IMG/VR virus record: IMGVR_UViG_3300045999_008996
Span: 124,001 to 188,000 of that record
Length of the DNA stretch: 64,000 nt
Reading direction: 5' to 3' (one strand)
In this document: positions 1-64,000 of the stretch, piece after piece
How positions within the stretch are numbered: position 1 is the first letter of the stretch
Layout: each line of letters starts with the position of its first letter
Translations under genes and position numbers: made by a program
Notes under the pieces: generated by a model
Seen by the model: only the letters and a program-made list of their open reading frames with translations
Told to the model about the DNA's origin: nothing
Database searches by the model: none

Positions 1-3000
1 AACAGATCTAAAGATTTCTAAAGAATTTGAAGTAACTGCTTGCTTGATTCTAAAGATTTCATTATTAATTAACAGATAATCGCCAAGATTTAATCCAAGA
101 GAGACCGCATTTGGAACATTCAATGTAGTTGAATCCAAATCAGTTGCAAGAATTGAAGTTCCAAGAGTTGTTGTAATTCCAGCATACTGATAATCTAAAC
201 GACCTGAACTATTTTCAGTATCTTTATCTAAGTTACCACCATAAGAAGTTAACGTAGGACGATAAGCATATAGAGTTCCTGTAGGTGAGATAGAAGTTGT
301 TGCACCAATACCAATATTAATATCTACAAGTGAATTTCCAACAGGACTATAAAGTTTTTTAACAATAAAATCTCCATTAAATGCAGATTGGTTTGCACCT
401 CTAATAACAACTTTATTATCAACTCTAAATCCATGACTGGTTGTAAATCCAACAGTTGCAAGTCCGGTTACAGAGTTATAAACAAACGTAGACACTCCTA
501 CGGTTTTCCCCGTAAATACATATCCAGAAGAAGCAGTTACTGTTGATCCTAATCCTACAGTTGAAAATCCGGAAATTGTCTCACTAGAAATTACATTAAT
601 TTCTTTTGTTTTACCTGTAGAAATTCCAGAAACTCTGTAAATTGTGTTATATTCAGAGTTTGATGTAGAGGGAATTCCAAAAATTTTAAGAGTGTCCTCA
701 ACATTATTAGAAATAGATTCAACTCTTACAACACCTATGGTGTGACTTGCAGTAGTTGCGACACCAACAACCGTAAGAGTATTTCCAATACCATATGCAG
801 AACCACCATCAATAATCTGAACTCCAGTGATTGCACCTGCAGTAACAGAAATTCTTGCAGTTGCATTTGCTCCTGTAGTCGATCCAGCAAAACCTACCAA
901 TCTAGCATTATAAAGATTTCCAGTAAAACTACCAGTCGATCCATAATTGCTACCACTACTTACAATACTAACTGTGGTGATTCCAGAAAGTCCATGATCA
1001 ATTGCAGTATAAATTGTGTGGGCGGTTCCGCTAGATGATTGAATATTCGTAATACCATACCCAACAATATAGGATTCTAAAGTCTCTTTAGTAATACTTT
1101 TTCGTGGATCATTTACTACAACTTTTCCAATAATGTCCGGAAGAGCATGAGAATCTGAAGCATCTAAATCAGATTCTGGATTGTCATTATTCGATTGTGG
1201 ATAAAGATTATCAATTGGTTGAGCGAATGATTCATCCCTAAATGGAGTAACTGTTGGTTTGTTTGAATAGTTAATTAGAGTCAAATAGTAAACACCATCT
1301 TGCACATTGGCAATGTATGGTTGAACTACTTGGGTTCTATAGACTTGATAGGTTTTTGTATATCTCTTTCTTCTAAAGTATGGAAGACTTGAAGTTCTGC
1401 TAGAAGTATCGTTTACAAAAGAACCAAGAGATGTTGTCACCGTATAAGTGAATTCCTTTGCACTTGGAATTGATGTTACGGTATATGTACCATTGTACCC
1501 TGAAGGAGATACATTAACGACTTCAATTTCTTCACCAACTTTTAAATTATGCGGAATTTCTGCACGAATTGTAACAGTGCCTGAAGAGTAAGAAGCATTT
1601 GCAATAAACTTAGGATTTCTAAGTAAAGTTGAATTTGAAATTGCACCAGAACTATTATAAAGTTGTCCAATTTCAGTAGTACCAGTTCCTATGATGTTGT
1701 TAGATTCTTGAAGAATAAATCCATCAGTCGGTGGTTTTGCTGTAGTAGAAGAATTTTTTGGAAGAACATAACGAACTCGATAGAGAGTATCAACTAAACT
1801 TCTAGAGTCTGGTTTACGTGTTACATAAGATCTTGTAGTTGCATCACCAAGACCCGAAACTCCTGAAGAATTAATTATGTTATAAATTCCATTATCTGTA
1901 GTATCTACGTTTACATACCACTGATTATCAAATTGAACTGGATGACCAATATCTCCTGGATTCTTATCAGAAACTCTACTTACAATACTTAAAGTTCCCC
2001 CTTTATTATTGATACTAATTGCATTTGCTGAAACAGATCCATTGATTGCACTACTTAAGGTTTTTGCAATTCTAATTTCATCCGTTCCAATTCCAGTTGC
2101 AGATTCTTTTGTAATTGCATAATAAATCTGATTCGCCTCTAGTCCATCGGGAAGATGTCCATCATCAGCAATAATACGAATTGATTCTCCATTTGAGAAT
2201 GAATGAGGTTCTGTTAATCTAAGAGTATTAGAATTAATACTGTTGATTCCAACTGGAGTCCTTAAAACAGTAAATAATTTCTCTGAAGAAGATTGAGTTG
2301 AATTATAAGGACCAAACGGCATTACAACTCTTGAGGAATAAGATGTAAGTGCTCCACCAACAAAAGATTGAATATTCAATCTTTCATTTTGCTTTGCTCC
2401 AATATGATAACCTTCAATTAATACTTTTGGTTGTACATTTTGATTAGTCTCACCATAGAGATAAAGATGTGAAGTTGTGCCGGCACCTGCAGATTTTGAT
2501 GTGGTAACTCCAACATCAATTGCACCAAACTCCACACTAATTTCGACATCTTCAATTTCTTTTGGGGGAATTATGTGGGTAATATATCCGTAATCATCTT
2601 GAGAGAATGCCTCTCTCTTAAATCCACTAGCTACTAACGCTTTCGCACCGAAGTTTGAGTTAGAATTATTGATTGCAAGATCGCCACCATTTTCTGCTAC
2701 AAAGTGCTGAGCATATCCAATAGCAAAAACAGAAACTAATTGTAAAAATGAGTCGTTTGTTGCTTTAATATGGAAGTTTTCATATGTAGGTTTGAATCTG
2801 GATCTAGAATCTATATTAAGATTGCTTAGTTTTGTTGAGTCCTTATATTCTCCTGCGCTAGCATCATATTTTACAAATGCATTTTCGTCTTTTTGAAGTC
2901 CAATACCAGTGTATTGAGCAACGACCATAGATTTAAATCCTGTTGCTTTATCACCATCCGCAAGTAATCCACACATTCCGTAAACAGAACGTACAGAGAT

Positions 3001-4167
3001 GTTAAAAATGTATGGAGATGCTGAAGTAACTGTATCAACAACAAGATTTAAAGTTGCTCCTGTTGGAGTTGGAAGTGGATTTACTGGTGTATTTTGTGTT
3101 TTATATGTAATTCTTGTACTACTCAATACACTATTAATCACGTATTGCCCATTATAACCATCAACACTCATTCCACTGATTTGAATTGGACTATCAACAC
3201 TCAAACCTTCAATAGTGTTTGCAAGATCCACCGTGATTGTATTTGTCGCTGTTGGGACTGTCCCTCCCCCAGCACGAATACTTGTAATACCTACAGAAGC
3301 ACCTTTTGGACCTACAATACGATATTCATCAATAACTGGTTGAATGTCTACAGTTCCTGCACCATAATCTGGAGTAATTTCTCTTCCCGAAGAAGCACCA
3401 TAAACTGCAGCGACCTTCTCATAATACATGTCTAGATCAGTTCTGGCAGTCCAACCAGATGTTGTCTCATTATATGTAAGAAAATCATCGTTAATTTTTA
3501 CGATATTTACACCATCAGCATATTCAAATCCCGCAAGTTTATGATGAGAGAAATTAGGAACGAAAATATTGTCTGTATAGTCCTTATAGCAAGTTCCATT
3601 TGGATCAGCATCTAAAATAGTAAACTGCCAAAAATAACAAGCACCTGTTGTACGGAAAATAGAAGATCTTTCAATATTATCATTCTCTGGATTTGGAACA
3701 TACAAAGGACGAATCTTGGTCTTACGAAGATCCATACCAACAATTGATGTTCCCCTTGGAACTACAACGCCACCATGAACTGAATTGAGTTTATAAAGTG
3801 GATTATCTGGGTCTGTCAGATCAAACCGAGTATCTATGTCCCATTGACCTAAATTAGTAAGATTTGTTAAACCACTTCTTGCAGAATAAGTTCCTGTGCC
3901 TGTAGGAATATATCCAGGACGGTTATCTATAAGGTGGTCGCCTGGATATAATACAATTGTTGTTTTATTAAATCTATCGTTATTTAATCCACGCTGATAT
4001 GAAAATCTTGCTGCTTCAATCAGTGCTCTTTGAATAGTCTTAAACGGTCTTGTTAAACTATTTCCTGAGTTTTCAATACTGTCCGTCGAATCAAGACTAT
4101 TTGGATCAACATAAAGAATTGTTCCTCTTGCCGACTTCAGAAAATTATCGAGGCGTGAAAGACCCAT
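1..4167 (-). CDS. Large virion structural / tail-fibre-like protein (3' end outside window; missing from ORF track)
   Basis: ATG at 4167 gives MGLSRLDNFLKSARGTILYVDPNSLDSTDSIENSGNSLTRPFKTIQRALIEAARF, an N-terminus typical of cyanomyovirus fibre-like proteins. The frame is still open at base 1 (..EIFRIKQAVTSNSLEIFRSV). Late-promoter-like GATAAATA lies upstream (~4197-4204). Confidence 0.8.
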   Translation of the reverse strand, partial: MGLSRLDNFLKSARGTILYVDPNSLDSTDSIENSGNSLTRPFKTIQRALIEAARFSYQRGLNNDRFNKTTIVLYPGDHLIDNRPGYIPTGTGTYSARSGLTNLTNLGQWDIDTRFDLTDPDNPLYKLNSVHGGVVVPRGTSIVGMDLRKTKIRPLYVPNPENDNIERSSIFRTTGACYFWQFTILDADPNGTCYKDYTDNIFVPNFSHHKLAGFEYADGVNIVKINDDFLTYNETTSGWTARTDLDMYYEKVAAVYGASSGREITPDYGAGTVDIQPVIDEYRIVGPKGASVGITSIRAGGGTVPTATNTITVDLANTIEGLSVDSPIQISGMSVDGYNGQYVINSVLSSTRITYKTQNTPVNPLPTPTGATLNLVVDTVTSASPYIFNISVRSVYGMCGLLADGDKATGFKSMVVAQYTGIGLQKDENAFVKYDASAGEYKDSTKLSNLNIDSRSRFKPTYENFHIKATNDSFLQLVSVFAIGYAQHFVAENGGDLAINNSNSNFGAKALVASGFKREAFSQDDYGYITHIIPPKEIEDVEISVEFGAIDVGVTTSKSAGAGTTSHLYLYGETNQNVQPKVLIEGYHIGAKQNERLNIQSFVGGALTSYSSRVVMPFGPYNSTQSSSEKLFTVLRTPVGINSINSNTLRLTEPHSFSNGESIRIIADDGHLPDGLEANQIYYAITKESATGIGTDEIRIAKTLSSAINGSVSANAISINNKGGTLSIVSRVSDKNPGDIGHPVQFDNQWYVNVDTTDNGIYNIINSSGVSGLGDATTRSYVTRKPDSRSLVDTLYRVRYVLPKNSSTTAKPPTDGFILQESNNIIGTGTTEIGQLYNSSGAISNSTLLRNPKFIANASYSSGTVTIRAEIPHNLKVGEEIEVVNVSPSGYNGTYTVTSIPSAKEFTYTVTTSLGSFVNDTSSRTSSLPYFRRKRYTKTYQVYRTQVVQPYIANVQDGVYYLTLINYSNKPTVTPFRDESFAQPIDNLYPQSNNDNPESDLDASDSHALPDIIGKVVVNDPRKSITKETLESYIVGYGITNIQSSSGTAHTIYTAIDHGLSGITTVSIVSSGSNYGSTGSFTGNLYNARLVGFAGSTTGANATARISVTAGAITGVQIIDGGSAYGIGNTLTVVGVATTASHTIGVVRVESISNNVEDTLKIFGIPSTSNSEYNTIYRVSGISTGKTKEINVISSETISGFSTVGLGSTVTASSGYVFTGKTVGVSTFVYNSVTGLATVGFTTSHGFRVDNKVVIRGANQSAFNGDFIVKKLYSPVGNSLVDINIGIGATTSISPTGTLYAYRPTLTSYGGNLDKDTENSSGRLDYQYAGITTTLGTSILATDLDSTTLNVPNAVSLGLNLGDYLLINNEIFRIKQAVTSNSLEIFRSV

Positions 4168-4211
4168 CTTATTAATACTTATAGTTCCGTTATGGATTAT
4201 TTATCATACAA

Positions 4212-4232
4212 CAAAACCCTCCGAAGAGGGTT
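4212..4232 (-). terminator. Rho-independent terminator with UUCG loop
   Basis: Minus strand ACCCTC-TTCG-GAGGGT-TTTTG. Confidence 0.75.
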
Positions 4233-4257
4233 CTGAAGTCACACGGAAGGGGTTTGG

Positions 4258-4887
4258 TTAAGTATCGCCTTGATTATTATACCACTTCTCTTCTTTCCAC
4301 GTCAACCTTTTTTGCAAGTCTTTATCAAATACCATCAAGTATCTATGCTTTCTACTTCTTTCTTTCCATTCACCCTCTATACCTTTAACAGAACCTCTGG
4401 AATGCTTGGTTCCATCAGCATAATAAAAGTCTTTTTTAGGGTCTGTTAAACCGTAGTAAGTAAAATTACAAGCTCTGTATATAACTCCAGTGTGGTGATT
4501 AGAGTCAGCGTAACTAAGAATAGCACGAACTGTGGCATCTTTTTTAAATCTCCTTATGCAACGACTGACGAACCAAGATGTGATATTATATTCCTCTTTT
4601 TGAACATCTGGATGAATACAGAGTCTTGATAACTCGTAGATTCCTTCCTGCTCGTGCCTTTGCAATCCAAATGCACCTACTGCAATTTCTGGAACTGGGA
4701 GACCAGTAAAAATGCAAGCACCAACAGACCCGCCAATATTAAGGATGTCTGTGAATGACTTTCTGTAAAGTGAGTAGTTATATCCACTTTTGAAATCTTT
4801 TGATTCGTCTTTAAGATAATGGTAGGTATAAAGAAGTTCTTTGATTTCTTCCTTACTTACTTTATCTAGGTAAAAATCAGATTTCAT
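4258..4887 (-). CDS. Mom-like (GNAT-fold) DNA adenine-modification protein
   Basis: Motifs ELSRLC and ILSYADSNHHTGVIYRACNFTYYG match the SYAD..H.G.IY.A.NF.Y.G pattern of Mu Mom homologues. Confidence 0.7.
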   Translation of the reverse strand: MKSDFYLDKVSKEEIKELLYTYHYLKDESKDFKSGYNYSLYRKSFTDILNIGGSVGACIFTGLPVPEIAVGAFGLQRHEQEGIYELSRLCIHPDVQKEEYNITSWFVSRCIRRFKKDATVRAILSYADSNHHTGVIYRACNFTYYGLTDPKKDFYYADGTKHSRGSVKGIEGEWKERSRKHRYLMVFDKDLQKRLTWKEEKWYNNQGDT

Positions 4888-4896
4888 TAAGTATTT

Positions 4897-5070
4897 TTAC
4901 TCACTTTGTTTGCATTCTAACATATATTCCACTGTATTTGCTACATCATTCATAGCATCACGAAGATGTGGTTGTTGTCCAGATTCTTGTTTTAGAATAG
5001 GTCTGGAATCATCAGTAAGAATCCAACGCCACTGCTTCATAGATTCACAATACCACAGATTAATTTTCAT
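4897..5070 (-). CDS. Hypothetical protein (57 aa, MKINLWYCESMKQWRW..)
   Basis: Start re-assigned to the ATG overlapping the upstream ORF stop. Confidence 0.6.
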   Translation of the reverse strand: MKINLWYCESMKQWRWILTDDSRPILKQESGQQPHLRDAMNDVANTVEYMLECKQSE

Positions 5071-5218
5071 GTTTGAAGTGCTCCAATTCGACCCAGTTAA
5101 GGAGGGTTTGGAATGCCCCGATAGAGGCAGGAGTGCAGTTATCTTCCTTAAGTTTTTGAACATAATATTCAAGTGCTTCAATGACCATTTGACGGTCTGT
5201 TTGCGAAATAAGTGACAT
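5060..5218 (-). CDS. Hypothetical protein (MSLISQTDRQMVIEALEYY..)
   Basis: The track extension runs through tRNA-Thr, so the real start is the ATG at 5218. Confidence 0.6.
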   Translation of the reverse strand: MSLISQTDRQMVIEALEYYVQKLKEDNCTPASIGAFQTLLNWVELEHFKHEN

Positions 5219-5235
5219 TGGAGTTATAGAACTCA

Positions 5236-5307
5236 AGCCCCCGACAAGATTTGAACTTGCGACATCGGCTTTACAAAAGCCGCGCTCTACCACTGAGCTA
5301 CAAGGGC
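5236..5307 (-). tRNA. trnT: tRNA-Thr(UGU)
   Basis: Cloverleaf GCCCTTG..CGGGGGC, anticodon loop TT-TGT-AA, T loop GTTCAAAT. Confidence 0.95.
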
Positions 5308-5308
5308 A

Positions 5309-5578
5309 TTAATCAACAGGTAACATTTCTGGATTTTCCAGTTCCAAATCATATAAGAGTGGATGACATTCTTCAAGCATTAAGTAGTATGATGCCTGAT
5401 AAAGGTCTTCTGGTTCAAAACGTCTTTCGTTATCTGCTAATTTGATCAGTTCCAAATCAAATAAAGATTCTTTTGGAAGATCGTCAAAAGTAAAAGGAAT
5501 TTGGTTTATGAAATACAGAAGGACAATTTCAGTTCCGCGATTATACCAAACGTATCTGGCATCTATTCTGTATTTCAT
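5309..5578 (-). CDS. Hypothetical cyanophage protein
   Basis: 89-aa ORF with GGA-containing RBS. Confidence 0.65.
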   Translation of the reverse strand: MKYRIDARYVWYNRGTEIVLLYFINQIPFTFDDLPKESLFDLELIKLADNERRFEPEDLYQASYYLMLEECHPLLYDLELENPEMLPVD

Positions 5579-5620
5579 AGAATAGTCCTTTACTTTTGTT
5601 TATTTAGAGGTAGAACCTCA

Positions 5621-5693
5621 TACCCGTGGCCAGATTCGAACTGGCACTGGAAGCATTTTAAGTGCTCTGTCTCTGCCGTTGGACTACACGGGC
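5621..5693 (-). tRNA. trnL: tRNA-Leu(UAA), short variable loop (73 nt)
   Basis: GCCCGTG..CACGGGT-A, anticodon arm GAGCA-CTTAAAA-TGCTT, 5-nt variable region. Confidence 0.9.
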
Positions 5694-5700
5694 AAAAAAC

Positions 5701-5904
5701 TTACGCTTTGTAAGTAATAGGATTATACTTGATGTACTCCCAGAATGTCAACTTCATTTCTTTTTGTGACATTCCGCAGTGCTTTGCTGCTTTGGGAAGA
5801 TTCCACTTTGCAGAAAAGAGTGCTTCATTTGCCTCTTTTACATTTTCAGGAGTGGTTTTAACAGTCTCTTCTTTGAGGTCTTTGTATGAGATTTTGTAAA
5901 CCAT
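5701..5904 (-). CDS. Hypothetical protein
   Basis: ORF MVYKISYKDLKEE..WNLPKAAKHCGMS (HTH-like segment). Confidence 0.6.
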   Translation of the reverse strand: MVYKISYKDLKEETVKTTPENVKEANEALFSAKWNLPKAAKHCGMSQKEMKLTFWEYIKYNPITYKA

Positions 5905-5984
5905 GTTTTTCAAAAAAGTAATAAGGGCAATTTTTACCGGGAGATTTTTTTCGACCTTTTTGGATTTAAAGGTCGATTTTGGTT

Positions 5985-6167
5985 TCAGAGTGGATTTGCG
6001 TATGAGAGAGTCTCTTCATCCACTGTAGCACGAACGAACTCTAGCACATTCATAAACTCATCTACCGTCTCACAGGTCACTTGTTTTTCTGACCCTTCAC
6101 TGGAGTACAGGTACACTGTACGCTTGATGGGGTCAACAACGCAGCGTGAGAGGTACTCGTCTTGCAT
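5985..6167 (-). CDS. Hypothetical protein
   Basis: 60-aa ORF behind a TTGACA-17-TATGAT promoter (~6193-6221). Confidence 0.65.
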   Translation of the reverse strand: MQDEYLSRCVVDPIKRTVYLYSSEGSEKQVTCETVDEFMNVLEFVRATVDEETLSYANPL

Positions 6168-6204
6168 TCGGTCGTCCGTTGATTACCCATGTATCATAGC
6201 ACGG

Positions 6205-6903
6205 TCAGTCCGCCCTGTCAAGCCCCTCCCATTGAGAATTTCTTCGATCATAGTCCCAACCACCAATTAAGAAGTTTTTATTACTGTCAGGGTAATCATT
6301 AGGTGTCTCCCCTTCATAAACAACATGAAGTTTCTCATCGTGATTCATTGGATTAACCCATCTTGCTGCCCAAACCTCGTAATAGCAATTGATATTTGCA
6401 CCAACTCCAGAACGAATAATAACTTTTCTACCCCATTCAATCCTATCAACTATTAAATCTTGAGAATATCCAATTTGAGTTAGAGTAACTGTGATTGTTT
6501 CTGGATCTATGAGACCATCCCAGTATTCTGGTAAGTCAATAGTATTTTCATCCTTAAGTTTTCCGCGAATATAAATTCCAGGTTCCGGTCCTTCCGCAAC
6601 AATGTGACGAATTCTTTTATTTTTATCTTTTACATGTGGAATATCGAATGCAGAAAGAACTTTATTTCCACTTGCAACTCCGTTCAGATTTCCATTAAAA
6701 ATTGGTGCTGTTGCTTGAGTATCAATTTGGAGATTTGCAAATCTTCCATTAACTTGAAGATATCTTGAGCAAGCATCAACAGGATAATCATCATCGCCTG
6801 TTGTAGATCTATGAATATAGTCATAACTTGGATGAGGAATTCCAACAACTGGTCCATCGCAGTTCTTGTTTCCAATATTTTTTGGTTCAAATCGATTTGC
6901 CAT
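6205..6903 (-). CDS. Tail-associated protein with FDIPH..RH..EGPE..Y.RG domain (paralogue of next gene)
   Basis: Shares its C-terminal domain with 6906..7685; lies in the baseplate module. Confidence 0.6.
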   Translation of the reverse strand: MANRFEPKNIGNKNCDGPVVGIPHPSYDYIHRSTTGDDDYPVDACSRYLQVNGRFANLQIDTQATAPIFNGNLNGVASGNKVLSAFDIPHVKDKNKRIRHIVAEGPEPGIYIRGKLKDENTIDLPEYWDGLIDPETITVTLTQIGYSQDLIVDRIEWGRKVIIRSGVGANINCYYEVWAARWVNPMNHDEKLHVVYEGETPNDYPDSNKNFLIGGWDYDRRNSQWEGLDRAD

Positions 6904-6905
6904 TC

Positions 6906-7685
6906 TTATTTCTCCTTAACGTCATAGTGATATCCGGAGATAGAATACTGATTATTATCTCCTGGATAATCTGCTGGACTTTCTCCGGGATATTCTGAAA
7001 TTAGTTTTTCACCATCTTTTCTTTCTGCCATAATGTAATAGAAACAATCTATTGGCATACCACCTTTTGCTTGAAGATATATTTTAGAGTCATCCCATCT
7101 TTTTATAATGACATCTTGATGAGAACCAATAGGGGTCAAATTAACAATGATTGTATTAATATCTACAAGATCTTTCCAATACTCTGGTAGGTGAATTTCT
7201 GTTTTATTTTTAACTCTTCCGCGAACATAAACATCATTTGAAGGTCCTTCTGGGCAAGTGTGTCTAAGTCTCCAACCTTCTTTTGTTGGATGAGGAATAT
7301 CAAAGTTTTTCTTTGCGGATAAGATATGCCCACCACAACGAGACATTACTTCTCCCTGAGCAACGATGTTATTTCCTGCAGCAATATTTTGAGAAACATC
7401 TAAATTGTCAAAGATTGCAGCATTTCCATCAATAGCAAGAGAATATGGGTTATTGACACCAGTGCATAACGTTCCAGGAACAATTGGCGGTATCGCTTCT
7501 TTATTTCTATTTGGTCCAACCATTAAGGTTGCATAGTTGAATGGAAACGATGAAGGTTCTCCAACAATTGCAGGTCCTTCAATATAAGCAGAACCTCTTG
7601 CTTCGAGAGGTCCTATACCTAAAGCAACAGGACTGCCCTCTCCAACAAATAATCTTTTTCCAACATATAAATCAGGTACTTTCAT
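6906..7685 (-). CDS. Tail-associated protein with FDIPHP..RLRH..EGP domain
   Basis: Short beta-helix-like N-terminal repeats plus the domain often found at the ends of phage tail proteins. Confidence 0.6.
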   Translation of the reverse strand: MKVPDLYVGKRLFVGEGSPVALGIGPLEARGSAYIEGPAIVGEPSSFPFNYATLMVGPNRNKEAIPPIVPGTLCTGVNNPYSLAIDGNAAIFDNLDVSQNIAAGNNIVAQGEVMSRCGGHILSAKKNFDIPHPTKEGWRLRHTCPEGPSNDVYVRGRVKNKTEIHLPEYWKDLVDINTIIVNLTPIGSHQDVIIKRWDDSKIYLQAKGGMPIDCFYYIMAERKDGEKLISEYPGESPADYPGDNNQYSISGYHYDVKEK

Positions 7686-7688
7686 ATT

Positions 7689-8276
7689 TTAAATCTTAAA
7701 TCTGTTTTCATTAGAAAAAATTCCACCTTTGGAACCTTTAATTTTAGTTGCGCCATCTGCACAATCAATCAAACCACCATAAATGTTGAGAATACCTTTA
7801 CCAATACACTCTACAGTTTTTTCTGAGAATATTTTGGTAGATACTTTACTATCTATATCGATTTGCTGAGACTTTAAAATAATTTTTTCATCGGAATCCA
7901 ATATTATGACACCTTTCTCATTCCCCGTCCCAGTTGCTCTTATGTCAACATTTTCAGCACAAATTCTTAATCTTCCCTTTGGAACATTAATTACAAAGTC
8001 ACCACTTTCTGCTTCAAAATAAACTCCAGGAACCTCTTTTGAAACATCAGCGGCAGCAATAACTTGATAAGTACCAGGACAACGATTTATTGTTCCCCCC
8101 TTTCTCCCTCCTTCGGCAGATCCATCAATATCCATTTGCATATAATGGCGTCCACCATCTGGACCAGTTCTGATCATAACTCCAGATTGAACATTATCAT
8201 CGTGGATATGTCCAAATCTTAATTCGCCGTGATGTGTTCCATATCTTATGGAATACCGATCTTTTTTCTGTGCCAT
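7689..8276 (-). CDS. Baseplate/spike-associated protein downstream of gp5
   Basis: Beta-rich 195-aa ORF translationally coupled to gp5. Confidence 0.5.
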   Translation of the reverse strand: MAQKKDRYSIRYGTHHGELRFGHIHDDNVQSGVMIRTGPDGGRHYMQMDIDGSAEGGRKGGTINRCPGTYQVIAAADVSKEVPGVYFEAESGDFVINVPKGRLRICAENVDIRATGTGNEKGVIILDSDEKIILKSQQIDIDSKVSTKIFSEKTVECIGKGILNIYGGLIDCADGATKIKGSKGGIFSNENRFKI

Positions 8277-10825
8277 TATGGTACTATGTCAAATTCCTGT
8301 TTTGGTAATATTTTACCTACACAATCAATCACAGAAATAACTTTCTGTCCTGCTTGTTGCTTTCTTTCAACTTCATCTGGAGTCAATCTACGAATTTCAA
8401 ATTTTGGAGCAAGTTTAGCATTAAATCCACTATTACTTCTCACATAAATCCTTGGATAATTTGCAAATGATGCTCCATTATTTCTAATTATAATAGTTTT
8501 TATGCCGCCATTATTATCAACATCACCAACTTCAGCATCAACTCCATTGCTAGGCGGGTTATACTCACCTATTTCATCGTCTGCTGGAACAAAAACAATT
8601 GGATCTCCTGGAGTATAGTTATACCCGGGGTTTAAAATAACGACATTTTCGATAACCAAATCAATTGGATAACTATCGTTATCAATTGGTGCAGGTGGAG
8701 AAAATGGATCTATGGTAGGAAATTGTGGGGGAGATTCTAGAGGATTTGAAGAATCATAAGTGCCACATTTCGGTGCAGTGACTGACTGACTACTCGTAAC
8801 TTGGACCGCAGCGGAATTTGGATATTTAATCCAATCACCTGCGTTTAAAATGATTGTTTCTCCAGAAAGATAAGGCAAATCATAACACCCACTTGCTCTT
8901 CTAACTATTGTTTCGCAATAGTTAGCAAAAGTTCTTCCTCCACCACCTTCACTTCCGTCGTAACCATAAAGATAATTTTTTCCAGGTTCTTCAATTACAA
9001 CAGCAACAACTCTACCATTCTTAAGACCACTTATAGGAACACATCCTTCTTTTCCACTTTCTCCACCAAAACTTGAATTATTGTCAAATGTTCCACCGCT
9101 TGAATTTTTTACATCAGGATCAAACTCAAGTATTGCTCTACCGACAGATCCAGTTCCTTTACCGCAATTATCTTTAAATTTAACAAATGGTGGTTCAGAA
9201 TATCCATTACCTTCAGTAATAATATCAACACCAAGAATTTCTCCAGTAAATCCTATAATTACATTTCCTGTTGCACTGCTTCCTTCTCCACCATAAAACT
9301 CAACAACCGGTGGTCCGCAACGATAAGGACCAACATTACAAGAACCTCCCAATGGACTAATATCAAACCCATTCGAGGCAGATTCAACTGCACCTTGAAT
9401 AGATAAAATTGCGCCAGTAACTGTATCCGCAGCACCTTCGATTTGATCTGTTATATTTTCAGCAAAATCAGTCACCTGATCTATAAGACTCTGAATGTCA
9501 AAAGTTGCTGTTTTTTCTACACCATCCCAAGGACTCCAAGAATCAATCTCTGGACAATTTGGTTGTGTATCGCAAGTTAACCAAGAAAAAATATCAGCAA
9601 TAAATCCAAGAATATTTCCAGCAATATCAATTGTTGTGCCAATAATACCACTAATAGTGCCAATAATTCCGGTTATTCCAGAGAGAATGTCATTAAGAAC
9701 ACCACCAAGAATAACACTTACAAACTGTTGAGCAAAACAAGCAGGAACATTAATTAGTTTATCAAATAAAGAAAGAAGTAATTTTGATACGAGACTGAAA
9801 AGATTTTTAATAATTTTTTTAAACAAACATGCAATCAGATCATTTACATTTTCTACAGCAGTCTTTAATTTTGGTCTATCATTTGGAAAGATTGTATAAT
9901 AAAAATCTTTCATTTTGTCATTAACAACCTTAATAACGTGTTTTTCAATTTCAGTAACAATCCACTCAATTCCTTGAGTAATTTTATCTGTTGCAAATTT
10001 TATTTTATCCTCAATCCATCTTTGAACATCTTCTATGTTAGTAGATACTTTCGTTTTCCAATCCGATAAAGTTTTTCTTGCCGTCTCGATATCTTTTACG
10101 AGTTCTAAGATATCAAGTTGTATTTGCCCAAGAGGTTGTTTTTCGCAAACTGAGGTAAGAGGAACACTATGCTTCTTTTGACCCTCTCTTCTTTGTTCTT
10201 CTGATGCAGCATCACGTAAAGCATTATCACCGACAACAGATTGATTGATTGCGTTATTTACATTACCAGTATTACCTTTGCGATTTAATGGATCCGTTTC
10301 GATCAGACTAGGACCACCACTCTGCGTACCTAATGGAGTTTCTTTCTCAGTCTTTAAAGAATATTTTGCTACAGTTTCTTCAGCAAATCTATATCCTTGA
10401 AAAGGAATGAATCCTGCATCAGGAATATTATTAAGAACTTGAGTATATTGATTATATCCAAGTACACCCATAATAATTGGTTGCTGTGCATCTTCTCCAT
10501 CCAAGAAGAAACCATACACAAACATACCTTGTTTAAGGTTTGGTGTTTGAGACAATCCACCAGTTCCTGCACCAGCAGTTACTGGATACATTACAGAAGC
10601 CCAAGGAAGATCATCGTCTTTGAGTTCAGAAGGAACTGCAGTATGGTATCCCATAATGCGAACCTTATAACGATATTCAAAACCTTTATGATCTCCAGTT
10701 GTTGGAGTTCTATAACCAGGAATATTTCCACTCCATTTGGTTTCGTCAACAATCTGACCTAACCACCAAATAAAGTTATCTCTTCCTACAAAATGTCTCT
10801 TAAATAAACCTTGTTCAATCGTCAT
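8276..10825 (-). CDS. gp5: Baseplate hub / spike protein gp5
   Basis: N-terminal OB domain motifs RYKVRIMGYH..LPWA.VMYP..G..V.GFFLDG..AQQPIIMG. Confidence 0.85.
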   Translation of the reverse strand: MTIEQGLFKRHFVGRDNFIWWLGQIVDETKWSGNIPGYRTPTTGDHKGFEYRYKVRIMGYHTAVPSELKDDDLPWASVMYPVTAGAGTGGLSQTPNLKQGMFVYGFFLDGEDAQQPIIMGVLGYNQYTQVLNNIPDAGFIPFQGYRFAEETVAKYSLKTEKETPLGTQSGGPSLIETDPLNRKGNTGNVNNAINQSVVGDNALRDAASEEQRREGQKKHSVPLTSVCEKQPLGQIQLDILELVKDIETARKTLSDWKTKVSTNIEDVQRWIEDKIKFATDKITQGIEWIVTEIEKHVIKVVNDKMKDFYYTIFPNDRPKLKTAVENVNDLIACLFKKIIKNLFSLVSKLLLSLFDKLINVPACFAQQFVSVILGGVLNDILSGITGIIGTISGIIGTTIDIAGNILGFIADIFSWLTCDTQPNCPEIDSWSPWDGVEKTATFDIQSLIDQVTDFAENITDQIEGAADTVTGAILSIQGAVESASNGFDISPLGGSCNVGPYRCGPPVVEFYGGEGSSATGNVIIGFTGEILGVDIITEGNGYSEPPFVKFKDNCGKGTGSVGRAILEFDPDVKNSSGGTFDNNSSFGGESGKEGCVPISGLKNGRVVAVVIEEPGKNYLYGYDGSEGGGGRTFANYCETIVRRASGCYDLPYLSGETIILNAGDWIKYPNSAAVQVTSSQSVTAPKCGTYDSSNPLESPPQFPTIDPFSPPAPIDNDSYPIDLVIENVVILNPGYNYTPGDPIVFVPADDEIGEYNPPSNGVDAEVGDVDNNGGIKTIIIRNNGASFANYPRIYVRSNSGFNAKLAPKFEIRRLTPDEVERKQQAGQKVISVIDCVGKILPKQEFDIVP

Positions 10826-11033
10826 AAATTCTACATTCTAATGCATCTGGATTTTCGTCACAATACATTTCAAACCCACTAGGATCATGATCAGTATCGG
10901 GATGATTTGCTTGATATTTCTCAAGATGTTCTACTTCATCTTCCAAATGGCGGCGACGTTGCCCACTGGTATTAGGATTATCGAGTTCATCCTTGTCGTC
11001 ATTAATATGTTGTTGGAGTGATCTGTCTGTCAT
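10815..11033 (-). CDS. cp12: CP12 Calvin-cycle inhibitor
   Basis: C-terminal FEMYCDENPDALECRIYDD CP12 signature. Confidence 0.9.
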   Translation of the reverse strand: MTDRSLQQHINDDKDELDNPNTSGQRRRHLEDEVEHLEKYQANHPDTDHDPSGFEMYCDENPDALECRIYDD

Positions 11034-11042
11034 TTTGGTTTC

Positions 11043-12386
11043 TTAGAAAGGTTTTCTACCAAAGCTGTCTCTTACGAGAGTCATACTTGTAAAAGTTTCT
11101 CTTGGTGTAATACGATGACATAAACTTGCTATCATATATATACCACCACTTTTCTTATTATATGTGGCATTCTTCTCAACAGTGAGTCCAGGAAAGTCAC
11201 AATGTACCAAATCACCTGCTCTTAAACTAAAATCACCAGGAATAACTACATTAATCTTAATCAAAAACATCTGGTTATATCTCATAATAGATTGAACCAT
11301 AGTTTTTGGTGCATCATAAATTGGACTAAATGGACTATTTTTCCAATTTTTAAGTTGCTCGTCAAGATTTTTTCCTTTCGGAAGAGTTCCTATATCTAAA
11401 ACGTGATTCATTAACCTTGACACAGGTTTTCTAAACTCTTCAGAAACTGATAGAAGTTCATCTAATCCACCATTTACAATTTTGTCTTTTTGATTTTCAT
11501 CTACAGAATATTCACGAACCTTATAATCCATAGCAAAAAAATCAAAGAAAATACTTCTATTTGCGTAAGTTCCAATAGTTAAATTATTTCCAAGATCAAT
11601 ATCTCTTTCGATATTATAAGATAAAACTTTAGCATCATATTCGCCAGGTTTTGCCTCTGTATTATTATAAATATATTTCTTTTTATATTTTTGATCGAAC
11701 AATGCATCAATAGATCTAAAATTATAACCATCATAATTTTCATAAAAAAGATATCCCGCAGCACCATCTGATTCCCCTACACTTTTTGGAACTGATTTTG
11801 ATGCTAACCAAGTGCAAACATAAAAAGGTTTTCTATCATTACCAATAAAATTATAGTCTATTAATGTGTCGTCCACTTTAACATTTTTTTCAGTTAAAAG
11901 TCCTTTGCCACCAGATAAAGATTCTGTGAGTATTGATTTTACATGATCAGAAATATTTCCTTCGTATCTTTTAACAACTCTACTTTGTTCATTTGCAAAA
12001 TATTCTCTTGGTGAAAAGTCAATGTTGTATAAATCTTTCTGAGTTCCTGGATCAATATCACGAACTCGATTTACATAAAGAGAATTATTTTTTTGAGTTT
12101 TAAATTCTAATTTGTTTGGTTGTACCTGATTATCTTCCAGAATAATATATGCTCTTTCTCCTCCACGAATTGGAAGACCATCAACGATACCATTATTTCC
12201 AATAGAACTATCGGTAAATCCGGTATCAATCACAGTCGTAGACATTGACATGGAGTTGGATAATATATTTTCATAATAACGTAACTCAACAATGCCAGGA
12301 GAAAGATCCACAGAATTCTTACCATCAGAAGACTGTAAAACAAATGCTCGTATATTACTGACTCTTGTTGCTTGATTATCTGACAT
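11043..12386 (-). CDS. Baseplate hub protein (gp27-like)
   Basis: 447 aa, C-terminal IPGDFSLRAGD..G.Y.I..L.H pattern of hub proteins; sits between gp5 and the tape-measure-like genes. Confidence 0.55.
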   Translation of the reverse strand: MSDNQATRVSNIRAFVLQSSDGKNSVDLSPGIVELRYYENILSNSMSMSTTVIDTGFTDSSIGNNGIVDGLPIRGGERAYIILEDNQVQPNKLEFKTQKNNSLYVNRVRDIDPGTQKDLYNIDFSPREYFANEQSRVVKRYEGNISDHVKSILTESLSGGKGLLTEKNVKVDDTLIDYNFIGNDRKPFYVCTWLASKSVPKSVGESDGAAGYLFYENYDGYNFRSIDALFDQKYKKKYIYNNTEAKPGEYDAKVLSYNIERDIDLGNNLTIGTYANRSIFFDFFAMDYKVREYSVDENQKDKIVNGGLDELLSVSEEFRKPVSRLMNHVLDIGTLPKGKNLDEQLKNWKNSPFSPIYDAPKTMVQSIMRYNQMFLIKINVVIPGDFSLRAGDLVHCDFPGLTVEKNATYNKKSGGIYMIASLCHRITPRETFTSMTLVRDSFGRKPF

Positions 12387-14137
12387 TATCCTTGTTTGTA
12401 TAAGAACCCAATAAGTTGAGTTTGATAGTAACTATTTAATAGTGCTTGTTTTGATACTCCAATAGGAAGCATCCTTGTTCCTCCTCCGCCCATTACTGGC
12501 GCAGAACCTCTGCCAATTGGTATCGGAAGAATTGTAGAAGACGGTGCTCCACCAACAATCTCATAGTCTGCCTGCTGCATAATCTGCGGAACACTTGCAG
12601 ATATTGGTGGTGGTGCTTGTTCTGGTGAGACTTGTGCCGGTGCTGGTGGTTGTAATGATGCTGCTGTTGCTGTTACTGCTGCTTGTTGTGGTGAAGGTAA
12701 TGCTGTTGCTGCTGTTGCTGTTGCTGCTGCTTGTTGTGGTGAAGGTAATGCTGGAGCAGGTGGTGCCTGAGTTTGTGTTGCTACTTCCACTGCTGCTTGT
12801 TGTGCTATACGATCTGCTTGTCTTTGTCTTTGTTGTGGTGTTGTTTGTAATTTAGAACCATAAACAGTTTTTGCTGCTCCAATTCTTCTGGACAATGATC
12901 CTTGTATTTCTGAAGCACTTGCTCTTTCCACTTCATAAGCAAACCCTTTTGTTTTTGATGCAACATCAGGACCATAAGACATTGCTTTCTGAAATTGTGC
13001 TGTTTCATAAGCATTGCCACCTTTCAATTCCCAAACAATATAATCTAATTGAAGATTTAAATCAGTAACTGGTTTTCCTTTTTGCTGTGCGAATTGAATT
13101 AATCTTGATTTTCTTCCATATGCCCACTGCATCAAACCAAAAGCACCACTTTTAGGATTTTCTGCTCCAGTTCTAAAACTAGATTCTGCTGCAATATTAC
13201 CTGTAATAGCAGCTGCTTCTTCTTTACTAAATCCTCTCTGAACTAATCCAGAATAAACTCTATTTGCACTTGTAGTTTCTCCTTCACCTAAAGGAGTTTC
13301 TGGTCCTGAATATCCACCTCCTCCTGGTTGAGGTTGCTCTCCACCACTACCACGAAGACTATTAATAGTATTGTTAATACCCTCAAAAAGATTTTTCAAA
13401 AATGGAATTTTTTTAGCAATCTCATCAATATTTTTTTTCAAATCTTTACTATCAAGATTCTCTGGAGGAACACCAAGTAATTGTCCTATCAACTTTGTTC
13501 CTTCTCCAGTAATCCATTTAAGACCCTCCCAAATAGGACTGAAAAACTTTCCTATTTTTTCAATAAAATCTTTGACAGTTTGAAAAACATTTTTTAAAGT
13601 CTCTATAATCTCTTCAAGATTTTTAAAAATTGCAAGAGCAAGAGATCCAAGCAAAACATTGCCAAAGAATCTCATAAGATTAAACTTATCTCCAGGTGCC
13701 TGTATATTTGGCATCTTGAAAGGTTTTTTCTTTGCTTCCTTTTTTAACTTGTCTTCTCTTTCTTTTTTATCTTCTAACTTAGTCTGCTCTTTTTTATTAG
13801 TCTCTTCTTCTTTCTGAGTTTGATTTCTATTATTCAATACATCAATAATACCTTGAAGTGTCTTACCAACTCTGTTAAAAATATCATCTAACCTACCAGT
13901 CTTTACATTTTTCTTAACCTCAGCAGCAGGTGGAAGTGCTTTTATTTCTGCTGGAGGAAGAAACAGATTAGTTGATATTGTTTTCTTTTTAATTACTGGT
14001 TCTTTTACAACAGCACCTTCATCATCAATCTTTTGAATAGATGATGCTTTCTTTTTCTCAAAGAACTTATCTTTGTCAACCTTTTTTTCTGATGGTAGTA
14101 GTGCCTTTGCGGCAAATCCTGCTAGTGCTGGTAACAT
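12386..14137 (-). CDS. Tape-measure-like tail protein with Phage_lysozyme2-type muramidase domain
   Basis: Charged coiled N-terminus; GFSKEEAAAITGNIAAES..GAFGLMQW..QLDYIVWEL lysozyme-2 motif; P/A/Q-rich linker. Confidence 0.7.
   Translation of the reverse strand: MLPALAGFAAKALLPSEKKVDKDKFFEKKKASSIQKIDDEGAVVKEPVIKKKTISTNLFLPPAEIKALPPAAEVKKNVKTGRLDDIFNRVGKTLQGIIDVLNNRNQTQKEEETNKKEQTKLEDKKEREDKLKKEAKKKPFKMPNIQAPGDKFNLMRFFGNVLLGSLALAIFKNLEEIIETLKNVFQTVKDFIEKIGKFFSPIWEGLKWITGEGTKLIGQLLGVPPENLDSKDLKKNIDEIAKKIPFLKNLFEGINNTINSLRGSGGEQPQPGGGGYSGPETPLGEGETTSANRVYSGLVQRGFSKEEAAAITGNIAAESSFRTGAENPKSGAFGLMQWAYGRKSRLIQFAQQKGKPVTDLNLQLDYIVWELKGGNAYETAQFQKAMSYGPDVASKTKGFAYEVERASASEIQGSLSRRIGAAKTVYGSKLQTTPQQRQRQADRIAQQAAVEVATQTQAPPAPALPSPQQAAATATAATALPSPQQAAVTATAASLQPPAPAQVSPEQAPPPISASVPQIMQQADYEIVGGAPSSTILPIPIGRGSAPVMGGGGTRMLPIGVSKQALLNSYYQTQLIGFLYKQG
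12659..12754 (-). repeat. In-frame 48-bp tandem repeat (ALPSPQQAAATATAAT / ALPSPQQAAVTATAAS)
   Basis: GCTGCTTGTTGTGGTGAAGGTAATGCTG at 12678 and 12726. Confidence 0.9.
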
Positions 14138-16353
14138 TATCCTACAATGTTATAGATTGCTCTAACAACCATAGTGGTTGTGTTATTTGGATCCTCAGAA
14201 GAGAATCTTGGAACTGGTGCTTGATTTGGTGATGTTCCACTTGATACCTGTGGTGTTCCGCCACCAGTTGGTATAGGTATAGGTACAATATTACTTCTAC
14301 CAGTTGGTGAAGGTATTGATGGTGTTGTTGGTGGTGTTTGTGCTACTTGTGCAGTTTCTCCTACAGGTGTATGCATCATACCAGATTTAGATGTAGGTGC
14401 CAGATGCCCAACCCAAACTTTTCCGGATCCAGGAAGAATGCCAGTAACTCCACCTTTACCTCCAGTGTTTCTAACATCTGCTAAAGGAAAAGGAACTTTT
14501 GTTCCTTTTGGAACAAAAATATCAACAGATCTTCCGTCTCCACTATGACCATGCTGAGTTATTCCTATTCTTATTAATTTTTTTATTTCCTCCATAGACA
14601 TTCCAGGAGTAAACTTTTGCCCTTTACTTAATTCAGGTGTGACTCCAGAATCTAATAAACCCTTAACTATAGGAGCAGTATCATTTACAAGATCATTAGC
14701 AGTTCCCGTATCCGTTTGGAAATGACCATGCACAAATCCAGGAGCATTCGAAACATTTCCAGTTTCTCCAAATGTGGCACTGCCAGATCCAACTTGATTA
14801 CCAGCAGGCCCTGTTCCTGGTTGTGCGGCACTTGGAGGAAGTCCTGGCATTAATGAAGTTTGTGGTTGAACACCAGTATTTAAGTTTTCAACCATTTTTT
14901 GAGCATCTTTTACAAATTTGTTTATTTTATCAATGACATCACCTTGAGCACCTTCAGGGCCCATAATATCTTTCATTAACTTATCTTGTTCTTTTTGTGA
15001 TATAGGAATATTTTTTTCATTCTCTGCTATTATTTTTTTAGATATTTCTATATCTTTTAATTTTGCCTTATAGAATGGAGTACCTTCATACCCCCTTAAT
15101 TTTTTAAGTTCCTCTTCATCCTTTTTCAATTTTTGTTTTGTTTGCTCCAACTGCCTTTTCATACTTTGAGTTTTAGTCATTCTAGGCAAAAGTTCTTGCT
15201 CTATTCTATTAAGTTTCTTTTCGTCTTCTTGTATCTTTTTCAAAGATTGTTCTTTTTCTTTTCCGGACATTAACTGTGCTTGTCCTTTTCTGAGAACCAA
15301 ATCTTTTTTTAACTTATAAAGTTCACTCTCAACAGCAGGTGCATCTTCACCTCCGGCAAATTTCTGAATATTTTTGAATAACATTTGTCCACCAATAAAT
15401 GCCCCAAACAAACCAAAAGCAGGAAGTAAAGTGGTTAATCCACCAAGAGCAGTTCCAAGCATACCGATTCCACCAATAACTGCTGTGGTTAGACTAAGTA
15501 AAGTAGGAGCAAGTGGAAGAACAGCAATCGCAAGCAATCCACCAAGTATTAACCCAGCATTTTTTTGTAAGAAGTTAGAAAATCCATCAACTGCTTTTTG
15601 ATTTGCTGGATCTTTTAACCATTTAAACATTCCAAGAACAACAGAACCCAAAAGAACATTCGTAAAGAATCTTTTAATCGCACCAAAGAAATCATCAACA
15701 GGTTTTGTAAGTGCTTTAAGTATTGGTGAAGTTGGTTTTTTTGCTTCTAACTTAGATTCTCTTTCTTTTTTCTTTTTCTTTTGTATTTCTTTTCTATCTT
15801 CTTGTGCTGCTTTTTGTTCTGTTTTACCTTCACTTTGTAATAAACCTCTAATAGTAATCAGAGATTCTAAGATATTTCCTATACCTTTTGATAAGTCTTC
15901 TTGGTCAGTACCACCTGCAAGTTTTTTCTCTTGCTCTGGTGCTTCTTCTGCTACTGCTGGTATGAGTTTCTGTGCCTTTACAATTGCACCAGGAGGAGTT
16001 GGTTGTTTGCGATCTAATACCTTATTAATATTAACCTTCTTAGGTTTAACTTTAAATCTTCCAGTCTTATTCTTTACTCTCTTAAGTTCATTTGTAACTA
16101 ATTCAACACTCTCAGTTGTCATCTGAGAGCCTGGCATTCTTCCTTTAACTGCTGCTTCCTTTAAAAGAGAGGCATATTCTTCATAAGTTAAATCAAAAAC
16201 ATCTTCCAATCCCAAAATTGAAAGAATTTGAGAATCTATATCTTCCTCTACTAAATCCTCTGGTTTTTTAGCAGCAACAACAAGTGCAGAAGAAACTTTT
16301 GAATTATCCTCTGCAATATTAGTGTTGGTACTACTTGGAATTTTATCTTCCAT
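14137..16353 (-). CDS. Tape-measure-like (gp29-like) protein, possible C-terminal M23-like domain
   Basis: 738 aa with coiled-coil and hydrophobic helices; HGHSGDGRSVDIFVPKGTKV..VGHL resembles the M23 pattern. Confidence 0.55.
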   Translation of the reverse strand: MEDKIPSSTNTNIAEDNSKVSSALVVAAKKPEDLVEEDIDSQILSILGLEDVFDLTYEEYASLLKEAAVKGRMPGSQMTTESVELVTNELKRVKNKTGRFKVKPKKVNINKVLDRKQPTPPGAIVKAQKLIPAVAEEAPEQEKKLAGGTDQEDLSKGIGNILESLITIRGLLQSEGKTEQKAAQEDRKEIQKKKKKERESKLEAKKPTSPILKALTKPVDDFFGAIKRFFTNVLLGSVVLGMFKWLKDPANQKAVDGFSNFLQKNAGLILGGLLAIAVLPLAPTLLSLTTAVIGGIGMLGTALGGLTTLLPAFGLFGAFIGGQMLFKNIQKFAGGEDAPAVESELYKLKKDLVLRKGQAQLMSGKEKEQSLKKIQEDEKKLNRIEQELLPRMTKTQSMKRQLEQTKQKLKKDEEELKKLRGYEGTPFYKAKLKDIEISKKIIAENEKNIPISQKEQDKLMKDIMGPEGAQGDVIDKINKFVKDAQKMVENLNTGVQPQTSLMPGLPPSAAQPGTGPAGNQVGSGSATFGETGNVSNAPGFVHGHFQTDTGTANDLVNDTAPIVKGLLDSGVTPELSKGQKFTPGMSMEEIKKLIRIGITQHGHSGDGRSVDIFVPKGTKVPFPLADVRNTGGKGGVTGILPGSGKVWVGHLAPTSKSGMMHTPVGETAQVAQTPPTTPSIPSPTGRSNIVPIPIPTGGGTPQVSSGTSPNQAPVPRFSSEDPNNTTTMVVRAIYNIVG

Positions 16354-16510
16354 TTTGTTGCTGTCTTAGATTCTCTTCTTCAAGATGTTGCTGCAATAAT
16401 CCCACATACACATCTCTTTCCCAAGGAATTAGATTTTCAATCTCAGTTAATGAATATTTATGGAACTGTAGTAAGGCAAAATTTATTTTAAAGTAATTCT
16501 CTAGGTTCAT
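16343..16510 (-). CDS. gp51: gp51-like hub assembly protein (55 aa; missing from ORF track; possible -1 frameshift extension of gp26)
   Basis: MNLENYFKINFALLQFHKYSLTEIENLIPWERDVYVGLLQQHLEEE, containing the characteristic W(E)RD.Y motif. Confidence 0.8.
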   Translation of the reverse strand: MNLENYFKINFALLQFHKYSLTEIENLIPWERDVYVGLLQQHLEEENLRQQQNGR

Positions 16511-16521
16511 ATGAACCAGTC

Positions 16522-17241
16522 CTATGCGAAAAAACTTGTCAGACCCTCCAATGCGACAGTGCTCTCAACCTCAGTTTTTGGATTTATAAAAGTAATTTCG
16601 TGAGATAGTTTAGGCATTGTCTCAAAGAACTTTTCAATTTGTTTAAATTGAATACTATTCATTTGCTCTAAGAATTCAATCAATTCTTTTTTAGTCACAT
16701 CAGCAGAAACCCAAACCTCTTCTTCATTATAAATTTTATCAACGCAAGAGGCAATCAATTCAAATGATTGTTCAATTCCTGCACTAGCACCAAAATCAAA
16801 GTTATTTTTGATGAATTGATCAAGCGATGGATACTTCATCTCCATCATCAAGTTATCATCAAGTTTTATTTTATTTGTATGATCTTTTGACTTTTGTACT
16901 TTTATTTCATCAATATCGATTGTCACGGGGACTGAAGTAGTTCCATCATCAGGTGCGATTAGATTAACTTCAATTTTTTCACCAACTGACTTTCCACGAA
17001 TATTTAAAAACAAATATTCAATATCAAAAGTAGGAAGAGACTCTACTTTAATTCCTTTTGTCTGAATACAATTTCTTAAAACTAGTTTAATAGCATTTGA
17101 AATCTCTTTGATATCTTCAGATTCTAGTGCTAAAACTAAAAGTTTTTCTTCTTTTACTAAAAAAGGTCTATATTTTATTTCTTTTCCAGTTGACGGCAAT
17201 TCAAGAGTATAAACAGGAGTTGCAATTGTCGGTAAAGGCAT
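16522..17241 (-). CDS. gp26: Baseplate hub subunit gp26
   Basis: MPLPTIATPVYTLELPSTGKEIKYRPFLVKEEKLL N-terminus. Confidence 0.9.
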   Translation of the reverse strand: MPLPTIATPVYTLELPSTGKEIKYRPFLVKEEKLLVLALESEDIKEISNAIKLVLRNCIQTKGIKVESLPTFDIEYLFLNIRGKSVGEKIEVNLIAPDDGTTSVPVTIDIDEIKVQKSKDHTNKIKLDDNLMMEMKYPSLDQFIKNNFDFGASAGIEQSFELIASCVDKIYNEEEVWVSADVTKKELIEFLEQMNSIQFKQIEKFFETMPKLSHEITFINPKTEVESTVALEGLTSFFA

Positions 17242-17276
17242 GATGTCCTATAGAAATTTCAGTATGTTGTTATTTA

Positions 17277-18140
17277 TCAAGCAAAATCACGACTGAAATT
17301 GGTTGCATCTTGAGATCTTTGTCCAGGGCCTTGTCTTTGAGTTCCTGGAGTAACTCCACGAATAATACCATTATTATAATACTCGTTTGTAATTGTTCTT
17401 GTGAGTTTATTGACATCAAAGAATGGAGAGTTATCAAATAAGTTTGGATTTTTGTATAGATCAATATTAGGTTGAAGCGTTTGTATGTTTTGTACAGAAG
17501 ATGTTAATGTGGAAGATCTATTTCTTTTCATAACATATCTAATGAATGAAAAAGAAACATTACATTTTAAAAGTTGACTTTGTTCATATGAAACTGCCAT
17601 TGAATTAATACTAATTGGAAATCCATAAACAAAAGTATAATCTAAAGTTGTTTGATTTTTTGGAACGTGATGATCTCTTTCAAATTTTGTTAGATAAAAA
17701 TTTACTTTATAGTCATTTGCATATGCCATTCTGTGATGAACATATGGACTTTCAAACTGAGTCCTTGTAAAAACATCACCTACTCCAGTAATATAATCAA
17801 TCCAAGTTTCAAAAAATTCAACAACTTTATAATTTCTATCTACATAAAAAGTCATATCAGCAGTCTCATCATATAATCTCCTATAAACCATTTTTTCACT
17901 CACACCATGATAGTCATTTGTTGCCTCGTGAGTTGCGAGTGCAGATCCAGGTAAATTTGCTTCTGAGCATAGTAAAGAAATATTGTCTACATCAAAAGAA
18001 GTAATTCCTCTTTGAGAAGCAAAAGATGATACGTCCGGAGGAACAGGTATTGTTAATCGATATAATGACGTTTGTGCAATAGTCAGTAATCTAGATTTAA
18101 CGTCACTTACTGTAATTCTATCTGGACGGATACCTGCCAT
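17277..18140 (-). CDS. Tail-tube-fold baseplate protein (gp54/gp19-like)
   Basis: LLCSEANLPG..MTFYVD..FFETW..Y.M tube-protein pattern. Confidence 0.7.
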   Translation of the reverse strand: MAGIRPDRITVSDVKSRLLTIAQTSLYRLTIPVPPDVSSFASQRGITSFDVDNISLLCSEANLPGSALATHEATNDYHGVSEKMVYRRLYDETADMTFYVDRNYKVVEFFETWIDYITGVGDVFTRTQFESPYVHHRMAYANDYKVNFYLTKFERDHHVPKNQTTLDYTFVYGFPISINSMAVSYEQSQLLKCNVSFSFIRYVMKRNRSSTLTSSVQNIQTLQPNIDLYKNPNLFDNSPFFDVNKLTRTITNEYYNNGIIRGVTPGTQRQGPGQRSQDATNFSRDFA

Positions 18141-18141
18141 C

Positions 18142-18149
18142 TATAAATA
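18142..18149 (+). promoter_or_regulatory. T4-type late promoter TATAAATA for the gp4 operon
   Basis: Exact consensus 30 nt upstream of the gp4 ATG. Confidence 0.8.
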
Positions 18150-18179
18150 CTTTTACTGATATATTATGTATGCTGGAAA

Positions 18180-18626
18180 ATGGCGGAAAGTATTAAGAGT
18201 ATCTACAAACCATCCTATCCAGAAAAATACAAAGGAGATGCAAATAATATAATTTGCAGAAGCAGTTGGGAACGCAAGTTTTGCTATTATTGCGATCATA
18301 ATCCTAGTATTATATCCTGGGCTTCAGAAGAATTTTGTATTGGTTATATATCTCCTGTAGACGGTAAAATGCATCGTTATTTTCCAGATTACCTCATTAA
18401 GGTCCAGGAATCATCAGGAAAGATTAAAACTTATGTGATTGAAGTAAAACCAAAGAAACAAACAGTTCCACCAAAACAAAAATCAAGAGTGACTAAATCA
18501 TACCTACACGAATGTAGAACTTATGCAGTCAATCAAGCAAAGTGGAAAGCAGCACAGGAATGGTGTGCGGATAGAATGTTAGAATTTAAAGTCATTACAG
18601 AAGAAGAACTTTTTAACTCACGATAA
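18180..18626 (+). CDS. gp4: Head completion protein gp4
   Basis: KYKGD..NI..RSSWER..CD..W.SEE..Y.PD..EVKP..Q..KW.AA..F..ITE. Confidence 0.92.
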   Translation: MAESIKSIYKPSYPEKYKGDANNIICRSSWERKFCYYCDHNPSIISWASEEFCIGYISPVDGKMHRYFPDYLIKVQESSGKIKTYVIEVKPKKQTVPPKQKSRVTKSYLHECRTYAVNQAKWKAAQEWCADRMLEFKVITEEELFNSR

Positions 18627-19012
18627 TGGCACAAGGTTTCGGTCAGTATGCTAATGTTCCTCCACGAATGAGAGAACTTAAAAAGAAAATTGATGAGGCT
18701 GGAACTAATGATCCAGAAGATCTAATGTTAATCATTATGGATACACTCAAAGAAGAAGTGTTATATCCAGAACCAGGAAAGTTTTATACCTTCATTTATA
18801 ATCCAAAAACACCGGAGATTGAGTATGATCAACATCCATTGATTGCTTGTACTTCATTGGAAAGATGGGGATTTAAAGCAATCAATTTTCATTGGAGAGA
18901 AGGAAGACAATATACTTGGGAAGAAGTTGCAGGAAAACTTCACGTTATAAAGTATGATGAACTTGATGAAATGTTATCTATACCTTATGCAAAATTCCGT
19001 CTAAATAAATAA
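18626..19012 (+). CDS. Short gp2-like DNA end protector
   Basis: PGKFYTFIYNPK..YDQHPLI resembles the gp2 core; position beside gp4. Confidence 0.5.
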   Translation: MAQGFGQYANVPPRMRELKKKIDEAGTNDPEDLMLIIMDTLKEEVLYPEPGKFYTFIYNPKTPEIEYDQHPLIACTSLERWGFKAINFHWREGRQYTWEEVAGKLHVIKYDELDEMLSIPYAKFRLNK

Positions 19013-19023
19013 AAACTCTTTAA

Positions 19024-20256
19024 ATGCCAACGAGTCCATCATATAGTTTATTTGATAAAGTTTATGGTCTCGGAACTTACGAGACGGTCACTAACGGAGA
19101 TTTTTATACTGTGAAAAAAACTCCGACTCTTGATATTCGTCAAGCAGAAATAAACACTGCCGCAACATCCGGTAATTTAAATACTGATGGATCGATCACT
19201 TATGCCAATATATTTTCGAAAGGAAATTATGAACAATTAGGTGCTCCAAGCTCTTGGATGGGATCATTGGCAAACGATCCTACTTATTGGGGTACTATTA
19301 ATCAATCAATCGGTTACTTATCAGATAATACAAATAATTTTGCATTTGCTGCAGACTTGAACGATTCTGTACTAGGTGCAGCACCTGACCCAACTCAAAA
19401 TTCTTTATCTGGAGATGGTAGTCAATTAAGATATCCTTTATCTAATGATGGTAAGTATGACTATCTAAAAATATCAACTCACGAATTAATAAGGAATGCT
19501 GACCTTTTAAGTGGTAGCGGTCTAACTGTTGCTGGTCCAGAAGAACAACTTAGTAGTGCTATAGGACCAACCATTGCTCTTCCAATGCAACCAGGAATTT
19601 CTGATAACAATTCTGTTGACTGGGGAGCAGATCAATTAAATCCACTTCAATTACTTGGAGCAAGGGCGGCCGCGACTGGAATAGAAAACTTTGCTCAACT
19701 AAAAGTTGGTGAAGGATTTAGCGCCATGGTAAATCAAGTTTTAACAGGAATTAGGCAGGCTGGAGGAGATATAAATGAAAGCGATATCGTGTCTTACTTT
19801 GCAGGACAAGCAGTTGGTGCAAATATCTTTACAAGATCTACAGGAAAGGTAATCAATCCAAATCTCGAATTACTCTTTAGAGGACCTCAACTCAGATCTT
19901 TTAATTATGCATTTAGATTTACTCCAAGAGATCCCGAAGAAGCAAAAACCGTCAAAACAATAATTAAACATTTTAAAAAACATATGGCAGTAAAAAGGAG
20001 TGGTGCTGGATTATTTCTAAAAACTCCAGATGTTTTTAAATTACAATATGTTTATTTAAATGGAGATCAACATCCATTTTTAAATAAAATTAAACCATGT
20101 GCGTTAACTAACTTTAATGTTGATTATACTCCCGATGGAAGTTATATGACATATAAAGATGGGTCTATGACTTCTTATAGTGTCACAATGCAGTTTTCAG
20201 AATTGGCTCCAATCTATGACATTGATTATAACGATTCCGACGACATGGGTTACTAA
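19024..20256 (+). CDS. gp48: Baseplate tail-tube cap gp48
   Basis: NPNLELLF.GP.LRSF.Y.F.FTPR..EA..IIK.FK..CALTN..VDYTP. Confidence 0.88.
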   Translation: MPTSPSYSLFDKVYGLGTYETVTNGDFYTVKKTPTLDIRQAEINTAATSGNLNTDGSITYANIFSKGNYEQLGAPSSWMGSLANDPTYWGTINQSIGYLSDNTNNFAFAADLNDSVLGAAPDPTQNSLSGDGSQLRYPLSNDGKYDYLKISTHELIRNADLLSGSGLTVAGPEEQLSSAIGPTIALPMQPGISDNNSVDWGADQLNPLQLLGARAAATGIENFAQLKVGEGFSAMVNQVLTGIRQAGGDINESDIVSYFAGQAVGANIFTRSTGKVINPNLELLFRGPQLRSFNYAFRFTPRDPEEAKTVKTIIKHFKKHMAVKRSGAGLFLKTPDVFKLQYVYLNGDQHPFLNKIKPCALTNFNVDYTPDGSYMTYKDGSMTSYSVTMQFSELAPIYDIDYNDSDDMGY

Positions 20257-20258
20257 AA

Positions 20259-21362
20259 ATGACTAAACCATACTTTAGACAAGTTCCCAACTTCGATTAT
20301 GTCTCCAGAAATCCAGGAGAAAAATATATCTCAGAATATATTCCAGTCAAGAATCTATTCAAGCGTGGAAAACTTCGTGAATATATTTTTGGTAATCTTA
20401 CATTCTTTGAAAAATATGCAGTCATAGGTGACGAAAGACCTGACAATGTTGCTAATAAGTTTTATGGAGATTCAACTTTAGACTGGGTGGTGCTTCTCTC
20501 AAACAACATTCTGAATATTCAATCGGAATGGCCATTGACTCAAAGAACTTTTGATAAGGCGATGTTGCAAAAGTATGGAACAATGAAAGCGGCGGTAGAA
20601 TATTATAAAGAACGTGGAATATCTATTGACGAGTTCTCAATTGCACTTACAGATGAACTTGCTTATGAAATTTTATACAATGGAATTCATCATTATGAAA
20701 CTGAAGAAATTAAAAACTCATTAGGAATTACTGTACTTCAAGGTGGTTTAAGAATTTCTCCAACCTGGAAAACTAGTGGAAATTTTATAGAAACAATCAA
20801 CTCAACAATTACAAATATTTCTGCTTACACAACTGATGAAAACGGTTTTGTTATTCCAAGTAAAACAGTAAGTGTTTTTATGCAAGATAATGTCCCAGCA
20901 AGTATTGGAGATCAAGTTACCATTGACGGAGTTTCTGAAATAGAATATAACGGAAAGCACGTAATCACATCAATATCTGAGAATAAATTTACTTATGAAC
21001 TTCCAGAAATACCAAATGTTATTATCCCAACAGTATCAACATCTGGTCAAGAACAAGTCATTTACACAATCATAGAAAATTCAGAAAATAGTAATACAAC
21101 CAATCCACGTTATTATGAATATTGGGATGCAGGTCTTGGTTATTCCGTTTTAGTTCCTTCAACTTCTTTTGTAAAGGTGGTTACTAATTATGAGTATGAA
21201 TTAAATATAGAAGAAGCAAAAAGAAACATTTATATTCTCAAACCAAGATATCTAAATGTAATCTTTAATGATATGGATGATATTATGCCATATAAAAAAG
21301 GTTCTCAGCAATATGTTACTGAGAACCTTAAGCGTGGTGATAATATCAGACTCTATGAATAA
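20259..21362 (+). CDS. gp53: Baseplate wedge subunit gp53
   Basis: YFRQVPNFDY..Y...GDERPD.VA..YGD..LDWVVLL.N..WP. Confidence 0.88.
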   Translation: MTKPYFRQVPNFDYVSRNPGEKYISEYIPVKNLFKRGKLREYIFGNLTFFEKYAVIGDERPDNVANKFYGDSTLDWVVLLSNNILNIQSEWPLTQRTFDKAMLQKYGTMKAAVEYYKERGISIDEFSIALTDELAYEILYNGIHHYETEEIKNSLGITVLQGGLRISPTWKTSGNFIETINSTITNISAYTTDENGFVIPSKTVSVFMQDNVPASIGDQVTIDGVSEIEYNGKHVITSISENKFTYELPEIPNVIIPTVSTSGQEQVIYTIIENSENSNTTNPRYYEYWDAGLGYSVLVPSTSFVKVVTNYEYELNIEEAKRNIYILKPRYLNVIFNDMDDIMPYKKGSQQYVTENLKRGDNIRLYE

Positions 21363-22316
21363 TCAATCTTCAGCAAGACGTTGGAAGTAACTCAGAGCAT
21401 CATCTTCATCCTCATCGTCTGAAGTAACTTTAGGAAGTGAAGGAGACTTACTACGATTGTACGAATCTTCTAGTTCTTCCATTACTTTACTTTCACGACT
21501 TACAGGAGCACTGTAAGATTCGTATTCATCCTCTTGTTCCACTACAGCACGAGACTGAGTAGGAGTGTTAGTTCCACCAACACCAAGAACATAATTCATA
21601 CGCTTTTCAAGATCTTCATATGACTTGAACTGGTCTGGAGCAGTGATTGCAGAGAGAGAATATTCTTTCTTCCAGATTGCTTCAAGTGCATCGTCATCAT
21701 CAAGGAGAGGAGCAACACGATCAAACTCAGACTTATCGTAGTTCCAATAACCATCCTTCTTCACAATCTTGATTTTGAAATTTGCACCTTGCCAGAAATC
21801 AAAAGGATTGATTGGATCTTCATCATCAAACTCGGGTTGCATAGCATTCAGAATCTTATCAAAGATCTTTTTACCATACTTGAAGAGAAATACTTTACCT
21901 TCGTTTTGTGGATTTGCGGGGTCCCTTACAACGTAAATATTGGAGTAATAAGACAGTTTACGTTTTTGCTTACGAACAGTGTCCTTATCCTTTTCGCTAC
22001 CACTGTTCCACAGACCACGATTATATTCACTCACAGGGTCCTTCTGACCAATAGTAGTCAGACTGTTTTCAATATACCAACCACCAGGACCTTGGAAAGC
22101 ATGGGTATACATCTTTACCCAAGGAACATCTTCACCATCAGGAGCGGGCAGGAAGCGAATTACTGCAGAACCTACACCTGTTTTATCCATTTCTGGTTTC
22201 CAGAGACGTTCATCAGCACCACCAGAAGTGGTATTCATCTTCTCTACTTGCTTCACCAGTTTCTCAGTCAGTGAACCAAGAGAAGATTGCTTTTTCAGAT
22301 TTGCAAAATTAGACAT
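21363..22316 (-). CDS. gp32: Single-stranded DNA-binding protein gp32
   Basis: VIRFLPAP..WYIEN..G..DPV..YG.KI.DK..NF..K..GY.NYD.S.F; acidic tail. Confidence 0.95.
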   Translation of the reverse strand: MSNFANLKKQSSLGSLTEKLVKQVEKMNTTSGGADERLWKPEMDKTGVGSAVIRFLPAPDGEDVPWVKMYTHAFQGPGGWYIENSLTTIGQKDPVSEYNRGLWNSGSEKDKDTVRKQKRKLSYYSNIYVVRDPANPQNEGKVFLFKYGKKIFDKILNAMQPEFDDEDPINPFDFWQGANFKIKIVKKDGYWNYDKSEFDRVAPLLDDDDALEAIWKKEYSLSAITAPDQFKSYEDLEKRMNYVLGVGGTNTPTQSRAVVEQEDEYESYSAPVSRESKVMEELEDSYNRSKSPSLPKVTSDDEDEDDALSYFQRLAED

Positions 22317-22363
22317 TTGTACCTCGTATTTGTTGAGATTTGGCCTTTGTGTACTTCGTTATT

Positions 22364-22708
22364 CTACAGGTCAGAACCTGTTTTGTCAATCTGTTTTTTC
22401 ATCGTCTCAAGCATCTTGGACATGTTAGTAAGAATGATATTCATATCTACATTGGGAGGCAGACCCATCATCACAGCAGATTCTGCAATACGCTTCTTCA
22501 TTTCCTGTGCTTCGGGGTCATCAGAAAGACTCAGACGTGTATAGAGAATTTGTTGTTTGCTCAAAAGTTTTTCAAGAAGATTAACATGATGAATCTTATC
22601 CTCTTTTGTCATTAATGGAAACTTAAAAACGCTTCCATAAATTTCTTCTTGCAGTTCAGAAATTTCAGACATCTCTGCGCGAACGACTTCAGAATCAAAA
22701 AAATTCAT
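22364..22708 (-). CDS. Conserved cyanophage protein (DUF1825-like)
   Basis: FFDSEVVRAEM.EI.ELQE..KQ.ILYTRLSLSDDPEA. Confidence 0.75.
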   Translation of the reverse strand: MNFFDSEVVRAEMSEISELQEEIYGSVFKFPLMTKEDKIHHVNLLEKLLSKQQILYTRLSLSDDPEAQEMKKRIAESAVMMGLPPNVDMNIILTNMSKMLETMKKQIDKTGSDL

Positions 22709-22744
22709 TTTTCTCCTAAGATTACTTCTTTCAAACTAAGTACT

Positions 22745-23152
22745 TTAATATTTATTTTTGTTTTTTTCGTAATATTCATTATGCATTTTTTTGAGTTTTT
22801 CTTTATTTTCTTTTCTATATTTTTCCTGTGCTTCTTTTATTTTTTCCTTATTCTTTTGTCTGTACAATTTATCAATTTCTCTTTTTCTTTCTCTATTTTC
22901 TTCTCTCCATTTTCTTTGTTGTTCTAATCTTTTTTCTTTACTTCTCTCTCTACTTTCTTTCCACTTTTGCAATTTTTCTTCTGGAGTATATTTTGTATTT
23001 GCTTTAGAGATTGCCTCTTTTGCTTCATCTGTATGGTTCCATCCTTTCTTTCCCCATCCAGTATTAGAATATATTGGAGTGTCATCAACATCCAAATATT
23101 CTGGTCCATCGACACAAAACAACTCATTTAAAGAGCGACAGTCGAAATTCAT
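22745..23152 (-). CDS. NUMOD3-containing basic protein with no nuclease domain (homing-endonuclease-related)
   Basis: GWNHTDEAKEAISKA motif followed by K/R/E-rich helical repeats; own TATAAATA at 23175-23182. Confidence 0.6.
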   Translation of the reverse strand: MNFDCRSLNELFCVDGPEYLDVDDTPIYSNTGWGKKGWNHTDEAKEAISKANTKYTPEEKLQKWKESRERSKEKRLEQQRKWREENRERKREIDKLYRQKNKEKIKEAQEKYRKENKEKLKKMHNEYYEKNKNKY

Positions 23153-23240
23153 ATTCTTTTAGTAGGGGTAATATTATTTATATTATAAATGCGGGACTTA
23201 CACAAGTCAAATACCCCTACCCGACTTTGCTGCCCGCAAA

Positions 23241-23840
23241 TTATAAAATTATTTCTTTGAGAATTTTTTTGAATTTAAAAATATTTATCTGAAGAAATGG
23301 ATTATATTTTTTAATCCGACGACTGACGGTTTGCCACACCGGATCTTGAAGTTTTTTATCAAAGTTGTTTGAATATGCAAAAATTTTATCTAAGAGAACC
23401 ATTGTCTCTAGAGAAATCTTACCACTCAAATACTTCTTTAAAAGAACAGGATGTCCTTTTGAACACTTAAAGACATCCTCAAATTTATTTTCTTCAAACA
23501 GAGATTGACTCTCTTCCTTGAAGACATATGAAAGTGATTGTACTTTTTTCTGCCAGTTTTGGTATCTTGTTTCACCCTCTTTAATCATTTCACCGATCCA
23601 AAGAGATTCTGGATCATTACAAGATACAAAATTAGCAACAAAAAAATCTAGAATTTCCTGATCTGTTTTTTGTCTTGATATCTTTTCAAACCACATCCTA
23701 TCTTTTCGTTTATAAAAAGACTGAATAGTTGCCCTCGATTTTCCACAGTACTTATGATAGTCATAACTATCTTTCGTAAAATGATTTTTCAAAGACAAGT
23801 AGCATTTGTATGCATCAAAGGGGACCACTTTAGGTATCAT
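23241..23840 (-). CDS. gp59: Helicase loader gp59
   Basis: Y..YL.LKNHF..YDY.KY.G..F.KR.D..F.K.S..FFVANF. Confidence 0.9.
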   Translation of the reverse strand: MIPKVVPFDAYKCYLSLKNHFTKDSYDYHKYCGKSRATIQSFYKRKDRMWFEKISRQKTDQEILDFFVANFVSCNDPESLWIGEMIKEGETRYQNWQKKVQSLSYVFKEESQSLFEENKFEDVFKCSKGHPVLLKKYLSGKISLETMVLLDKIFAYSNNFDKKLQDPVWQTVSRRIKKYNPFLQINIFKFKKILKEIIL

Positions 23841-24097
23841 TAAAAAATTAATTTTGCACGGGAAGTTTTCTTGAGAAAATTAAGTTCCATTGCTTCATAC
23901 TTAATCTTCTCTTTCAAAGGTTTTGAAATGAGTTTAGGAACTGACTCCAGATCTATATTATTCTGCTCACAAAAGTAAATGATTGCATCAATATAGTTCA
24001 TTTCAACATTAACTTGTACAAGATTTTCGATTTCTTGTGCAAATCGTGATGGGCAGAAGAACTTGCTTTCGAGTACCTTTTCTAATTCATTCTCCAT
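23840..24097 (-). CDS. gp33: Late-transcription coactivator gp33
   Basis: F..EIE..V..YIDAI..CE...I..E...KLISKPLKEK...EA..LN.L; start set at MENELEK. Confidence 0.88.
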   Translation of the reverse strand: MENELEKVLESKFFCPSRFAQEIENLVQVNVEMNYIDAIIYFCEQNNIDLESVPKLISKPLKEKIKYEAMELNFLKKTSRAKLIF

Positions 24098-24767
24098 CTG
24101 ACCTAATATTGTGATGTACAAATTCTTTAATATAACGAACTAGTAGTCTAATATAGTCTGCTTTGTTCCTTTTGTCAAATACTTTAACCTCACCACCAGG
24201 AGTTACCATCAAAGTAATTAATTTAACAGGAGGAATGTCGGTGAGTTCATAGTAAGCAGCGGCATAAAAAGTTTCTTGAACGAAGTAATTTTCAATCCAC
24301 TCTTCTGGTTTGATTTTTTCTGAAGTCTTAAAGTCAATAACTGCCAACTCCCCCTCATATTCAGCAATACAATCAACTCGTCCAGCAAGTCCCAAATATT
24401 TTGAATAGAGAGTTCTTTCAATCGCGTGAATATTATTTATCTTATCAAGATAAGGTTTCGCGTGGTGAAACATAAACTTTGTCAGGGGTTGATAATCATC
24501 CCAGTTTAGTTCTTTGTTTTCAAGATAATCCTGACAGACTTGGTGAAAATCAGTTCCTCTTGCTGTTGCCTTCTTAGTGATTGCGTTTGCTTTTTCTACA
24601 CCAACTCTCTTTCTCCATTCAACAAAAATTTGCCTATTGTAAAAAGAAGTTACTGAAGTAATTGAAGGCACCCATTGACCATCAGGAAGATGGTACAGAC
24701 GGATGCCATTCGTTTCTTTCTTTTCTAATTCAAGATCACCCAAGTAATTATGATGAATAAAACTCAT
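24087..24767 (-). CDS. PD-(D/E)xK exonuclease (exonuclease A-like)
   Basis: PSITSV..RGT.FH..AGRVDCIAE..IDFKTS..Q..Y. Confidence 0.85.
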   Translation of the reverse strand: MSFIHHNYLGDLELEKKETNGIRLYHLPDGQWVPSITSVTSFYNRQIFVEWRKRVGVEKANAITKKATARGTDFHQVCQDYLENKELNWDDYQPLTKFMFHHAKPYLDKINNIHAIERTLYSKYLGLAGRVDCIAEYEGELAVIDFKTSEKIKPEEWIENYFVQETFYAAAYYELTDIPPVKLITLMVTPGGEVKVFDKRNKADYIRLLVRYIKEFVHHNIRSDGE

Positions 24768-25519
24768 ACACCAACTTCCATTTTAGCAAGGATATATTCC
24801 TTCACGAATCCAGAACGAACAATATCGTCAACTTCAAATTCAATAATATCAATTGAAGGCATCACACGAAGAATTTTCATAAAATCAACAATTCCATTCT
24901 TTTCATTCGTTTTAATAAGATCACTTTGAGTAGCATCGCCACAGAAACAAATCTTACTATTTTCACCAACTCGGGTAATTATACTATCAAGTTCGTGAAA
25001 GTTCAAGTTTTGGAATTCATCTACGATAATGATTGCATTATCAAGAGTAGTTCCACGAATAAATGAAGTGCTCCAAAAACTAATTGTTCCTTGAGTTTTA
25101 AGATTTCCATAGAGCATCTCAAAAGATGCATCATCTGGCATTTGGAACATATACTTTACCATATTCTTATAAGGAATTTGATAAAGAGAAGACTTATCTT
25201 CATGGTCTCCTGGAAGGAAACCAATTTCACGAGTAGCAACGAGAGACCTTACGATATAGATTTTTTCATAAGGACTTCTTTCATCTAAAACATCTTGAAG
25301 AGCATTATATAAAGTGATGAATGTTTTACCTGTTCCTGCACATCCATAAGCAACAATATTTTGATTTTTTTCGTATGATTTGTATAAAAGTTTTTGATTA
25401 TCCGTGAGAGGTTCAATATCTCTCATCAAATCAGCACCAATTGGTTTTTTGCGTTTCATTTGCTTTGCGGTCATTCCAACGCCAATTGGTTGATCTTCTG
25501 CCCTTCTTCTTCTTGCCAT
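24764..25519 (-). CDS. phoH: PhoH-family ATPase
   Basis: Walker A GCAGTGKT, SFIRGTTL, VDEFQN, GDATQSDL. Confidence 0.95.
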   Translation of the reverse strand: MARRRRAEDQPIGVGMTAKQMKRKKPIGADLMRDIEPLTDNQKLLYKSYEKNQNIVAYGCAGTGKTFITLYNALQDVLDERSPYEKIYIVRSLVATREIGFLPGDHEDKSSLYQIPYKNMVKYMFQMPDDASFEMLYGNLKTQGTISFWSTSFIRGTTLDNAIIIVDEFQNLNFHELDSIITRVGENSKICFCGDATQSDLIKTNEKNGIVDFMKILRVMPSIDIIEFEVDDIVRSGFVKEYILAKMEVGV

Positions 25520-25526
25520 AGAATAA

Positions 25527-25775
25527 TTAAATTGGTTTTACTTTTGAACCTGGTGCTTTTGATGCTTTACGAAGAACATCATTCCATCCTGGATGAGACT
25601 TTTTAAGTCGGTCATAAATTTCACCAACCTCTCCCGATGCTGGACAAGTTGATGGGTCCGACCAATCTCTATCCCAATCTGGGTTATCTTTTTTCCATTG
25701 CTCCCAATCATGAACACTGAGAACAACTTCTTTTTGTTCGCCAGTTTGTTTATTAATCACTGGATATGTTGCCAA
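25527..25775 (-). CDS. Conserved cyanophage hypothetical protein
   Basis: MATYPV.N..TGE.KEV..WK.DNPDW..GW..VL..K.PG. Confidence 0.75.
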   Translation of the reverse strand: MATYPVINKQTGEQKEVVLSVHDWEQWKKDNPDWDRDWSDPSTCPASGEVGEIYDRLKKSHPGWNDVLRKASKAPGSKVKPI

Positions 25776-25804
25776 TGTTACACCTCCATTGTATGTAAGG
25801 ATAT

Positions 25805-26536
25805 TTATTCAATAGTCACTGAAGGGGGATCAACACATTCTGCACATCCTTCACGAGTCCAACCAAGTGCCTCAGATACTGCAGGGAACTGACAGGTAAA
25901 GATACAACGGACCAATTCTGCGATTTCCATATGTTCCTTCTGTGTACCATGTGCAGAACGAAGATCGATATAATGAATCCATGACCTCACAGAACCGGTC
26001 ATATAGAGTCTTGTGGGAGTCGCCAAGGGCAGTACGAACCTTGCACACTCCTTTGCCACACCTTTGTCCAGAAGGCGGTTGTAGAGGCGTAGAGCACTCT
26101 CAAAATGAACACGGATGTCTTCGGTCAGGGTCAGTTTCAGATAATCAGGAATATCGTCAATTGAGTTCTGACGATTCTTAGTATCCTGACGACGAAGTTC
26201 AGGAAGAGGAATAGTCTTATTCAAGAGATTAGTATCAGCATACCGTTGTGAAAATTCTTGATATGTAAATGAACGGTGTCGAAGAATTTGAGCTGCAATA
26301 CCTCTTGTAGTATTAATCTCAACAGTCATTGAAGCTTGTTCAAAAATGCTCCAGTGTTGATGTTGGATACAATACTTAAGTAGTCCGGAGAACTTTTCAT
26401 TCTCTTGATTTGCAGGGTTACTTACGCGAGCACAATATGCCATGTGCTTTTCTGCGTCAGGAGTAACACTAATAAGTTTTACTTCTGGTTTCATAAACTC
26501 AAAGTCATCGAACATTGTATTCATCTTCCTCGTCAT
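25805..26536 (-). CDS. thyX: Flavin-dependent thymidylate synthase (true start may be 1-3 Met downstream)
   Basis: HWSIFE, QILRHRSFTYQEFSQRY, ECAR..LP, LR...TQ.EH. Confidence 0.95.
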   Translation of the reverse strand: MTRKMNTMFDDFEFMKPEVKLISVTPDAEKHMAYCARVSNPANQENEKFSGLLKYCIQHQHWSIFEQASMTVEINTTRGIAAQILRHRSFTYQEFSQRYADTNLLNKTIPLPELRRQDTKNRQNSIDDIPDYLKLTLTEDIRVHFESALRLYNRLLDKGVAKECARFVLPLATPTRLYMTGSVRSWIHYIDLRSAHGTQKEHMEIAELVRCIFTCQFPAVSEALGWTREGCAECVDPPSVTIE

Positions 26537-26678
26537 AAAATACTTCGTCGTAATCAGTTAAAAAGTTTTTAATCTCTTCATAGACAGGATCTTTAACTTC
26601 TGGTTCAATCTCTGCCTTTAAGCATTCTACCAGAGACTCAAGGTTTCTGACAATTAGCTTAAGCTTTTCTCTATCCAT
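26505..26678 (-). CDS. Hypothetical protein (MDREKLKLIVRNLESLVECLK..)
   Basis: Start re-assigned downstream of the promoter at 26701-26729. Confidence 0.65.
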   Translation of the reverse strand: MDREKLKLIVRNLESLVECLKAEIEPEVKDPVYEEIKNFLTDYDEVFYDEEDEYNVR

Positions 26679-26700
26679 TTTTATCAACCTCGACAAAGGT

Positions 26701-26740
26701 ATTATAGACAAAAAAAAGAGGAGTGTCAAGCACTCCTCTA
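26701..26740 (-). promoter_or_regulatory. Combined terminator hairpin and consensus sigma70 promoter
   Basis: GAGGAGTG-CTTGAC-ACTCCTC-T8 contains TTGACA-17-TATAAT. Confidence 0.8.
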
Positions 26741-26746
26741 AATCAT

Positions 26747-26833
26747 TTACTTATTCAGCAATAGAATTTCCAAATAAATTAAAAAAATGAACGCTATCGA
26801 TGCTCCACATATAGCAGCAATCGTAGAGATCAT
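26747..26833 (-). CDS. Small hydrophobic protein (28 aa)
   Basis: MISTIAAICGASIAFIFLIYLEILLNK; coupled ATGA overlap. Confidence 0.5.
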   Translation of the reverse strand: MISTIAAICGASIAFIFLIYLEILLLNK

Positions 26834-26928
26834 TTTCCAGCACCTACGTTTACAAGTAGTGCTTGATAACGACGTTGTTCTTTTTGCTTTTGCTCTTTAA
26901 TGAGTTGAAGGACATTAAGTTTTTTCAT
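26830..26928 (-). CDS. Small protein (32 aa, MKKLNVLQLIKEQKQKEQRRYQA..)
   Basis: TGATG coupling to the DUF4278 gene. Confidence 0.55.
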   Translation of the reverse strand: MKKLNVLQLIKEQKQKEQRRYQALLVNVGAGK

Positions 26929-27065
26929 CACTTATGCCCCTCTTTTACGAACTTAACACCACGATAGGTTTCGTTGTATTGTTGAGGTTGTTGCATCATT
27001 TGTTGCTGATACTCAAGGCGTTTTTGAGTATCATATTCGATGCCACGATAAACTACTTTTGACAT
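26928..27065 (-). CDS. DUF4278-family small protein (45 aa)
   Basis: MSKVVYRGIEY..TYRGVKF: two YRG motifs; strong AAGGAG RBS. Confidence 0.8.
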   Translation of the reverse strand: MSKVVYRGIEYDTQKRLEYQQQMMQQPQQYNETYRGVKFVKEGHK

Positions 27066-27096
27066 TAGGGTTCTCCTTAGTTTTTTAGGTTAAAGA

Positions 27097-27192
27097 GCGT
27101 TCCTTCAGTCGGCGTTTGCGTTCGCTATTTACAAATAGCGAATGAACGATCCGTTCCGCGTCGGCTTACTTCCGTCTGTTTCCAGATGAACG
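27097..27192 (-). ncRNA. Tandem glnA-type glutamine riboswitch aptamers
   Basis: CGTTCA-[TCTG GAAA CAGA]-CGGAAGTAAG..GGAACG followed by CGTTCA-[TTCGCTATTT GTA AATAGCGAA]-CGC..GAAGGAACG; sigma70 promoter TTGTAT-17-TATAAT at 27200-27228. Confidence 0.75.
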
Positions 27193-27246
27193 TAAGGTCA
27201 TTATAGACCTGTTAGTATAGTTATACAAAAACTTTTGTAACTTTTG

Positions 27247-27573
27247 TTACCGTTCAATATAACTTAACGTATGGTTTTGGGCATATAATTGTTCTATGAT
27301 AATATCACACCCAATTTTTGGATTGCAGTCTCCGCATGTATAAACGTCCACTGCTGCCTTACCTTCCTCAGGCCATGTATGGATACTAATATGACTTTCA
27401 GATAGTAAACAAATTACAGTAACTCCCTGGGGTTCAAACTTTTTTGAAATAGTTTGTACTACAGTTGCTCCGCTTGCTGCTGCTGCGTTTTCCAATAAGT
27501 CTATAAGACAACGCTCGTCATCCAAAAGGACAAACGAGCATCCATACAAGTTAAGTAGATAATGCTTTCCCAT
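27247..27573 (-). CDS. speD: S-adenosylmethionine decarboxylase proenzyme
   Basis: F.PQGVT...LL.ESHISIHTWPE...AVDVYTCG (self-cleavage site ES). Confidence 0.95.
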   Translation of the reverse strand: MGKHYLLNLYGCSFVLLDDERCLIDLLENAAAASGATVVQTISKKFEPQGVTVICLLSESHISIHTWPEEGKAAVDVYTCGDCNPKIGCDIIIEQLYAQNHTLSYIER

Positions 27574-27574
27574 T

Positions 27575-27787
27575 TTACAGTGGATTCTCCTCCGCTTCCT
27601 TAATTAATGAACTCACAATATCTTCTGTGCCGTCCATCGTTTTGATAGCATACAGAGATGATTTTTGATATTTTTTAATTTTTTTATATTGTTTAATAAC
27701 TTGATCAATATTATCCAAATCAATTTGGATATTTAGATCCTTACCAGTTCTTCCTTGGTTTGGATCTCCACCAAATCCTGCACTCAT
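27575..27787 (-). CDS. Hypothetical protein
   Basis: 70-aa coupled ORF. Confidence 0.6.
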   Translation of the reverse strand: MSAGFGGDPNQGRTGKDLNIQIDLDNIDQVIKQYKKIKKYQKSSLYAIKTMDGTEDIVSSLIKEAEENPL

Positions 27788-28122
27788 TTTCTTTTCTTTT
27801 TTTCAGGTTGTTTATATCCCCAAAGTTTTGGATTAGTTCTACCATATCCAAAATCAATCTTTTGAACTGCACCTGGACCATACTTGTCATAATACATATC
27901 AAAAAGATTGACTCGCTTGGAGCAACGAGTTAGATCAACATGTTCTTCACCATCTACTACATACCAAATTAAATATGCATCATTAGGAAGTGAAGAATCT
28001 TTTGCTTTTTCTACAGTAGTTTTTTCAAAAAGAATTTCACATCCATACTCATGTGGCAGAACTTTATTGATTTTAGATTTATTTTCCGCCATTTTCTTTT
28101 TTTCTCCTACTACTGCTGTCAT
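27784..28122 (-). CDS. Conserved cyanophage hypothetical protein
   Basis: LP.DAYL..Y..D..FD.YYD.YG...I..GYG..NPKLWG. Confidence 0.65.
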   Translation of the reverse strand: MTAVVGEKKKMAENKSKINKVLPHEYGCEILFEKTTVEKAKDSSLPNDAYLIWYVVDGEEHVDLTRCSKRVNLFDMYYDKYGPGAVQKIDFGYGRTNPKLWGYKQPEKKKRK

Positions 28123-28688
28123 GAACGACCTCCCCATTGAATGTCAGGATAAGACTCTTTGACATTTTCAAAAGATATTTTGTATTTATCTGCAAGTTTT
28201 TTATCTTTTGTGAGAATTAATACTTCTGCTTCTTTTGGATGAAGACCTCTTAGAAGATTAATAAACATCATTTCTCTGCGAATAGATGTAAGAGAATCGT
28301 TACCACCTTTCACATAATGATAAAGATTCTGCCACTCTTTGCGAAGAGATGTTCTTCCTCTTCCATCAAGATCTTGACCGGTTGCTAGTTCTCCACCATA
28401 TGCTTCCTTCTTCAAATTCTCCGAAAGAGTCCCAGAATATACAGATTGTTCGTCAGCATTTCCATAAGGAACTTCTCCATCAGGAAGAAGAGAAACTACA
28501 CTCTCATCAAAGTTCCAAATAAAAACTGCTTTTAGAGAGTCGTGTTCATATGTCTTAAGAACTTCTACCTTCTTTGCATTGCTTCTTTGCTTTGATGCAA
28601 GTTCTAGAATTTCGAATACAAAAGGATTCGTTGGAAGAGTTTCAATCGGTTTTTCAGTCGTTGTCCTCTTCGTCTTCGTCGTAGTCAT
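28119..28688 (-). CDS. Conserved T4-like hypothetical protein
   Basis: LP.GEVPY..SLRKEW..LY.YV.GGN..RE.MFI.LL.GLHP.EA..L...KDK. Confidence 0.7.
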   Translation of the reverse strand: MTTTKTKRTTTEKPIETLPTNPFVFEILELASKQRSNAKKVEVLKTYEHDSLKAVFIWNFDESVVSLLPDGEVPYGNADEQSVYSGTLSENLKKEAYGGELATGQDLDGRGRTSLRKEWQNLYHYVKGGNDSLTSIRREMMFINLLRGLHPKEAEVLILTKDKKLADKYKISFENVKESYPDIQWGGRS

Positions 28689-28887
28689 AATCGTAATCGT
28701 TTTCAAATCGTACAGATACTATTTCGTCAGGAATAACCTGCCCATTTTCATCAAAGAACTCTGGATGCAAATATGGAGGTCTTGATTCCAGAAGATGCCT
28801 ATAAGTTAACCAACCTATTATACCTCCTACCATAAAAAAGAGCAAGGTGAACATTGTGACAAATGTTACTACATATGCTGTTTCCAT
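28654..28887 (-). CDS. Small membrane protein
   Basis: N-terminal TM helix, HPEFFDENG motif, acidic tail. Confidence 0.65.
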   Translation of the reverse strand: METAYVVTFVTMFTLLFFMVGGIIGWLTYRHLLESRPPYLHPEFFDENGQVIPDEIVSVRFENDYDYDYDEDEEDND

Positions 28888-28905
28888 CTGTTTTCTCCAG
28901 AGAGT

Positions 28906-29130
28906 TTATTTTTTCCTAATATCAAAGTGAAATTCTATAAAAAAGTGAAACTCTCTACGGAAGAGAGAAATCATCTTACCAAACTTCACTTGAAAAGTTT
29001 TTGGTTTTGATTCTCTCCTCCTCTTATTCCTAAGTAATAACTCAACACCCCGATTGATTTGGGGTTCTGACTTATTTAGTTTTCTTTTTCCGCCTTCCTG
29101 GTCGTTTATCATGACTATACTTCCAGGCAT
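28906..29130 (-). CDS. Hypothetical basic protein (start uncertain)
   Basis: ORF from track; contains RGVELLLRN..FQVKFGK. Confidence 0.45.
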   Translation of the reverse strand: MPGSIVMINDQEGGKRKLNKSEPQINRGVELLLRNKRRRESKPKTFQVKFGKMISLFRREFHFFIEFHFDIRKK

Positions 29131-29431
29131 CTTCTAAGATACCATACAGATAATTTCTTATTTTTCTTGCTTGTGGTTTTGGAATATGTCCATAACCTTC
29201 GCGAAGTTGTTTGTGAATTTCATCATTCCCACCTTCAAGATAATCATCTAAATCCATTACAAGATTATTGAGTTCACTGGCAGTAGCACTTTCAATAAAC
29301 TCTTCAACTTCAACTCTTTTCGTTCCACGAACTTTTAGATAATCATAAAACTTCAAAACAAACTGTCCATTAAAAGCATAATCAATTGCTTTTTCAACAT
29401 CAGTATAAACTTCGCGAATGGTGTTTTCCAT
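29072..29431 (-). CDS. Conserved cyanophage hypothetical protein
   Basis: Y.EGG.D..HKQLRE.YGH.PKP.ARKI..YL. Confidence 0.7.
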   Translation of the reverse strand: MENTIREVYTDVEKAIDYAFNGQFVLKFYDYLKVRGTKRVEVEEFIESATASELNNLVMDLDDYLEGGNDEIHKQLREGYGHIPKPQARKIRNYLYGILEDAWKYSHDKRPGRRKKKTK

Positions 29432-29667
29432 TAAACTAGATTTTGCTCCTTAAGGTATTGAACAGTATCGGTGCATCCACCAATATGTTGGTCATTTACA
29501 ATCACTTGAGGAAAAGTTGAACCTTCTCCAAACTCAGCATAAAACTCATCGCGAGTAAAATCAGCATTCAATTTGTAAACTACATGCTGAAGTTGCGCCA
29601 ACTCTAACACTTGTTGGACCTTTGTGCAATATGGGCAACCGTCTTTTGAATAAACTGTAAATTTCAT
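29431..29667 (-). CDS. nrdC: Glutaredoxin
   Basis: CPYC active site, TFPQV, IGGC.D. Confidence 0.92.
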   Translation of the reverse strand: MKFTVYSKDGCPYCTKVQQVLELAQLQHVVYKLNADFTRDEFYAEFGEGSTFPQVIVNDQHIGGCTDTVQYLKEQNLV

Positions 29668-29687
29668 AAGTGTTATAAAACTGAAAG

Positions 29688-29972
29688 TTATTTAGCGTTA
29701 ACTGGAATTCCTTGTCCTTGCGGTAACCACACCTGCTGCTGAAGTTCAATTGGTGGAAGTTCTTCTTTTGCTGCAGGTAAACCTTGTTGTCCAGGAAGTT
29801 GTTTGTCTTGCGTCGCTGTAATTGTAATAATTTGATCCATAATGAACTTTTGCTTTCTATAAGTTCTTTTGTCTGGGTCAAAACCAATTAACATGAGAGC
29901 ATCGTTTTCTTCTCCACAATGTGCAATCACTTTACCTGTGGTCTTATCTGTCACCACCCAATAATCATACAT
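29688..29972 (-). CDS. Hypothetical protein
   Basis: 94-aa ORF, overlap-coupled. Confidence 0.6.
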   Translation of the reverse strand: MYDYWVVTDKTTGKVIAHCGEENDALMLIGFDPDKRTYRKQKFIMDQIITITATQDKQLPGQQGLPAAKEELPPIELQQQVWLPQGQGIPVNAK

Positions 29973-30084
29973 TCTTTTTATTCTTACTTTTAGTAGTATA
30001 GGTTTCTTTTGCTGGTTTGTAAAGTCCAGGCCAAGTATCTCTAATAATTTCTGCGAGTTTGTAAGGTGTTTCTGAAGTTATCAT
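29965..30084 (-). CDS. Small protein (MITSETPYKLAEIIRDTWPGLY..)
   Basis: Manually translated 39-aa ORF in a tightly packed operon. Confidence 0.6.
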   Translation of the reverse strand: MITSETPYKLAEIIRDTWPGLYKPAKETYTTKSKNKKNV

Positions 30085-30085
30085 T

Positions 30086-30247
30086 TCAAGATCTGTTGGG
30101 AACATAATCCATATCTCCTAAGAGTTCTTCTAACATTGCTCCATATTCTTTAAATTTTCTATCTCCTGCAACAAAACATCTTTGACGCATCCAAACAGCA
30201 TCTGCAAGAAGTTTAATCTGGTCTTCTGAAAGTAATAGGTTTTTCAT
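30086..30247 (-). CDS. Small protein (MKNLLLSEDQIKLLADAVWMRQRCF..)
   Basis: Manually translated 53-aa ORF. Confidence 0.55.
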   Translation of the reverse strand: MKNLLLSEDQIKLLADAVWMRQRCFVAGDRKFKEYGAMLEELLGDMDYVPNRS

Positions 30248-30252
30248 AACTG

Positions 30253-30333
30253 TTAGTAATGATAGTGGTCTGTGAGTGATATTAGAACCATAAAGATTCC
30301 AAATGCTATGAATGAGAAGAGGATGAGTAACAT
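30253..30333 (-). CDS. Small hydrophobic peptide (26 aa)
   Basis: MLLILFSFIAFGIFMVLISLTDHYHY. Confidence 0.4.
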   Translation of the reverse strand: MLLILFSFIAFGIFMVLISLTDHYHY

Positions 30334-30800
30334 TTTAGATTTTCTACTAGGAGTTCTAGTTCTTGTAATGATGCATCATTTTTAAGAGTGTTTGCTCTAT
30401 TACTTATGACCCATACATTACCTTTTATGTATCCTTTTGTTGAGTCTATACGGTCTAATGAAGGAGATTTCATAGGAGTTCCTAACAAAGGACAAATATC
30501 TGGAATAACAATATCTTCTTTTGTGATATTAAAATCTAATCCTCTTTGTTTTGCTCTATACTTTGCTCTTGATAACATAGAAGAACGGGCATCCCAACCC
30601 CTCCTTCTATCCCACTTATTTTTCCAACATCCACAAGATTTAACATCTTTCTTTTTTATTACAGATGAATGCCTTACCCATTTTTCTGTTCCACATTCAC
30701 ATCTCACATATAACATTAATTGCTTTCCTTGAGTTTCTTGCTTCAAGACAGAAAGTTTATAAAAAGTTTCTCCAACAACAGATGGTGTTTTTCTTCCCAT
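30306..30800 (-). CDS. Free-standing HNH (His-Me finger) endonuclease
   Basis: N-terminal C.C..C.C module; CPLLG..SLDRIDS.KGY..GNV.VIS..AN..K. Confidence 0.8.
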   Translation of the reverse strand: MGRKTPSVVGETFYKLSVLKQETQGKQLMLYVRCECGTEKWVRHSSVIKKKDVKSCGCWKNKWDRRRGWDARSSMLSRAKYRAKQRGLDFNITKEDIVIPDICPLLGTPMKSPSLDRIDSTKGYIKGNVWVISNRANTLKNDASLQELELLVENLKCYSSSSHS

Positions 30801-30863
30801 TATTTTACCGCAGGTTATAACTATTTATATATTTTAACATTTACAAGAGGCAAAGTCAATAAA

Positions 30864-30884
30864 AAAGACCCTTTCGGGTCTTTG
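30864..30884 (-). terminator. Terminator after psbD
   Basis: AAGACCC-GAAA-GGGTCTT-TTTT, followed by TTGACT-17-TAAAAT and TATAAATA for the HNH gene. Confidence 0.8.
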
Positions 30885-30910
30885 CGTTTCCACAGGGTAT
30901 TATATTTTTA

Positions 30911-31972
30911 TCACAAGGCGTTCCCACGAGGCAACACCTCTTCTGGAAATTCAAATCGTTCGTGAATCTGATCTACAGGTGCCATCCAAGCTCTTAATCC
31001 CTCATTAAGAAGTATATTTTTTGTGTAAAATGTCTCAAATTCCGGGTCTTCTGCTGCACGAATCTCCTGACTTACAAAGTCGTAAGCACGTAGATTAAGA
31101 GCAAGACCGATAATACCAATACTGGAAGTCCAAAGACCCATAACAGGGACGAAAAGCATAAAGAAATGAAGCCAACGCTTATTACTGAAAGCAATACCAA
31201 AGATCTGAGACCAGAATCGGTTTGCAGTAACCATTGAATAGGTTTCTTCTTCTTGAGTAGGTTCAAAAGCCTTGAAAGTGTTTGATTGATCACTGTCTTC
31301 ATAAAGTGTATTCTCTACAGTTGCTCCGTGAATTGCACAGAGCAGTGCTCCTCCCAGTATACCAGCAACTCCCATCATATGGAAGGGGTTGAGAGTCCAG
31401 TTGTGGAAACCCTGAAGGAACAGAAGGAACCTGAAGATTGCTGCCACTCCAAACGAGGGTGCGAAGAACCAACTGGATTGTCCTAGTGGATACATCAGGA
31501 AAACGCTGACGAACACAGCGATAGGACCAGAGAAGGCAATAGCGTTATAAGGACGAATACCAACCAGTCGTGAAATCTCAAACTGACGAAGCATGAATCC
31601 AATCAGGCTGAAAGCCCCGTGGAGCGCCACAAAAGTCCAGAGTCCCCCAAGTTGGCACCACCTGATGAAATCCCCTTGAGACTCAGGACCCCAAAGTAGA
31701 AGAAGAGAATGACCCATAGAATCTGCAGGCGTTGACACAGCTGCCGTAAGGAAATTAGCACCCTCAAGGTAACTAGACGCCAACCCGTGGGTGTACCAGC
31801 TTGTAACAAACGTTGTGCCAGTAAGCCAGCCACCAAGGGCAAGATAAGCAGTGGGAAAAAGTAGTAGTCCAGACCAACCCACAAATACAAAGCGATCTCG
31901 TTTAAGCCAGTCATCCAAGACATCGAACCAACCTCTCTGTGAAATGGGCGGTGAAAGTGTAGAAGAAGTCAT
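30911..31972 (-). CDS. psbD: Photosystem II D2 protein
   Basis: Full-length D2 ([25 protein letters not shown]), no intron. Confidence 0.99.
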
Positions 31973-32040
31973 AGCCTCCTATGTGATTTCTCATATTTAT
32001 CTTAACATTGCTTAACAAAAGAGTCAATGAGTGTTTGTGC

Positions 32041-32163
32041 TTATCCCCAATAAATTACTGAAAGAGTGAAGGCGACAAACACAATAACTGTGAAACCCAT
32101 CATACCTACACCTGCCCAGATAATCCAGGATTCCATAGGATGATGTTGATTATTATGAGACAT
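32041..32163 (-). CDS. Small membrane protein (40 aa)
   Basis: MSHNNQHHPMESWIIWAGVGMMGFTVIVFVAFTLSVIYWG. Confidence 0.55.
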   Translation of the reverse strand: MSHNNQHHPMESWIIWAGVGMMGFTVIVFVAFTLSVIYWG

Positions 32164-32167
32164 AATT

Positions 32168-32389
32168 CTACTTACCTTTTAAAGAATCTAACCAAATTTT
32201 TTCTGTAGTGGGTTCACCATCAGAATATGTTTTAACAAATTTTCTACCCAAGAAAAACATCTTTGGACTTCTTCCTGCAACTGGTCCAACATCATCAGCA
32301 GATGAACTAAATCCAGGTTTATCAACAGTGCTTTGTGTTGTCATTCCTTCCTTTAAACATTCCGAAATAAACTGTTTGAAAGTTTTCAT
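32168..32389 (-). CDS. Candidate internal head protein (starts MKTFKQFISE)
   Basis: N-terminus resembles the T4 capsid-targeting sequence; late promoter CTAAATA at 32407-32413. Confidence 0.55.
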   Translation of the reverse strand: MKTFKQFISECLKEGMTTQSTVDKPGFSSSADDVGPVAGRSPKMFFLGRKFVKTYSDGEPTTEKIWLDSLKGK

Positions 32390-32422
32390 TTGTGGTGGTT
32401 TTTAGATATTTAGATTTTTCAC

Positions 32423-32450
32423 AAAAAAAAAGACCTCCAAAGGAGGTCTT
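32423..32450 (-). terminator. Terminator after psbA
   Basis: AAGACCTCC-TTT-GGAGGTCTT followed by a T run. Confidence 0.8.
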
Positions 32451-32469
32451 AAAAACTATTGAGTTTTTA

Positions 32470-33549
32470 TCAACCGATTGCTGGAGCAGTGAGAGCAACA
32501 GGAGTTGCTTCGGCAGCAGCCAGGTCCAGTGGGAAATTATGAGCATTACGCTCGTGCATTACCTCCATTCCCAGTCCAGCACGATTAAGGACATCAGCCC
32601 AGGTGTTAACTACACGACCCTGACTATCAAGCAGAGACTGATTAAAGTTGAAGCCATTCAAATTGAATGCCATCGTGGAAACACCAAGAGCAGTGAACCA
32701 GATGCCGACCACGGGCCAGGCAGCAAGGAAGAAGTGAAGTGAACGAGAGTTGTTGAACGAAGCGTATTGGAAGATTAGACGACCAAAGTAACCGTGAGCA
32801 GCAACAATGTTATAAGTCTCTTCTTCTTGACCAAACTTGTAACCATAGTTCTGTGACTCATTCTCAGTGGTTTCACGAACCAGTGAGGAAGTAACCAGAG
32901 AACCGTGCATCGCACTGAACAGAGAACCACCGAAGACACCAGCAACTCCAAGCATGTGGAAGGGGTGCATCAGGATATTATGTTCTGCCTGAAACACAAG
33001 CATGTAATTGAACGTACCAGAGATACCCAGGGGCATTGCGTCTGAGAAAGAACCTTGACCGAAAGGATAGACTAGGAATACGGCGCTTGCAGCAGCAACA
33101 GGTGCAGAGTAAGCAACGCAAATCCAGGGACGCATACCTAGGCGGTAAGAAAGTTCCCATTCACGACCCATGTAAGCATAGATGCCAATTAGAAAGTGGA
33201 ATACGACCAGTTGGAAAGGTCCTCCGTTATATAGCCACTCATCAAGTGAAGCGGCTTCCCAGATGGGGTAAAAGTGCAGTCCAATTGCGTTGGAAGAAGG
33301 AATCACAGCACCAGAGATGATGTTGTTTCCATACATGAGTGAACCAGCAACAGGTTCACGAATACCATCAATGTCCACGGGGGGAGCACCGATGAATGCG
33401 ATGATGAAGCAAGTGGTTGCTGCGAGCAATGTTGGAATCATCAAGGTTCCAAAATTGCCGATGTATATACGATTATCGGTAGAAGTAACCCAGTTGAGAT
33501 ACTTTTCCCAAAGATTTTCTTGTTGTTTTACTGAAATTGTAGCAGTCAT
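32470..33549 (-). CDS. psbA: Photosystem II D1 protein
   Basis: Full D1 from MTATIS to HNFPLDLA plus C-terminal extension; no intron; start re-assigned to 33549. Confidence 0.99.
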
Positions 33550-33570
33550 TTTTTTAAGAGAGTTAGTTAA

Positions 33571-33670
33571 GAGTTCGGGGGAACGAACTGATACAATTAT
33601 GCTCTGCGACACCCTCCATCGCAGATATGAAGGACGGATTTTACTTGCCCATTAGTCCTGGTGGGGCAAG
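33571..33670 (-). ncRNA. Structured psbA leader of PhotoRC-II type
   Basis: TTGCCC..AGGACT..GGGCAA hairpin whose loop is complementary to downstream GTCCT (pseudoknot), then TCTGCGA..TCGCAGA and GTTCG..CGAAC hairpins. Confidence 0.6.
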
Positions 33671-33713
33671 GTGTTTATGAGATTTGTTTATAAAACTTAA
33701 CAAACCTCATTAC

Positions 33714-33748
33714 CTATTTAGTATAGGGCATCACTCAATTTTCGTCAA
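33714..33748 (-). promoter_or_regulatory. psbA sigma70 promoter plus adjacent late promoter
   Basis: TTGACG-17-TATACT immediately followed by TAAATA; the -35 box lies in the last codons of the HNH gene. Confidence 0.75.
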
Positions 33749-34370
33749 GTCCTTCTGGGGTCTTTTTTCTGGACCACTTGTGAAACTGGCAGTGCTTCTT
33801 CATACTCTCACTTCTTTTCTTATTACTTTCTTCACTAAAAACTTGTTGTGCTCTTTTATCTCTTATTTTCTGTTTACTCTCTTCACTATGATTTTTATTT
33901 TCACACCCTTTCTTTGGTCCTGGTTTGAGGTGTAGTTCATACCCAAATTTTGAACACTCCCGAATAGCCCTTTTAATTTGATGTTCTTTTAGTCCCAGCA
34001 AATCAGCAACTTCTTTTCTACTCATACCAGATTGTCTATATTTAAGAATAGAAAGTTCTTGCTGTGTTGGTTCTGTTTTTTTAGGTGGTCCTCCACCAAC
34101 TCTTACACCTTTCTTATTTTCAGTTCCATTTTTCTTTCTTGTTTCATATCCTTTTCTTGCCCACAAGACACTTTCATTTTCGTGGACTTCTGCGTGAAGT
34201 GCTGGATGATAAACATATAAGTGCTCTGGAATGTTTCTACCACCTTCACATCTTGGTGGATTATGGTGAACATCCATATCTTTCATTTGCTCATCAGTAA
34301 GTCCATAGTGCTGTTGAGCAACTTTACGATAGTTATGTTTATCAGTAGAGAGAACAATAGCAGAGCACAT
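33735..34370 (-). CDS. HNH homing endonuclease with HTH and NUMOD3 DNA-binding modules
   Basis: DVHHNPPRCEGGRNIPEHL..LHAEVH nuclease motif; MSRKEVADLLGL HTH; HSEESKQKIR NUMOD3. Confidence 0.8.
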   Translation of the reverse strand: MCSAIVLSTDKHNYRKVAQQHYGLTDEQMKDMDVHHNPPRCEGGRNIPEHLYVYHPALHAEVHENESVLWARKGYETRKKNGTENKKGVRVGGGPPKKTEPTQQELSILKYRQSGMSRKEVADLLGLKEHQIKRAIRECSKFGYELHLKPGPKKGCENKNHSEESKQKIRDKRAQQVFSEESNKKRSESMKKHCQFHKWSRKKTPEGLDEN

Positions 34371-34374
34371 AAAA

Positions 34375-34412
34375 AACTCCAAACCTACTATTATTTAGGT
34401 AGGTTTGGAGTT
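34375..34412 (-). promoter_or_regulatory. RBS-sequestering hairpin enclosing a late promoter
   Basis: 14-bp perfect inverted repeat AACTCCAAACCTAC/GTAGGTTTGGAGTT; loop CTAAATAATA; GGAG in the 3' arm. Confidence 0.85.
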
Positions 34413-34444
34413 GTAATGAAGTTTATGTTAGTATTTCGTAATAA

Positions 34445-34804
34445 TCAACCAATAATACTATCTCTCCACTCTTCACTCATATTCACCATAATTGCTTCTG
34501 CTGCTTCTGTTGTTTCAGCATATCCTTCGTCAAGAAGATGTGAGAGGATGATGTCGTAAATATCTACTTGTTCTTTTTGAGTTCCTTTTTTGCGTGGATG
34601 CTTTTTAAGAAACTCTTGTGCTTGGGATGCTTTTTTTCGTTTTTGAGAAGCACTTCTAAACCTTTCTAGGTTCGCATCAATATCTCTATTAAATTTGTTT
34701 ACCCTTTCTTCATAATCATCTTGTTTTTTAAAACCACCCAAACCCTCATTCATAACAACTTCCATATATGCTTCTTGAAGACTACGAAAATTTTGTGCGT
34801 CCAT
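34445..34804 (-). CDS. Late hypothetical protein (MDAQNFRSLQEAY..; candidate internal head protein)
   Basis: Start re-assigned to 34804 downstream of TATAAATA (34824-34831); C-terminal YDIILSHLLDEGYA..A.AIM.NMSEEW module. Confidence 0.65.
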   Translation of the reverse strand: MDAQNFRSLQEAYMEVVMNEGLGGFKKQDDYEERVNKFNRDIDANLERFRSASQKRKKASQAQEFLKKHPRKKGTQKEQVDIYDIILSHLLDEGYAETTEAAEAIMVNMSEEWRDSIIG

Positions 34805-34870
34805 TCTACTAATACTTTTTAGATATTTATATTTTTTCATAAATATCATTGTATCATTTGGGACAGTGCA

Positions 34871-34984
34871 GTGGCAAAGTCTGCAAACAAAGGCAAGAAG
34901 GGTTCCGCTGGCGGTAAGCAATCTAAACAAAATCAAGGTAATGCGACTGCGAAAAAGGCAAAGAACGGCGGCAAGAAGAAGTGA
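34871..34984 (+). CDS. Small Lys/Gly-rich basic protein (37 aa, GTG start)
   Basis: MAKSANKGKKGSAGGKQSKQNQGNATAKKAKNGGKKK; late promoter CATAAATA at 34838-34845. Confidence 0.6.
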   Translation: MAKSANKGKKGSAGGKQSKQNQGNATAKKAKNGGKKK

Positions 34985-34987
34985 TAT

Positions 34988-35179
34988 ATGCCACGCGAAT
35001 GGAATACTCCCAAGCGTGAGCGATGGAACGCACCAATACATAATATTCTAAAAGCAATTGATAATCACACTCAAGAATACTTCAAGAGTGGTGATGTTTG
35101 GCATCTAGAAAAAGCAGATATGTTAAGGAAATATCTTCACGAACTTAAGACCTGGATACATAAACAAGAAGGAAGATGA
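34988..35179 (+). CDS. Hypothetical protein
   Basis: 63-aa ORF in the + strand late operon. Confidence 0.65.
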   Translation: MPREWNTPKRERWNAPIHNILKAIDNHTQEYFKSGDVWHLEKADMLRKYLHELKTWIHKQEGR

Positions 35180-35295
35180 ATGAAATAGTTTGGTCAGTGA
35201 ATATTATGCTCGCTATTGGAATGATTGGAGTTGCTTGGATAATTTATAAAATTTTACTTTTTGCAAATCAAGAAAATGAAAGCGATCATAGTTGA
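35176..35295 (+). CDS. Small membrane protein (39 aa)
   Basis: MNEIVWSVNIMLAIGMIGVAWIIYKILLF..; ATGA coupling. Confidence 0.5.
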   Translation: MNEIVWSVNIMLAIGMIGVAWIIYKILLFANQENESDHS

Positions 35296-35431
35296 GTTTT
35301 TAATTCTTGCTCGTCTTTTAACTCATGATTGGATAATGCTTGAGAATAGAAGACCTATTCCTAAAAGACAACCACCAGAAATAATTCGTTTTATTCGTAG
35401 ACCTGCTAAAAGAGGTAGAAAACTAAAATGA
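35276..35431 (+). CDS. Small basic protein (51 aa)
   Basis: MKAIIVEFLILARLL..RRPAKRGRKLK; coupled to the next gene. Confidence 0.45.
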   Translation: MKAIIVEFLILARLLTHDWIMLENRRPIPKRQPPEIIRFIRRPAKRGRKLK

Positions 35432-35688
35432 AAAATATCAGTTCATTCACAGCAATTAGGTTAATAATTCTTGGATGGTCTGCTACTTTATTGACACTAA
35501 ACTATATGGATTACTTAAAAAAAATGGATGCTACTTTCATAGCATCCGTATTTACTTCTGCACTAGCAACTTTTGGAGTTGATGCAGCTAACAAAAAATC
35601 AAAGACCAGCCTTGATAAATCTGTAGATTGTGATGCCTGCAGATCCAAGAGTAGCAAAGAGAGCACCCAAACTACTGAAGAAACCTGA
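35428..35688 (+). CDS. Two-helix membrane protein (holin candidate)
   Basis: Two hydrophobic segments and a charged C-tail; converges on the lysozyme operon. Confidence 0.5.
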   Translation: MKNISSFTAIRLIILGWSATLLTLNYMDYLKKMDATFIASVFTSALATFGVDAANKKSKTSLDKSVDCDACRSKSSKESTQTTEET

Positions 35689-36378
35689 TATCTTTTCTTC
35701 CAAAGGTTTTCTTTCTACGTGAAATAACTCTCTATTATCATATATCCATTGCCACATAGATATTCTCATATCTTCTGGAACTAATGGATCAATCCAGGAA
35801 CTAATTTCACTTTCTCTATCTCCAACAAGGATTCCGCTTTTATTGTAAGTGCGTATTCTTGTAATATTGTATTCACCAGTATAATCTACTTGTTTGTCAG
35901 CAATTTCATCAGCAACCTAAAAGTCAATATCTGCTTGAACACGCTCATAATGAGTTTTCATAAAAGTAACATCCAATTCAACATCACCGTTTTCTGGTCT
36001 ATAAGGATGTGAAACACCATTCACACAAACTTCAAGTGTTCCTGGATGTAGTTTATTTTGAGTTGGGAATACTTGGCAGATTAATGGTTTAGGAATCAAC
36101 CAGGATGTTTTCGTTAAAGCAAAGTATGGAATTCCAATAGAGAGAGTAATTGGTATTCCAAAAGCAAGTATTCTTTTTCGGTGACTGTTAATTATCGTCT
36201 GGGCAGCTTCACCAAGATCTTTTGTTCTAGCAGCGTGGATTACCAAAAGATTACGAAACGATTGTAGTCTTTTACGAAATCCAAGTTCATATTGCGATTC
36301 TTCAGCAACAAGTATCATATTATCCAGCTTCTGTAACAAGACCACATGATCTGTGTTGTTACATTGCTCGGCGGGCAT
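35599..36378 (-). pseudogene. 259-codon membrane-protein gene interrupted by one in-frame TAG at 35917-35919 (nonsense allele or readthrough)
   Basis: After ..QADIDF-TAG the same frame stays open for 105 codons (VADEIADKQVDY..LGSAGITIYRFIKAGL-TGA) and has no start codon near the TAG. Confidence 0.7.
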
Positions 36379-36422
36379 TTATTTAATACTAGACGATATG
36401 ACTATTTATTGATTGTAACAAA

Positions 36423-36881
36423 TTATGAAAACCAAAGTTTACCTTCTGCAACTCTTCTTCTCTTCAATCCCGCTTCCACACTTGTTCCTGGGTTATGATA
36501 AAGATATAAAGCATCAGGTACCTTAGTCCATTCTTTATTTTTAAGAACTCTGGTTATGGTATTAAAATTGGAAGACCCGTAAAAACCAGCACCAAGATTA
36601 TAAGCAAAAGAAAGAAGTGCTCCTTTTTGATTTTCATTCATTTCACTCCAGTAAGGTATTCTTTGTAGTGATGGCAAAAATCTATTCTTTAAATCAAATT
36701 CAAGTAGAGTGTCTGCATACTTTTGAGTAATCACTCTACCTATTTTGAAGGGTGTCCCATCAAAGTCTTTAGTGCTTCCCCAACCAATTGTAATCGGCGG
36801 TCCTTTTGTTAAAGGATCTGGATAAGCATTTAAATGACATCCTTCAAACTCTTTGATTAAATTAATGCCAACCAACGGCAC
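36423..36881 (-). CDS. GH24 phage lysozyme domain (GTG start; probably reached by -1 frameshift from the upstream gene)
   Basis: IKEFEG..AY.D..TIGWGST..ALLSFAYNLG..GL.RRR..E. Confidence 0.9.
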   Translation of the reverse strand: MPLVGINLIKEFEGCHLNAYPDPLTKGPPITIGWGSTKDFDGTPFKIGRVITQKYADTLLEFDLKNRFLPSLQRIPYWSEMNENQKGALLSFAYNLGAGFYGSSNFNTITRVLKNKEWTKVPDALYLYHNPGTSVEAGLKRRRVAEGKLWFS

Positions 36882-36923
36882 TTCATTGGCATTATTAATG
36901 TTAGTTGGCGCTTCTACTTTTTT
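36867..36923 (-). promoter_or_regulatory. -1 programmed ribosomal frameshift signal
   Basis: A AAA AAG (36923-36917) directly before TAG, 7-nt spacer, 10-bp stem GCCAACTAAC/GTTGGTTGGC; the -1 frame is the lysozyme frame. Confidence 0.8.
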
Positions 36924-37609
36924 GCATCAAAAATACGACCCCAACCAGTCTTATCTCTTCCTTTTTCTAACCAACGATAAGTAAGGTCTGACTTTTTATA
37001 GACTGAACCTTTACCATTCGTAACTGGTCCAGTGTAACCATCGTTTAGAGAACCATAAGGATCGTTAACAACGTAGTCCTCACCTTTCTTTCCAATCACT
37101 ACAACCATGTGCCCGCCAGTAGGATTAGATAAAGAGCCGCGGTGCAGGATACCAATAACGACAGGTCTCCCAGCAGATAACTCACGATCAAGATCAACAA
37201 ACCCAAGATTGTAACTAAAGCGTGACTTAATTCCATAATTTTCCAGAACTTTTGTCTGGACGGTGTGATCAGTTGAATCACCAATCGCAAAAACTTTTTG
37301 GACATAGGCATCATCGCCTTTTGCTCCTTGAAGCGTACCTGGTTTGAAATACTCTAGGCACATCGCACAAGCAGATGAGTTGCAAGTTCTTTGTGCATCT
37401 CTATAATTATCTGTTTGTGGATAAAAAGGAACAGGAAGAACTCCAGGAACAGTTGGTTTTGTTCTATAAATTCTAACCCAATTAGAAGTGTCTTCAAGCA
37501 AATCTGGGTTCTTACTTACAAGATCAACCTCAAATTGTTCTACAGCAGCAACATGCTTTGGATTGTTCTCATCATAATGTTTAAAAAAGTTATGAAGATC
37601 TACTCTCAT
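36914..37609 (-). CDS. Peptidase C39-like protein (putative endolysin N-terminal part)
   Basis: VPFYPQ..TCNSSACAM (Cys), GGHMVVVIG (His), VNDPYG (Asp); late promoter AATAAATA upstream. Confidence 0.85.
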   Translation of the reverse strand: MRVDLHNFFKHYDENNPKHVAAVEQFEVDLVSKNPDLLEDTSNWVRIYRTKPTVPGVLPVPFYPQTDNYRDAQRTCNSSACAMCLEYFKPGTLQGAKGDDAYVQKVFAIGDSTDHTVQTKVLENYGIKSRFSYNLGFVDLDRELSAGRPVVIGILHRGSLSNPTGGHMVVVIGKKGEDYVVNDPYGSLNDGYTGPVTNGKGSVYKKSDLTYRWLEKGRDKTGWGRIFDAKK

Positions 37610-37640
37610 TGTCTCTATTAATTAGATATTTTATTTATTA

Positions 37641-37664
37641 AAAAAGCGTCCTTTCGGACGCTTT
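37641..37664 (-). terminator. Terminator after peroxiredoxin
   Basis: AAGCGTCC-GAAA-GGACGCTT-TTTT. Confidence 0.8.
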
Positions 37665-37673
37665 TGAGTATCT

Positions 37674-38201
37674 TCAAACAGTTGCAGTTTCTCGAACTGT
37701 AGATTTTACATAATCCAGAACATTCTCTGGAGTAGTTGCTTCGTAAGGGTCACTGTCTGCATTGTCTCGCTGACCTGCCTCAACGAATAGTTTTTCGATG
37801 ATTCCGTTATCCACGACTGCAGCATAACGCCAAGAGCGGTCGCCGAAACCAAGGTTAGACTTATTGACGAGCATACCCATAGAGCGTGTGAAGTAAGCAT
37901 TTCCGTCTGGGATAAGTTTTACGTTCTTGATGTTCTGATCTTGTCCCCAAGCATTCATTACAAACCCATCATTAACAGAGATGCAGTAAATAGCGTCGAT
38001 GCCACTACCAATAAAGTCTTCGTATTTCTCTTCGAATCCAGGAAGCTGATAGGAACTGCAAGTAGGAGTGAAAGCACCAGGCAGACTAAACAAGACCACA
38101 CGCTTTCCATCGAAAAGTTCTGCAGTTGTGCAATTTACAAACTCTCCATTCTCGCGGAATACAAATTCAACTTGAGGAACTTGGTATTGTTCTTTACGCA
38201 T
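37674..38201 (-). CDS. prx: Type II peroxiredoxin (Prx5-like)
   Basis: FSLPGAFTPTCSSYQLPG, SVNDGFVMNAW, DRSWRYA; GGAGG RBS before MRKEQY. Confidence 0.92.
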   Translation of the reverse strand: MRKEQYQVPQVEFVFRENGEFVNCTTAELFDGKRVVLFSLPGAFTPTCSSYQLPGFEEKYEDFIGSGIDAIYCISVNDGFVMNAWGQDQNIKNVKLIPDGNAYFTRSMGMLVNKSNLGFGDRSWRYAAVVDNGIIEKLFVEAGQRDNADSDPYEATTPENVLDYVKSTVRETATV

Positions 38202-38250
38202 TTTAACCTCCATAGTATTTTCTTTTTTCTTAAAAATATTAAACATTAAT

Positions 38251-38358
38251 TCACCAGATTCCTGGAATGATTTGTCCAGTAAGGGCATAAGAACCCATTG
38301 CGGCAACAATACCAATCATTGCTGCCCAACCATTAATACGTTCTGCGCGTTCGTTCAT
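38251..38358 (-). CDS. hli: High-light-inducible protein (35 aa; missing from ORF track)
   Basis: AERINGWAAMIG chlorophyll-binding motif and TGQIIPGIW. Confidence 0.9.
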   Translation of the reverse strand: MNERAERINGWAAMIGIVAAMGSYALTGQIIPGIW

Positions 38359-38370
38359 TGTTTTTCTCCT

Positions 38371-38556
38371 TTAGTTTACTTTAGAATAGATAGAAGTTTC
38401 ACCATAATCACGGTGAATTTTGTAACCAACAACTGCACCCTTAGTATTCATAAGTGCAGGCATAAAGACAATTGTGAAGAATACTGCTGGTGCTCCAATA
38501 AACAGAGCAGCAACAATCACATAATAAGTCAGCAGTTCAATTAGAGAGTGTTCCAT
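38371..38556 (-). CDS. Small membrane protein
   Basis: MEHSLIELLTYYVIVAALFIGAPAVFF.. Confidence 0.6.
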   Translation of the reverse strand: MEHSLIELLTYYVIVAALFIGAPAVFFTIVFMPALMNTKGAVVGYKIHRDYGETSIYSKVN

Positions 38557-38815
38557 TATAAGGGTGTTGTTGTTTGAGTTCAGGATTTGGTTGTGAAGGA
38601 ACAACTGGGTTCCTTGATTTGTTTTTAATTACGATGAAAGCATCGTTTTGATAAGATACAGTTCCAAATGGTTTTGCCCATTTTGGGTTTGCGTTTGGAC
38701 TAGTAGCAGTTCCTGTGACTGCTACTCCACCAATTTCAACTGAGATGTCATCATCTTTATCCCATCCAAGTGTTTGAAGTGCAATTGCAAATTGCCCTAG
38801 CATATCAGCACTCAT
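38537..38815 (-). CDS. Conserved cyanophage hypothetical protein
   Basis: 92-aa coupled ORF. Confidence 0.6.
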   Translation of the reverse strand: MSADMLGQFAIALQTLGWDKDDDISVEIGGVAVTGTATSPNANPKWAKPFGTVSYQNDAFIVIKNKSRNPVVPSQPNPELKQQHPYNGTLSN

Positions 38816-39246
38816 CAGAATGCCTTTCCGAGAACATCACGAACTTCTGTTACAGAGTCATAATTATCTCCAGCAACAGAGATGATTGCTTGAGTATCAC
38901 GGCACCAGACAAGCACTTTCATATTACCAACTGTTGCCCATTGTGAATTACTATTGCTATCAGACATATCACGAGCACCAAGTTCAAAAAACTTAGAGCG
39001 AGCAGTATTCCGACAAGCAATGTTATTTGGAGTGGAACGAACACCAAGAGACATTGAAGGGGGAGTAGATCCTCCAGAACTAAGAGCACCAAACGTAGCA
39101 GCAGTGCGACCACCAACTTCAGATTTAACTGGTGCAGATGCCATTACAACTGGTTTTGGTGAAGTAACTTCTTCAGCAAGAATTGGAGCACAAAAAGGAG
39201 TAACAGGAATTGCTACGGCAGCAGCAAGAAGAATATTATTAATCAT
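38815..39246 (-). CDS. Putative secreted hypothetical protein
   Basis: Signal-like [15 protein letters not shown]; GGAGG/AGAG-rich RBS. Confidence 0.55.
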   Translation of the reverse strand: MINNILLAAAVAIPVTPFCAPILAEEVTSPKPVVMASAPVKSEVGGRTAATFGALSSGGSTPPSMSLGVRSTPNNIACRNTARSKFFELGARDMSDSNSNSQWATVGNMKVLVWCRDTQAIISVAGDNYDSVTEVRDVLGKAF

Positions 39247-39539
39247 CACAGATTCTCTTCCTGTTCGGCGAGAATTACACAATCACTTGTGGGATAAGCA
39301 ACGCAAGTGAGAACCCAACCTTCTGCTTGTTGGTCATCATCAAGAAACGATTGTTCTTCGTTGTCAACTGTGCCGCTAATGAGTTTCCCAGCACAGGCAG
39401 AGCAAGCACCTGCCTTACATGATGAAGGGAGGTCAACACCTGCCTCTTCTGCTGCTTCAAGGATATATTGGTCATCAGCACATTGGATAGTAGTTTCAGT
39501 GCCATCAGGAGATTGGAGAGTGACGTTAAAAGTAGCCAT
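39246..39539 (-). CDS. petF: Plant-type [2Fe-2S] ferredoxin
   Basis: [24 protein letters not shown]. Confidence 0.96.
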
Positions 39540-39625
39540 TAGTAAGTCTCACAAAGTTTTTCTACGGATGCTGCCAACAGAACGAAGAAGGCAACGGATG
39601 TCATTGTAAACAAGAGTGAAGTCAT
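39539..39625 (-). CDS. Small hydrophobic peptide (28 aa)
   Basis: [28 protein letters not shown]; TAATG coupling to petF. Confidence 0.5.
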
Positions 39626-39634
39626 TGTCAAGTC

Positions 39635-39856
39635 TCAAATTACTCCAAAGAAGAGGTGCCCAGTGAGAGCATAAGAAATAAAACCAGCAATAATCCCGAG
39701 CATTGCAGTGCGTCCATTCATTTTCTCCGCTTTTTCTGCATAGGGTTCGATGCCATAACGCTCAAGGTCTTCCTTGGTCATATACATCGCGGGTTCTTTG
39801 GCAAACATATTCATTTGCCCAAATTCGTTTTTTGTTACAGTCATTGTTACATTCAT
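39635..39856 (-). CDS. hli: High-light-inducible protein
   Basis: AEKMNGRTAMLG motif; TTGACA-17-TATAAT promoter at 39873-39901. Confidence 0.9.
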   Translation of the reverse strand: MNVTMTVTKNEFGQMNMFAKEPAMYMTKEDLERYGIEPYAEKAEKMNGRTAMLGIIAGFISYALTGHLFFGVI

Positions 39857-39939
39857 TAAGAATTGTTACACAATTATATAGGAAAAATAAAGGGATGTCA
39901 AGCACCCCCTGTATCATATGATACTTATTTTGTTAAGGT

Positions 39940-40902
39940 TTACTGACCAATACGGTTCACAGCAATCCTTGCACGGTTCAAAATAGAACCAGACAGAGGA
40001 ACATAACCCAAATCATCAGCAATACTTTGTGCCTTAGAGCTCAGAGCATAGTTCAGAGCAGCACGAATATTACTTGTCTTTGCACCATTACCAGTGCGAT
40101 ATGCAAGAACCCAAGTCAGAGTAGAAATAGGATATGCATTTGCACCAGCAGGATTTGGGTTTTCGCCAGCAAGGTTTGCGTCCAGTTTGATGTTGTTCAG
40201 AGCAGCGGCACCAGTTGCAGCGGTGGGAAGAACAAACTTACCTGCCTTGTTTTGAATTGCTGCTGCTTGAATGCGATTTGCTTTTACAAATCCAGTGTTC
40301 ACATAACCGATAGAACCAGGGGTCTGACGGATGCGACCAGAAACACCTTCATTACCCTTTGCACCAACACCAGTAGGCCATTTAACTGCCTTACCTACAC
40401 CTGGACCCCATCCACCAAAAGCAGCAAGAGAGTTAGTGAATGCATAAGTGGTTCCAGAACCATCAGAACGATACACAGGAGTGATAGGACCAGCAGAACA
40501 ACCAAGTGCTTTCCAATCCCTAATACGACCAGCAAAAATATCTACAGTCTGCTTCTGGGTGAGTTTCAGATTGCATCCTTTCTTGTTATAAGCAACAGCA
40601 ATCGTTCCACCAACCATAGGAATCTGAACGACACCACGCTTTACTTTGGCGACATCTGCTGCGGAGATTGGTTCGTCACTTGCTCCAAAGTCAATTGTGC
40701 CCGCAATGAATTGACGAACACCAGCACCAGAACCAACGGACTGATAATTAACCCTACTCCCAGAAGTTCGTGCATAATCTTGGAACCATCGTTGATAAAT
40801 GGGTGCGGGGAAGGTGGCACCAGCACTGTTCAGAGCAGGTCCAGCGAAAGCAGCAACAGGAGCAGCAACCAGACCAACAGCAATAAAGTTTTTGAGTTTC
40901 AT
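39940..40902 (-). CDS. pstS: Phosphate ABC transporter substrate-binding protein
   Basis: AGATFP, YQSVGSGAG, DFGASD, RSDGSGTT, GAKGNEGV, YPIST.TW. Confidence 0.96.
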   Translation of the reverse strand: MKLKNFIAVGLVAAPVAAFAGPALNSAGATFPAPIYQRWFQDYARTSGSRVNYQSVGSGAGVRQFIAGTIDFGASDEPISAADVAKVKRGVVQIPMVGGTIAVAYNKKGCNLKLTQKQTVDIFAGRIRDWKALGCSAGPITPVYRSDGSGTTYAFTNSLAAFGGWGPGVGKAVKWPTGVGAKGNEGVSGRIRQTPGSIGYVNTGFVKANRIQAAAIQNKAGKFVLPTAATGAAALNNIKLDANLAGENPNPAGANAYPISTLTWVLAYRTGNGAKTSNIRAALNYALSSKAQSIADDLGYVPLSGSILNRARIAVNRIGQ

Positions 40903-40944
40903 AAAAAGTGAATAACTTCGTAAGTAATAATACTAGAAGACAAT

Positions 40945-40971
40945 CTTAAAGTCCACTAAGATTTGGTTAAG
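40945..40971 (-). promoter_or_regulatory. Putative cyanobacterial Pho box upstream of pstS
   Basis: CTTAACC-AAAT-CTTAGTG-GAC-TTTAAG: TTAA-like half-sites about 11 bp apart. Confidence 0.45.
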
Positions 40972-41037
40972 GTTTTCATTACCTAACAAAAAAGTCACCC
41001 CATTTGGAGTGACCTAACTCAACTTATGAGTGGATTA

Positions 41038-42501
41038 TCAGAACTTGAAGGTAGTCTGGATTACACCACCCCAGTTAGAGGAGTTATTAGCAAGACGTTG
41101 GTTATCGCTACCATAGATAATAGCGGGAGTAACGCTGATGTTATCAGACACTTGATACTTGTAGAAGATTTCAAGCATCGTGGACTTCTCAAGGTTTTTG
41201 CCAGTAGGTGCTTGACCGATAGCAACACCAGCAGAGTTACCATCAACAAACACATCGTCCCAGGTCAGACCAGCAAACCAAGATTGACTGTTAGTGGCAT
41301 CACTTTGAGTGCCACTAACAGTATTCCAACCATAACCGCCAGAGATAGAGGGAACCCAACCAGATTGAGTAGGTTGCCAATATGCGTTTACAGCGTAACC
41401 ATTGGAGGTTTGACCAGGAACCAGAGTGCCAGAAGCACCGTTCAATCCGTTGTAGATGCGAACACGAGTACCTTCAGTGCCATAACGATAACCGAAAGCA
41501 GCACCCCAGTTAGTACCACGATATCCAATTTGTGCCAGGGTGTTGAGAGCACCAGACTTATCAAACTCACCAGTTGCACTATCAGCACCATTCTGTGCCA
41601 CATAGTTTACACCAGCAACCAGACCTTTAGTTCCATACTGAACACCGAAACCGGAACCAGTTGCTTTATTATAAACACCTGGAGCACCTGCTACTTGGAA
41701 GAAGTCAAGAATGTTTGACTTATATGCAGTAGGAATCCAAGAGATTTCAGTATTACGAACAAGAGCACCAGCAGTCAGAGTAGTGCTGCCATTGAATACG
41801 GGGAACTGATAATAGAGACGATCAATAACTACGTTATTACCAACTTCACTAGTGGTATTATCTGCTTTATCTAGTTTAAAGATTGAAGAACTAGAACCAA
41901 AAGGATCTCCACTGAAGTTAGAAGAACGCAGACGAGTACGAAGCAGATCCTGACCAGTGAATGAAGTGTCCAGATTCAAACGCAGATCATAGTTGAATGC
42001 AGTATGAGTTACATCACCACCTTTGGTCTGGTAGTCATCAACACCACCAAGAACGAAAGATGCTTCACCTCGAAGTTTTGTAGTGGTGGAAAACTGATGT
42101 GCTTCAAGAGCAGTAACCTGTGCTTCCAGTTTGTCTACGCGACCACGAAGAACAGCAAGTTCTTGAGCAAACTCTGCTTGAAGACGCTTGAGTTCATCAG
42201 TAACCTCAGTCACACGATCGAGACAAGCATTCAAAAGTGCTGCTGCCTCGTATCGGGTCATTGCACGACCACCACCAAAGGTTCCATTGGGATATCCAGC
42301 AACGCAACCATAACGCTCTACAAGGTTGCTGAGTGCCTGATATGCCCAATCGGTAGGGCGAACATCAGAAAATTGAGTGACGCTTGTGACCTGTTCCGAA
42401 GAATATTGGTTGACTCCATTCATATCAAGATCTGCTGCAATCGCAGCAGGAGCAACCATTCCCAGAGCAACAGGTGCAAGCATCAGTTGTTTGAGTTTCA
42501 T
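41038..42501 (-). CDS. som: Som-type outer-membrane porin (SLH domain plus beta-barrel)
   Basis: FSDVRPTDWAYQAL..LVERYGCVAGYP..TRYE.AA.LNACL SLH region, QFSTTTKL.GE, terminal TTFKF. Confidence 0.92.
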   Translation of the reverse strand: MKLKQLMLAPVALGMVAPAAIAADLDMNGVNQYSSEQVTSVTQFSDVRPTDWAYQALSNLVERYGCVAGYPNGTFGGGRAMTRYEAAALLNACLDRVTEVTDELKRLQAEFAQELAVLRGRVDKLEAQVTALEAHQFSTTTKLRGEASFVLGGVDDYQTKGGDVTHTAFNYDLRLNLDTSFTGQDLLRTRLRSSNFSGDPFGSSSSIFKLDKADNTTSEVGNNVVIDRLYYQFPVFNGSTTLTAGALVRNTEISWIPTAYKSNILDFFQVAGAPGVYNKATGSGFGVQYGTKGLVAGVNYVAQNGADSATGEFDKSGALNTLAQIGYRGTNWGAAFGYRYGTEGTRVRIYNGLNGASGTLVPGQTSNGYAVNAYWQPTQSGWVPSISGGYGWNTVSGTQSDATNSQSWFAGLTWDDVFVDGNSAGVAIGQAPTGKNLEKSTMLEIFYKYQVSDNISVTPAIIYGSDNQRLANNSSNWGGVIQTTFKF

Positions 42502-42595
42502 AAAAGTGTTTTAGTACTAAACGACATTTAGATTGTTAAGAATTACTACAGAATTCTTAAGTACTTATTTAGTGTAGCAGTAAATTCTAGAGGTG

Positions 42596-43396
42596 TCAAG
42601 AGGTTTGTTGTGCTGCAGTATTTTCGGTTATCCTACCCAAATAAGGGTTATAATCTGTAATTTGTTCTGCAGTTAGGTCACTTCCTTGGGTTTTCCAGAA
42701 ATTGAGTATTCCATCATGACTATTACGGTGAAAAACATCGATGTGTTCCGGATGAATAGTTGATCCCAATTCTAATCTGTAAAGTAACAAGGGAGTTGCA
42801 TAAGTTACACCAGAATTATAGATCAAATCATCAGCAACTGCTCTGGGTTTAACTCCATTATCAAGTTTATACTTATCACCACGAATATGATTATTAATTA
42901 ATTTTTGAGCATGATGACGAGTAATTACATAACAGGCAGTGGAAAAATCATTTACGAATCTATTATGAATAGGGACTACAATGTCTCCCGTACAAATGAT
43001 TGCAAGTTGAATTACATCCCAAGCATAAGGAGCACGAGCAATAAAATCTTGCCAGGTAAAATTCCAATACTTGACTAAATCTAAATTACAATCATCTTCC
43101 ATGATAATTGCATATGGACTATCAGAGGTTTCCATCCAATACTTAATTGCCTTCAAATGAGAAGTTGTACATCCAATCTCACCAGAGGTCATCATATCTG
43201 GATACTTACCTTTAATGATATCACTCAAATCATCTTCACGACCATCATATGCAGAGATGCGAGTATAATTTTCTATTTCCCAATACTTAAATTGGTCCTC
43301 CATATATTTTTGTCTTTCTGGTTGACCATCAAGATTCAAATAATAAATTGGACCAAAATTTTTGAGTTTATAAGTAGATTTATTTTTGTCCATCAA
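42596..43396 (-). CDS. Glycosyltransferase family 25-like
   Basis: YYLNLD...ER..RISAYDG..GEIGC..SH..W..I.EDD. Confidence 0.8.
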   Translation of the reverse strand: MMDKNKSTYKLKNFGPIYYLNLDGQPERQKYMEDQFKYWEIENYTRISAYDGREDDLSDIIKGKYPDMMTSGEIGCTTSHLKAIKYWMETSDSPYAIIMEDDCNLDLVKYWNFTWQDFIARAPYAWDVIQLAIICTGDIVVPIHNRFVNDFSTACYVITRHHAQKLINNHIRGDKYKLDNGVKPRAVADDLIYNSGVTYATPLLLYRLELGSTIHPEHIDVFHRNSHDGILNFWKTQGSDLTAEQITDYNPYLGRITENTAAQQTS

Positions 43397-44276
43397 TCCA
43401 TTCCTTCAAATTTACTTTTGGTTCCCACCCAAATACTTTTTTAATTTTGAAATTATCTGCAAGAGTAACTTTTGTTTCTCCAATTCTAGGAGGAATGCAC
43501 TCCACATTATCGGAAATAAATGAAGCAACTTCTTTGATTGAATAATTTTTTCCAGTTCCTACATTGTAAACCTGCCCATAATGCACGTCTTTAACATTTG
43601 AAGTTGTAACAATAATATTAGCATTTACAACATCACTAACATGAGTAAAATCTCTTCTTTGTTCCCCTTCTCCTATAATAGTTAATGCTTTTCCATCTCT
43701 TCTTTGTCTTAAAAAAATTCCAACTACAGGCGCATATTGTCCTCGAAGAGGTTGATGTTCTCCATAAACGTTAAAATATCTAAAGATAATAGTTTTTAAT
43801 CCATACAAATCATTATACATTTTACAAAGTTTCTCACCACTAACTTTGGAAATAGAGTATGCATTTAAACAATCATCTAACTGAGTTTCTACATTTGGAA
43901 CACTATTCATTCCATAAGCAGAAGATGTTGAAGAGTATATCACGCACTTAACACCTGCCTCCCTAGAACACTGCAGTACCGTACAAGTGCCCACAGAATT
44001 AATGCTTACTGCCTCAATTGGATTCAGGATTGCAGGCTGAATACGTGCCTCTGCTGCAAGGTGAAACACATAATCTACGCCATCATAAAGAGAGCGTGTG
44101 TTTTCATAGTCACGAATATCATACTTATAATTCTGTGCATTATCGTTCCAATAGAACTGATCATGGGTGTCAGAAAACTCATTATCAATTACAATGACCT
44201 CATGTCCTATACTGATTAATTTATCTACAAGATTTGAACCAATAAATCCTGCTCCGCCAGTTACTAAACTTTTCAT
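43380..44276 (-). CDS. NAD-dependent epimerase/dehydratase (extended SDR)
   Basis: TGGAGFIGS, SSTSSAYG, YSISK, RYFNVYG, RDFTHVSD. Confidence 0.92.
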   Translation of the reverse strand: MKSLVTGGAGFIGSNLVDKLISIGHEVIVIDNEFSDTHDQFYWNDNAQNYKYDIRDYENTRSLYDGVDYVFHLAAEARIQPAILNPIEAVSINSVGTCTVLQCSREAGVKCVIYSSTSSAYGMNSVPNVETQLDDCLNAYSISKVSGEKLCKMYNDLYGLKTIIFRYFNVYGEHQPLRGQYAPVVGIFLRQRRDGKALTIIGEGEQRRDFTHVSDVVNANIIVTTSNVKDVHYGQVYNVGTGKNYSIKEVASFISDNVECIPPRIGETKVTLADNFKIKKVFGWEPKVNLKEWIDGQK

Positions 44277-45079
44277 AAAGTATTATTCCTAATAGATTTT
44301 ATCCACCAACTAACTTTAAGTTTATCCATATTAAAAGTTTTATTAGAAAATTCTTCAAGTTTTTTATTCAAAAAATCTTCAGTTATTTCTTTAAATGATT
44401 TAACTATTACCACAGGAAGATCTGTTAAACATTTACAATGAATAGTGTTTTCTACAATTGGTATTATACCATGATACATAGATTCCCACAAACGATGCGT
44501 ATCAATTCCATTCCCACTTGGGCAAAGAATAAATTTATGATTATCTAACTGCGTTTTATATTCTTCCAATAATAAGTTTGGATGTTCAACAGAGCACCAT
44601 TCATTTGTTTGAAAGTAATCATATATCCATTTTCTACATTTAGAATTAGTTTCTATTCTATGATTTACATAAAGCAATTTTTTTGGAGATCCACTTTTTA
44701 TTAACTTATCATATTTTAATGTAATTGGGCAATAATCATTTGCAATACCAATAGGAATAGGAATCAAATCATTGTGATCATAATCTACATTTTGAGCATA
44801 CCATTTTGAGATGCATTTTGGTTTAGTAAAAAATAACTCTTCATCTACCGCATAATCTCCTTCATGAGTTATCAACTTTATATCTTTAATGTCATCTTCA
44901 TCTTTAAGAGTATCAAAAAGTAGAGGAACTAAGTCAATTTTGCAAAAAAGAATATTACCATCATCTAGTTCAAAGTTTTCATTCACATAAGTCTTGTGAG
45001 TTCCATTTTCAGGAATGGTTTCGGAAAAAATAACATCAGACTGTCTAGCAAAATTATATCCACTTAAAAAGTCATTCAT
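44273..45079 (-). CDS. Putative glycosyltransferase (exostosin/GT47-like C-terminus)
   Basis: F.LCP.GNG.DTHRLWE..IPI. Confidence 0.6.
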   Translation of the reverse strand: MNDFLSGYNFARQSDVIFSETIPENGTHKTYVNENFELDDGNILFCKIDLVPLLFDTLKDEDDIKDIKLITHEGDYAVDEELFFTKPKCISKWYAQNVDYDHNDLIPIPIGIANDYCPITLKYDKLIKSGSPKKLLYVNHRIETNSKCRKWIYDYFQTNEWCSVEHPNLLLEEYKTQLDNHKFILCPSGNGIDTHRLWESMYHGIIPIVENTIHCKCLTDLPVVIVKSFKEITEDFLNKKLEEFSNKTFNMDKLKVSWWIKSIRNNTL

Positions 45080-45729
45080 CGTATTCTTTCTCCCGTTTTT
45101 TCTCCACTATAAAGTGGTTCATCATTTTCATTGTATCCTTGTCCAATAAAATGATTTTTATCTCTAGTTTTCATCATCCAATCTACTTCCAGAAATCCAT
45201 GAATCATACAATCTTTTTCTGCATCTTTCCATATAATATCTTTTAAGAAAATTTGATCGGACGTGTAAAAATGATACTTAGCATAATTCTCCATAGTAGA
45301 GAGAATAGTATCATCTATCTTACCTTTCATTCCCCACATGCCAGCAAGCATTGGCCAATCATAATGTGGGTAATGATCTCTAATAATAGAAAACTTTTTA
45401 TCGCTTTTTAACCACTCATTGACACATCTTACTTCTCTTTCAGAAAGTCGAGAATCACTGTCTCTAGACAACACAATATCATCATCATTTTGAAACATAG
45501 AATAAAATCTCCAAAATGCCCCAAATATAGACTCATCTTCAACTTGTGCTAATTCAACATTGGGAAGTTTCAACATATCTTCAACATAATGTGTTGGAAC
45601 TGTGTCATTAATAAAAATTCTACAAGTCCAATCAGGAAACAATTCTTGTGCTATTTGAGCATTTTTAATTGCACCAATGGAATACGCGGGATTATTTCCC
45701 CACACGCTAATTGATATAATCTTTGCCAT
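45076..45729 (-). CDS. Putative glycosyltransferase-like protein
   Basis: ISISVWG...Y..GA..N..WRF..RD.DSR..RE..W..HIIRDH..MLAGMWG..DQ.FL. Confidence 0.55.
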   Translation of the reverse strand: MAKIISISVWGNNPAYSIGAIKNAQIAQELFPDWTCRIFINDTVPTHYVEDMLKLPNVELAQVEDESIFGAFWRFYSMFQNDDDIVLSRDSDSRLSEREVRCVNEWLKSDKKFSIIRDHYPHYDWPMLAGMWGMKGKIDDTILSTMENYAKYHFYTSDQIFLKDIIWKDAEKDCMIHGFLEVDWMMKTRDKNHFIGQGYNENDEPLYSGEKTGERIR

Positions 45730-47108
45730 TATTGAAAATATCCAGATAGTTTTTCTCTATCGTATTTACTGCCTTTGATAAGTGCAAATGCAGTTTTCAA
45801 TTCGTCATCAAGAGTTCTCCAGACTTCTTGCATTTCCTTTCCAGCAACATCCTTATTATAATTTGTTCCTGGGGGATGATCTATTGTATGATTATAATCA
45901 CGAATTACTGGACGACCATTAACAAAACAAATGGAAGCAAGAACAAGATCCCAACCCCAACCCATTTTGTTATTTGAGAAATCTACATTTTTTGTAGTCA
46001 TTTCCTGAATAATTTCTTTGCGAATAAACCAAACAGTTTCATCCGTACAAGCGACCATTTTTATATTTTCATGATCCGCTTGAATAGAATCAATATCAGT
46101 ATTTTCGGAAGAATACCAAGTGTAGTCAATATTTGGTGCATAAATTCCTGCATCATAATAATCAAAATATGTCCTTGCATCTTCTACAAGTTTTTCCCAA
46201 TTATCATAAGAAACATCTCCCTGAACGTGCATCAGAATATCACCATCAAATAATTCAAGTGCTTTTCTGAATTGATCACTGAAATATGCATCATCACCAA
46301 GATCAACCCAACCATCTCTAGTATTATTGTCATCACTATTGATAACAGTTACTTTATCAAAAATCTTAGAAAGAGAATCTTCAACTGCACAAGTTTTATC
46401 GAATTGATTATTCCAATTAAAAATAAAAGGTTGAATGTTCATATAATTTAGTTTAATTAAAGATTTCAGTTGATCAATTTCTTCTTTGTGTTTTGAATAT
46501 GGTCTAGGACAGTGTGCATCAATATAAGATATATCTCGCATTGTCCAATAGACTCTATCTAGTCTATTTTTTGCCATTCCATATTCCCATTCTCTATTAT
46601 ACTTTACTTTATCAAAAGAACAATTATCAATTCTTTCAGTAATGTATAACTCATCTGTATTCCATCCCAATCCTAGAGAATTAAGACGTAAAACAAATTC
46701 TTCCCAAGTTTCATTTTCATTCTCTAATGCAATGGAAGAAAGAACTTTCCCATATGCAGAAAGATAACACATTGGATATCTTTTACCTTCGTGTGCATCA
46801 GAAGAATAGATTATAATTTGATTATCAGACTTTGGAAGTTTTGACCAATAATAATTTTGATCAAATGGAAGCATATCAATATCTGTAGTCAAAACTATTC
46901 TATCTGGAAATGATTTTGCTACATATAATCTAACAATTTGAGATTGTAAAGAAGACTCTACTCCAGGAATAAGTGGAAATTGTTCGGTTCCTATCCGTGC
47001 GTAAAATGGTTCGAATCCCAAAGTTTCCCACATTTCGGAAACTAAGGGAGAAAACTCAGAATAATCTGGATTACTGTCACTAGAAAATATTGCTATTGGT
47101 TTTTGCAT
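45729..47108 (-). CDS. Two-domain putative glycosyltransferase
   Basis: TDIDM DxD motif in the first domain; second domain begins MNIQPF. Confidence 0.5.
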   Translation of the reverse strand: MQKPIAIFSSDSNPDYSEFSPLVSEMWETLGFEPFYARIGTEQFPLIPGVESSLQSQIVRLYVAKSFPDRIVLTTDIDMLPFDQNYYWSKLPKSDNQIIIYSSDAHEGKRYPMCYLSAYGKVLSSIALENENETWEEFVLRLNSLGLGWNTDELYITERIDNCSFDKVKYNREWEYGMAKNRLDRVYWTMRDISYIDAHCPRPYSKHKEEIDQLKSLIKLNYMNIQPFIFNWNNQFDKTCAVEDSLSKIFDKVTVINSDDNNTRDGWVDLGDDAYFSDQFRKALELFDGDILMHVQGDVSYDNWEKLVEDARTYFDYYDAGIYAPNIDYTWYSSENTDIDSIQADHENIKMVACTDETVWFIRKEIIQEMTTKNVDFSNNKMGWGWDLVLASICFVNGRPVIRDYNHTIDHPPGTNYNKDVAGKEMQEVWRTLDDELKTAFALIKGSKYDREKLSGYFQ

Positions 47109-47755
47109 TTTAATTCATGAATACGATATATGGAATTTACATCCCCTTTGTTTAAAATTCGGTAATGATAATAAGAAATATCCAAATCATCGGATATTTC
47201 TCCTGGATTTAGATCAATTCGTTTCGCTGACGGATCAATTTGAACTCCCAAAACTTGAGTTACAAATTTTCCTATCATCACATCATCACACCAACCGGGC
47301 ATTCCATAATTATACAATACCTCTTTATTTTTAACAATTTCTTTTACCAGATCCTTTGAAAGAAAATATCCACTACCTGAAGCAAAATCTACTCTATTCA
47401 ATTCTCCGTGACATCCGCAATAAAATTTTTCTAGAGGTTTATCTTCAACAAATTCACTAACAAGATTCAAATCAAAATATCCTGTTGAATTGCATCTAAA
47501 AATATAATCAAAATCTGATTCCAAAAATGTTTCATAAGCAGAGAGAGTTTTATATAGGCAAATATCCAAAGACTCTCTTCTATTTACATAAAAAGAATCG
47601 TTTTCGTCCCAAAAAATACTTTCACCACCACCATACATAAAAATTGTCTTTACATTTTCTGGAGATCTAGAAGCCCAGGTTTCTTTAGCAGCAGTATCTA
47701 TAGGACCATAATGACCTTCTTTACAAGCAAGAACTAAATTTAAAATACTTTTCAT
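47093..47755 (-). CDS. Putative galactosyltransferase-like (GT31-type) protein
   Basis: KT..A..DYIFR.N..FASGSGY.LS.DLV..DDV.IG. Confidence 0.6.
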   Translation of the reverse strand: MKSILNLVLACKEGHYGPIDTAAKETWASRSPENVKTIFMYGGGESIFWDENDSFYVNRRESLDICLYKTLSAYETFLESDFDYIFRCNSTGYFDLNLVSEFVEDKPLEKFYCGCHGELNRVDFASGSGYFLSKDLVKEIVKNKEVLYNYGMPGWCDDVMIGKFVTQVLGVQIDPSAKRIDLNPGEISDDLDISYYHYRILNKGDVNSIYRIHELKCKNQ

Positions 47756-48459
47756 CTCGATAAAAACCTCTTTCTCATATACTCTAAATTATCTGTTTGT
47801 ATGTCATCCCATTTCATAAGTGCATCACCATCAATACTATTTGAAATATCGATACCTTCGCATTTACAAATATAACCAATTACTCTTTCAGAAAATTGTC
47901 CATGATTAAATGTTTCGGATTTTATGTTTTCCAATACTTTTTTATTATCTAAAAGTTTTACAAAATCGTTTGAATATATTCCCATTGTTCCAAATATTGC
48001 ATAAAAGTCATTAGAAAAATATCCATTAATATCATTATCATAATCAATTTTTTCAAAAATATCATTCATCCATTGTATATACTCTTTCTTAATATCAGAA
48101 TCTACATCATTTAAAGTTTCTAATGGGGAACTAAAATGCATAAAAACTTTAATTCTATCAAGAGAATCAATAAAACTCTGAATTGATTTTTTTAATGATA
48201 CGGAGTCATGCATCAAAACATAATATCCTTCATCTGGATATTTTTCGTATGCACATTTCAATGCTCCAATTAATCTATATGGATTTGATACATCTAGTAT
48301 TTCTACGTTATTATATTCTTCTATATCTTTATAGTAAGATTTATCATTGGATCCAGAATCAACCAAAACAATTTTTTCCGTTGGGTGAATCTGTGTTATC
48401 GACTTTATAGAATCTAAAATTGGAGATCGAGAATCGTATTTGCAAGGAATTACAAACAT
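47752..48459 (-). CDS. Putative GT-A fold glycosyltransferase
   Basis: IVLVDSGS..MHDS..ER. Confidence 0.5.
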   Translation of the reverse strand: MFVIPCKYDSRSPILDSIKSITQIHPTEKIVLVDSGSNDKSYYKDIEEYNNVEILDVSNPYRLIGALKCAYEKYPDEGYYVLMHDSVSLKKSIQSFIDSLDRIKVFMHFSSPLETLNDVDSDIKKEYIQWMNDIFEKIDYDNDINGYFSNDFYAIFGTMGIYSNDFVKLLDNKKVLENIKSETFNHGQFSERVIGYICKCEGIDISNSIDGDALMKWDDIQTDNLEYMRKRFLSR

Positions 48460-48473
48460 AAAAACTTAATATA

Positions 48474-49277
48474 CTAATTTTCATACCAAATAACATTCCA
48501 GTTATCTAGTTTTGGTTTTAACAACATATTTAGATATGGATTATTGCAGTCTGGACCATCACACTTTCTATGCCATTCGGTTCTTGCATATGCATGAAGA
48601 TTAATTTTAACATTCTTCATCAGATTTTTTGATTGTAAATGATATACAAAAAGAGCAACCGAATTTTCAATTAAATGAACTTCTTTTGCATTCTCAATAA
48701 CTTTTACTGTATCTACAAAATTTGAAGATAGACGATGCAAATTTACAATAGATTTATTATTAACGTATTTTCTGTTTATATTAAATGGATTGTAATCACA
48801 AATAGCAGCATAATCAGATTCAAGTTTTAACGAATTAAATAATTCATTTTCATCATCGACCAGTCGTTCAAAATAAAAATTATCAATTCTCATTGAACGA
48901 GGAAATCCCATATGAACGTAAAACTGAGATGCATTATCTGTTATTTTTTGGTCTCCAACATTTATGTTAAGTGCTATTCCAATCTTCCTAAGTTTATTAT
49001 AATAGTTTCTATCATAATTTCCTTCGTGATAATAAAGTTCTCCGACTCTAGTATCAATAATATCAAAAGAATCTTCACTTAAGCATCTATCGTGATATTC
49101 TATAAATCCCAGAGGAATTACATTTTTATTATCATGAAATAAAGATCGAACAAAAGAAGCGCAAATATCAGTTACAACATATACCTTATCATATTTTTCC
49201 AAAAGGAATCTAATCATTCCATTATTAGAAATATAATCTCCAATAGCATCATAACCAATAAAAAATATATCTTTCAT
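48474..49277 (-). CDS. Hypothetical protein (glycan-island, GT-B-like N-terminus)
   Basis: IGD.I..NGMIR motif; island context. Confidence 0.45.
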   Translation of the reverse strand: MKDIFFIGYDAIGDYISNNGMIRFLLEKYDKVYVVTDICASFVRSLFHDNKNVIPLGFIEYHDRCLSEDSFDIIDTRVGELYYHEGNYDRNYYNKLRKIGIALNINVGDQKITDNASQFYVHMGFPRSMRIDNFYFERLVDDENELFNSLKLESDYAAICDYNPFNINRKYVNNKSIVNLHRLSSNFVDTVKVIENAKEVHLIENSVALFVYHLQSKNLMKNVKINLHAYARTEWHRKCDGPDCNNPYLNMLLKPKLDNWNVIWYEN

Positions 49278-49720
49278 ATAAAAGCGGGATAATCAGTACA
49301 AACAGCAAAAGCACCATCAAAACAAGTAGTATCAGTCAATCCAACAATATCATCTTTACCAATCAAAGGTATAATAACATTATTATCAATCTTCATAGAA
49401 AGATCATGTAACCAAATCTTTCCAGTTGTAGTATAAGTAAAAGGATCGTTGGTATGACAAAATGAATGGTATGTCCAGCATTCAACTGCTGCTTCTGAAT
49501 TTTTACAATGGATCCAAAGATAGTTTCTACGTTTATCTATCCAATTATGATCAATTTTATATTGTGGTTCATCATGACCTAACCACAATTCCCCATTAAT
49601 AGATCTAACATCAATTTCTACATCATACCCATTTCCAATGGCACAATCAATATAAGTGGGTCTATTTTCTTTATCGGGAACTGGACCACGAATGTTCCCC
49701 CTATGAGAAATAATTTTCAC
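49274..49720 (-). CDS. Glycerophosphodiester-phosphodiesterase-like protein
   Basis: IISHRGN..EN..GYDVEIDV..HD..W.HCKN..CTDY. Confidence 0.7.
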   Translation of the reverse strand: MKIISHRGNIRGPVPDKENRPTYIDCAIGNGYDVEIDVRSINGELWLGHDEPQYKIDHNWIDKRRNYLWIHCKNSEAAVECWTYHSFCHTNDPFTYTTTGKIWLHDLSMKIDNNVIIPLIGKDDIVGLTDTTCFDGAFAVCTDYPAFI

Positions 49721-50028
49721 AGTTCTTCAATCCTCAATGCTTTATCTTCTATAAACAAATCGTAAAATGGTTTATCGACTTTTAGTTCATGATATTTTGC
49801 TCCCCATTCAGCAAGTTGATTACGTGTCAAATCTTTCCAATCAATTTGCTTTCTGGATCCACGAGCAGTCCAATAAACTATTGTGTGACCTTCATCATAT
49901 AGTTTATTGATTTTTTCTATATTTTCTACTATAGGTTTTGCTTTTGTATAATCATGGGTTGTTCCAAAGTCAACAGAAGTTTCCCGATGACAAATGGTTT
50001 CATCAATATCAACATAAATGACTTTCAT
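49717..50028 (-). CDS. HAD-family phosphatase (capsule-biosynthesis type)
   Basis: DIDETIC, WTARG, KP.YD.FIEDK. Confidence 0.8.
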   Translation of the reverse strand: MKVIYVDIDETICHRETSVDFGTTHDYTKAKPIVENIEKINKLYDEGHTIVYWTARGSRKQIDWKDLTRNQLAEWGAKYHELKVDKPFYDLFIEDKALRIEEL

Positions 50029-50690
50029 TGATACATATTTCTCCTGTAGTTTTCATTTGGGCAAGTATCAACATCAGCAACTTCTTGTTTGGTAAGGAAC
50101 TTAACTCCACCTAGAAGTTTTGCTCCAACAAAAATATCAGCAGATTTTTCACACATTAATGTTGCGGCGGCACAATCTTTTTTAGATGCAGATGCTGTGA
50201 TTATACCATGGTTTTGTAGAAGTATCAACTTAGGAAAAAATCCTTCACAATCGATAAATCTAGAAACATGTTCCTCAACTAATTTTAAAATTGCTTCTCC
50301 CGGAGGAGCATAAGGAATGACACAAGATTTGGTCCCGTTTCTAACAATTTGATCAGGAAACCATCTATTATTTGCAAATTGATATAATTGATTTGAACAA
50401 AGAATCTTTGTAGTATTAGGTGGATGTGTATGAGCAATAAAATTTATTTCTGGGTAAGTTCTCATAATCCAAGCGTGAAAAGAAGTTTCAATGCTTGGTT
50501 TTTTTTGTAAAAGTTCTATTTGAACTCCACGAATATTACACAAAGTCAAGTCTTCTTCTGATAAAGTATGAAGACTTGTTCCACTTGCTTTAATTACAAA
50601 AGTATTTTCACTTTTTCGCATTGAAACATTTCCTTCACCGCAAATAGTATAATCACTAATTTCGTGTGCTAAATCTAGTATTTCAGACAT
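50025..50690 (-). CDS. Class II aldolase/adducin-family protein
   Basis: GNVS.R..ASG..PSIE..H..IAHTHP..LLQNHG. Confidence 0.85.
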   Translation of the reverse strand: MSEILDLAHEISDYTICGEGNVSMRKSENTFVIKASGTSLHTLSEEDLTLCNIRGVQIELLQKKPSIETSFHAWIMRTYPEINFIAHTHPPNTTKILCSNQLYQFANNRWFPDQIVRNGTKSCVIPYAPPGEAILKLVEEHVSRFIDCEGFFPKLILLQNHGIITASASKKDCAAATLMCEKSADIFVGAKLLGGVKFLTKQEVADVDTCPNENYRRNMYQ

Positions 50691-51810
50691 CTTTAATAAA
50701 AGTTTCTATGGTATTTAGATTTACTCTCCAAGGTGAATTTAAACCACCAGAAATAGAAAGAGCACCATCACTATCAATAGTTTCTTCAATTTTTTCAACA
50801 AACTCAGTATCATTAAAATGATGAAGTTGAGTGTGCATCATCGAATACTCAAAGCGAGTATTAACATCAAAGAACAGAGGACTATTAATTGAAATAACTT
50901 TTGTTTCTGGTGGAGAAAAAATTACATTACACATACCACCACCAATAGGACCAGCAACATACTTTGCAGAATTGAAGAGTCCAATCTTTTCTTTCATCGT
51001 CATATTTTCACAAAAGACTTCTTCATATCCTAAAGACTTGAAGAGTTCTGCTACTTCATCTTCATTCACACAACGACGACGTTCTGTGTAATTAGTGCCG
51101 ATGTTTTCGAAGTTATTATGCAACCAAGTTCTACGTGAAATATAAATTTTTTCTGGTCCTTTATACTCTCCTTTCATACGGTTGATAATATCAAATACTC
51201 CTGAGTGTGGTGGAGTGTTTGATAGTCCATTGTGAGTCAAAGAAGACCCAACTACAACTGTGTTGTATAAGGTATCGGGATTCAAGAATATAACATCTTT
51301 CTTTCTTATTCCCAGAAGTTCTAGACATTCCCAAACAAATGGATATAAATCGTCTTTTCCCTCTGGGGGACTTATAAGAAGTTTTAGTTCTGGATGAATC
51401 TGCTTCTCATTAAAATATGAATAAAGATAAGGTAACGTATCGTATATAAAGTGGAAATAATTTGCAGTATTATAAACAAAATAAAATACTGGAAGAGAGC
51501 AAAAATTTTTAAAGTAAAATGGATGATTTATTTCATATGCCATTGTCTCTTCATAAACTGTGCCACGACCAAGAGACATAAACATCTCTTTTGTTGGAAG
51601 AATCAATTTATGAGTTTGATGTGAATAAATCAGTGGTTGTGGATAATGTTTTGACAATCCAGTAAATTGGCAGGAAAAGAAATATGCAACTTCAATATCC
51701 CTACCATTTTCATCTTTTTCTTTTATCAGTCTAGTTCTTCCAGAATTCCAATATTCAATTGGTAAAATAGTCTTTTGAATACTCATAAGGATGCCAATCA
51801 ACTTTATCAA
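50683..51810 (-). CDS. Glycosyltransferase family 61 (DUF563)-like
   Basis: NYFHF..D.LP..YISRR..R...NE.E..E.M...E.I.LF..A..V.G..GGGM.N..F. Confidence 0.75.
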   Translation of the reverse strand: MIKLIGILMSIQKTILPIEYWNSGRTRLIKEKDENGRDIEVAYFFSCQFTGLSKHYPQPLIYSHQTHKLILPTKEMFMSLGRGTVYEETMAYEINHPFYFKNFCSLPVFYFVYNTANYFHFIYDTLPYLYSYFNEKQIHPELKLLISPPEGKDDLYPFVWECLELLGIRKKDVIFLNPDTLYNTVVVGSSLTHNGLSNTPPHSGVFDIINRMKGEYKGPEKIYISRRTWLHNNFENIGTNYTERRRCVNEDEVAELFKSLGYEEVFCENMTMKEKIGLFNSAKYVAGPIGGGMCNVIFSPPETKVISINSPLFFDVNTRFEYSMMHTQLHHFNDTEFVEKIEETIDSDGALSISGGLNSPWRVNLNTIETFIKDV

Positions 51811-53317
51811 AAAATCTTTGCCAATATTCGTAAGTCTTTAAATCGTTAGGAGTTCCCCAACAAATGTATTCATCAACGGTAAAGTTTTTAACTTTATATC
51901 CCATTTCAATAGCAGAATTGATTAGATTATCTACGTAATATTCACCATTTGTTTTGGTATTAGTAAAATAAAGATTCTTTAGAGGTTCAATAAATTTCTC
52001 TTTATTTCTAAAGAACATTGTTCCAACAATGGCATTTCCTTTAAGAGGATCATCTCCTTTAAATTCTTTTACATTTACTTTCGTAATGTTATCATCACCA
52101 TCAATATCTAACCAAGAATACATATTCGGATTATGCTTACTAGCATAATTTCTGGTATAACTCCAAACTATAATATCATTAGATTCGTCATTTACCAAAT
52201 CAACAAATTCATATGGATCATAAAAAACTCCATTATCGCAGGCGGAAATTAAAACTGCAAGTTTGGGATCAACATTTTCCAAAATCTTTTCGCAAGTGCA
52301 AGCTTGACCTTGAAGAACATTATCGATCCAAACTATTTCACCATTTAAATCAACAAACTCTTGATGATCTTTTAAACATCCATATATTACTTTATCTGTT
52401 CTTGGTAAGCATCTTACTGCTTGATCTACCATTCTTTTTTCATTAATAGGAATAAAAGGTTTTGGTAAATCATATCCTTCAGACTTAAATCTACTTCCTT
52501 CTCCAGCCATTGGAAGCACTGTTACAGAATCGACTAAAACTGCTTTTGGTATTTGGAATAATGATTTAATATTATATGAAGACCATTTTCTATAAAAGTC
52601 TAAATCGGAAGGTGTTCCCCACTGCAGCATATGAGGAACTTCAAAAACAAAAGAATTTAATTCATCTTCATTCAATAAATTGTAAATTAAACTCACATAA
52701 TATTCACCATTAATATTAACATCTTCATCCATTAACTGCTGGAAGTATTTTTTAACATAATAACCTTTTCTAAAATAATAAGTTCCAGTAGATGCAAATT
52801 CAGACATTTTATTGTCTGTAAATGGTTGCTTTTCTCTGATTTCTAATATTCTATTATTATCTTCTACTTTACAGAATGCATAATTATCGCTACCCAGCAT
52901 ATGTGGATGGAATCCAGTATAACAAACCACTGCTCCATCACACCGAGTATCATTTACAAACTGTTCAAATTCATTGTAATTCCAATACATTGAAAAATCA
53001 CAGTAATTTACTATGACTTGCTCGTCATCTTTGATGATATCAAAAATCTTTGATACTGTATAAACTGGACCCAACTTATGAGATGGTATGCTTAAAATAG
53101 TCTTATTTTCAACTAAGTCATTCAAAACTTCTTGAATATTTGTAGTTTTAGAATGAATATCATTTACTATAAAAATAAATTCAGAATCTTTTGGAAAAAG
53201 ATCTACAATATGCTTTATTACAGTTTTTCCATCTACTTCAATTAAGTATTTTGGTTCATCATATCCAGCAGCAGAAAACCTGCTGCTCATACCAGACATT
53301 GGAATTATAATTTTCAT
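51755..53317 (-). CDS. Tandem sugar-nucleotidyltransferase-like protein
   Basis: Two NTP-transferase halves: IIPMSG.SSRF..GY..PK and LPMAG.GSRF..GY..PKP; WGTP.DL ends both. Confidence 0.8.
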   Translation of the reverse strand: MKIIIPMSGMSSRFSAAGYDEPKYLIEVDGKTVIKHIVDLFPKDSEFIFIVNDIHSKTTNIQEVLNDLVENKTILSIPSHKLGPVYTVSKIFDIIKDDEQVIVNYCDFSMYWNYNEFEQFVNDTRCDGAVVCYTGFHPHMLGSDNYAFCKVEDNNRILEIREKQPFTDNKMSEFASTGTYYFRKGYYVKKYFQQLMDEDVNINGEYYVSLIYNLLNEDELNSFVFEVPHMLQWGTPSDLDFYRKWSSYNIKSLFQIPKAVLVDSVTVLPMAGEGSRFKSEGYDLPKPFIPINEKRMVDQAVRCLPRTDKVIYGCLKDHQEFVDLNGEIVWIDNVLQGQACTCEKILENVDPKLAVLISACDNGVFYDPYEFVDLVNDESNDIIVWSYTRNYASKHNPNMYSWLDIDGDDNITKVNVKEFKGDDPLKGNAIVGTMFFRNKEKFIEPLKNLYFTNTKTNGEYYVDNLINSAIEMGYKVKNFTVDEYICWGTPNDLKTYEYWQRFFDKVDWHPYEYSKDYFTN

Positions 53318-53341
53318 ATATTCTTCAGTATTGAATTATAT

Positions 53342-54385
53342 TTATTTTTTCAATTGAGAGTTAATCCAATTATATGTTTTTTCAATACCTTCTTCTAAAG
53401 TCATACTGTAGTCCCAACCAAGTTTTTCGCGAATTAGATCATTATTTGAATTGCGACCACGAACACCAAGAGGACCGTCAATATGATTCTTTTCTACTAC
53501 TTTATTAGCAACTCTAGCAGCAGTATCAACAAGTTGATTGATTGTAACCATTTCTTCTGATCCAATATTAACTGGACCCATGAAATCACTATTCATCATT
53601 CTGCGGGTTGCTTCAATGCATTCATCAATATACAGGAAAGAACGAGTCTGTAAACCGTCTCCCCACACATCAATGGTTCCACCTTCCTCTGGAAGGTAGG
53701 CAACTTTACGGCAGATTGCTGCAGGAGATTTTTCCCTTCCTCCTTCCCAGGTTCCTTCAGGTCCAAAGATATTATGATACCTAGCAACCCTGACAGGAAT
53801 ACCGTAGTTCCTATGATAAGCGAAGTAAAGACGCTCTGAGAAGAGTTTTTCCCAACCATATTCTGAGTCTGGGTTTGCTGGATATGCGGACTCTTCACGA
53901 CAATCAGGATTGTCTGGATCTAATTGATTATGCTCTGGATACATGCAGGCAGATCCAGAGTAGAAAATCTTAGTTTTGTTTACTTCTTTGAAATCATTCA
54001 GTTGTCTTTGTGCTTCAAGAACATTCAAATTGATTGTTGCAGAGTTGTGCATGATATCAGCATCGTTCTCACCAGTGAAAACGAATCCCGCACCACCCAT
54101 ATCAGCAGCAAACTGATAAATTTCGTCAAAGGTTTCAATGTACCTACTAGGAACAAAATTATAAAAATTTCTATAAGGACCTTTATATTGAAGAACTCTC
54201 TCTACAAAATTTAAGTCTCGCAGATCTCCAATAACAAATTCATGTGCTTCGCTTTCAGAATATTCTGGTAGTTTAAGGTCTACACCACGTACCCAATAAC
54301 CTTCAGATCGTAGTCTTTTTACCATGTGACTTCCAATGAAACCACCAGCACCAAGAACAAGTGCTGTTTTCTTATATTCACTCAT
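53342..54385 (-). CDS. GDP-mannose 3,5-epimerase-like extended SDR
   Basis: GAGGFIG, FAADMGGAGF, YSGSACMYPE, YGWEK, RYHNI.GP.G.W.GGREK.PAA. Confidence 0.85.
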   Translation of the reverse strand: MSEYKKTALVLGAGGFIGSHMVKRLRSEGYWVRGVDLKLPEYSESEAHEFVIGDLRDLNFVERVLQYKGPYRNFYNFVPSRYIETFDEIYQFAADMGGAGFVFTGENDADIMHNSATINLNVLEAQRQLNDFKEVNKTKIFYSGSACMYPEHNQLDPDNPDCREESAYPANPDSEYGWEKLFSERLYFAYHRNYGIPVRVARYHNIFGPEGTWEGGREKSPAAICRKVAYLPEEGGTIDVWGDGLQTRSFLYIDECIEATRRMMNSDFMGPVNIGSEEMVTINQLVDTAARVANKVVEKNHIDGPLGVRGRNSNNDLIREKLGWDYSMTLEEGIEKTYNWINSQLKK

Positions 54386-54411
54386 AAACGAATAAATTAC
54401 TCCTAGTATAT

Positions 54412-54447
54412 ATTATACAAAAAAAGGAGGTTGTTGTCAACCTCCTC
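54412..54447 (-). promoter_or_regulatory. Terminator hairpin containing a consensus sigma70 promoter
   Basis: GGAGGTT-GACAAC-AACCTCC-T7 with TTGACA-17-TATAAT. Confidence 0.8.
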
Positions 54448-54454
54448 AAGTTAT

Positions 54455-54526
54455 TCAGGCTCGCCACCAATTCTTTGACTGGAAATTGGAAACCAGGCGG
54501 GAGAGAGTCCCATCCGCACCAGCAAG
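54455..54526 (-). ncRNA. wcaG-type structured RNA upstream of the epimerase
   Basis: GGTGCGGATGGGA-CTCTC-TCCCGCCTGG..CCAG..GGTGGCGAGCC; resembles the cyanophage wcaG motif (from memory) and sits in the expected context. Confidence 0.6.
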
Positions 54527-54531
54527 AATTT

Positions 54532-55095
54532 TTATTGTGCCTTATCTTGCGGGCACCAGGAAGACCATTTTTTAGATTTGCTATAAATTCTATTAGCAAC
54601 TTCCATTTTAGTCATATTATAGTGTTCCATAATAGATTGGATACCAACATACTCTTTACCATCAACTATAAAAATTTTTTTTGAGGGTTTAACAAAATTT
54701 AAAATTCTTTTATTTCTTTCTTCTTCAGAAAGAGAATCCCAATGCTTTTTTACAGAGTGTTTGATATTATCTTTATGTTCTTCAGTAATGACTTGTAAAG
54801 GTCTAACTTTTTTTAGTTTTTTGCTAATTTTTAGTTTATGTTCTTCACTTAATGGAGTTCTTCCTTTACTTCCACCACTTTTTCTGTTTAAAAGATTATC
54901 TAATATTGATATTAGATATTTTTCGTGTTTTAATGCATCCTCTTCAGAAAGGTTTTTCTTCAAAAATAATATTTTATCTTTGGTGGGTCTTGGAACATTA
55001 TGATTTTTATGAAATGCTCTACGACCAGTTCCCTTTCCTATGTAATATGGTGTTCCATTTTCACGAAGATATGCATATGTGTAATAGGTCTTCAT
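54532..55095 (-). CDS. GIY-YIG homing endonuclease with NUMOD3
   Basis: YYTYAY..YYIGKG..R..E..LI..N; LSEEHKLKISK. Confidence 0.85.
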   Translation of the reverse strand: MKTYYTYAYLRENGTPYYIGKGTGRRAFHKNHNVPRPTKDKILFLKKNLSEEDALKHEKYLISILDNLLNRKSGGSKGRTPLSEEHKLKISKKLKKVRPLQVITEEHKDNIKHSVKKHWDSLSEEERNKRILNFVKPSKKIFIVDGKEYVGIQSIMEHYNMTKMEVANRIYSKSKKWSSWCPQDKAQ

Positions 55096-55131
55096 ATAAA
55101 TTTTACTATTACATAGTATTATTTATATGAA
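55091..55131 (-). promoter_or_regulatory. Hairpin burying the GIY-YIG start codon, with TATAAATA in its 5' arm
   Basis: Perfect 11-bp inverted repeat TTCATATAAAT/ATTTATATGAA plus an inner 6-bp stem. Confidence 0.8.
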
Positions 55132-55143
55132 TGGCTCCACCAC

Positions 55144-55377
55144 TTAGTTTTGAGAAACTAAGAAAAGTTGGGTTAACTTTGATATCTCGGTAATACCAAA
55201 GAAAGCACATAAGAATAGTACATCCCAAAGTTTAAGTTTAATAGCAAAGGGAACTGTGAGTAATCCTCCAACAACCTTTATCATCAAACCGTATTTAAAT
55301 TCTCCCCATAACATAGTTTGATAACCAATTATGAGGAGAATGTTTCCAATCCACCGAAGTAAATCAGATTTAGACAT
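55144..55377 (-). CDS. Small membrane protein
   Basis: Three hydrophobic segments. Confidence 0.6.
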   Translation of the reverse strand: MSKSDLLRWIGNILLIIGYQTMLWGEFKYGLMIKVVGGLLTVPFAIKLKLWDVLFLCAFFGITEISKLTQLFLVSQN

Positions 55378-55425
55378 AAGGGGTTTTGCTCCCGACCAGT
55401 GCTTTTTAAGTCTCTCCGTGACTAT

Positions 55426-55674
55426 TTACTCACCATCGTCTCTCACATAACAAGGAACACGATCTGGATCTAACCATTTCGCATACTCAATATCCTCCAT
55501 TGCAGTAGAACATTGTAGCACATTATCAAAAAGATAAATGTCATTCCAGCGTTTTGTATACTCGTTTTGCTTTTGCATACGGTAATCGGGTTTGCCGTTA
55601 ATCTCAAGGATACCAACTTCTACGAAACGGTATCCTTCACGTTCCAAAAGAACTTTAGGAAGTCGTGTCATCAC
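55426..55674 (-). CDS. Conserved cyanophage hypothetical protein
   Basis: ING.PDYR.Q..W.D.YLFDN. Confidence 0.65.
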   Translation of the reverse strand: MMTRLPKVLLEREGYRFVEVGILEINGKPDYRMQKQNEYTKRWNDIYLFDNVLQCSTAMEDIEYAKWLDPDRVPCYVRDDGE

Positions 55675-55886
55675 GCCACTTCAACGGATTCAAGATCTGC
55701 AAGGACATACTCCATAAGCATTTCATAATCATCAAGAGGATCACCAGAGAATACTACACCTTCATTCTCATAGAAACGACGAACCTTTTTGTAGAGTTTC
55801 GGATTCTTTACATCAAGGTAGAAGTCACCGTTTGCTGCACCGCGAAGGGTTTGAACGTCTTTCTTGAATTTTGCTGTGAGAGTCAT
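55671..55886 (-). CDS. Conserved cyanophage hypothetical protein
   Basis: KFKKD..TL..AANG...LDVKNPKLYKKVRR.YE. Confidence 0.65.
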   Translation of the reverse strand: MTLTAKFKKDVQTLRGAANGDFYLDVKNPKLYKKVRRFYENEGVVFSGDPLDDYEMLMEYVLADLESVEVA

Positions 55887-55939
55887 TGTTTTGAATGTTG
55901 ACCTTAGTATTATAAGGGTTTGACAGGTAATCTGTCAAG

Positions 55940-56012
55940 TGCTCCTTGCGTGGATCGAACACGCCTCAGGCGAATTATGAGTTCGCTGCATTCACCAGAT
56001 TGCTAAAGGAGC
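55940..56012 (-). tRNA. trnI: tRNA(CAU), probably Ile2 (lysidine type)
   Basis: Anticodon arm GCGAA-CTCATAA-TTCGC resembles the cyanobacterial Ile2 arm and lacks the fMet GGG/CCC pairs. Confidence 0.8.
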
Positions 56013-56016
56013 AAGG

Positions 56017-56104
56017 TACGAGTGGGTGGATTCGAACCACCTCAAAGCCGCTAATCTGGCGGAAAGGCGTTATAAGTGCCCTCTGACTACCAAGTCTCAC
56101 TCGC
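56017..56104 (-). tRNA. trnI: Atypical tRNA-Ile(UAU) with long variable arm and 4-nt D loop
   Basis: GCGAGTG/CACTCGT acceptor, loop CT-TAT-AA, extra CCGC/GCGG arm, GGTGG-TTCGAAT-CCACC. Confidence 0.7.
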
Positions 56105-56142
56105 TTGAACCAGGTCTATTATAGAGGACCTGGAACTCTATG

Positions 56143-56373
56143 TCAAGAACCTTCTTCGTGGTCAGTGTGTATTCGTATCATATCATCATCCACTTTAGAT
56201 TCTACTGCAAACTTTATAGTTTCGTTATATGGAACAATCACTGCGTTTCTTTCTCCATCAGTAATAATAAATGATTCGCCGTTCTCTACTCTTTGTATTA
56301 GATTGTCAAAATCTACTTGAAACTCTTGAACTGTAAATTTTTGGAGATCTGAAAGTTCTGGATACATTTTCAT
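56143..56373 (-). CDS. Orphan Phd/YefM-fold antitoxin-like protein
   Basis: FTVQEFQVDFDNLIQRVENGESFIITDGERNAVIVPY follows the Phd pattern VE.GE...IT....AVIV. Confidence 0.55.
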   Translation of the reverse strand: MKMYPELSDLQKFTVQEFQVDFDNLIQRVENGESFIITDGERNAVIVPYNETIKFAVESKVDDDMIRIHTDHEEGS

Positions 56374-56389
56374 AAAGTGAAGTTTATGA

Positions 56390-56461
56390 TCGGGGTGAGA
56401 GGGATCGAACCTCTGTCTTCTTGCTCCCAAAGCAAGCCGTCTACCGCTGACTTACACCCCG
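56390..56461 (-). tRNA. trnP: tRNA-Pro(UGG)
   Basis: CGGGGTG..CACCCCG-A; TT-TGG-GA. Confidence 0.95.
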
Positions 56462-56578
56462 TTATTTGTTTCTGTGTATAAACATAATACCAGCAAATGG
56501 TACGATTGTCAACCCACATCCACAAAGAAAAAGAAAGAAGGGACTTGCTGCTAATGTTTCAACAAGATGAAAAATCAT
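56462..56578 (-). CDS. Small membrane protein (38 aa)
   Basis: MIFHLVETLAASPFFLFLCGCGLTIVPFAGIMFIHRNK. Confidence 0.5.
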   Translation of the reverse strand: MIFHLVETLAASPFFLFLCGCGLTIVPFAGIMFIHRNK

Positions 56579-56802
56579 CTTCCCCTCCAGTTCTTGTATT
56601 CATAATACATGTATTGGTCGGTTTCGTCAAGCCCCTGTAAAGGAGCATGAACGTCCCAGTGTGACCATTCAATACAGAACTGTTTAATATGTATATCATT
56701 AACAGCAGTCTTTACTCCATACATTCTAGAAAATGAAGACATTGCAAAATGATATTTTTGTCTAATGTGCGGTTCCATTTCCCTTATATTCTTTGGAGTC
56801 AT
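56575..56802 (-). CDS. Hypothetical protein
   Basis: 75-aa ORF with GAGGAGG RBS. Confidence 0.65.
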   Translation of the reverse strand: MTPKNIREMEPHIRQKYHFAMSSFSRMYGVKTAVNDIHIKQFCIEWSHWDVHAPLQGLDETDQYMYYEYKNWRGR

Positions 56803-56870
56803 AGTATCCTCCTCTTGTTCCGAAATAGAGTGTTGTTAAAACAAACGGAATAGAAATGAAAATAAGTGCT

Positions 56871-57893
56871 TTACCTAACATGATGTCCCCCAAACATATA
56901 ACGCATTCCGTTTAGGATTTTTGCTCCGAATGATCCGAGATTGCGTGAGTTAAATCTTTCAAATAGTGCTGTAGTAATAACAGGAGCGGGAACCCCCAGG
57001 TCCACAGCGGCAGAAACAGTCCAACGACCCTCACCACTATCGGATACTCCTCCAGAGAACTGTTTAAGGCTACCATCCCGGCGTAACACATCAGCAGTAA
57101 GATCAAGTAACCAAGACCCAACCACGCTACCGCGACGCCATAACTCAGCAACCTCAGCAACATCAATATCATAACAATAGGATTCGGGGTCTGCCATAGG
57201 GGCGACTTCTGCATCTCCTTCTCTAACATATTTGGCACCCACATTAGCGTTCTTCAGAATGTTGAAACCTTCTGCATATGCTTGCATTATTCCATACTCA
57301 ATACCGTTGTGAACCATCTTCACAAAATGTCCTGCACCTGGACCACCACAATGCAACCAACCAAACTCAGCAGAAGTTACATCCGAGTCATACTGAGTCC
57401 TGGGGGCAGCGTTGATTCCTGGAGCGAGGGCATCAAAAATGCTTGCACAAGTGGCGACCGCAGTATTTCCGCCACCAACCATAAGACAGTATCCACGATC
57501 CAAACCATAAACACCGCCGCTAGTACCACAATCAATATATTGGATACCAAGTTTTGCAAGACGCTCTGCTCTCTTCCGACTGTCTTTAAAATTGCTATTG
57601 CCATGATCAATAATAATATCTCCCTCACCACAATATCGTAGTAACTCATTGATTGTTTCCTCTACAGTTTCTGCTGGCACAACCATTTGAAATATTCCTG
57701 GATTGCCATTACCTTTTACTACTTGAACAAGGCTTTGTATAGTAGTCGTAACACCATTAACATATCCGTTTTCATATGCTTCTTGAGCCTTTTCATAGTT
57801 CCTTCGGTAACCCCAAACCTCAATACCCGCTTTCATCATGCGGCGAGACATTCCTTCACCCATTCTTCCCAAACCAATTAATCCTACTTTCAT
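56871..57893 (-). CDS. gnd: 6-phosphogluconate dehydrogenase (decarboxylating, short type)
   Basis: GLIGLGRMG, IDHGNS, DCGTSGG, GHFVKMVHNGIEYG, DSGEGRW, FGGH. Confidence 0.96.
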   Translation of the reverse strand: MKVGLIGLGRMGEGMSRRMMKAGIEVWGYRRNYEKAQEAYENGYVNGVTTTIQSLVQVVKGNGNPGIFQMVVPAETVEETINELLRYCGEGDIIIDHGNSNFKDSRKRAERLAKLGIQYIDCGTSGGVYGLDRGYCLMVGGGNTAVATCASIFDALAPGINAAPRTQYDSDVTSAEFGWLHCGGPGAGHFVKMVHNGIEYGIMQAYAEGFNILKNANVGAKYVREGDAEVAPMADPESYCYDIDVAEVAELWRRGSVVGSWLLDLTADVLRRDGSLKQFSGGVSDSGEGRWTVSAAVDLGVPAPVITTALFERFNSRNLGSFGAKILNGMRYMFGGHHVR

Positions 57894-57985
57894 AAAACCT
57901 CCGGATATGCGTGTGTAAGTCCCCAATGTATAAAAAGTCCAATAGACGAAAAAAGAAGAATTGTAGATATTATTGTTTTAATCAT
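57890..57985 (-). CDS. Small membrane peptide (31 aa)
   Basis: MIKTIISTILLFSSIGLFIHWGLTHAYPEVL, ATGA-coupled to gnd. Confidence 0.5.
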   Translation of the reverse strand: MIKTIISTILLFSSIGLFIHWGLTHAYPEVL

Positions 57986-58091
57986 CTTCTTCATCTTCGT
58001 AAGCAGATGGTTCTTCAAAGAGTTCTTCCATTTTTTGTTGAAGAACTCTTTTGTTTAGTTTTTGCAAATCTTCTTCTGTGATTGTTACCAT
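57978..58091 (-). CDS. Small acidic protein (37 aa)
   Basis: MVTITEEDLQKLNKRVLQQKMEELFEEPSAYEDEEDD. Confidence 0.55.
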   Translation of the reverse strand: MVTITEEDLQKLNKRVLQQKMEELFEEPSAYEDEEDD

Positions 58092-58294
58092 TAGTTTAAA
58101 GTAATTTTAAGAAATGGAAGTAACGGGGGAATAACTCCAACTAATCTCAAAAGTCCCTCAGCAAATAAAGCAAGAACCACCCAACCGACGCACATACTAA
58201 TGATAGAAGCATTACGGTTGTGTCTTCGGATAGCAGCATCAATCATCTCCTGAACTTCAGAACGTGTGATAAATTCTTCTTGTTCGTGCATCAT
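58091..58294 (-). CDS. Small membrane protein
   Basis: QEMIDAAIRRHNRNASIIS + TM helix. Confidence 0.65.
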   Translation of the reverse strand: MMHEQEEFITRSEVQEMIDAAIRRHNRNASIISMCVGWVVLALFAEGLLRLVGVIPPLLPFLKITLN

Positions 58295-58440
58295 TTTTCA
58301 TCGCCAAGAAATTTTGCAAGAGGGTCTCTTCGGGTTTTTACGATTTCAACTGCTCTTTTGTAGAACATATTATCCATGTTCCCAGAAGATTCAAAAGTTG
58401 CTTTGATCTTCACCCAATTATCGTAGGTGTGTTGATCCAT
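58291..58440 (-). CDS. Small protein (49 aa)
   Basis: MDQHTYDNWVKIKATFESSGNMDNMFYKRAVEIVKTRRDPL.. Confidence 0.6.
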   Translation of the reverse strand: MDQHTYDNWVKIKATFESSGNMDNMFYKRAVEIVKTRRDPLAKFLGDEK

Positions 58441-58555
58441 CGGTTCGTCCCCGTGATACTACTATATACTAATCACAGGTATTTCGATGTCAACTTTTTG
58501 TGTTCATATCGTAACACTGTTGAAAAAATTATTAAATTTGTAACTATTCTTAAAA

Positions 58556-58641
58556 CGGAAGCGGTAGGATTTGAACCCACGAACGCTATTAACGTTGGTT
58601 GTTTTCAAGACAACTGCCATAAACCACTCGGCCACGCTTCC
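58556..58641 (-). tRNA. trnS: tRNA-Ser(UGA)
   Basis: GGAAGCG..CGCTTCC-G; CT-TGA-AA; long variable arm. Confidence 0.95.
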
Positions 58642-58651
58642 AGTAGAAGGT

Positions 58652-58903
58652 TCAACGAACCTCAAAATCCAATCGTTTTACTTTACGTTGGCGTCTTGCT
58701 TCTTGAAAAGCAAGATCTTGCGAAGAAAGAACATTTGATTTTTGTTCTTTCTGGATAGAGTTTAACATAACAATGCGAGATAAGTCAAGTGCTGATATCT
58801 TATCTCCACGAATTGTTGCCATATTAGGACAACCACAGGTCACCGTTTTTGAATGATGTCCTGTTATTTCCTTATTACAATCTTTGCATCTTATTGAAAT
58901 CAT
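58652..58903 (-). CDS. Putative Zn-binding hypothetical protein
   Basis: CKDC..CGCPN. Confidence 0.65.
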   Translation of the reverse strand: MISIRCKDCNKEITGHHSKTVTCGCPNMATIRGDKISALDLSRIVMLNSIQKEQKSNVLSSQDLAFQEARRQRKVKRLDFEVR

Positions 58904-58918
58904 GATTCTTCATCCTAT

Positions 58919-59353
58919 TCATTGCAGGTGTGCTCTTAACTGCCAAACAAACTTACCATGAGATTCCATTAAATCTTGAACTAAATTTGCTGTAGCATAT
59001 GACTTTTGATTTTCAGATTCTTCCGAAATCTCTACCATTAAATCACAAAACTTGGTATTGTTATCAAGAAGCTCTTGAAGCATTTCTTTTGCTCCAGTTG
59101 AACTTGCTGCCTCTTTGATTTGAGTTACCTCAAGCATTCTAGAAAGAGAACTGAGAGGTTTTACATTCAAATAACGCATATGTTCCGAAAGACGATCAAT
59201 CTCTTCAAACATAGTTTCATACTGACCGCCAAAGAGTTGATGAAGTTGAGTGAAGTCTTCACCTACAACATTCCAATGAAATGCCCAAGTTTTATGGAAT
59301 AAAACAAAAAGCGATGACTGTGCATCACTCAAGAGTTTATAAAGTTTTTCCAT
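58919..59353 (-). CDS. dps: Dps ferritin-like DNA-protecting protein
   Basis: HWNVVG.DF..LH..F..QY..E.ID..SE..K..W.L; start re-assigned to MEKLY (track extension overlaps tRNAs). Confidence 0.9.
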   Translation of the reverse strand: MEKLYKLLSDAQSSLFVLFHKTWAFHWNVVGEDFTQLHQLFGGQYETMFEEIDRLSEHMRYLNVKPLSSLSRMLEVTQIKEAASSTGAKEMLQELLDNNTKFCDLMVEISEESENQKSYATANLVQDLMESHGKFVWQLRAHLQ

Positions 59354-59381
59354 TATACTCTTTTTATTTTTATTTATCAAG

Positions 59382-59454
59382 TGGGCAAAGAGGGATTCGA
59401 ACCCCCGACATCCTCCGTGTAAAGGAGACGCTACTACCGCTGAGCTATTTGCCC
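59382..59454 (-). tRNA. trnV: tRNA-Val(UAC)
   Basis: GGGCAAA..TTTGCCC-A; TT-TAC-AC. Confidence 0.95.
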
Positions 59455-59529
59455 TGGCTCCACAACCTGGATTCGAACCAGGGACCAAGTGATTAACAGT
59501 CACCGACTCTACCGCTGAGCTATTGTGGA
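59455..59529 (-). tRNA. trnN: tRNA-Asn(GUU), CCA encoded
   Basis: TCCACAA..TTGTGGA-G-CCA; CT-GTT-AA. Confidence 0.95.
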
Positions 59530-59533
59530 ATGA

Positions 59534-59603
59534 AGGAAGTTACTGGACTTACACCAGTTACGAGGGCATTGTCTGCTTGTCTTGATTCTTTGACTTAACT
59601 TCC
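59534..59603 (-). ncRNA. tRNA-like RNA with collapsed anticodon arm
   Basis: Perfect 7-bp acceptor GGAAGTT/AACTTCC, 5-bp T stem ACTGG/CCAGT with TGTAAGT loop, 3-bp D stem; no canonical anticodon stem. Confidence 0.55.
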
Positions 59604-59643
59604 TTTGGCGTCTTTCTATGCTATCTGCATAACGACTACCAAG

Positions 59644-59715
59644 AGCGAAAGACGAGATTCGAACTCGCAACAACCTGCTTGGAAGGCAGGGACTCTACCG
59701 TTGAGTTACTTTCGC
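59644..59715 (-). tRNA. trnG: tRNA-Gly(UCC)
   Basis: GCGAAAG..CTTTCGC-T; CT-TCC-AA. Confidence 0.95.
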
Positions 59716-59754
59716 AATGAGACAATCATAAACTATTTTAGTTTGATTGTCAAG

Positions 59755-59836
59755 TGTCGATGAGAGGACTTGAACCTCCACAGATTAATCTACTGGAACC
59801 TAAACCCAGCGCGTCTACCAATTCCGCCACATCGAC
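59755..59836 (-). tRNA. trnL: tRNA-Leu(UAG)
   Basis: GTCGATG..CATCGAC-A; TT-TAG-GT; variable arm present. Confidence 0.95.
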
Positions 59837-59930
59837 TTGATGGAGTAAGTATGATATACCTCATAAGGATATAACAGTGACTTACCCTCTATCATTTTAT
59901 ATATTAACAGACTCAAAAGAATCTGTCAAG

Positions 59931-60003
59931 CGTCCTTTGAGAGATTCGAACTCCCGCACATAGGTTCGTAGCCTACTGCTCTATTCCACTGAGCTAAAAG
60001 GAC
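59931..60003 (-). tRNA. trnR: tRNA-Arg(ACG)
   Basis: GTCCTTT..AAAGGAC-G; CT-ACG-AA. Confidence 0.95.
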
Positions 60004-60006
60004 AAG

Positions 60007-60078
60007 TTCTGAGGGTAGGATTCGAACCCACGAATGGCGGGACCAAAACCCGCTGCCTTACCGCTTGGCGACCTCAGA
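60007..60078 (-). tRNA. trnQ: tRNA-Gln(UUG)
   Basis: TCTGAGG..CCTCAGA-A; TT-TTG-GT. Confidence 0.95.
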
Positions 60079-60150
60079 AGCCCTCAATTGGATTTGAACC
60101 AACGACCTACTCATTACTAGTGAGTTGCTCTACCACTGAGCTATAAGGGC
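60079..60150 (-). tRNA. trnT: tRNA-Thr(AGU)
   Basis: GCCCTTA..TGAGGGC-T; ACTCA-CT-AGT-AA-TGAGT. Confidence 0.9.
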
Positions 60151-60152
60151 GG

Positions 60153-60223
60153 GGTGCCGTGAGGGAATCGAACCCTCATATAGAGAACCACAATCTCCTG
60201 TCTTACCATTAGACTAACGACAC
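60153..60223 (-). tRNA. trnH: tRNA-His(GUG)
   Basis: GTGTCGT..ACGGCAC-C; TT-GTG-GT. Confidence 0.9.
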
Positions 60224-60224
60224 A

Positions 60225-60298
60225 AGGCAGTAGATAGATTTGAACTATCGACCATAGGCATATGAGACCCGTGCTCTGCCAGACTGAGCTATACTGCC
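60225..60298 (-). tRNA. trnM: tRNA-Met(CAU), elongator type, weak anticodon stem
   Basis: GGCAGTA..TACTGCC-T; CT-CAT-AT. Confidence 0.8.
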
Positions 60299-60300
60299 AA

Positions 60301-60389
60301 CGGAAGTGGTTGGATTCGAACCAACGGATGCCTATAAAGACATCGGCGGATTAGCAATCCACTGCATTAGACCTCTCTGCCACACTTCC
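60301..60389 (-). tRNA. trnS: tRNA-Ser(GCU)
   Basis: GGAAGTG..CACTTCC-G; TT-GCT-AA; long arm. Confidence 0.95.
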
Positions 60390-60391
60390 AA

Positions 60392-60465
60392 TAGGAATGG
60401 TGAGATTCGAACTCACGACCACACGATTATCAGTCGTGTACTCTAACCAACTGAGCTACATTCCT
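60392..60465 (-). tRNA. trnI: tRNA-Ile(GAU)
   Basis: AGGAATG..CATTCCT-A; CT-GAT-AA. Confidence 0.95.
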
Positions 60466-60466
60466 G

Positions 60467-60541
60467 TGGTATTCCTAACGGGATTCGAACCCGTGCTGCC
60501 ACCTTGAAAGGGTGGTGACCTAACCGCTAGTCGATAGGAAC
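60467..60541 (-). tRNA. trnE: tRNA-Glu(UUC), CCA encoded
   Basis: GTTCCTA..TAGGAAT-A-CCA; CT-TTC-AA. Confidence 0.95.
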
Positions 60542-60589
60542 TTAATGCTGACGGCATTCTGGATTATCAGCTCCAGCGCAAATCAGCAA

Positions 60590-60661
60590 CGACTCTAACG
60601 GGATTTGAACCCGTGATACTACCGTGACAGGGTAGCGTGATAACCGCTTCACTATAGAGTC
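60590..60661 (-). tRNA. trnD: tRNA-Asp(GUC)
   Basis: GACTCTA..TAGAGTC-G; CT-GTC-AC. Confidence 0.95.
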
Positions 60662-60665
60662 AAGG

Positions 60666-60747
60666 TGGGAGGAGCAGGATTCGAACCTGCGAAGGTAGAA
60701 CCGTCTGATTTACAGTCAGATTCCTTTAGCCACTCGGAAATCCTCCC
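60666..60747 (-). tRNA. trnY: tRNA-Tyr(GUA)
   Basis: GGGAGGA..TCCTCCC-A; CT-GTA-AA; variable arm. Confidence 0.95.
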
Positions 60748-60750
60748 AGA

Positions 60751-60823
60751 TGGGTATGGTCGGGTTCGAACCGACGACTTACAGGTTAAAAGCCCGCTAC
60801 TCTACCAACTGAGTTACATACCC
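60751..60823 (-). tRNA. trnK: tRNA-Lys(UUU)
   Basis: GGGTATG..CATACCC-A; CT-TTT-AA. Confidence 0.95.
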
Positions 60824-60939
60824 TTAGAATTAAATTGTCAAGGTTCGGGGTGTGGTCTCTCTCGACCACTTGATTAGAATACCACCTTTTGGACTCTGGG
60901 GGGAGATTGGTGGACACTTAGGAAACTGGTCCAAGCAAC

Positions 60940-60977
60940 AAAAAAGGGGAGGAAACTTTTGGTTTCTCTCCCCTCTA
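60940..60977 (-). terminator. Terminator downstream of tRNA-Arg(UCU) and the long hairpin
   Basis: GGGGAGAGAAACC..TTTCCTCCCC followed by T5. Confidence 0.6.
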
Positions 60978-61004
60978 TTTGCTTTTATGGATTGCATATT
61001 ACAT

Positions 61005-61100
61005 ATGTCTTTCCATTTCAGCAAACAGGGGATTACCCTCAATATGCCAATCACGGCAATCGAGAGTACTAATCTGTTTGGTGGTGATTTGGAAAGACAT
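61005..61100 (-). ncRNA. Candidate rod-shaped ncRNA (~96 nt)
   Basis: Nested inverted repeats ATGTCTTTCCA/TGGAAAGACAT, CAAACAG/CTGTTTG, ATTA/TAAT, CTC/GAG, TGCC/GGCA. Confidence 0.5.
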
Positions 61101-61152
61101 TGTTTTCGACCTAAGTGTTTTTATTTATAAGACTTTTATTTAAAAAGTCTAA

Positions 61153-61226
61153 CGGGTTAGGAGGGACTCGAACCCCCGACCAATTCATTAGAAGTGAATT
61201 GCTCTATCCATCTGAGCTACTAACCC
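61153..61226 (-). tRNA. trnR: tRNA-Arg(UCU)
   Basis: GGGTTAG..CTAACCC-G; CT-TCT-AA. Confidence 0.95.
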
Positions 61227-61318
61227 AAGAGACCTCTCTGTTTGTGCTTCTATGAGAGGCATGAGAGGGGTGAGACTTATATGAGGTTTGGACCCTCACT
61301 GCTCATATGATTATTGTA

Positions 61319-61729
61319 CTACTCCTTTTTACAGGTGTCAAGCCATGGTGAACAGAGTCTCATTTCTCCTCCAAGTTTCTTACACTCTTCAGTATAACAC
61401 TTAGAAGTATCTAGAGGCCTCTCTATCAACCTCGACAAAGGTATTCTACTGTTGTTCGAAGCCCCTGTCAAGCGTTCATACTCACGAATAGCCTTATCAA
61501 CATCCCTCTCAACTCTCCTACCCACCACAGCAGGGTCCTGGAGCAGCACGTCGTTGATTACGGTGCCTGGGAACAGAGTCCTCTGAACCTCGTCTAAGAG
61601 GTCCCAGAGGCGCTCCTGGGGCGCTCCAGTGCATTGGGAGAGGGTCGCTACGATACCGCTGAGTATGGCGCTTATAAGGATTATCTGCTTCTTGTTCGGT
61701 CTCTTCTTTCCGAAGTTAAAATTGAACAT
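61319..61729 (-). CDS. Putative membrane-anchored/lipoprotein hypothetical protein
   Basis: Basic N-terminus, hydrophobic stretch ending ATLSQC, Cys-rich C-terminus. Confidence 0.55.
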   Translation of the reverse strand: MFNFNFGKKRPNKKQIILISAILSGIVATLSQCTGAPQERLWDLLDEVQRTLFPGTVINDVLLQDPAVVGRRVERDVDKAIREYERLTGASNNSRIPLSRLIERPLDTSKCYTEECKKLGGEMRLCSPWLDTCKKE

Positions 61730-61784
61730 AAAAAAAGAGGAGTAGCAACCGCTCTCCTCTATTTAGTATTAAACTTTTAGATCA

Positions 61785-62147
61785 TTATACCCGCGAGTAA
61801 CAAATCCTAGCAACACCTTGACTGGGTGAAGCAATAGTAGAGAATGCACCGTAAGACAAGTCAAGGTCTCTACCCGCGATATAAGGACCGCGATCATTAA
61901 CACGTACAATTACCGATTTACCATTGGATTGATTTGTAACTCTCAGCCTTGTTCCAAATGGCAACCATTTATGTGCTACAGAATTAGAATAAGCATTGTA
62001 TCTTTCGCCATTGGCAGTTGTCTGCCCGTGATATCCATCACCAACTCCATAATGTGATGCGAGGGAACATCCGCTCGCTGCCTTTGCTTGTAGGGGTGCT
62101 AATCCTGCAGTGACAATGGCAAAAATTGAAAGTGTTTTAAAAAGCAT
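61785..62147 (-). CDS. rlpA: RlpA-like (DPBB) lytic transglycosylase
   Basis: Signal peptide; ASHYG..G..TANGE.Y..AHK.LPFGT.LRVTN..SVIVRVNDRGPY..R.LDLS..AF. Confidence 0.92.
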   Translation of the reverse strand: MLFKTLSIFAIVTAGLAPLQAKAASGCSLASHYGVGDGYHGQTTANGERYNAYSNSVAHKWLPFGTRLRVTNQSNGKSVIVRVNDRGPYIAGRDLDLSYGAFSTIASPSQGVARICYSRV

Positions 62148-62314
62148 TAAATTTAACAGAACTCTACATCCGTATAGAAAGGGGGTACACCCTTTTCTCA
62201 AAGGGCACTTTCCACGGCTCTAAATCAAAATCAAAGTCTCATAATAAAAAACCCTGCTCATAACAGGGATTTTTACATAATAAGTTAATATTTAGAATTT
62301 GTCAAGAGTTTGGT

Positions 62315-62533
62315 TTACCGAACATCAACTTCTTGTTCATCAGTCCAGTCTTCATCTTCCAAACAAAGATAATCCAATTCTTGAGTTCCTTCTGGAATAT
62401 TAATCCACTCATCAAACTCTGCAAGAAGTGCCTGAGCATTCTTATGACGGTCTGCTTCGTGAAGGAGTTCAATTTTGTTAATTGCCCATTCACGAACAAA
62501 CGCTACAGGTTCGCTTTCAATCTGAGTTTCCAT
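62315..62533 (-). CDS. Acidic hypothetical protein (METQIESEP..)
   Basis: Start re-assigned; overlaps the stop of the upstream gene. Confidence 0.6.
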   Translation of the reverse strand: METQIESEPVAFVREWAINKIELLHEADRHKNAQALLAEFDEWINIPEGTQELDYLCLEDEDWTDEQEVDVR

Positions 62534-62960
62534 AGTAATCTTTTCGGAAGTACCTGTTGAGGATGTTGCTATTGTAGTAGGCAGGTGTTCCGTTGTCAAG
62601 TGATTCTGTGAGGACATTGTGTGCGAAGAGTTGTCGGGTTTCTTCGAAGTTAGTTTTGCCCTTTGTTTTATGTAATGATAAAATAGTGCGCGTAAAATTC
62701 TCCCTACCATACTTTTTTATGTCCTCCTTGAGTTCTGGGCATGATCCATAGTAATTCTTCCAGTCAGATTCTGCCTTAACTTTTCGAGACTTTCCTCTCG
62801 GAGTGCGGAAACTCCAGAAATATTTTCTACCAATATAGTCGCGATTAGTTGTGTTGCAATGAATATGATATACAAAACCATAATAATCCAGAATATCACT
62901 TGAACCAAATTCTTTTCCATTGTAGGTCCAAGGATTTTCATAGTCAATATCTGTACTCAT
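62517..62960 (-). CDS. GIY-YIG-domain protein conserved downstream of nrdB in T4-like phages
   Basis: GFVY.I..YIGRK..W..YYGS..F.R.IL..E..YN.NI. Confidence 0.75.
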   Translation of the reverse strand: MSTDIDYENPWTYNGKEFGSSDILDYYGFVYHIHCNTTNRDYIGRKYFWSFRTPRGKSRKVKAESDWKNYYGSCPELKEDIKKYGRENFTRTILSLHKTKGKTNFEETRQLFAHNVLTESLDNGTPAYYNSNILNRYFRKDYYGNSD

Positions 62961-63105
62961 CAATAATATCAAGAACTTCGTTCAGATATTTATGAGCGAG
63001 TCCTTTCATATCCATTTCTGGTCTAATATGATCTTTGTGCAATTTATCTTTTAATTTTAAAACACGAACTTTAATTTCATCTTTAGTCAGTTGATTTTTG
63101 GACAT
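62944..63105 (-). CDS. Small protein (53 aa, MSKNQLTKDEIKVRVLKLK..)
   Basis: Manually translated; GGAG-like RBS region upstream. Confidence 0.55.
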   Translation of the reverse strand: MSKNQLTKDEIKVRVLKLKDKLHKDHIRPEMDMKGLAHKYLNEVLDIIDEYRY

Positions 63106-63135
63106 AAAAAAGAGGAGTGTGACCTCCTCTATCTA

Positions 63136-63282
63136 TCAGATATCATTTAACCATTCTTTGCAATAGTCATAATCACCAAACATAAACTCATCACATTCTG
63201 CTGCTTCTCGGTATGCGTTTAGGATTTCCTGTTCGCACCATTCATCATAATTGGAATCCTGCGAAAGTATTTTTGGTAACAT
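63136..63282 (-). CDS. Small acidic protein overlapping the nrdB end (48 aa)
   Basis: MLPKILSQDSNYDEWCEQEILNAYREAAECDEFMFGDYDYCKEWLNDI. Confidence 0.5.
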   Translation of the reverse strand: MLPKILSQDSNYDEWCEQEILNAYREAAECDEFMFGDYDYCKEWLNDI

Positions 63283-64000
63283 CTTGTTTGATTCCCCCAA
63301 CTACATAACTTTCGACTTCCGTTTCTTGTGGGGCTACTTGGAGACCTTTAGAGGAAATCCAGTGTTGAGTCCATGGAAGAGGATTATTGTTTGCTGAAAT
63401 ATCGTATTGTGGTTTAAGACCGATTGCTTTTAATCTACGATTTGCAATCCATTCAACATACTGCTGAAGAAGTTTATCATTTAGCCCAATCATGCTTCCA
63501 TCTTTGAACAGATAATCTGCCCATTTCTTTTCTTCATTTACTGCACGATCAAACATCTTATAGACCCATTCTTCCTCTTCTTTAGCAATCTGCTTCATTT
63601 CAGGATCATCACCTTCCCTCCATTTATTCAGAATATTCTGAGTAAGTGCTAGGTGCTGGTTTTCGTCTCTTGCAATGAGACTAATGATTTTAGCGGATCC
63701 TTCCATAAGCTTAAGTTCACCAAAGGCGAAACTACAAGCAAAACTAACGTAAAAGCGAATACCTTCAAGAATATTAACGTTTGCGACTGCTCTGTACAGT
63801 TTTCGTTTAACGTCATTAATTGATTCCTTTGCGTATGATACTCCTTCAAGATTGTGCATCCAGGCATCGGATACACCATATTGTTGTGCGGATTGAATGA
63901 AGTCATCATAAGACTCTGTAACGCTCTTAGCACGTTCCAGAATACGCTCATCTCCAATGATAGTATCAAAGACCTCAGAAGGGTCTGGATAAATGTTTTT
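63245..64000 (-). CDS. nrdB: Ribonucleotide reductase class Ia beta subunit (5' part outside window)
   Basis: NILEGIRFYVSFACSF, IARDENQH iron-ligand motif, APQETEVESY; frame open to the window edge. Confidence 0.96.
   Translation of the reverse strand, partial: KNIYPDPSEVFDTIIGDERILERAKSVTESYDDFIQSAQQYGVSDAWMHNLEGVSYAKESINDVKRKLYRAVANVNILEGIRFYVSFACSFAFGELKLMEGSAKIISLIARDENQHLALTQNILNKWREGDDPEMKQIAKEEEEWVYKMFDRAVNEEKKWADYLFKDGSMIGLNDKLLQQYVEWIANRRLKAIGLKPQYDISANNNPLPWTQHWISSKGLQVAPQETEVESYVVGGIKQDVTKNTFAGFQL

What the first reader, a model, noticed from the sequence alone, without database searches (positions are those of the whole stretch)
36423..37609. Programmed -1 frameshift endolysin: C39-like peptidase switched to a peptidase-lysozyme fusion
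Seen: the peptidase ORF ends GAT GCA AAA AAG TAG, placing the A_AAA_AAG heptamer (36923-36917) directly before its stop. A 7-nt spacer precedes a 10-bp stem GCCAACTAAC/GTTGGTTGGC (36909-36867), whose loop AATGCCAA can alternatively pair with downstream TTGGCATT. An SD-like GGGGT lies 14 nt upstream. The -1 frame reads KK-VEAPTNINNANE-VPLVGINLIKEFEG.., a linker running into the GH24 lysozyme, which otherwise has only a GTG start without an RBS. Known: A_AAA_AAG + upstream SD + downstream stem is the dnaX/IS3-family -1 signal and is favoured by tRNA-Lys(UUU), which this phage encodes at 60751. Inference: one late gene yields a 231-aa peptidase and a ~395-aa peptidase-muramidase at a fixed ratio, so muramidase output is recoding-controlled. 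I am not aware of this being described for cyanophage lysis genes.
Basis: partly seen in the sequence, partly recalled or inferred. Interest (0 to 1): 0.92.

Follow-up and report, generated by a model that had tools for sequence, protein, structure and literature searches.

The report
Frameshift-made two-enzyme cyanophage endolysin
A cyanophage cell-wall peptidase gene ends in a conserved ribosome "slip" signal that most likely lets some ribosomes read on into the next, startless lysozyme gene; this gives one short and one double-enzyme lysis protein, is shared by more than 100 related phages including the model phage S-PM2, and appears undescribed.

Summary

The 231-aa C39-like peptidase ORF (37609-36914, minus strand) ends GCA AAA AAG TAG. 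A GH24 lysozyme lies in the -1 frame, which opens only 10 nt before that stop.

Among 158 related loci with both genes adjacent:
- 127 have in-frame A_AAA_AAG in the same short overlap.
- 3 (S-CAM7 lineage) have T_TTT_TTT there instead.
- 70 of the 127 have no ATG/GTG/TTG before the catalytic Glu.

The startless lysozyme ORFs are intact and under purifying selection (dN/dS 0.19). Lys-Lys is AAA AAG in 86 of 86 distinct contexts, and the preceding codon always ends in A although it encodes five different amino acids.

A 9-14 bp hairpin follows the heptamer. Its sequence differs between about 23 lineages but stays complementary.

Peptidases with no downstream lysozyme (0 of 24) and true in-frame fusions lack the heptamer. 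Natural in-frame fusions (ACG-2014f, phrog_3617) have the junction peptide predicted for the trans-frame product.

The mechanism is standard dnaX/IS3-type -1 frameshifting. The gene context, an endolysin gaining a second catalytic domain, was not found in the searchable literature. Frameshift efficiency, the upstream SD-like element and the role of the phage tRNA-Lys remain untested.

The parts
37640..37661 (-). Intrinsic terminator of the upstream peroxiredoxin gene (GCGUCC-GAAA-GGACGC followed by U6). It marks the start of a separate transcription unit for the peptidase-lysozyme pair.
   Evidence: Read directly. Fold -15.3 kcal/mol, z = -5.6. The consensus scan missed it. Upstream gene = phrog_2281 peroxiredoxin.
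37632..37638 (-). ATAAATA motif 22 nt before the ATG; a possible T4-type late promoter (inference only).
   Evidence: Read directly. Resembles the T4 late promoter consensus TATAAATA (own knowledge). Not tested.
36914..37609 (-). 0-frame ORF of 231 aa: N-terminal ~50-aa helical module plus a papain-fold C39-like cysteine peptidase. This is the short product.
   Evidence: ORF. PF13529 5e-11. phrog_3617 profile positions 1-235 and phrog_10051. Gln/Cys/Cys/His/Asp invariant in all 52 aligned rows that cover those positions. Papain-fold PDB matches to the model of a homologue.
37454..37609 (-). N-terminal helical module (about residues 1-52) that is also found at the N-terminus of stand-alone lysozymes in related phages.
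   Evidence: 48-56% identity, E about 1e-15, to the N-termini of the DSL-LC02 and DSL-LC03 lysozymes. Helices 17-50 at pLDDT 80-93 in the model. No Pfam family.
36938..36942 (-). SD-like GGGGT 14 nt upstream of the heptamer; a possible 5' stimulator, unresolved.
   Evidence: Read directly. It lies in the invariant W-G codons of the GWGR motif, so coding constraint explains its conservation.
36927..36929 (-). TGA that closes the -1 frame upstream. It limits the productive shift window to 13 nt.
   Evidence: Three-frame translation. The -1 frame opens 10 nt before the 0-frame stop here and in most relatives.
36917..36923 (-). Slippery heptamer A_AAA_AAG in the 0 frame; the proposed site of tandem -1 slippage of two tRNA-Lys.
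   Evidence: Conserved in 127 loci; Lys-Lys is AAA AAG in 86 of 86 distinct contexts; the preceding codon is GCA, GTA, ATA, ACA or GAA. Absent from peptidases without a downstream lysozyme.
36914..36916 (-). 0-frame stop codon TAG directly after the heptamer.
   Evidence: The stop directly follows the heptamer in 76 of 86 contexts and lies one codon later in 10.
36867..36909 (-). Stimulatory hairpin: 10-bp stem (36909-36900 with 36876-36867), 23-nt loop, 7 nt after the heptamer.
   Evidence: Centroid fold -13.7 kcal/mol, z = -1.97. In the window's stem family 90% of cells are paired against 12-48% when slid, with GC/AU/GU covariation. The second family and the arm-swap test agree.
36423..36917 (-). 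-1 frame coding sequence: linker (VEAPTNINNANEVPLVG) plus GH24 lysozyme, 164 codons and the stop. It is expressed as the C-terminal part of the 395-aa trans-frame product.
   Evidence: PF00959 6e-22. phrog_3617 positions 247-404. Catalytic Glu and Thr invariant and Asp nearly so (52 of 54 rows). dN/dS 0.19 in startless homologues. GH24 endolysin fold, TM up to 0.91.
60751..60823 (-). Phage tRNA-Lys(UUU); a possible modulator of slippage at AAG (speculative link).
   Evidence: ARAGORN. The dependence of dnaX slippage on tRNA-Lys(UUU)/AAG pairing is established knowledge (Tsuchihashi and Brown 1992, cited in PMC4066793). Not tested here.

Best explanation
The peptidase and lysozyme ORFs form one recoded endolysin gene.

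Most ribosomes translate the 0 frame and stop at TAG. This gives a 231-aa protein made of an N-terminal helical module and a papain-fold C39-like cysteine peptidase. A fraction of ribosomes pause with the two tRNA-Lys on A_AAA_AAG, held by the hairpin that starts 7 nt downstream. They slip back one base, with AAA AAG re-pairing as AAA AAA, and continue in the -1 frame. This gives a 395-aa protein in which the same N-module and peptidase are joined by a short linker to a GH24 muramidase.

Shown by comparison: the signal (heptamer in frame, minimal overlap, hairpin) is under selection at the nucleotide level. The lysozyme ORF is under purifying selection although it usually has no start codon. 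The fusion polypeptide exists as an ordinary ORF in sister lineages.

Inferred: the shift is ribosomal, both products act on peptidoglycan at lysis, and their ratio is set by the efficiency of the signal.
For: 1. Frame architecture. 130 of 158 loci with adjacent genes have the lysozyme in the -1 frame, a 10-34 nt overlap and an in-frame slippery heptamer. 127 have A_AAA_AAG and 3 have T_TTT_TTT.
2. No alternative start. 70 of the 127 have no ATG/GTG/TTG between the upstream -1 stop and the catalytic Glu. S-PM2 and S-CAM7 are among them, and their lysins are annotated only as 72-90 aa fragments.
3. The lysozyme is not a pseudogene. All 71 startless ORFs that could be checked are full length, with median dN/dS 0.19. 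The catalytic E-D-T motif is present in 45 of 49.
4. Synonymous-site selection. Lys-Lys is AAA AAG in 86 of 86 contexts, although Lys codons elsewhere in the same ORFs are 807 AAA to 538 AAG. The preceding codon always ends in A although it encodes Ala, Val, Ile, Thr or Glu.
5. Hairpin strength. The 77 distinct frameshift junctions have median dG -16.4 and z = -2.6, and the stem starts 0-8 nt after the heptamer in 74 of 77. True in-frame fusions have z near 0.
6. Hairpin covariation. One family is 98.5% paired against 30-48% when slid, with 4 doubly changed pairs and 0 of 500 shuffles as high. The window's family is 90% paired against 12-48%. Native arm pairs give -16.4 kcal/mol against -7.6 for arms swapped between about 23 arm families.
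7. Co-occurrence. 0 of 24 peptidases lacking a downstream lysozyme carry the heptamer. The 8 true in-frame fusion loci lack it at the equivalent position. A sub-lineage that acquired an ATGA or GTGA start shows a decaying heptamer and weak or absent hairpins.
8. The product exists. In-frame fusions L090-L098 and ACG-2014f read ..RIFDAKVEE.. and ..KFFATVEE.., colinear with the predicted ..RIFDAKKVEA.. (window) and ..RVFFSTVEP.. (S-CAM7). phrog_3617 is a 405-position profile that covers both domains.
9. Not a sequencing artefact. A6 is identical in two S-PM2 sequencing projects, and T8 is found in three S-CAM7 isolate records and two metagenome contigs.
Against: - There is no protein, ribosome-profiling or reporter evidence, so the efficiency is unknown and could be low.
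- The window itself has GTG (36881) and TTG (36875) in the lysozyme frame, so some independent initiation cannot be excluded for this particular phage.
- The window's hairpin alone is only modestly better than shuffles (z = -1.97) and competes with an alternative fold.
- The heptamer alone is at chance frequency in the window.
- Some lysozymes with their own ATG (group B) keep a weaker hairpin at the same linker, so the hairpin is not exclusive to frameshift junctions.
- Two contigs (L170, L192) have A7 and are in frame, which shows that the run length can vary.
- The host tRNA-Lys repertoire is unknown.
- The upstream SD-like element cannot be separated from coding constraint.
Confidence: 0.85

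Rival explanations
1. Transcriptional slippage. RNA polymerase adds one extra A in the A6 run (or one U in the T8 run of S-CAM7). A fraction of mRNAs are then in frame and encode the same fusion protein.
For: The protein product would be identical (AAA AAA GTA), so colinearity with in-frame fusions does not discriminate. The A7 variants L170 and L192 show the run can change length. Homopolymer A7 and U7 motifs are discussed as slippage-prone in PMC4066793. The S-CAM7 T8 run is closer to lengths known to slip (own knowledge).
Against: A6 is shorter than the runs of about 9 typically used for productive bacterial transcriptional slippage (own knowledge). The strictly conserved frame of the heptamer, the G at position 7 in 86 of 86 contexts, and a covarying hairpin 0-8 nt downstream are the hallmarks of ribosomal -1 frameshifting. 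A polymerase mechanism does not require them.
Confidence: 0.06
2. Two separate proteins only. The lysozyme is translated on its own from GTG 36881, TTG 36875 or a non-canonical codon, perhaps by termination-reinitiation after the peptidase stop. The heptamer and hairpin would be incidental.
For: The window has GTG and TTG in frame. Related sub-lineages do use ATGA or GTGA overlaps (S-SRM01, L146, L159, L174, L175, L180) or separate genes (DSL-LC02 and DSL-LC03, group B). Many cyanobacterial genes lack an SD sequence (own knowledge).
Against: 70 of 127 homologous junctions have no ATG/GTG/TTG at all before the catalytic Glu. The window's GTG is not conserved in its own stem family, and the TTG lies inside the 3' arm of the hairpin. 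This model does not explain synonymous-site conservation of the heptamer, the covarying hairpin, or the heptamer's absence from peptidases without a lysozyme. Stand-alone lysozymes in related phages mostly carry an extra N-terminal module that the startless ORFs lack.
Confidence: 0.05
3. Artefact or decay. The split is a homopolymer sequencing or assembly error in a simple fusion gene, or a frameshift mutation that has made the lysozyme a pseudogene.
For: Homopolymer runs are error-prone. Two related contigs have A7 and are in frame. In-frame fusions are common in a sister lineage.
Against: 127 independent contigs and isolates share A6 and the split frames. S-PM2 has it in both the original and the resequenced genome, and S-CAM7 has T8 in all isolates examined. 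The lysozyme ORFs are intact with dN/dS 0.19. The 0-frame stop directly after the heptamer and the hairpin are conserved, which an error model does not predict.
Confidence: 0.02

Closest known systems
E. coli dnaX -1 programmed frameshift (tau/gamma)
   Same: Identical heptamer A_AAA_AAG read by tRNA-Lys(UUU), and a downstream stem-loop at about 6-7 nt. Two products share an N-terminus.
   Different: In dnaX the shift leads almost at once to a stop and makes a shorter protein; here it adds a whole 164-aa catalytic domain. The dnaX upstream SD stimulator is proven, while here the GGGGT cannot be separated from coding constraint. No Rfam frameshift element matches.
IS3-family transposase orfA-orfB frameshift (IS911, IS150, IS3)
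   Same: A_AAA_AAG near the end of the upstream ORF, a short 0/-1 overlap and a downstream structure. The trans-frame fusion adds the catalytic domain, while the upstream-only product is also made.
   Different: The gene class differs (a lysis enzyme, not a transposase). The stimulator is a simple hairpin whose sequence and register differ between lineages, not a conserved pseudoknot.
Phage tail assembly chaperone frameshift (lambda G/GT and homologues)
   Same: A conserved -1 frameshift in a phage late gene that yields a short and a C-terminally extended protein in a set ratio.
   Different: The function is different and the slippery sequence is usually different. The extension here is an enzyme domain. 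A 2020 paper states that slippage has so far been reported mainly for tail genes (PMC7260188).
In-frame peptidase-GH24 fusion endolysins of cyanomyoviruses (ACG-2014f gp211; phrog_3617)
   Same: Same N-module, C39-like peptidase, linker and GH24 order, with a colinear junction peptide.
   Different: A single ordinary ORF with no heptamer at the junction and no significant hairpin (z near 0). Only the long form can be made.
Endolysins that make two isoforms from an internal start codon (e.g. Lys170, CD27L, CTP1L; own knowledge)
   Same: One lysin gene gives two polypeptides that share a part and may act together.
   Different: Those isoforms arise by internal initiation and share the C-terminus (the wall-binding domain). 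Here the isoforms would arise by recoding and share the N-terminus.

Membership tests
Programmed -1 ribosomal frameshift site (dnaX/IS3 type) | Slippery heptamer X_XXY_YYZ in the 0 frame, placed where the -1 frame is open | tested here: met
   A_AAA_AAG at 36923-36917. The -1 frame opens at 36926. The same holds in 127 loci, and 3 have T_TTT_TTT.
Programmed -1 ribosomal frameshift site (dnaX/IS3 type) | Downstream stimulatory RNA structure about 5-9 nt from the heptamer | tested here: met
   10-bp stem 7 nt downstream. 74 of 77 distinct junctions have a stem starting 0-8 nt downstream, median z = -2.6. Covariation and the arm-swap test agree.
Programmed -1 ribosomal frameshift site (dnaX/IS3 type) | Conservation of the signal beyond what the encoded protein requires | tested here: met
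   AAA AAG in 86 of 86 contexts against about 24% expected from Lys codon use. The preceding codon always ends in A across five amino acids.
Programmed -1 ribosomal frameshift site (dnaX/IS3 type) | The -1 frame ORF encodes a selected product that cannot be reached by ordinary initiation | tested here: met
   dN/dS 0.19 with intact ORFs. 70 of 127 junctions have no ATG/GTG/TTG before the catalytic Glu. For the window itself this is met only through its relatives, because GTG and TTG are present.
Programmed -1 ribosomal frameshift site (dnaX/IS3 type) | Upstream SD-like stimulator (specific to dnaX) | tested here: inconclusive
   GGGGT lies 14 nt upstream, but within invariant Trp-Gly codons.
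Programmed -1 ribosomal frameshift site (dnaX/IS3 type) | Trans-frame protein detected; efficiency depends on heptamer and structure | not testable with these tools
   Needs reporter assays, Western blots or mass spectrometry.
GH24 phage lysozyme (PF00959) | Family profile match and the catalytic Glu-Asp-Thr | tested here: met
   PF00959 6e-22, 78.8 bits against a cut-off of 22.3. Glu and Thr invariant, Asp in 52 of 54 rows. Fold matches P22 lysozyme and other GH24 endolysins, TM 0.8-0.9.
Peptidase_C39_2 / papain-fold cysteine peptidase (PF13529) | Family profile match above the curated cut-off; conserved Cys and His; papain-like fold | tested here: met
   43.7 bits against a cut-off of 24. 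Gln, two Cys, His and Asp are invariant in all 52 aligned rows covering those positions. Foldseek hits to a C39-like peptidase (3erv), the PCAT1 C39 domain and Alr0975 at E about 1e-3. The peptidoglycan substrate is inferred, not tested.

The most novel reading that the evidence does not exclude
The frameshift is not just a way to make two proteins. It would be a regulated stoichiometry device. The short and long forms would assemble through their shared N-terminal module into a mixed endolysin complex. Their ratio would be tuned during infection by the phage's own tRNA-Lys(UUU) supply relative to the host tRNA pool, coupling wall-degrading activity to the stage of infection.
Probability: 0.12. 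Interest if true: 0.8.

Novelty: new member of a known kind. Interest (0 to 1): 0.62.

Why it matters
- **Annotation.** The result corrects the lysis genes of a whole group of cyanomyoviruses. In the model phage S-PM2 and in S-CAM7 the lysin is recorded as a 72-90 aa fragment that lacks its catalytic Glu.
- **Recoding.** It adds a well-conserved case to the short list of bacterial and phage -1 frameshifts outside tail-chaperone, capsid, transposase and dnaX genes. Here the shift appends a second enzymatic activity to an endolysin.
- **Evolution of the signal.** The family shows every architecture side by side: in-frame fusion, reverse fusion, frameshift, coupled genes, separate genes and peptidase alone. 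This makes it a natural series for asking why a phage would choose recoding over fusion or separate genes, and for measuring how slippery site and hairpin co-evolve.
- **Testability.** S-PM2 with Synechococcus WH7803 is a tractable laboratory system, so the prediction can be tested directly.

Tried and rejected
- **S-CREM1 as the fused form.** I first took its 393-aa 'lysozyme' as the fused version of the frameshift product. Its domain order is reversed (lysozyme then peptidase), so it only shows that the two domains can share a polypeptide.
- **One consensus structure for all 77 junctions.** This failed because lineages pair the 5' arm with 3' arms offset by whole codons (column sums 96, 99 and 102 in A2). 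I used per-family counts and an arm-swap test instead.
- **Dinucleotide shuffle.** My script hung. The class-wide z-scores therefore use mononucleotide shuffles. The window's own z-score uses the tool's dinucleotide shuffles.
- **Consensus terminator scan.** It missed the clear terminator upstream of the gene, which I confirmed by folding.
- **PDB sequence search with the peptidase.** It gave only a borderline CcmK4 match (E = 0.017), treated as chance.
- **Rfam.** There were no frameshift-element hits.
- **Literature.** None described frameshifting in an endolysin or cyanophage gene. PRFect (PMC10885494) cites Shearman et al. [quoted passage not shown] That paper is not held, so I could not judge whether it is a precedent.
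- **Peptidase tree.** It shows at least 24 architecture changes but is too weakly supported to count independent origins.
Full report
**1. The observation**

On the minus strand the 231-aa ORF 37609-36914 ends GAT GCA AAA AAG TAG. The heptamer A_AAA_AAG occupies 36923-36917 and the stop 36916-36914. After a 7-nt spacer come the arms GCCAACTAAC (36909-36900) and GTTGGTTGGC (36876-36867).

The -1 frame is closed by TGA at 36929-36927. It then reads CKK-VEAPTN...LIKEFEG and stays open to 36423. Pfam assigns the 0-frame protein to Peptidase_C39_2 (5e-11) and the -1 frame protein to Phage_lysozyme, GH24 (6e-22). A -1 slip on the heptamer would give 231 + 164 = 395 aa. The tRNA-Lys(UUU) gene at 60751-60823 is real.

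The heptamer alone is at chance frequency in this A+T-rich window: 48 copies against 43 expected. So the single sequence is suggestive, not conclusive.

**2. Relatives**

The window is part of IMG/VR contig UViG_3300045999_008996 (222.6 kb), a Kyanoviridae-like cyanomyovirus. I collected 196 loci:
- isolates S-SRM01, S-PM2, S-CAM7, S-CREM1, DSL-LC02, DSL-LC03, S-SZBM1 and ACG-2014f;
- 185 IMG/VR contigs found with three peptidase queries.

The classification used the first 192 loci, and 158 of them have a lysozyme next to the peptidase:
- 127 loci (75 distinct junction strings) have in-frame A_AAA_AAG inside a 10-34 nt 0/-1 overlap, with the lysozyme in the -1 frame.
- 3 loci (S-CAM7 lineage) have T_TTT_TTT at the same place.
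- 1 locus has A_AAA_AAA with an ATGA start.
- 10 loci are in-frame fusions.
- 15 loci have a -1 overlap without a heptamer. Fourteen are group B, where an ATGA start opens a lysozyme carrying its own ~50-aa N-terminal extension; the fifteenth is L180.
- 2 loci (DSL-LC02 and DSL-LC03) have well-separated genes.
- In addition, 24 peptidases have no lysozyme within about 1-2 kb downstream, and S-CREM1 has a fusion in the reverse order.

**3. The lysozyme usually cannot start on its own, yet it is a live gene**

In 70 of the 127 A_AAA_AAG loci there is no ATG, GTG or TTG between the upstream -1 frame stop and the catalytic Glu. S-PM2 and S-CAM7 are examples. Their GenBank records annotate only a 72-90 aa 'lysin' that begins downstream of the catalytic Glu.

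All 71 startless lysozyme ORFs that could be checked run full length. Their median pairwise dN/dS is 0.19. The catalytic Glu and Thr are invariant and the Asp nearly so (52 of 54 rows). A gene under purifying selection without a start codon must be reached by recoding.

In the window itself GTG (36881) and TTG (36875) exist but have no SD. The GTG is not conserved within the window's own stem family, and the TTG lies in the 3' arm of the hairpin.

**4. The slippery site is selected at the nucleotide level**

In 86 distinct sequence contexts the two Lys codons are AAA AAG every time. Lys codons elsewhere in the same ORFs are 807 AAA to 538 AAG, so about 24% would be expected by chance. The preceding codon is GCA (45), GTA (38), ATA, ACA or GAA: five amino acids, always ending in A. 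The 0-frame stop follows directly in 76 contexts and after one codon in 10.

The heptamer is tied to the split architecture:
- None of the 24 peptidases without a downstream lysozyme has it. They end ..GRIFDVK*, ..GRVFQTP* and similar.
- The true in-frame fusions read GCG AAA GTC, GCT AAG GTA and similar at the equivalent position.
- In a short-linker sub-lineage that acquired an ATGA or GTGA start, the heptamer is decaying (GCA GCA AAG in L180, A7-T in L159) and the hairpin is weak or absent.

**5. The hairpin**

The 77 distinct frameshift junctions fold with median dG -16.4 kcal/mol and z = -2.6. The stem starts 0-8 nt after the heptamer in 74 of them. True in-frame fusions give z near 0.

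The stems differ between lineages, for example GCCAACTAAC/GTTGGTTGGC, AGTTCTACTCC/GGAGTAGAACT, CAACACCAC/GTGGTGTTG, CCCACTAC/GTAGTGGG, and GTAGAACCACCTAA/TTAGGGGTTCTAC in S-CAM7. The 3' arm sits on lysozyme N-terminal codons in registers offset by whole codons.

Three tests support selection for pairing:
- **Equal-length family of 19 sequences.** 98.5% of cells are paired against 30-48% when partners are slid. Four pairs carry changes on both sides, and 0 of 500 shuffles reach the observed values.
- **The window's own stem family of 19 sequences.** 90% of cells are paired against 12-48% when slid, with GC/AU/GU alternation. The covariation score is reached by 5 of 500 shuffles.
- **Arm swap across families.** Each 5' arm pairs with its own 3' arm at a median -16.4 kcal/mol, against -7.6 for 3' arms from other families. 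There are about 23 arm families.

One caveat: some group B lysozymes with their own ATG keep a weaker hairpin in the homologous linker (median z = -1.1).

**6. The fusion protein is real elsewhere**

ACG-2014f (about 45 isolate genomes) and contigs L090-L098 encode a single ~400-aa ORF. Its junction (..GWGRIFDAKVEEKK....GWGRKFFATVEE..) is colinear with the predicted trans-frame junctions of the window (..GWGRIFDAKKVEAP..) and of S-CAM7 (..GWGRVFFSTVEPP..). PHROG 3617 is a 405-position profile; the window's peptidase matches positions 1-235 and its lysozyme positions 247-404.

Two contigs (L170, L192) carry A7 in place of A6 and are in frame, with the hairpin intact. They show that the predicted product is a viable ORF, and also that the run length can change.

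Sequencing error is not a general explanation. A6 is identical in the original and the resequenced S-PM2 genomes, and T8 is found in three S-CAM7 isolate records and two metagenome contigs.

**7. The proteins**

An AlphaFold2 model of the natural in-frame fusion L091 has mean pLDDT 85. It shows:
- a helical N-terminal module (helices between residues 17 and 50);
- a low-confidence linker;
- a papain-fold domain, with Foldseek hits to a C39-like peptidase (3erv), the PCAT1 C39 domain and Alr0975 at E about 1e-3;
- a GH24 domain, matching P22 lysozyme and Acinetobacter and E. coli phage endolysins with TM 0.8-0.9.

Gln, two Cys, His and Asp of the peptidase are invariant.

The N-terminal module recurs at the N-terminus of the stand-alone lysozymes of DSL-LC02 and DSL-LC03 (48-56% identity, E about 1e-15). 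Group B lysozymes have a different ~50-aa extension. The startless lysozymes lack any such module and would obtain it only through fusion. This is indirect support that the long form is the functional muramidase. The role of the module is unknown. That the peptidase cuts peptidoglycan is inferred from context.

**8. Mechanism and rivals**

The best explanation is dnaX/IS3-type tandem -1 slippage of two tRNA-Lys on A_AAA_AAG, stimulated by the downstream hairpin. It would give a short peptidase and a long peptidase-muramidase (confidence about 0.85).
- **Transcriptional slippage** would give the same protein. It does not need a frame-locked heptamer, a conserved G at position 7 or a covarying hairpin, and A6 is short for it. 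It could contribute at the S-CAM7 T8 run.
- **Independent initiation** cannot be excluded for the window alone, but it fails for the 70 startless relatives.
- **Artefact or pseudogene** models are contradicted by replication across contigs and by dN/dS.

Not resolved: the efficiency; the role of the GGGGT 14 nt upstream, which lies in invariant Trp-Gly codons; and the role of the phage tRNA-Lys(UUU), which is plausible from dnaX work cited in PMC4066793 but untested.

The gene pair follows a strong terminator (37661-37640; -15.3 kcal/mol, z = -5.6) and an ATAAATA motif. This fits a separate late transcript but is not proof of one.

**9. Novelty**

The mechanism is a known kind. I found no description of frameshift expression of an endolysin or of any cyanophage gene in eight full-text searches and four papers read. 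The 2016 recoding review (PMC5009743, first 300,000 characters) mentions only the MS2 lysis gene. A 2020 paper on a Lactobacillus phage considered slippage between two lysin ORFs but found no slippery site, and noted that slippage is reported mainly for tail genes (PMC7260188). No GenBank record examined annotates a join here. One possible precedent cited by PRFect (Shearman et al. 1994) could not be read.

I rate this a new member of a known kind. It is well supported, widespread and directly testable in S-PM2.

Noticed in passing
window 37454-37609 (-); L003:2620-2790; L005:2276-2450: A ~50-aa helical N-terminal module with no Pfam family is shared by the peptidase and by stand-alone lysozymes of DSL-LC02 and DSL-LC03 (48-56% identity). 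Group B lysozymes (L072-L087) carry a different N-terminal extension of similar length. Its function (targeting, oligomerisation or regulation) is unknown.
   Followed up: partly
L002:2454-2672 (S-PM2 p157); L006:2256-2528 (S-CAM7); L194-L196: Public annotations of the S-PM2 and S-CAM7 'lysin' are 72-90 aa fragments that start downstream of the catalytic Glu. The full lysozyme domain is reachable only from the peptidase ORF by a -1 shift.
   Followed up: yes
window 37640-37661 (-): There is a strong intrinsic terminator (6-bp G+C-rich core extended by A-U pairs, followed by U6; -15.3 kcal/mol, z = -5.6) between the peroxiredoxin gene and the peptidase gene. The consensus terminator scan did not report it. 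An ATAAATA motif (37638-37632) follows it.
   Followed up: partly
window 55939-61227 and 5236-5694 (-): The window holds 21 tRNA genes, 19 of them in one array. They include tRNA-Lys(UUU) but not tRNA-Lys(CUU).
   Followed up: partly
L170 and L192 junctions: Two metagenomic contigs have A7 in place of A6. This makes an in-frame fusion while keeping the hairpin. They are either recent fusion mutants or population or assembly variants.
   Followed up: partly
L004:1471-2652 (S-CREM1); phrog_10051: A reverse-order fusion (GH24 lysozyme at the N-terminus, C39-like peptidase at the C-terminus) exists in S-CREM1 and forms its own PHROG. The two domains have therefore been joined in both orders.
   Followed up: partly
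window 37352-37495 (-), peptidase residues 39-86: This segment shows borderline sequence similarity (E = 0.017) to the C-terminal part of the carboxysome shell protein CcmK4 (PDB 2a10). It is probably chance.
   Followed up: no
L072-L087 (group B), linker before GVxLIK: Lysozymes with their own ATG still show a weaker hairpin (CCAACAC.../...GGTGTTG) in a VEPT... linker like that of the frameshift type. This may be a relic of a frameshift-type ancestor.
   Followed up: no
L121, L126, L134-L137, L143, L154-L168, L178, downstream of peptidase-only genes: A TATAAATA motif (the T4 late promoter consensus) lies just after the stop codon of peptidases that lack a downstream lysozyme.
   Followed up: no
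window 35428-35688 (+) and 35917-36378 (-): These are small ORFs next to the lysozyme. The + strand ORF matches PHROGs of unknown function and has two hydrophobic stretches. The 153-aa minus-strand ORF has no family hit. Neither could be assigned as a holin or spanin.
   Followed up: partly

What the first reader, a model, noticed from the sequence alone, without database searches (positions are those of the whole stretch)
59531..59643. tRNA-mimic RNA hidden between tRNA-Gly and tRNA-Asn
Seen: perfect acceptor (7 bp), T (5 bp) and D (3 bp) stems with correct spacing, but a TGTAAGT T-loop, only a 3-bp/5-nt anticodon hairpin (GCA-GACAA-TGC) and a 3' TCA; it is preceded by a separate ~38-nt hairpin. 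Known: the T4 tRNA cluster encodes two stable non-tRNA species (RNA C and D) of unknown function. Inference: compensatory pairing in three stems suggests a selected tRNA-shaped ncRNA, possibly a decoy for host tRNases or synthetases, or an RNase P-processed small RNA.
Basis: partly seen in the sequence, partly recalled or inferred. Interest (0 to 1): 0.6.

Follow-up and report, generated by a model that had tools for sequence, protein, structure and literature searches.

The report
Anticodon-less tRNA look-alike in cyanophage
Inside the tRNA gene cluster of a freshwater cyanophage sits a 70-base gene for an RNA that folds like a tRNA but has a tiny capped stub where the anticodon should be; it belongs to a strongly conserved family I could not find described, and it most likely imitates a tRNA rather than decoding.

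Summary
On the minus strand, between tRNA-Gly(UCC) and tRNA-Asn(GUU), lie a 38-nt hairpin (59605-59642) and a 70-nt cloverleaf (59534-59603). The cloverleaf has a 7-bp acceptor stem, a 3-bp D stem, a 3-bp stem capped by GACAA instead of an anticodon arm, and a 5-bp T stem with loop UGUAAGU. ARAGORN and Rfam do not call it a tRNA.

It is not a decaying pseudogene. I found 64 copies (15 distinct) in viral contigs. They are about 96% identical, while the flanking genuine tRNAs are only 68-73% identical. A covariance model found diverged relatives with canonical elbows. Across 42 distinct members, 97.6% of stem positions pair, all four helices covary, and the loop is always GAYAA. A D-loop/T-loop change (G-C to A-U) also looks compensatory.

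Contigs from three metatranscriptomes cover it. The "3' TCA" is a non-conserved spacer. The hairpin is a separate, widespread, covarying motif that usually starts just after a tRNA. T4 rnaC also holds a tRNA-like domain and is the closest analogue, not a clear homologue.

The most likely mechanism is a non-decoding tRNA mimic matured by tRNA-processing enzymes. The decoy role is inferred, not shown.

The parts
59725..59753 (-). Sigma-70-like promoter TTGACA-17-TATGAT, ending about 9 nt before tRNA-Gly. It would drive the unit tRNA-Gly, hairpin, tRNA-like RNA, tRNA-Asn, tRNA-Val.
   Evidence: 11 of 12 consensus matches. The same sequence stands before tRNA-Gly in the related array L353. This is a consensus match only; no start site is mapped.
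59644..59715 (-). tRNA-Gly(UCC), a genuine tRNA with no encoded CCA. It is the upstream neighbour.
   Evidence: Rfam RF00005 at 67.7 bits and ARAGORN.
59605..59642 (-). Hairpin 1, a 'tRNA-trailer hairpin': 5-bp outer stem, bulged A, 3-bp GUC/GAC, internal loop G/AAA, 6-bp apical stem, loop AGAUA. It is an independent conserved module.
   Evidence: MFE -11.9 kcal/mol, z -4.4. At least 119 IMG/VR contigs carry it. Across 63 distinct copies, 95.5% of cells pair and the covariation score is 0.44 against 0.16 for shuffles, 0 of 500. It nearly always starts 0-2 nt after a tRNA of varied identity. This genome has one copy. There is no Rfam match.
59534..59603 (-). The tRNA-like RNA gene, 70 nt including the discriminator U at 59534. 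It is the A-type of a 'GAYAA-stub' tRNA-like family.
   Evidence: The cloverleaf is the MFE fold. It scores 87.2 bits on family model R2 and is the only member in the window and in the 222.6-kb genome. 64 copies, 15 distinct, 96% column identity. Covered by metatranscriptome contigs.
59566..59576 (-). The stub that replaces the anticodon arm: 3-bp stem GCA/UGC capped by the pentaloop GACAA.
   Evidence: The loop is GACAA in 33 and GAUAA in 8 of 42 distinct family members. The 3-bp stem covaries: GCA/UGC, GUG/CAC, GGA/UCC, CCC/GGG, CCU/AGG.
59542..59558 (-). T arm: ACUGG-UGUAAGU-CCAGU. The loop keeps U54 and A58 but has G55 and U56 instead of the canonical U55 and C56.
   Evidence: The loop type goes together with the D-loop type across the family.
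59579..59594 (-). D arm: GUC-AAAGAAUCAA-GAC. The loop lacks the canonical GG.
   Evidence: D loops with GG go with T loops reading UUCGA. D loops with AA or GA go with T loops having U at position 56.
59530..59533 (-). 4-nt spacer UCAU between the discriminator and the first base of tRNA-Asn.
   Evidence: Not conserved in sequence. It is 3-5 nt long in 40 of 64 copies.
59458..59529 (-). tRNA-Asn(GUU), a genuine tRNA and the downstream neighbour.
   Evidence: Rfam at 64.8 bits and ARAGORN.

Best explanation
Window 59534-59603 (minus strand) encodes a non-decoding tRNA mimic. It is a 70-nt RNA with a tRNA acceptor/T-arm helix and a D-loop/T-loop elbow. Its anticodon arm is replaced by a 3-bp stub capped with a GAYAA pentaloop.

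Shown:
- The fold is real and under strong purifying selection.
- It belongs to a family spread through T4-like cyanophage genomes.
- The sequence occurs in RNA libraries.

Inferred:
- It is co-transcribed with tRNA-Gly, tRNA-Asn and tRNA-Val from the promoter-like site at 59753.
- It is cut out by the tRNA enzymes. RNase P would cut at its G1 and at the start of tRNA-Asn 5 nt downstream; RNase Z or exonucleases would trim the tail; the CCA-adding enzyme would add CCA.
- It folds into an L shape.
- It acts in trans by occupying a protein that reads the tRNA body (acceptor end or elbow) without needing an anticodon. The most likely role is a decoy or competitor for a host tRNA-directed factor during infection.

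It cannot read codons.
For: 1. Structure. The cloverleaf is the MFE fold. In 15 sequences spanning three subtypes, 98.9% of cells pair and 15 of 18 pairs change on both sides; the covariation score is 0.64 against 0.21 for shuffles, 0 of 500. In 42 distinct members, 97.6% of cells pair.

2. Elbow. D-loop and T-loop types go together. UAUUGGUAAG goes with UUCGAUU, and UAUUGAUAAG goes with UUUGAUU. AAAGGGNAA goes with UUCGAxU, and AAAGAAUCRA goes with UGUAAGU. This is as expected if the G19-C56 tertiary pair became A19-U56.

3. Selection. In arrays found through the hairpin, independently of the module, module identity is 0.963. tRNA-Gly is 0.68 and tRNA-Asn 0.73 (similar). The module keeps its sequence with four different upstream partners and without hairpin 1.

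4. RNA strand. G-C to G-U changes and three compensatory acceptor pairs (L150) fit only the tRNA-sense strand.

5. tRNA-like gene placement. It has a 7-bp acceptor stem and a discriminator, no encoded CCA (like the real tRNAs here), and the next tRNA follows 3-5 nt downstream. Genuine tRNAs hit the family model at up to 41 bits.

6. Not a decoder. The stub has 3 bp and a 5-nt loop. ARAGORN makes no call even at relaxed thresholds, and there is no RF00005 hit at E<=10.

7. Expression. Contigs from three metatranscriptomes cover it: X15 59563-59749, X16 59534-59592, X17 59527-59634 at depth 194.

8. Independent gene. Two B-type relatives (L091, L092) have no tRNA directly beside them. L092 has a TTGACA-17-TATAGT site 10 nt upstream by my own reading, though that stretch lies inside or next to an Rfam wcaG RNA match.

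9. Context. The same arrays carry abiF-motif RNAs, so they hold other small non-tRNA RNAs too.
Against: - There are no data on RNA ends, CCA addition, aminoacylation or abundance. The runs are contigs only, and DNA carry-over into RNA libraries is not excluded.
- No binding partner is known, and no gene is consistently linked to the family.
- Within the window's own subtype, three stems never vary. Part of its uniformity could therefore reflect recent horizontal spread rather than selection.
- The discriminator base varies across the family (U 23, A 11, C 7, G 1). This argues against one fixed aminoacyl-tRNA synthetase or one enzyme that reads the discriminator.
- The decoy idea rests on analogy only.
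Confidence: 0.5

Rival explanations
1. Processing punctuation only. The tRNA shape serves in cis as an entry site for RNase P and RNase Z, so that the neighbouring tRNAs and hairpin 1 are cut apart correctly. The released RNA has no function of its own.
For: It sits in a tight tRNA array, 3-5 nt before tRNA-Asn in 40 of 64 copies and 37-40 nt after tRNA-Gly in 53. tRNAs in this cluster abut one another at 0-2 nt, so RNase P sites define most 3' ends.
Against: A mere cleavage signal should tolerate compensatory change as the real tRNAs do. Yet loops and stems are nearly invariant (96% against about 70% for the neighbours). The GAYAA loop, which RNase P and RNase Z should not need, is the most conserved feature of the whole family. 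B-type members occur without a directly adjoining tRNA (L091, L092). tRNA-Asn would supply the RNase P site anyway.
Confidence: 0.2
2. RNA-RNA pairing device. The exposed GAY of the pentaloop is an Asp codon. It would kiss the GUC anticodon of tRNA-Asp, or another complementary loop, and so sequester, deliver or sense that tRNA.
For: The only variable loop position is Y, and GAC and GAU are synonymous Asp codons; both would pair with a G34 or Q34 anticodon. The two As after it never vary. The phage encodes its own tRNA-Asp(GUC).
Against: A 5-nt loop on a 3-bp stem is a poor kissing partner. Other readings of the same loop are equally possible, such as a GNRA-like fold with the pyrimidine flipped out, or YAA. 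No tool here can test it.
Confidence: 0.08
3. Amino-acid carrier for a non-ribosomal reaction. The RNA would be charged by a synthetase that reads only the acceptor end and would donate the residue to some transferase.
For: It has an intact acceptor/T-arm helix and a discriminator. The missing anticodon would keep it off the ribosome.
Against: The discriminator and the acceptor pairs vary freely across the family. There is no G3-U70, no long variable arm and no G-1. No transferase gene is linked to it.
Confidence: 0.07
4. Decaying tRNA pseudogene or a chance fold, with no function.
For: It is tRNA-derived in shape and sits among tRNAs. tRNA finders reject it.
Against: It is far better conserved than the functional tRNAs on either side. 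All four helices covary across subtypes. The replacement loop is invariant. It is present in RNA libraries.
Confidence: 0.03
5. A DNA-level element, such as a recombination or homing site, or a short peptide gene on the plus strand, rather than an RNA.
For: Near-invariance of every base. A 22-codon frame starts at ATG 59531 on the plus strand (my reading of the sequence).
Against: The ATG is lost in most copies, whose tails read TATATT, TTTATT and similar. The G-U pairs and compensatory changes fit the tRNA-sense RNA only. Diverged subtypes keep the fold, not the sequence.
Confidence: 0.02

Closest known systems
Canonical tRNA (Rfam RF00005)
   Same: 7-bp acceptor stem plus discriminator, a 2-nt linker, a D arm, a 5-bp T stem with a 7-nt loop keeping U54 and A58, no encoded CCA like its neighbours, and a place inside a tRNA array. 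Real tRNAs score up to 41 bits on the family model.
   Different: There is no 5-bp/7-nt anticodon arm; a 3-bp stem with a GACAA loop stands in its place. It has A8 instead of U8, no GG in the D loop, and a T loop reading UGUAAGU. ARAGORN does not call it even at relaxed thresholds, and it gets no RF00005 hit at E<=10.
Phage T4 species 1 RNA (rnaC), the small stable RNA of the T4 tRNA cluster
   Same: It is a non-tRNA RNA encoded next to tRNAs in a T4-like phage. Its 3' 92 nt match the family model over all 70 positions (21.8 bits, E 3e-5). That score lies within the range of T4's own tRNAs (8-35 bits). The match comprises a 7-bp acceptor-like stem CGGAACG/CGUUUCG, a T arm CCGGG-UUCGAAU-CCCGG, and a non-anticodon hairpin with loop CGUCAA. 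A 5' extension of about 46 nt precedes it, as hairpin 1 precedes the module here. From my own knowledge, its function is unknown.
   Different: It is 139 nt long, with a 35-nt insertion in the D region, an 8-bp stem with a 6-nt loop instead of a 3-bp stem with GAYAA, and no sequence likeness outside the T arm. Homology is not shown. rnaD does not match.
tRNA-like domains of tmRNA and of bacterial Y-RNA-like YrlA
   Same: They are tRNA-shaped bodies (acceptor stem, T arm, elbow) without a decoding anticodon arm, and they work by mimicry (my own knowledge).
   Different: Here there is no tag reading frame, no pseudoknots, and no long Ro-binding helix. ARAGORN finds no tmRNA, and Rfam gives no tmRNA or Y-RNA match at E<=10. 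This is a free-standing 70-nt cloverleaf.
Viral or cellular tRNA-like small RNAs cut out by tRNA enzymes (murid herpesvirus 68 vtRNAs, MALAT1 mascRNA)
   Same: They are tRNA-like folds with a shortened anticodon arm, released by RNase P and/or RNase Z, and they are not used in decoding (my own knowledge).
   Different: They are eukaryotic or animal-virus systems with unrelated sequences. The mascRNA model matched a genuine tRNA in the window only weakly (19.4 bits) and did not match this element.
P22 boxB GACAA pentaloop (GNRA-like fold)
   Same: The same pentaloop sequence, GACAA, caps a short stem. In boxB it folds like a GNRA tetraloop with one base flipped out and is read by a peptide (my own knowledge). 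In this family the only variable loop base is the pyrimidine.
   Different: The context is entirely different and no N-like protein is known here. This is a resemblance recalled from memory, not a test.

Membership tests
Canonical tRNA (RF00005) | 7-bp acceptor stem with an unpaired discriminator | tested here: met
   GGAAGUU/AACUUCC plus U. The stem covaries across the family.
Canonical tRNA (RF00005) | 5-bp anticodon stem with a 7-nt loop (U33, anticodon 34-36) | tested here: not met
   The stem has 3 bp and the loop, GACAA, has 5 nt. This holds in all 42 distinct family members, except that one (L097) aligns with a wider loop, GGACAAC.
Canonical tRNA (RF00005) | D loop with G18 G19 and a T loop reading U54-U55-C56-R57-A58 | tested here: not met
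   The D loop is AAAGAAUCAA and the T loop is UGUAAGU; only U54, R57 and A58 are kept. Relatives of the B and C types do have the canonical loops.
Canonical tRNA (RF00005) | Recognised by tRNA models or finders | tested here: not met
   No ARAGORN call at default thresholds or at -ps70. No RF00005 hit at E<=10.
T4 small stable RNAs (rnaC, rnaD) | Encoded within the tRNA cluster of a T4-like phage, on the tRNA strand | tested here: met
   It lies between tRNA-Gly and tRNA-Asn on the minus strand, as do all 21 tRNAs. For T4.
T4 small stable RNAs (rnaC, rnaD) | Sequence or structure homology to rnaC or rnaD | tested here: inconclusive
   The 3' domain of rnaC matches model R2 at 21.8 bits, as a generic tRNA-like fold. 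There is no GAYAA stub and no likeness outside the T arm. rnaD gives no match.
T4 small stable RNAs (rnaC, rnaD) | Accumulates as a stable, processed small RNA in infected cells | not testable with these tools
   Only assembled contigs of metatranscriptomes were available.
tmRNA | tRNA-like domain plus a tag reading frame and pseudoknots | tested here: not met
   ARAGORN finds no tmRNA, and no Rfam tmRNA match appears at E<=10.
GAYAA-stub tRNA-like RNAs of cyanomyoviruses (family defined here) | 7-bp acceptor stem, 3-4-bp D stem, 3-bp stem with a GAYAA pentaloop in place of the anticodon arm, 7-11-nt variable region, 5-bp T stem, about 70-75 nt in all | tested here: met
   87.2 bits on R2, the top score. 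Aligned with 41 other distinct members.
GAYAA-stub tRNA-like RNAs of cyanomyoviruses (family defined here) | [quoted passage not shown] | tested here: met
   Every member checked for context lies in a cyanophage-like tRNA array or beside cyanophage genes or RNA motifs. The exact A-type pattern occurs in 185,579 species genomes only on one 802-bp contig, which carries the same phage array. This was tested for the A-type only.

The most novel reading that the evidence does not exclude
The GAYAA-stub tRNA-like RNAs, perhaps together with T4 species 1 RNA, would be a class of phage-encoded tRNA-body decoys. They would be processed and CCA-tailed like tRNAs but unable to decode. They would soak up or mis-direct a host factor that attacks or senses tRNAs through the acceptor end or elbow. 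Candidates are tRNA-directed abortive-infection toxins, nucleotidyltransferase or acetyltransferase toxins, and acceptor-stem nucleases. The GNRA-like GAYAA cap would be the handle that makes them better ligands than real tRNAs. On this reading phage tRNA arrays are counter-defence islands that hold decoys as well as spare tRNAs.
Probability: 0.15. Interest if true: 0.85.

Novelty: new variant of a known kind. Interest (0 to 1): 0.66.

Why it matters
Phage tRNA clusters are usually read as codon-usage aids or as spare parts against host anticodon nucleases. This element is a cluster-encoded RNA that keeps the tRNA body but deletes the decoding part, and it is held more constant than the real tRNAs beside it. 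That points to a second, non-translational use of the tRNA shape by T4-like phages.

It also gives the 50-year-old puzzle of the T4 species 1 and 2 RNAs a large comparative data set. There are now dozens of diverged relatives with one invariant loop, and two cultured cyanophages (S-SZBM1 and DSL-LC03) carry a member that can be deleted and assayed.

On the practical side, the C-type members are called tRNA-Leu(CAA) by ARAGORN and scrape past the Rfam tRNA threshold. Published counts of tRNA genes in cyanophages may therefore include non-decoding mimics.

Tried and rejected
- **Rfam.** A search at E<=10 over 59300-59950 gave nothing in the 113 nt.
- **ARAGORN.** Relaxed and mitochondrial settings gave no sense-strand call, only spurious antisense calls at -ps80.
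- **blastn against cultured phages.** Searches of 50,697 cultured-phage records with the 113-mer, the 70-mer and a B-type member matched only the hairpin part.
- **Plus-strand peptide.** The 22-codon frame from ATG 59531 is rejected because the ATG is not conserved.
- **'3' TCA as a CCA mimic.'** Rejected as not conserved.
- **9-bp acceptor stem of the MFE fold.** Rejected because the flanking base varies.
- **Hairpin 1 compared with the abiF RNA motif.** The sequence and shape differ.
- **Hairpin 1 and module as one obligatory unit.** Rejected because the module occurs after other elements, or directly after tRNA-Gly.
- **Linked protein genes near stand-alone relatives.** PHROGs gave no consistent neighbour: a 2OG-Fe(II) oxygenase, CobS/CobT-like genes and a sugar epimerase.
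- **Literature.** Searches for cyanophage tRNA-like RNAs, pseudo-tRNAs, anticodon-less tRNA-like RNAs and decoys found no description of this family.
- **Read depth as a measure of expression.** Not usable, because only contigs from mixed populations were available.
- **A covariation between D-loop position 21 and variable positions 42-44.** The two lineages differ there, but I could not fit it to a base pair.

Full report
**Setting.** The window is part of an uncultivated virus genome of 222,563 bp with direct terminal repeats (window = bases 124001-188000). It is a T4-like cyanophage. It carries PhotoRC-II, wcaG and abiF RNA motifs and 21 tRNA genes, all on the minus strand. It also has typical cyanomyovirus genes such as 6-phosphogluconate dehydrogenase. 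Its nearest cultured relatives by DNA are Kyanoviridae from lakes and estuaries. Near-identical DNA occurs in lake, freshwater, wetland and river metagenomes.

**The observation.**
- A 38-nt hairpin occupies 59605-59642.
- One A follows it (59604).
- A 70-nt cloverleaf occupies 59534-59603.

The cloverleaf has a 7-bp acceptor stem, the linker AA, a 3-bp D stem with a 10-nt loop, the stub GCA-GACAA-UGC, 7 variable bases, a 5-bp T stem with loop UGUAAGU, and a discriminator U. Then come UCAU and tRNA-Asn.

The fold of the 113-mer has z = -4.4 (0 of 200 shuffles as good). The plus strand folds less well (z = -2.4). No tRNA finder or Rfam model reports the element, even at E<=10 or at relaxed ARAGORN thresholds.

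**Two separate modules.** blastn against cultured phages matched only the hairpin. A degenerate pattern for the hairpin found at least 119 viral contigs.

In these contigs the hairpin nearly always begins 0-2 nt after the 3' end of a tRNA. The tRNA may be Gly, Ser, Thr, Leu, Arg, Ile, Asp, Met, Asn or Pro. What follows is either the next tRNA or one of about ten different second modules. A few copies sit instead behind a promoter-like site in a 5' leader, for example in phage S-B05.

Across 63 distinct copies, 95.5% of stem cells pair. The outer stem, the GUC/GAC to CUC/GAG step and the apical UAUGC/GCAUA to UAGGC/GCCUA step all covary. It has no Rfam match and differs from the abiF hairpin. 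I treat it as an independent 'tRNA-trailer hairpin' of unknown function. Its fixed position, about 2 nt after the discriminator, is where the next tRNA's acceptor stem stands in tightly packed arrays. This suggests a role in end formation or protection, but that is inference only.

**The tRNA-shaped module: close copies.** Two exact-word scans found 64 copies, 15 of them distinct. The typical order is tRNA-Gly, then hairpin 1 or a variant, then the module, then tRNA-Asn 3-5 nt downstream. The module also occurs after a terminator-like hairpin, after a pseudoknot-like module, or directly after tRNA-Gly without any hairpin (L150).

The core is nearly invariant, at 96% column identity. The changes fall in two D-loop positions, the variable region, the discriminator and the tail. 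This is why the '3' TCA' carries no signal.
- The acceptor stem shows G-C to G-U changes.
- In L150 the acceptor stem shows three compensatory pairs.
- The D, stub and T stems never vary among these copies.

Because the scans used words from the module itself, I repeated the comparison on arrays found through the hairpin alone. There the module is 96.3% identical (minimum 91%), while tRNA-Gly is 68% and tRNA-Asn 73% identical. A tRNA pseudogene would be the least conserved item in the array, not the most.

**Diverged relatives and covariation.** A covariance model of the close copies (R1) found diverged relatives.
- **B-type.** Examples are L011, L091, L092, L104, L299, L302 and L334. They have other acceptor, D and stub stems, a D loop AAAGGGNAA and a canonical T loop UUCGAxU.
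- **C-type.** An example is L004:1264-1335. They have a fully canonical D arm and T arm. ARAGORN calls them tRNA-Leu(CAA) or an undetermined tRNA. Rfam scores the one I tested at 29.6 bits, just above its threshold of 29.
- **Odd-loop forms.** L047, L052, L097 and L115 have other T loops.

In 15 sequences spanning the subtypes, 98.9% of cells pair and 15 of 18 pairs change on both sides. The covariation score is 0.64 against 0.21 for shuffles (0 of 500), and slid controls give 0.05-0.13. That alignment was fitted to the model, which favours the structure. However, the same pairs are visible by eye in the raw sequences.

Among 42 distinct members, 97.6% of cells pair. The capping loop is GACAA in 33, GAUAA in 8, and aligns as GGACAAC in one. 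Loop types also go together. GG in the D loop goes with C56, and A at that place goes with U56. This appears twice independently: in C-type L002 and L008, and in the window's A-type. It is what a retained 19-56 elbow pair predicts, though I could not number the D loop with certainty.

The second model (R2) finds exactly one member in the window and in the whole genome. Genuine tRNAs score at most 41 bits, against 87 for the module.

**Distribution.** No cultured phage record has the A-type or B-type by blastn. S-SZBM1 and DSL-LC03 each have one unannotated C-type member. Among 185,579 species genomes, the exact A-type pattern occurs once. That hit is an 802-bp contig binned into a Flavobacteriaceae MAG, and it carries the same promoter, tRNA-Gly, hairpin, module and tRNA-Asn array. 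It is most likely a phage fragment.

**Expression.** Four RNA-library runs were laid on 58500-61300. Contigs from three of them cover the element:
- X15: 59563-59749.
- X16: 59534-59592, depth 40.
- X17: 59527-59634, depth 194.

The X17 contig carries the commoner environmental variant (D-loop G21, variable region CUUUG) and continues into another phage's downstream sequence. These are assembled contigs. They show presence in RNA libraries but not ends, strand or level, and DNA carry-over is not excluded.

A strong sigma-70-like site (TTGACA-17-TATGAT, 59753-59725) lies just upstream of tRNA-Gly and is conserved in L353. This suggests a short Gly, hairpin, module, Asn, Val transcription unit.

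**Comparison with T4.** The T4 record annotates rnaC and rnaD as small stable RNAs next to tRNA-Arg. Neither resembles hairpin 1. Model R2 does match the 3' 92 nt of rnaC over its full length, at 21.8 bits. This lies within the range of T4's own tRNAs (8-35 bits). The match comprises an acceptor-like stem, a canonical T arm and a non-anticodon hairpin. T4 species 1 RNA is therefore also a 5' extension followed by a tRNA-like body. That makes it the closest analogue. The score reflects a generic tRNA shape, so common descent is not shown. rnaD does not match.

**Mechanism.**

*Shown:*
- The RNA fold is conserved, covarying and tRNA-derived, and it lacks any anticodon arm.
- It stands in a tRNA operon.
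- Its sequence is present in RNA libraries.

*Inferred:*
- It matures through RNase P, RNase Z and the CCA-adding enzyme. Its borders have the same geometry as those of the neighbouring tRNAs, which also lack an encoded CCA.
- It has an L shape with a modified elbow.
- It acts by mimicry of the tRNA body.

The invariant GAYAA cap is the family's signature. From memory, it matches the P22 boxB pentaloop, which folds like a GNRA tetraloop with the pyrimidine flipped out. That would explain why only the Y varies. Alternatively, GAY may act as an Asp-codon mimic.

I put about 0.9 on 'selected, non-decoding tRNA-like RNA', about 0.6 on processing by the tRNA enzymes, and about 0.3 on a decoy or competitor role. 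The combined statement is scored 0.5. The rivals are cis-only punctuation, an RNA-RNA kissing device, an amino-acid carrier, a pseudogene and a DNA element. They are weighed in their own section.

**Novelty.** I found no description of this family or of hairpin 1 in Rfam 15 or in the paper library. tRNA-like non-coding RNAs are a known kind. This architecture, with a cloverleaf body and a GAYAA stub, and its spread in cyanomyovirus tRNA arrays appear to be new.

Noticed in passing
window 61232-61268 (-): An abiF RNA motif (RF03085, 41.3 bits) stands 5 nt upstream of tRNA-Arg(UCU). The same motif precedes tRNAs in related arrays (L091, L104, L299, L302) and was reported once in cyanophage S-CREM1 (PMC9964418). 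In these phages it seems to be a regular tRNA-leader module.
   Followed up: partly
window 60553-60579 (-), between tRNA-Glu and tRNA-Asp: A recurrent small hairpin module, GCGCUGGA...CCAGAAUGCC, is also present in 21 other cyanophage tRNA-array loci (22 loci in all). It has no Rfam match at gathering threshold and its function is unknown.
   Followed up: partly
L001:1239-1285, L004:1232-1262, L058, L114 (related phages; not in the window): Short 'minihelix' modules follow hairpin 1 in other arrays. Each is a G-rich acceptor-like stem, sometimes with a T-arm-like hairpin, ending in an encoded GCCA. The real tRNA genes around them do not encode CCA. In L073 and L098 such a module occupies the very slot (Gly-hairpin-X-Asn) that the tRNA-like RNA occupies here.
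   Followed up: partly
L003:1196-1233 (phage S-B05) and similar contigs (L054, L057, L062, L069): Hairpin 1 also occurs away from tRNAs. There it lies behind a TTGACT-17-TATAAT site in the leader of a small ORF. It is flanked by a repeated CGUUCAUCC whose partner GAACG lies next to the GGAG ribosome-binding site. The layout resembles a regulatory switch.
   Followed up: no
L092:1324-1431 (-) and L104:6056-6164 (+): In two contigs a B-type tRNA-like RNA lies about 46 nt downstream of a wcaG RNA motif. In the window the wcaG RNA is at 54453-54558, about 5 kb from the module.
   Followed up: no
L002:1307-1378 (S-SZBM1), L004:1264-1335 (DSL-LC03) and about 15 other contigs: ARAGORN calls C-type family members tRNA-Leu(CAA) or an undetermined tRNA with a 4-base anticodon. 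The one tested (L004) just passes the Rfam tRNA threshold at 29.6 bits against 29. Yet they have a 3-bp stem with a GAYAA stub and no long variable arm. Counts of cyanophage tRNA genes may include them.
   Followed up: partly
L017:6650-6730 and 28 other loci (not in the window): A pseudoknot-like module occurs in many arrays, for example ...GAGGGUAAGCCUCUGUUAUAUCCUUGAGGUAUAUUACGCUUACUCCAUCA. The loop GUAAGC is complementary to the downstream GCUUAC. It sometimes lies directly upstream of the tRNA-like RNA.
   Followed up: no
window 58919-59347 (-): A DNA-binding protein gene that looks Dps/ferritin-like to me (phrog_3636, 'DNA binding protein', E 3.5e-30) lies directly downstream of the tRNA-Val gene and has its own promoter-like site. 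A contig at depth 238 covers it in metatranscriptome run X17.
   Followed up: no
L300 (- strand; 3' half of a B-type member after tRNA-Gly): A truncated family member keeps the variable region, T arm and 3' acceptor strand. Its 5' half is replaced by an unrelated hairpin, so it looks like a decayed copy, in contrast to the intact ones.
   Followed up: no
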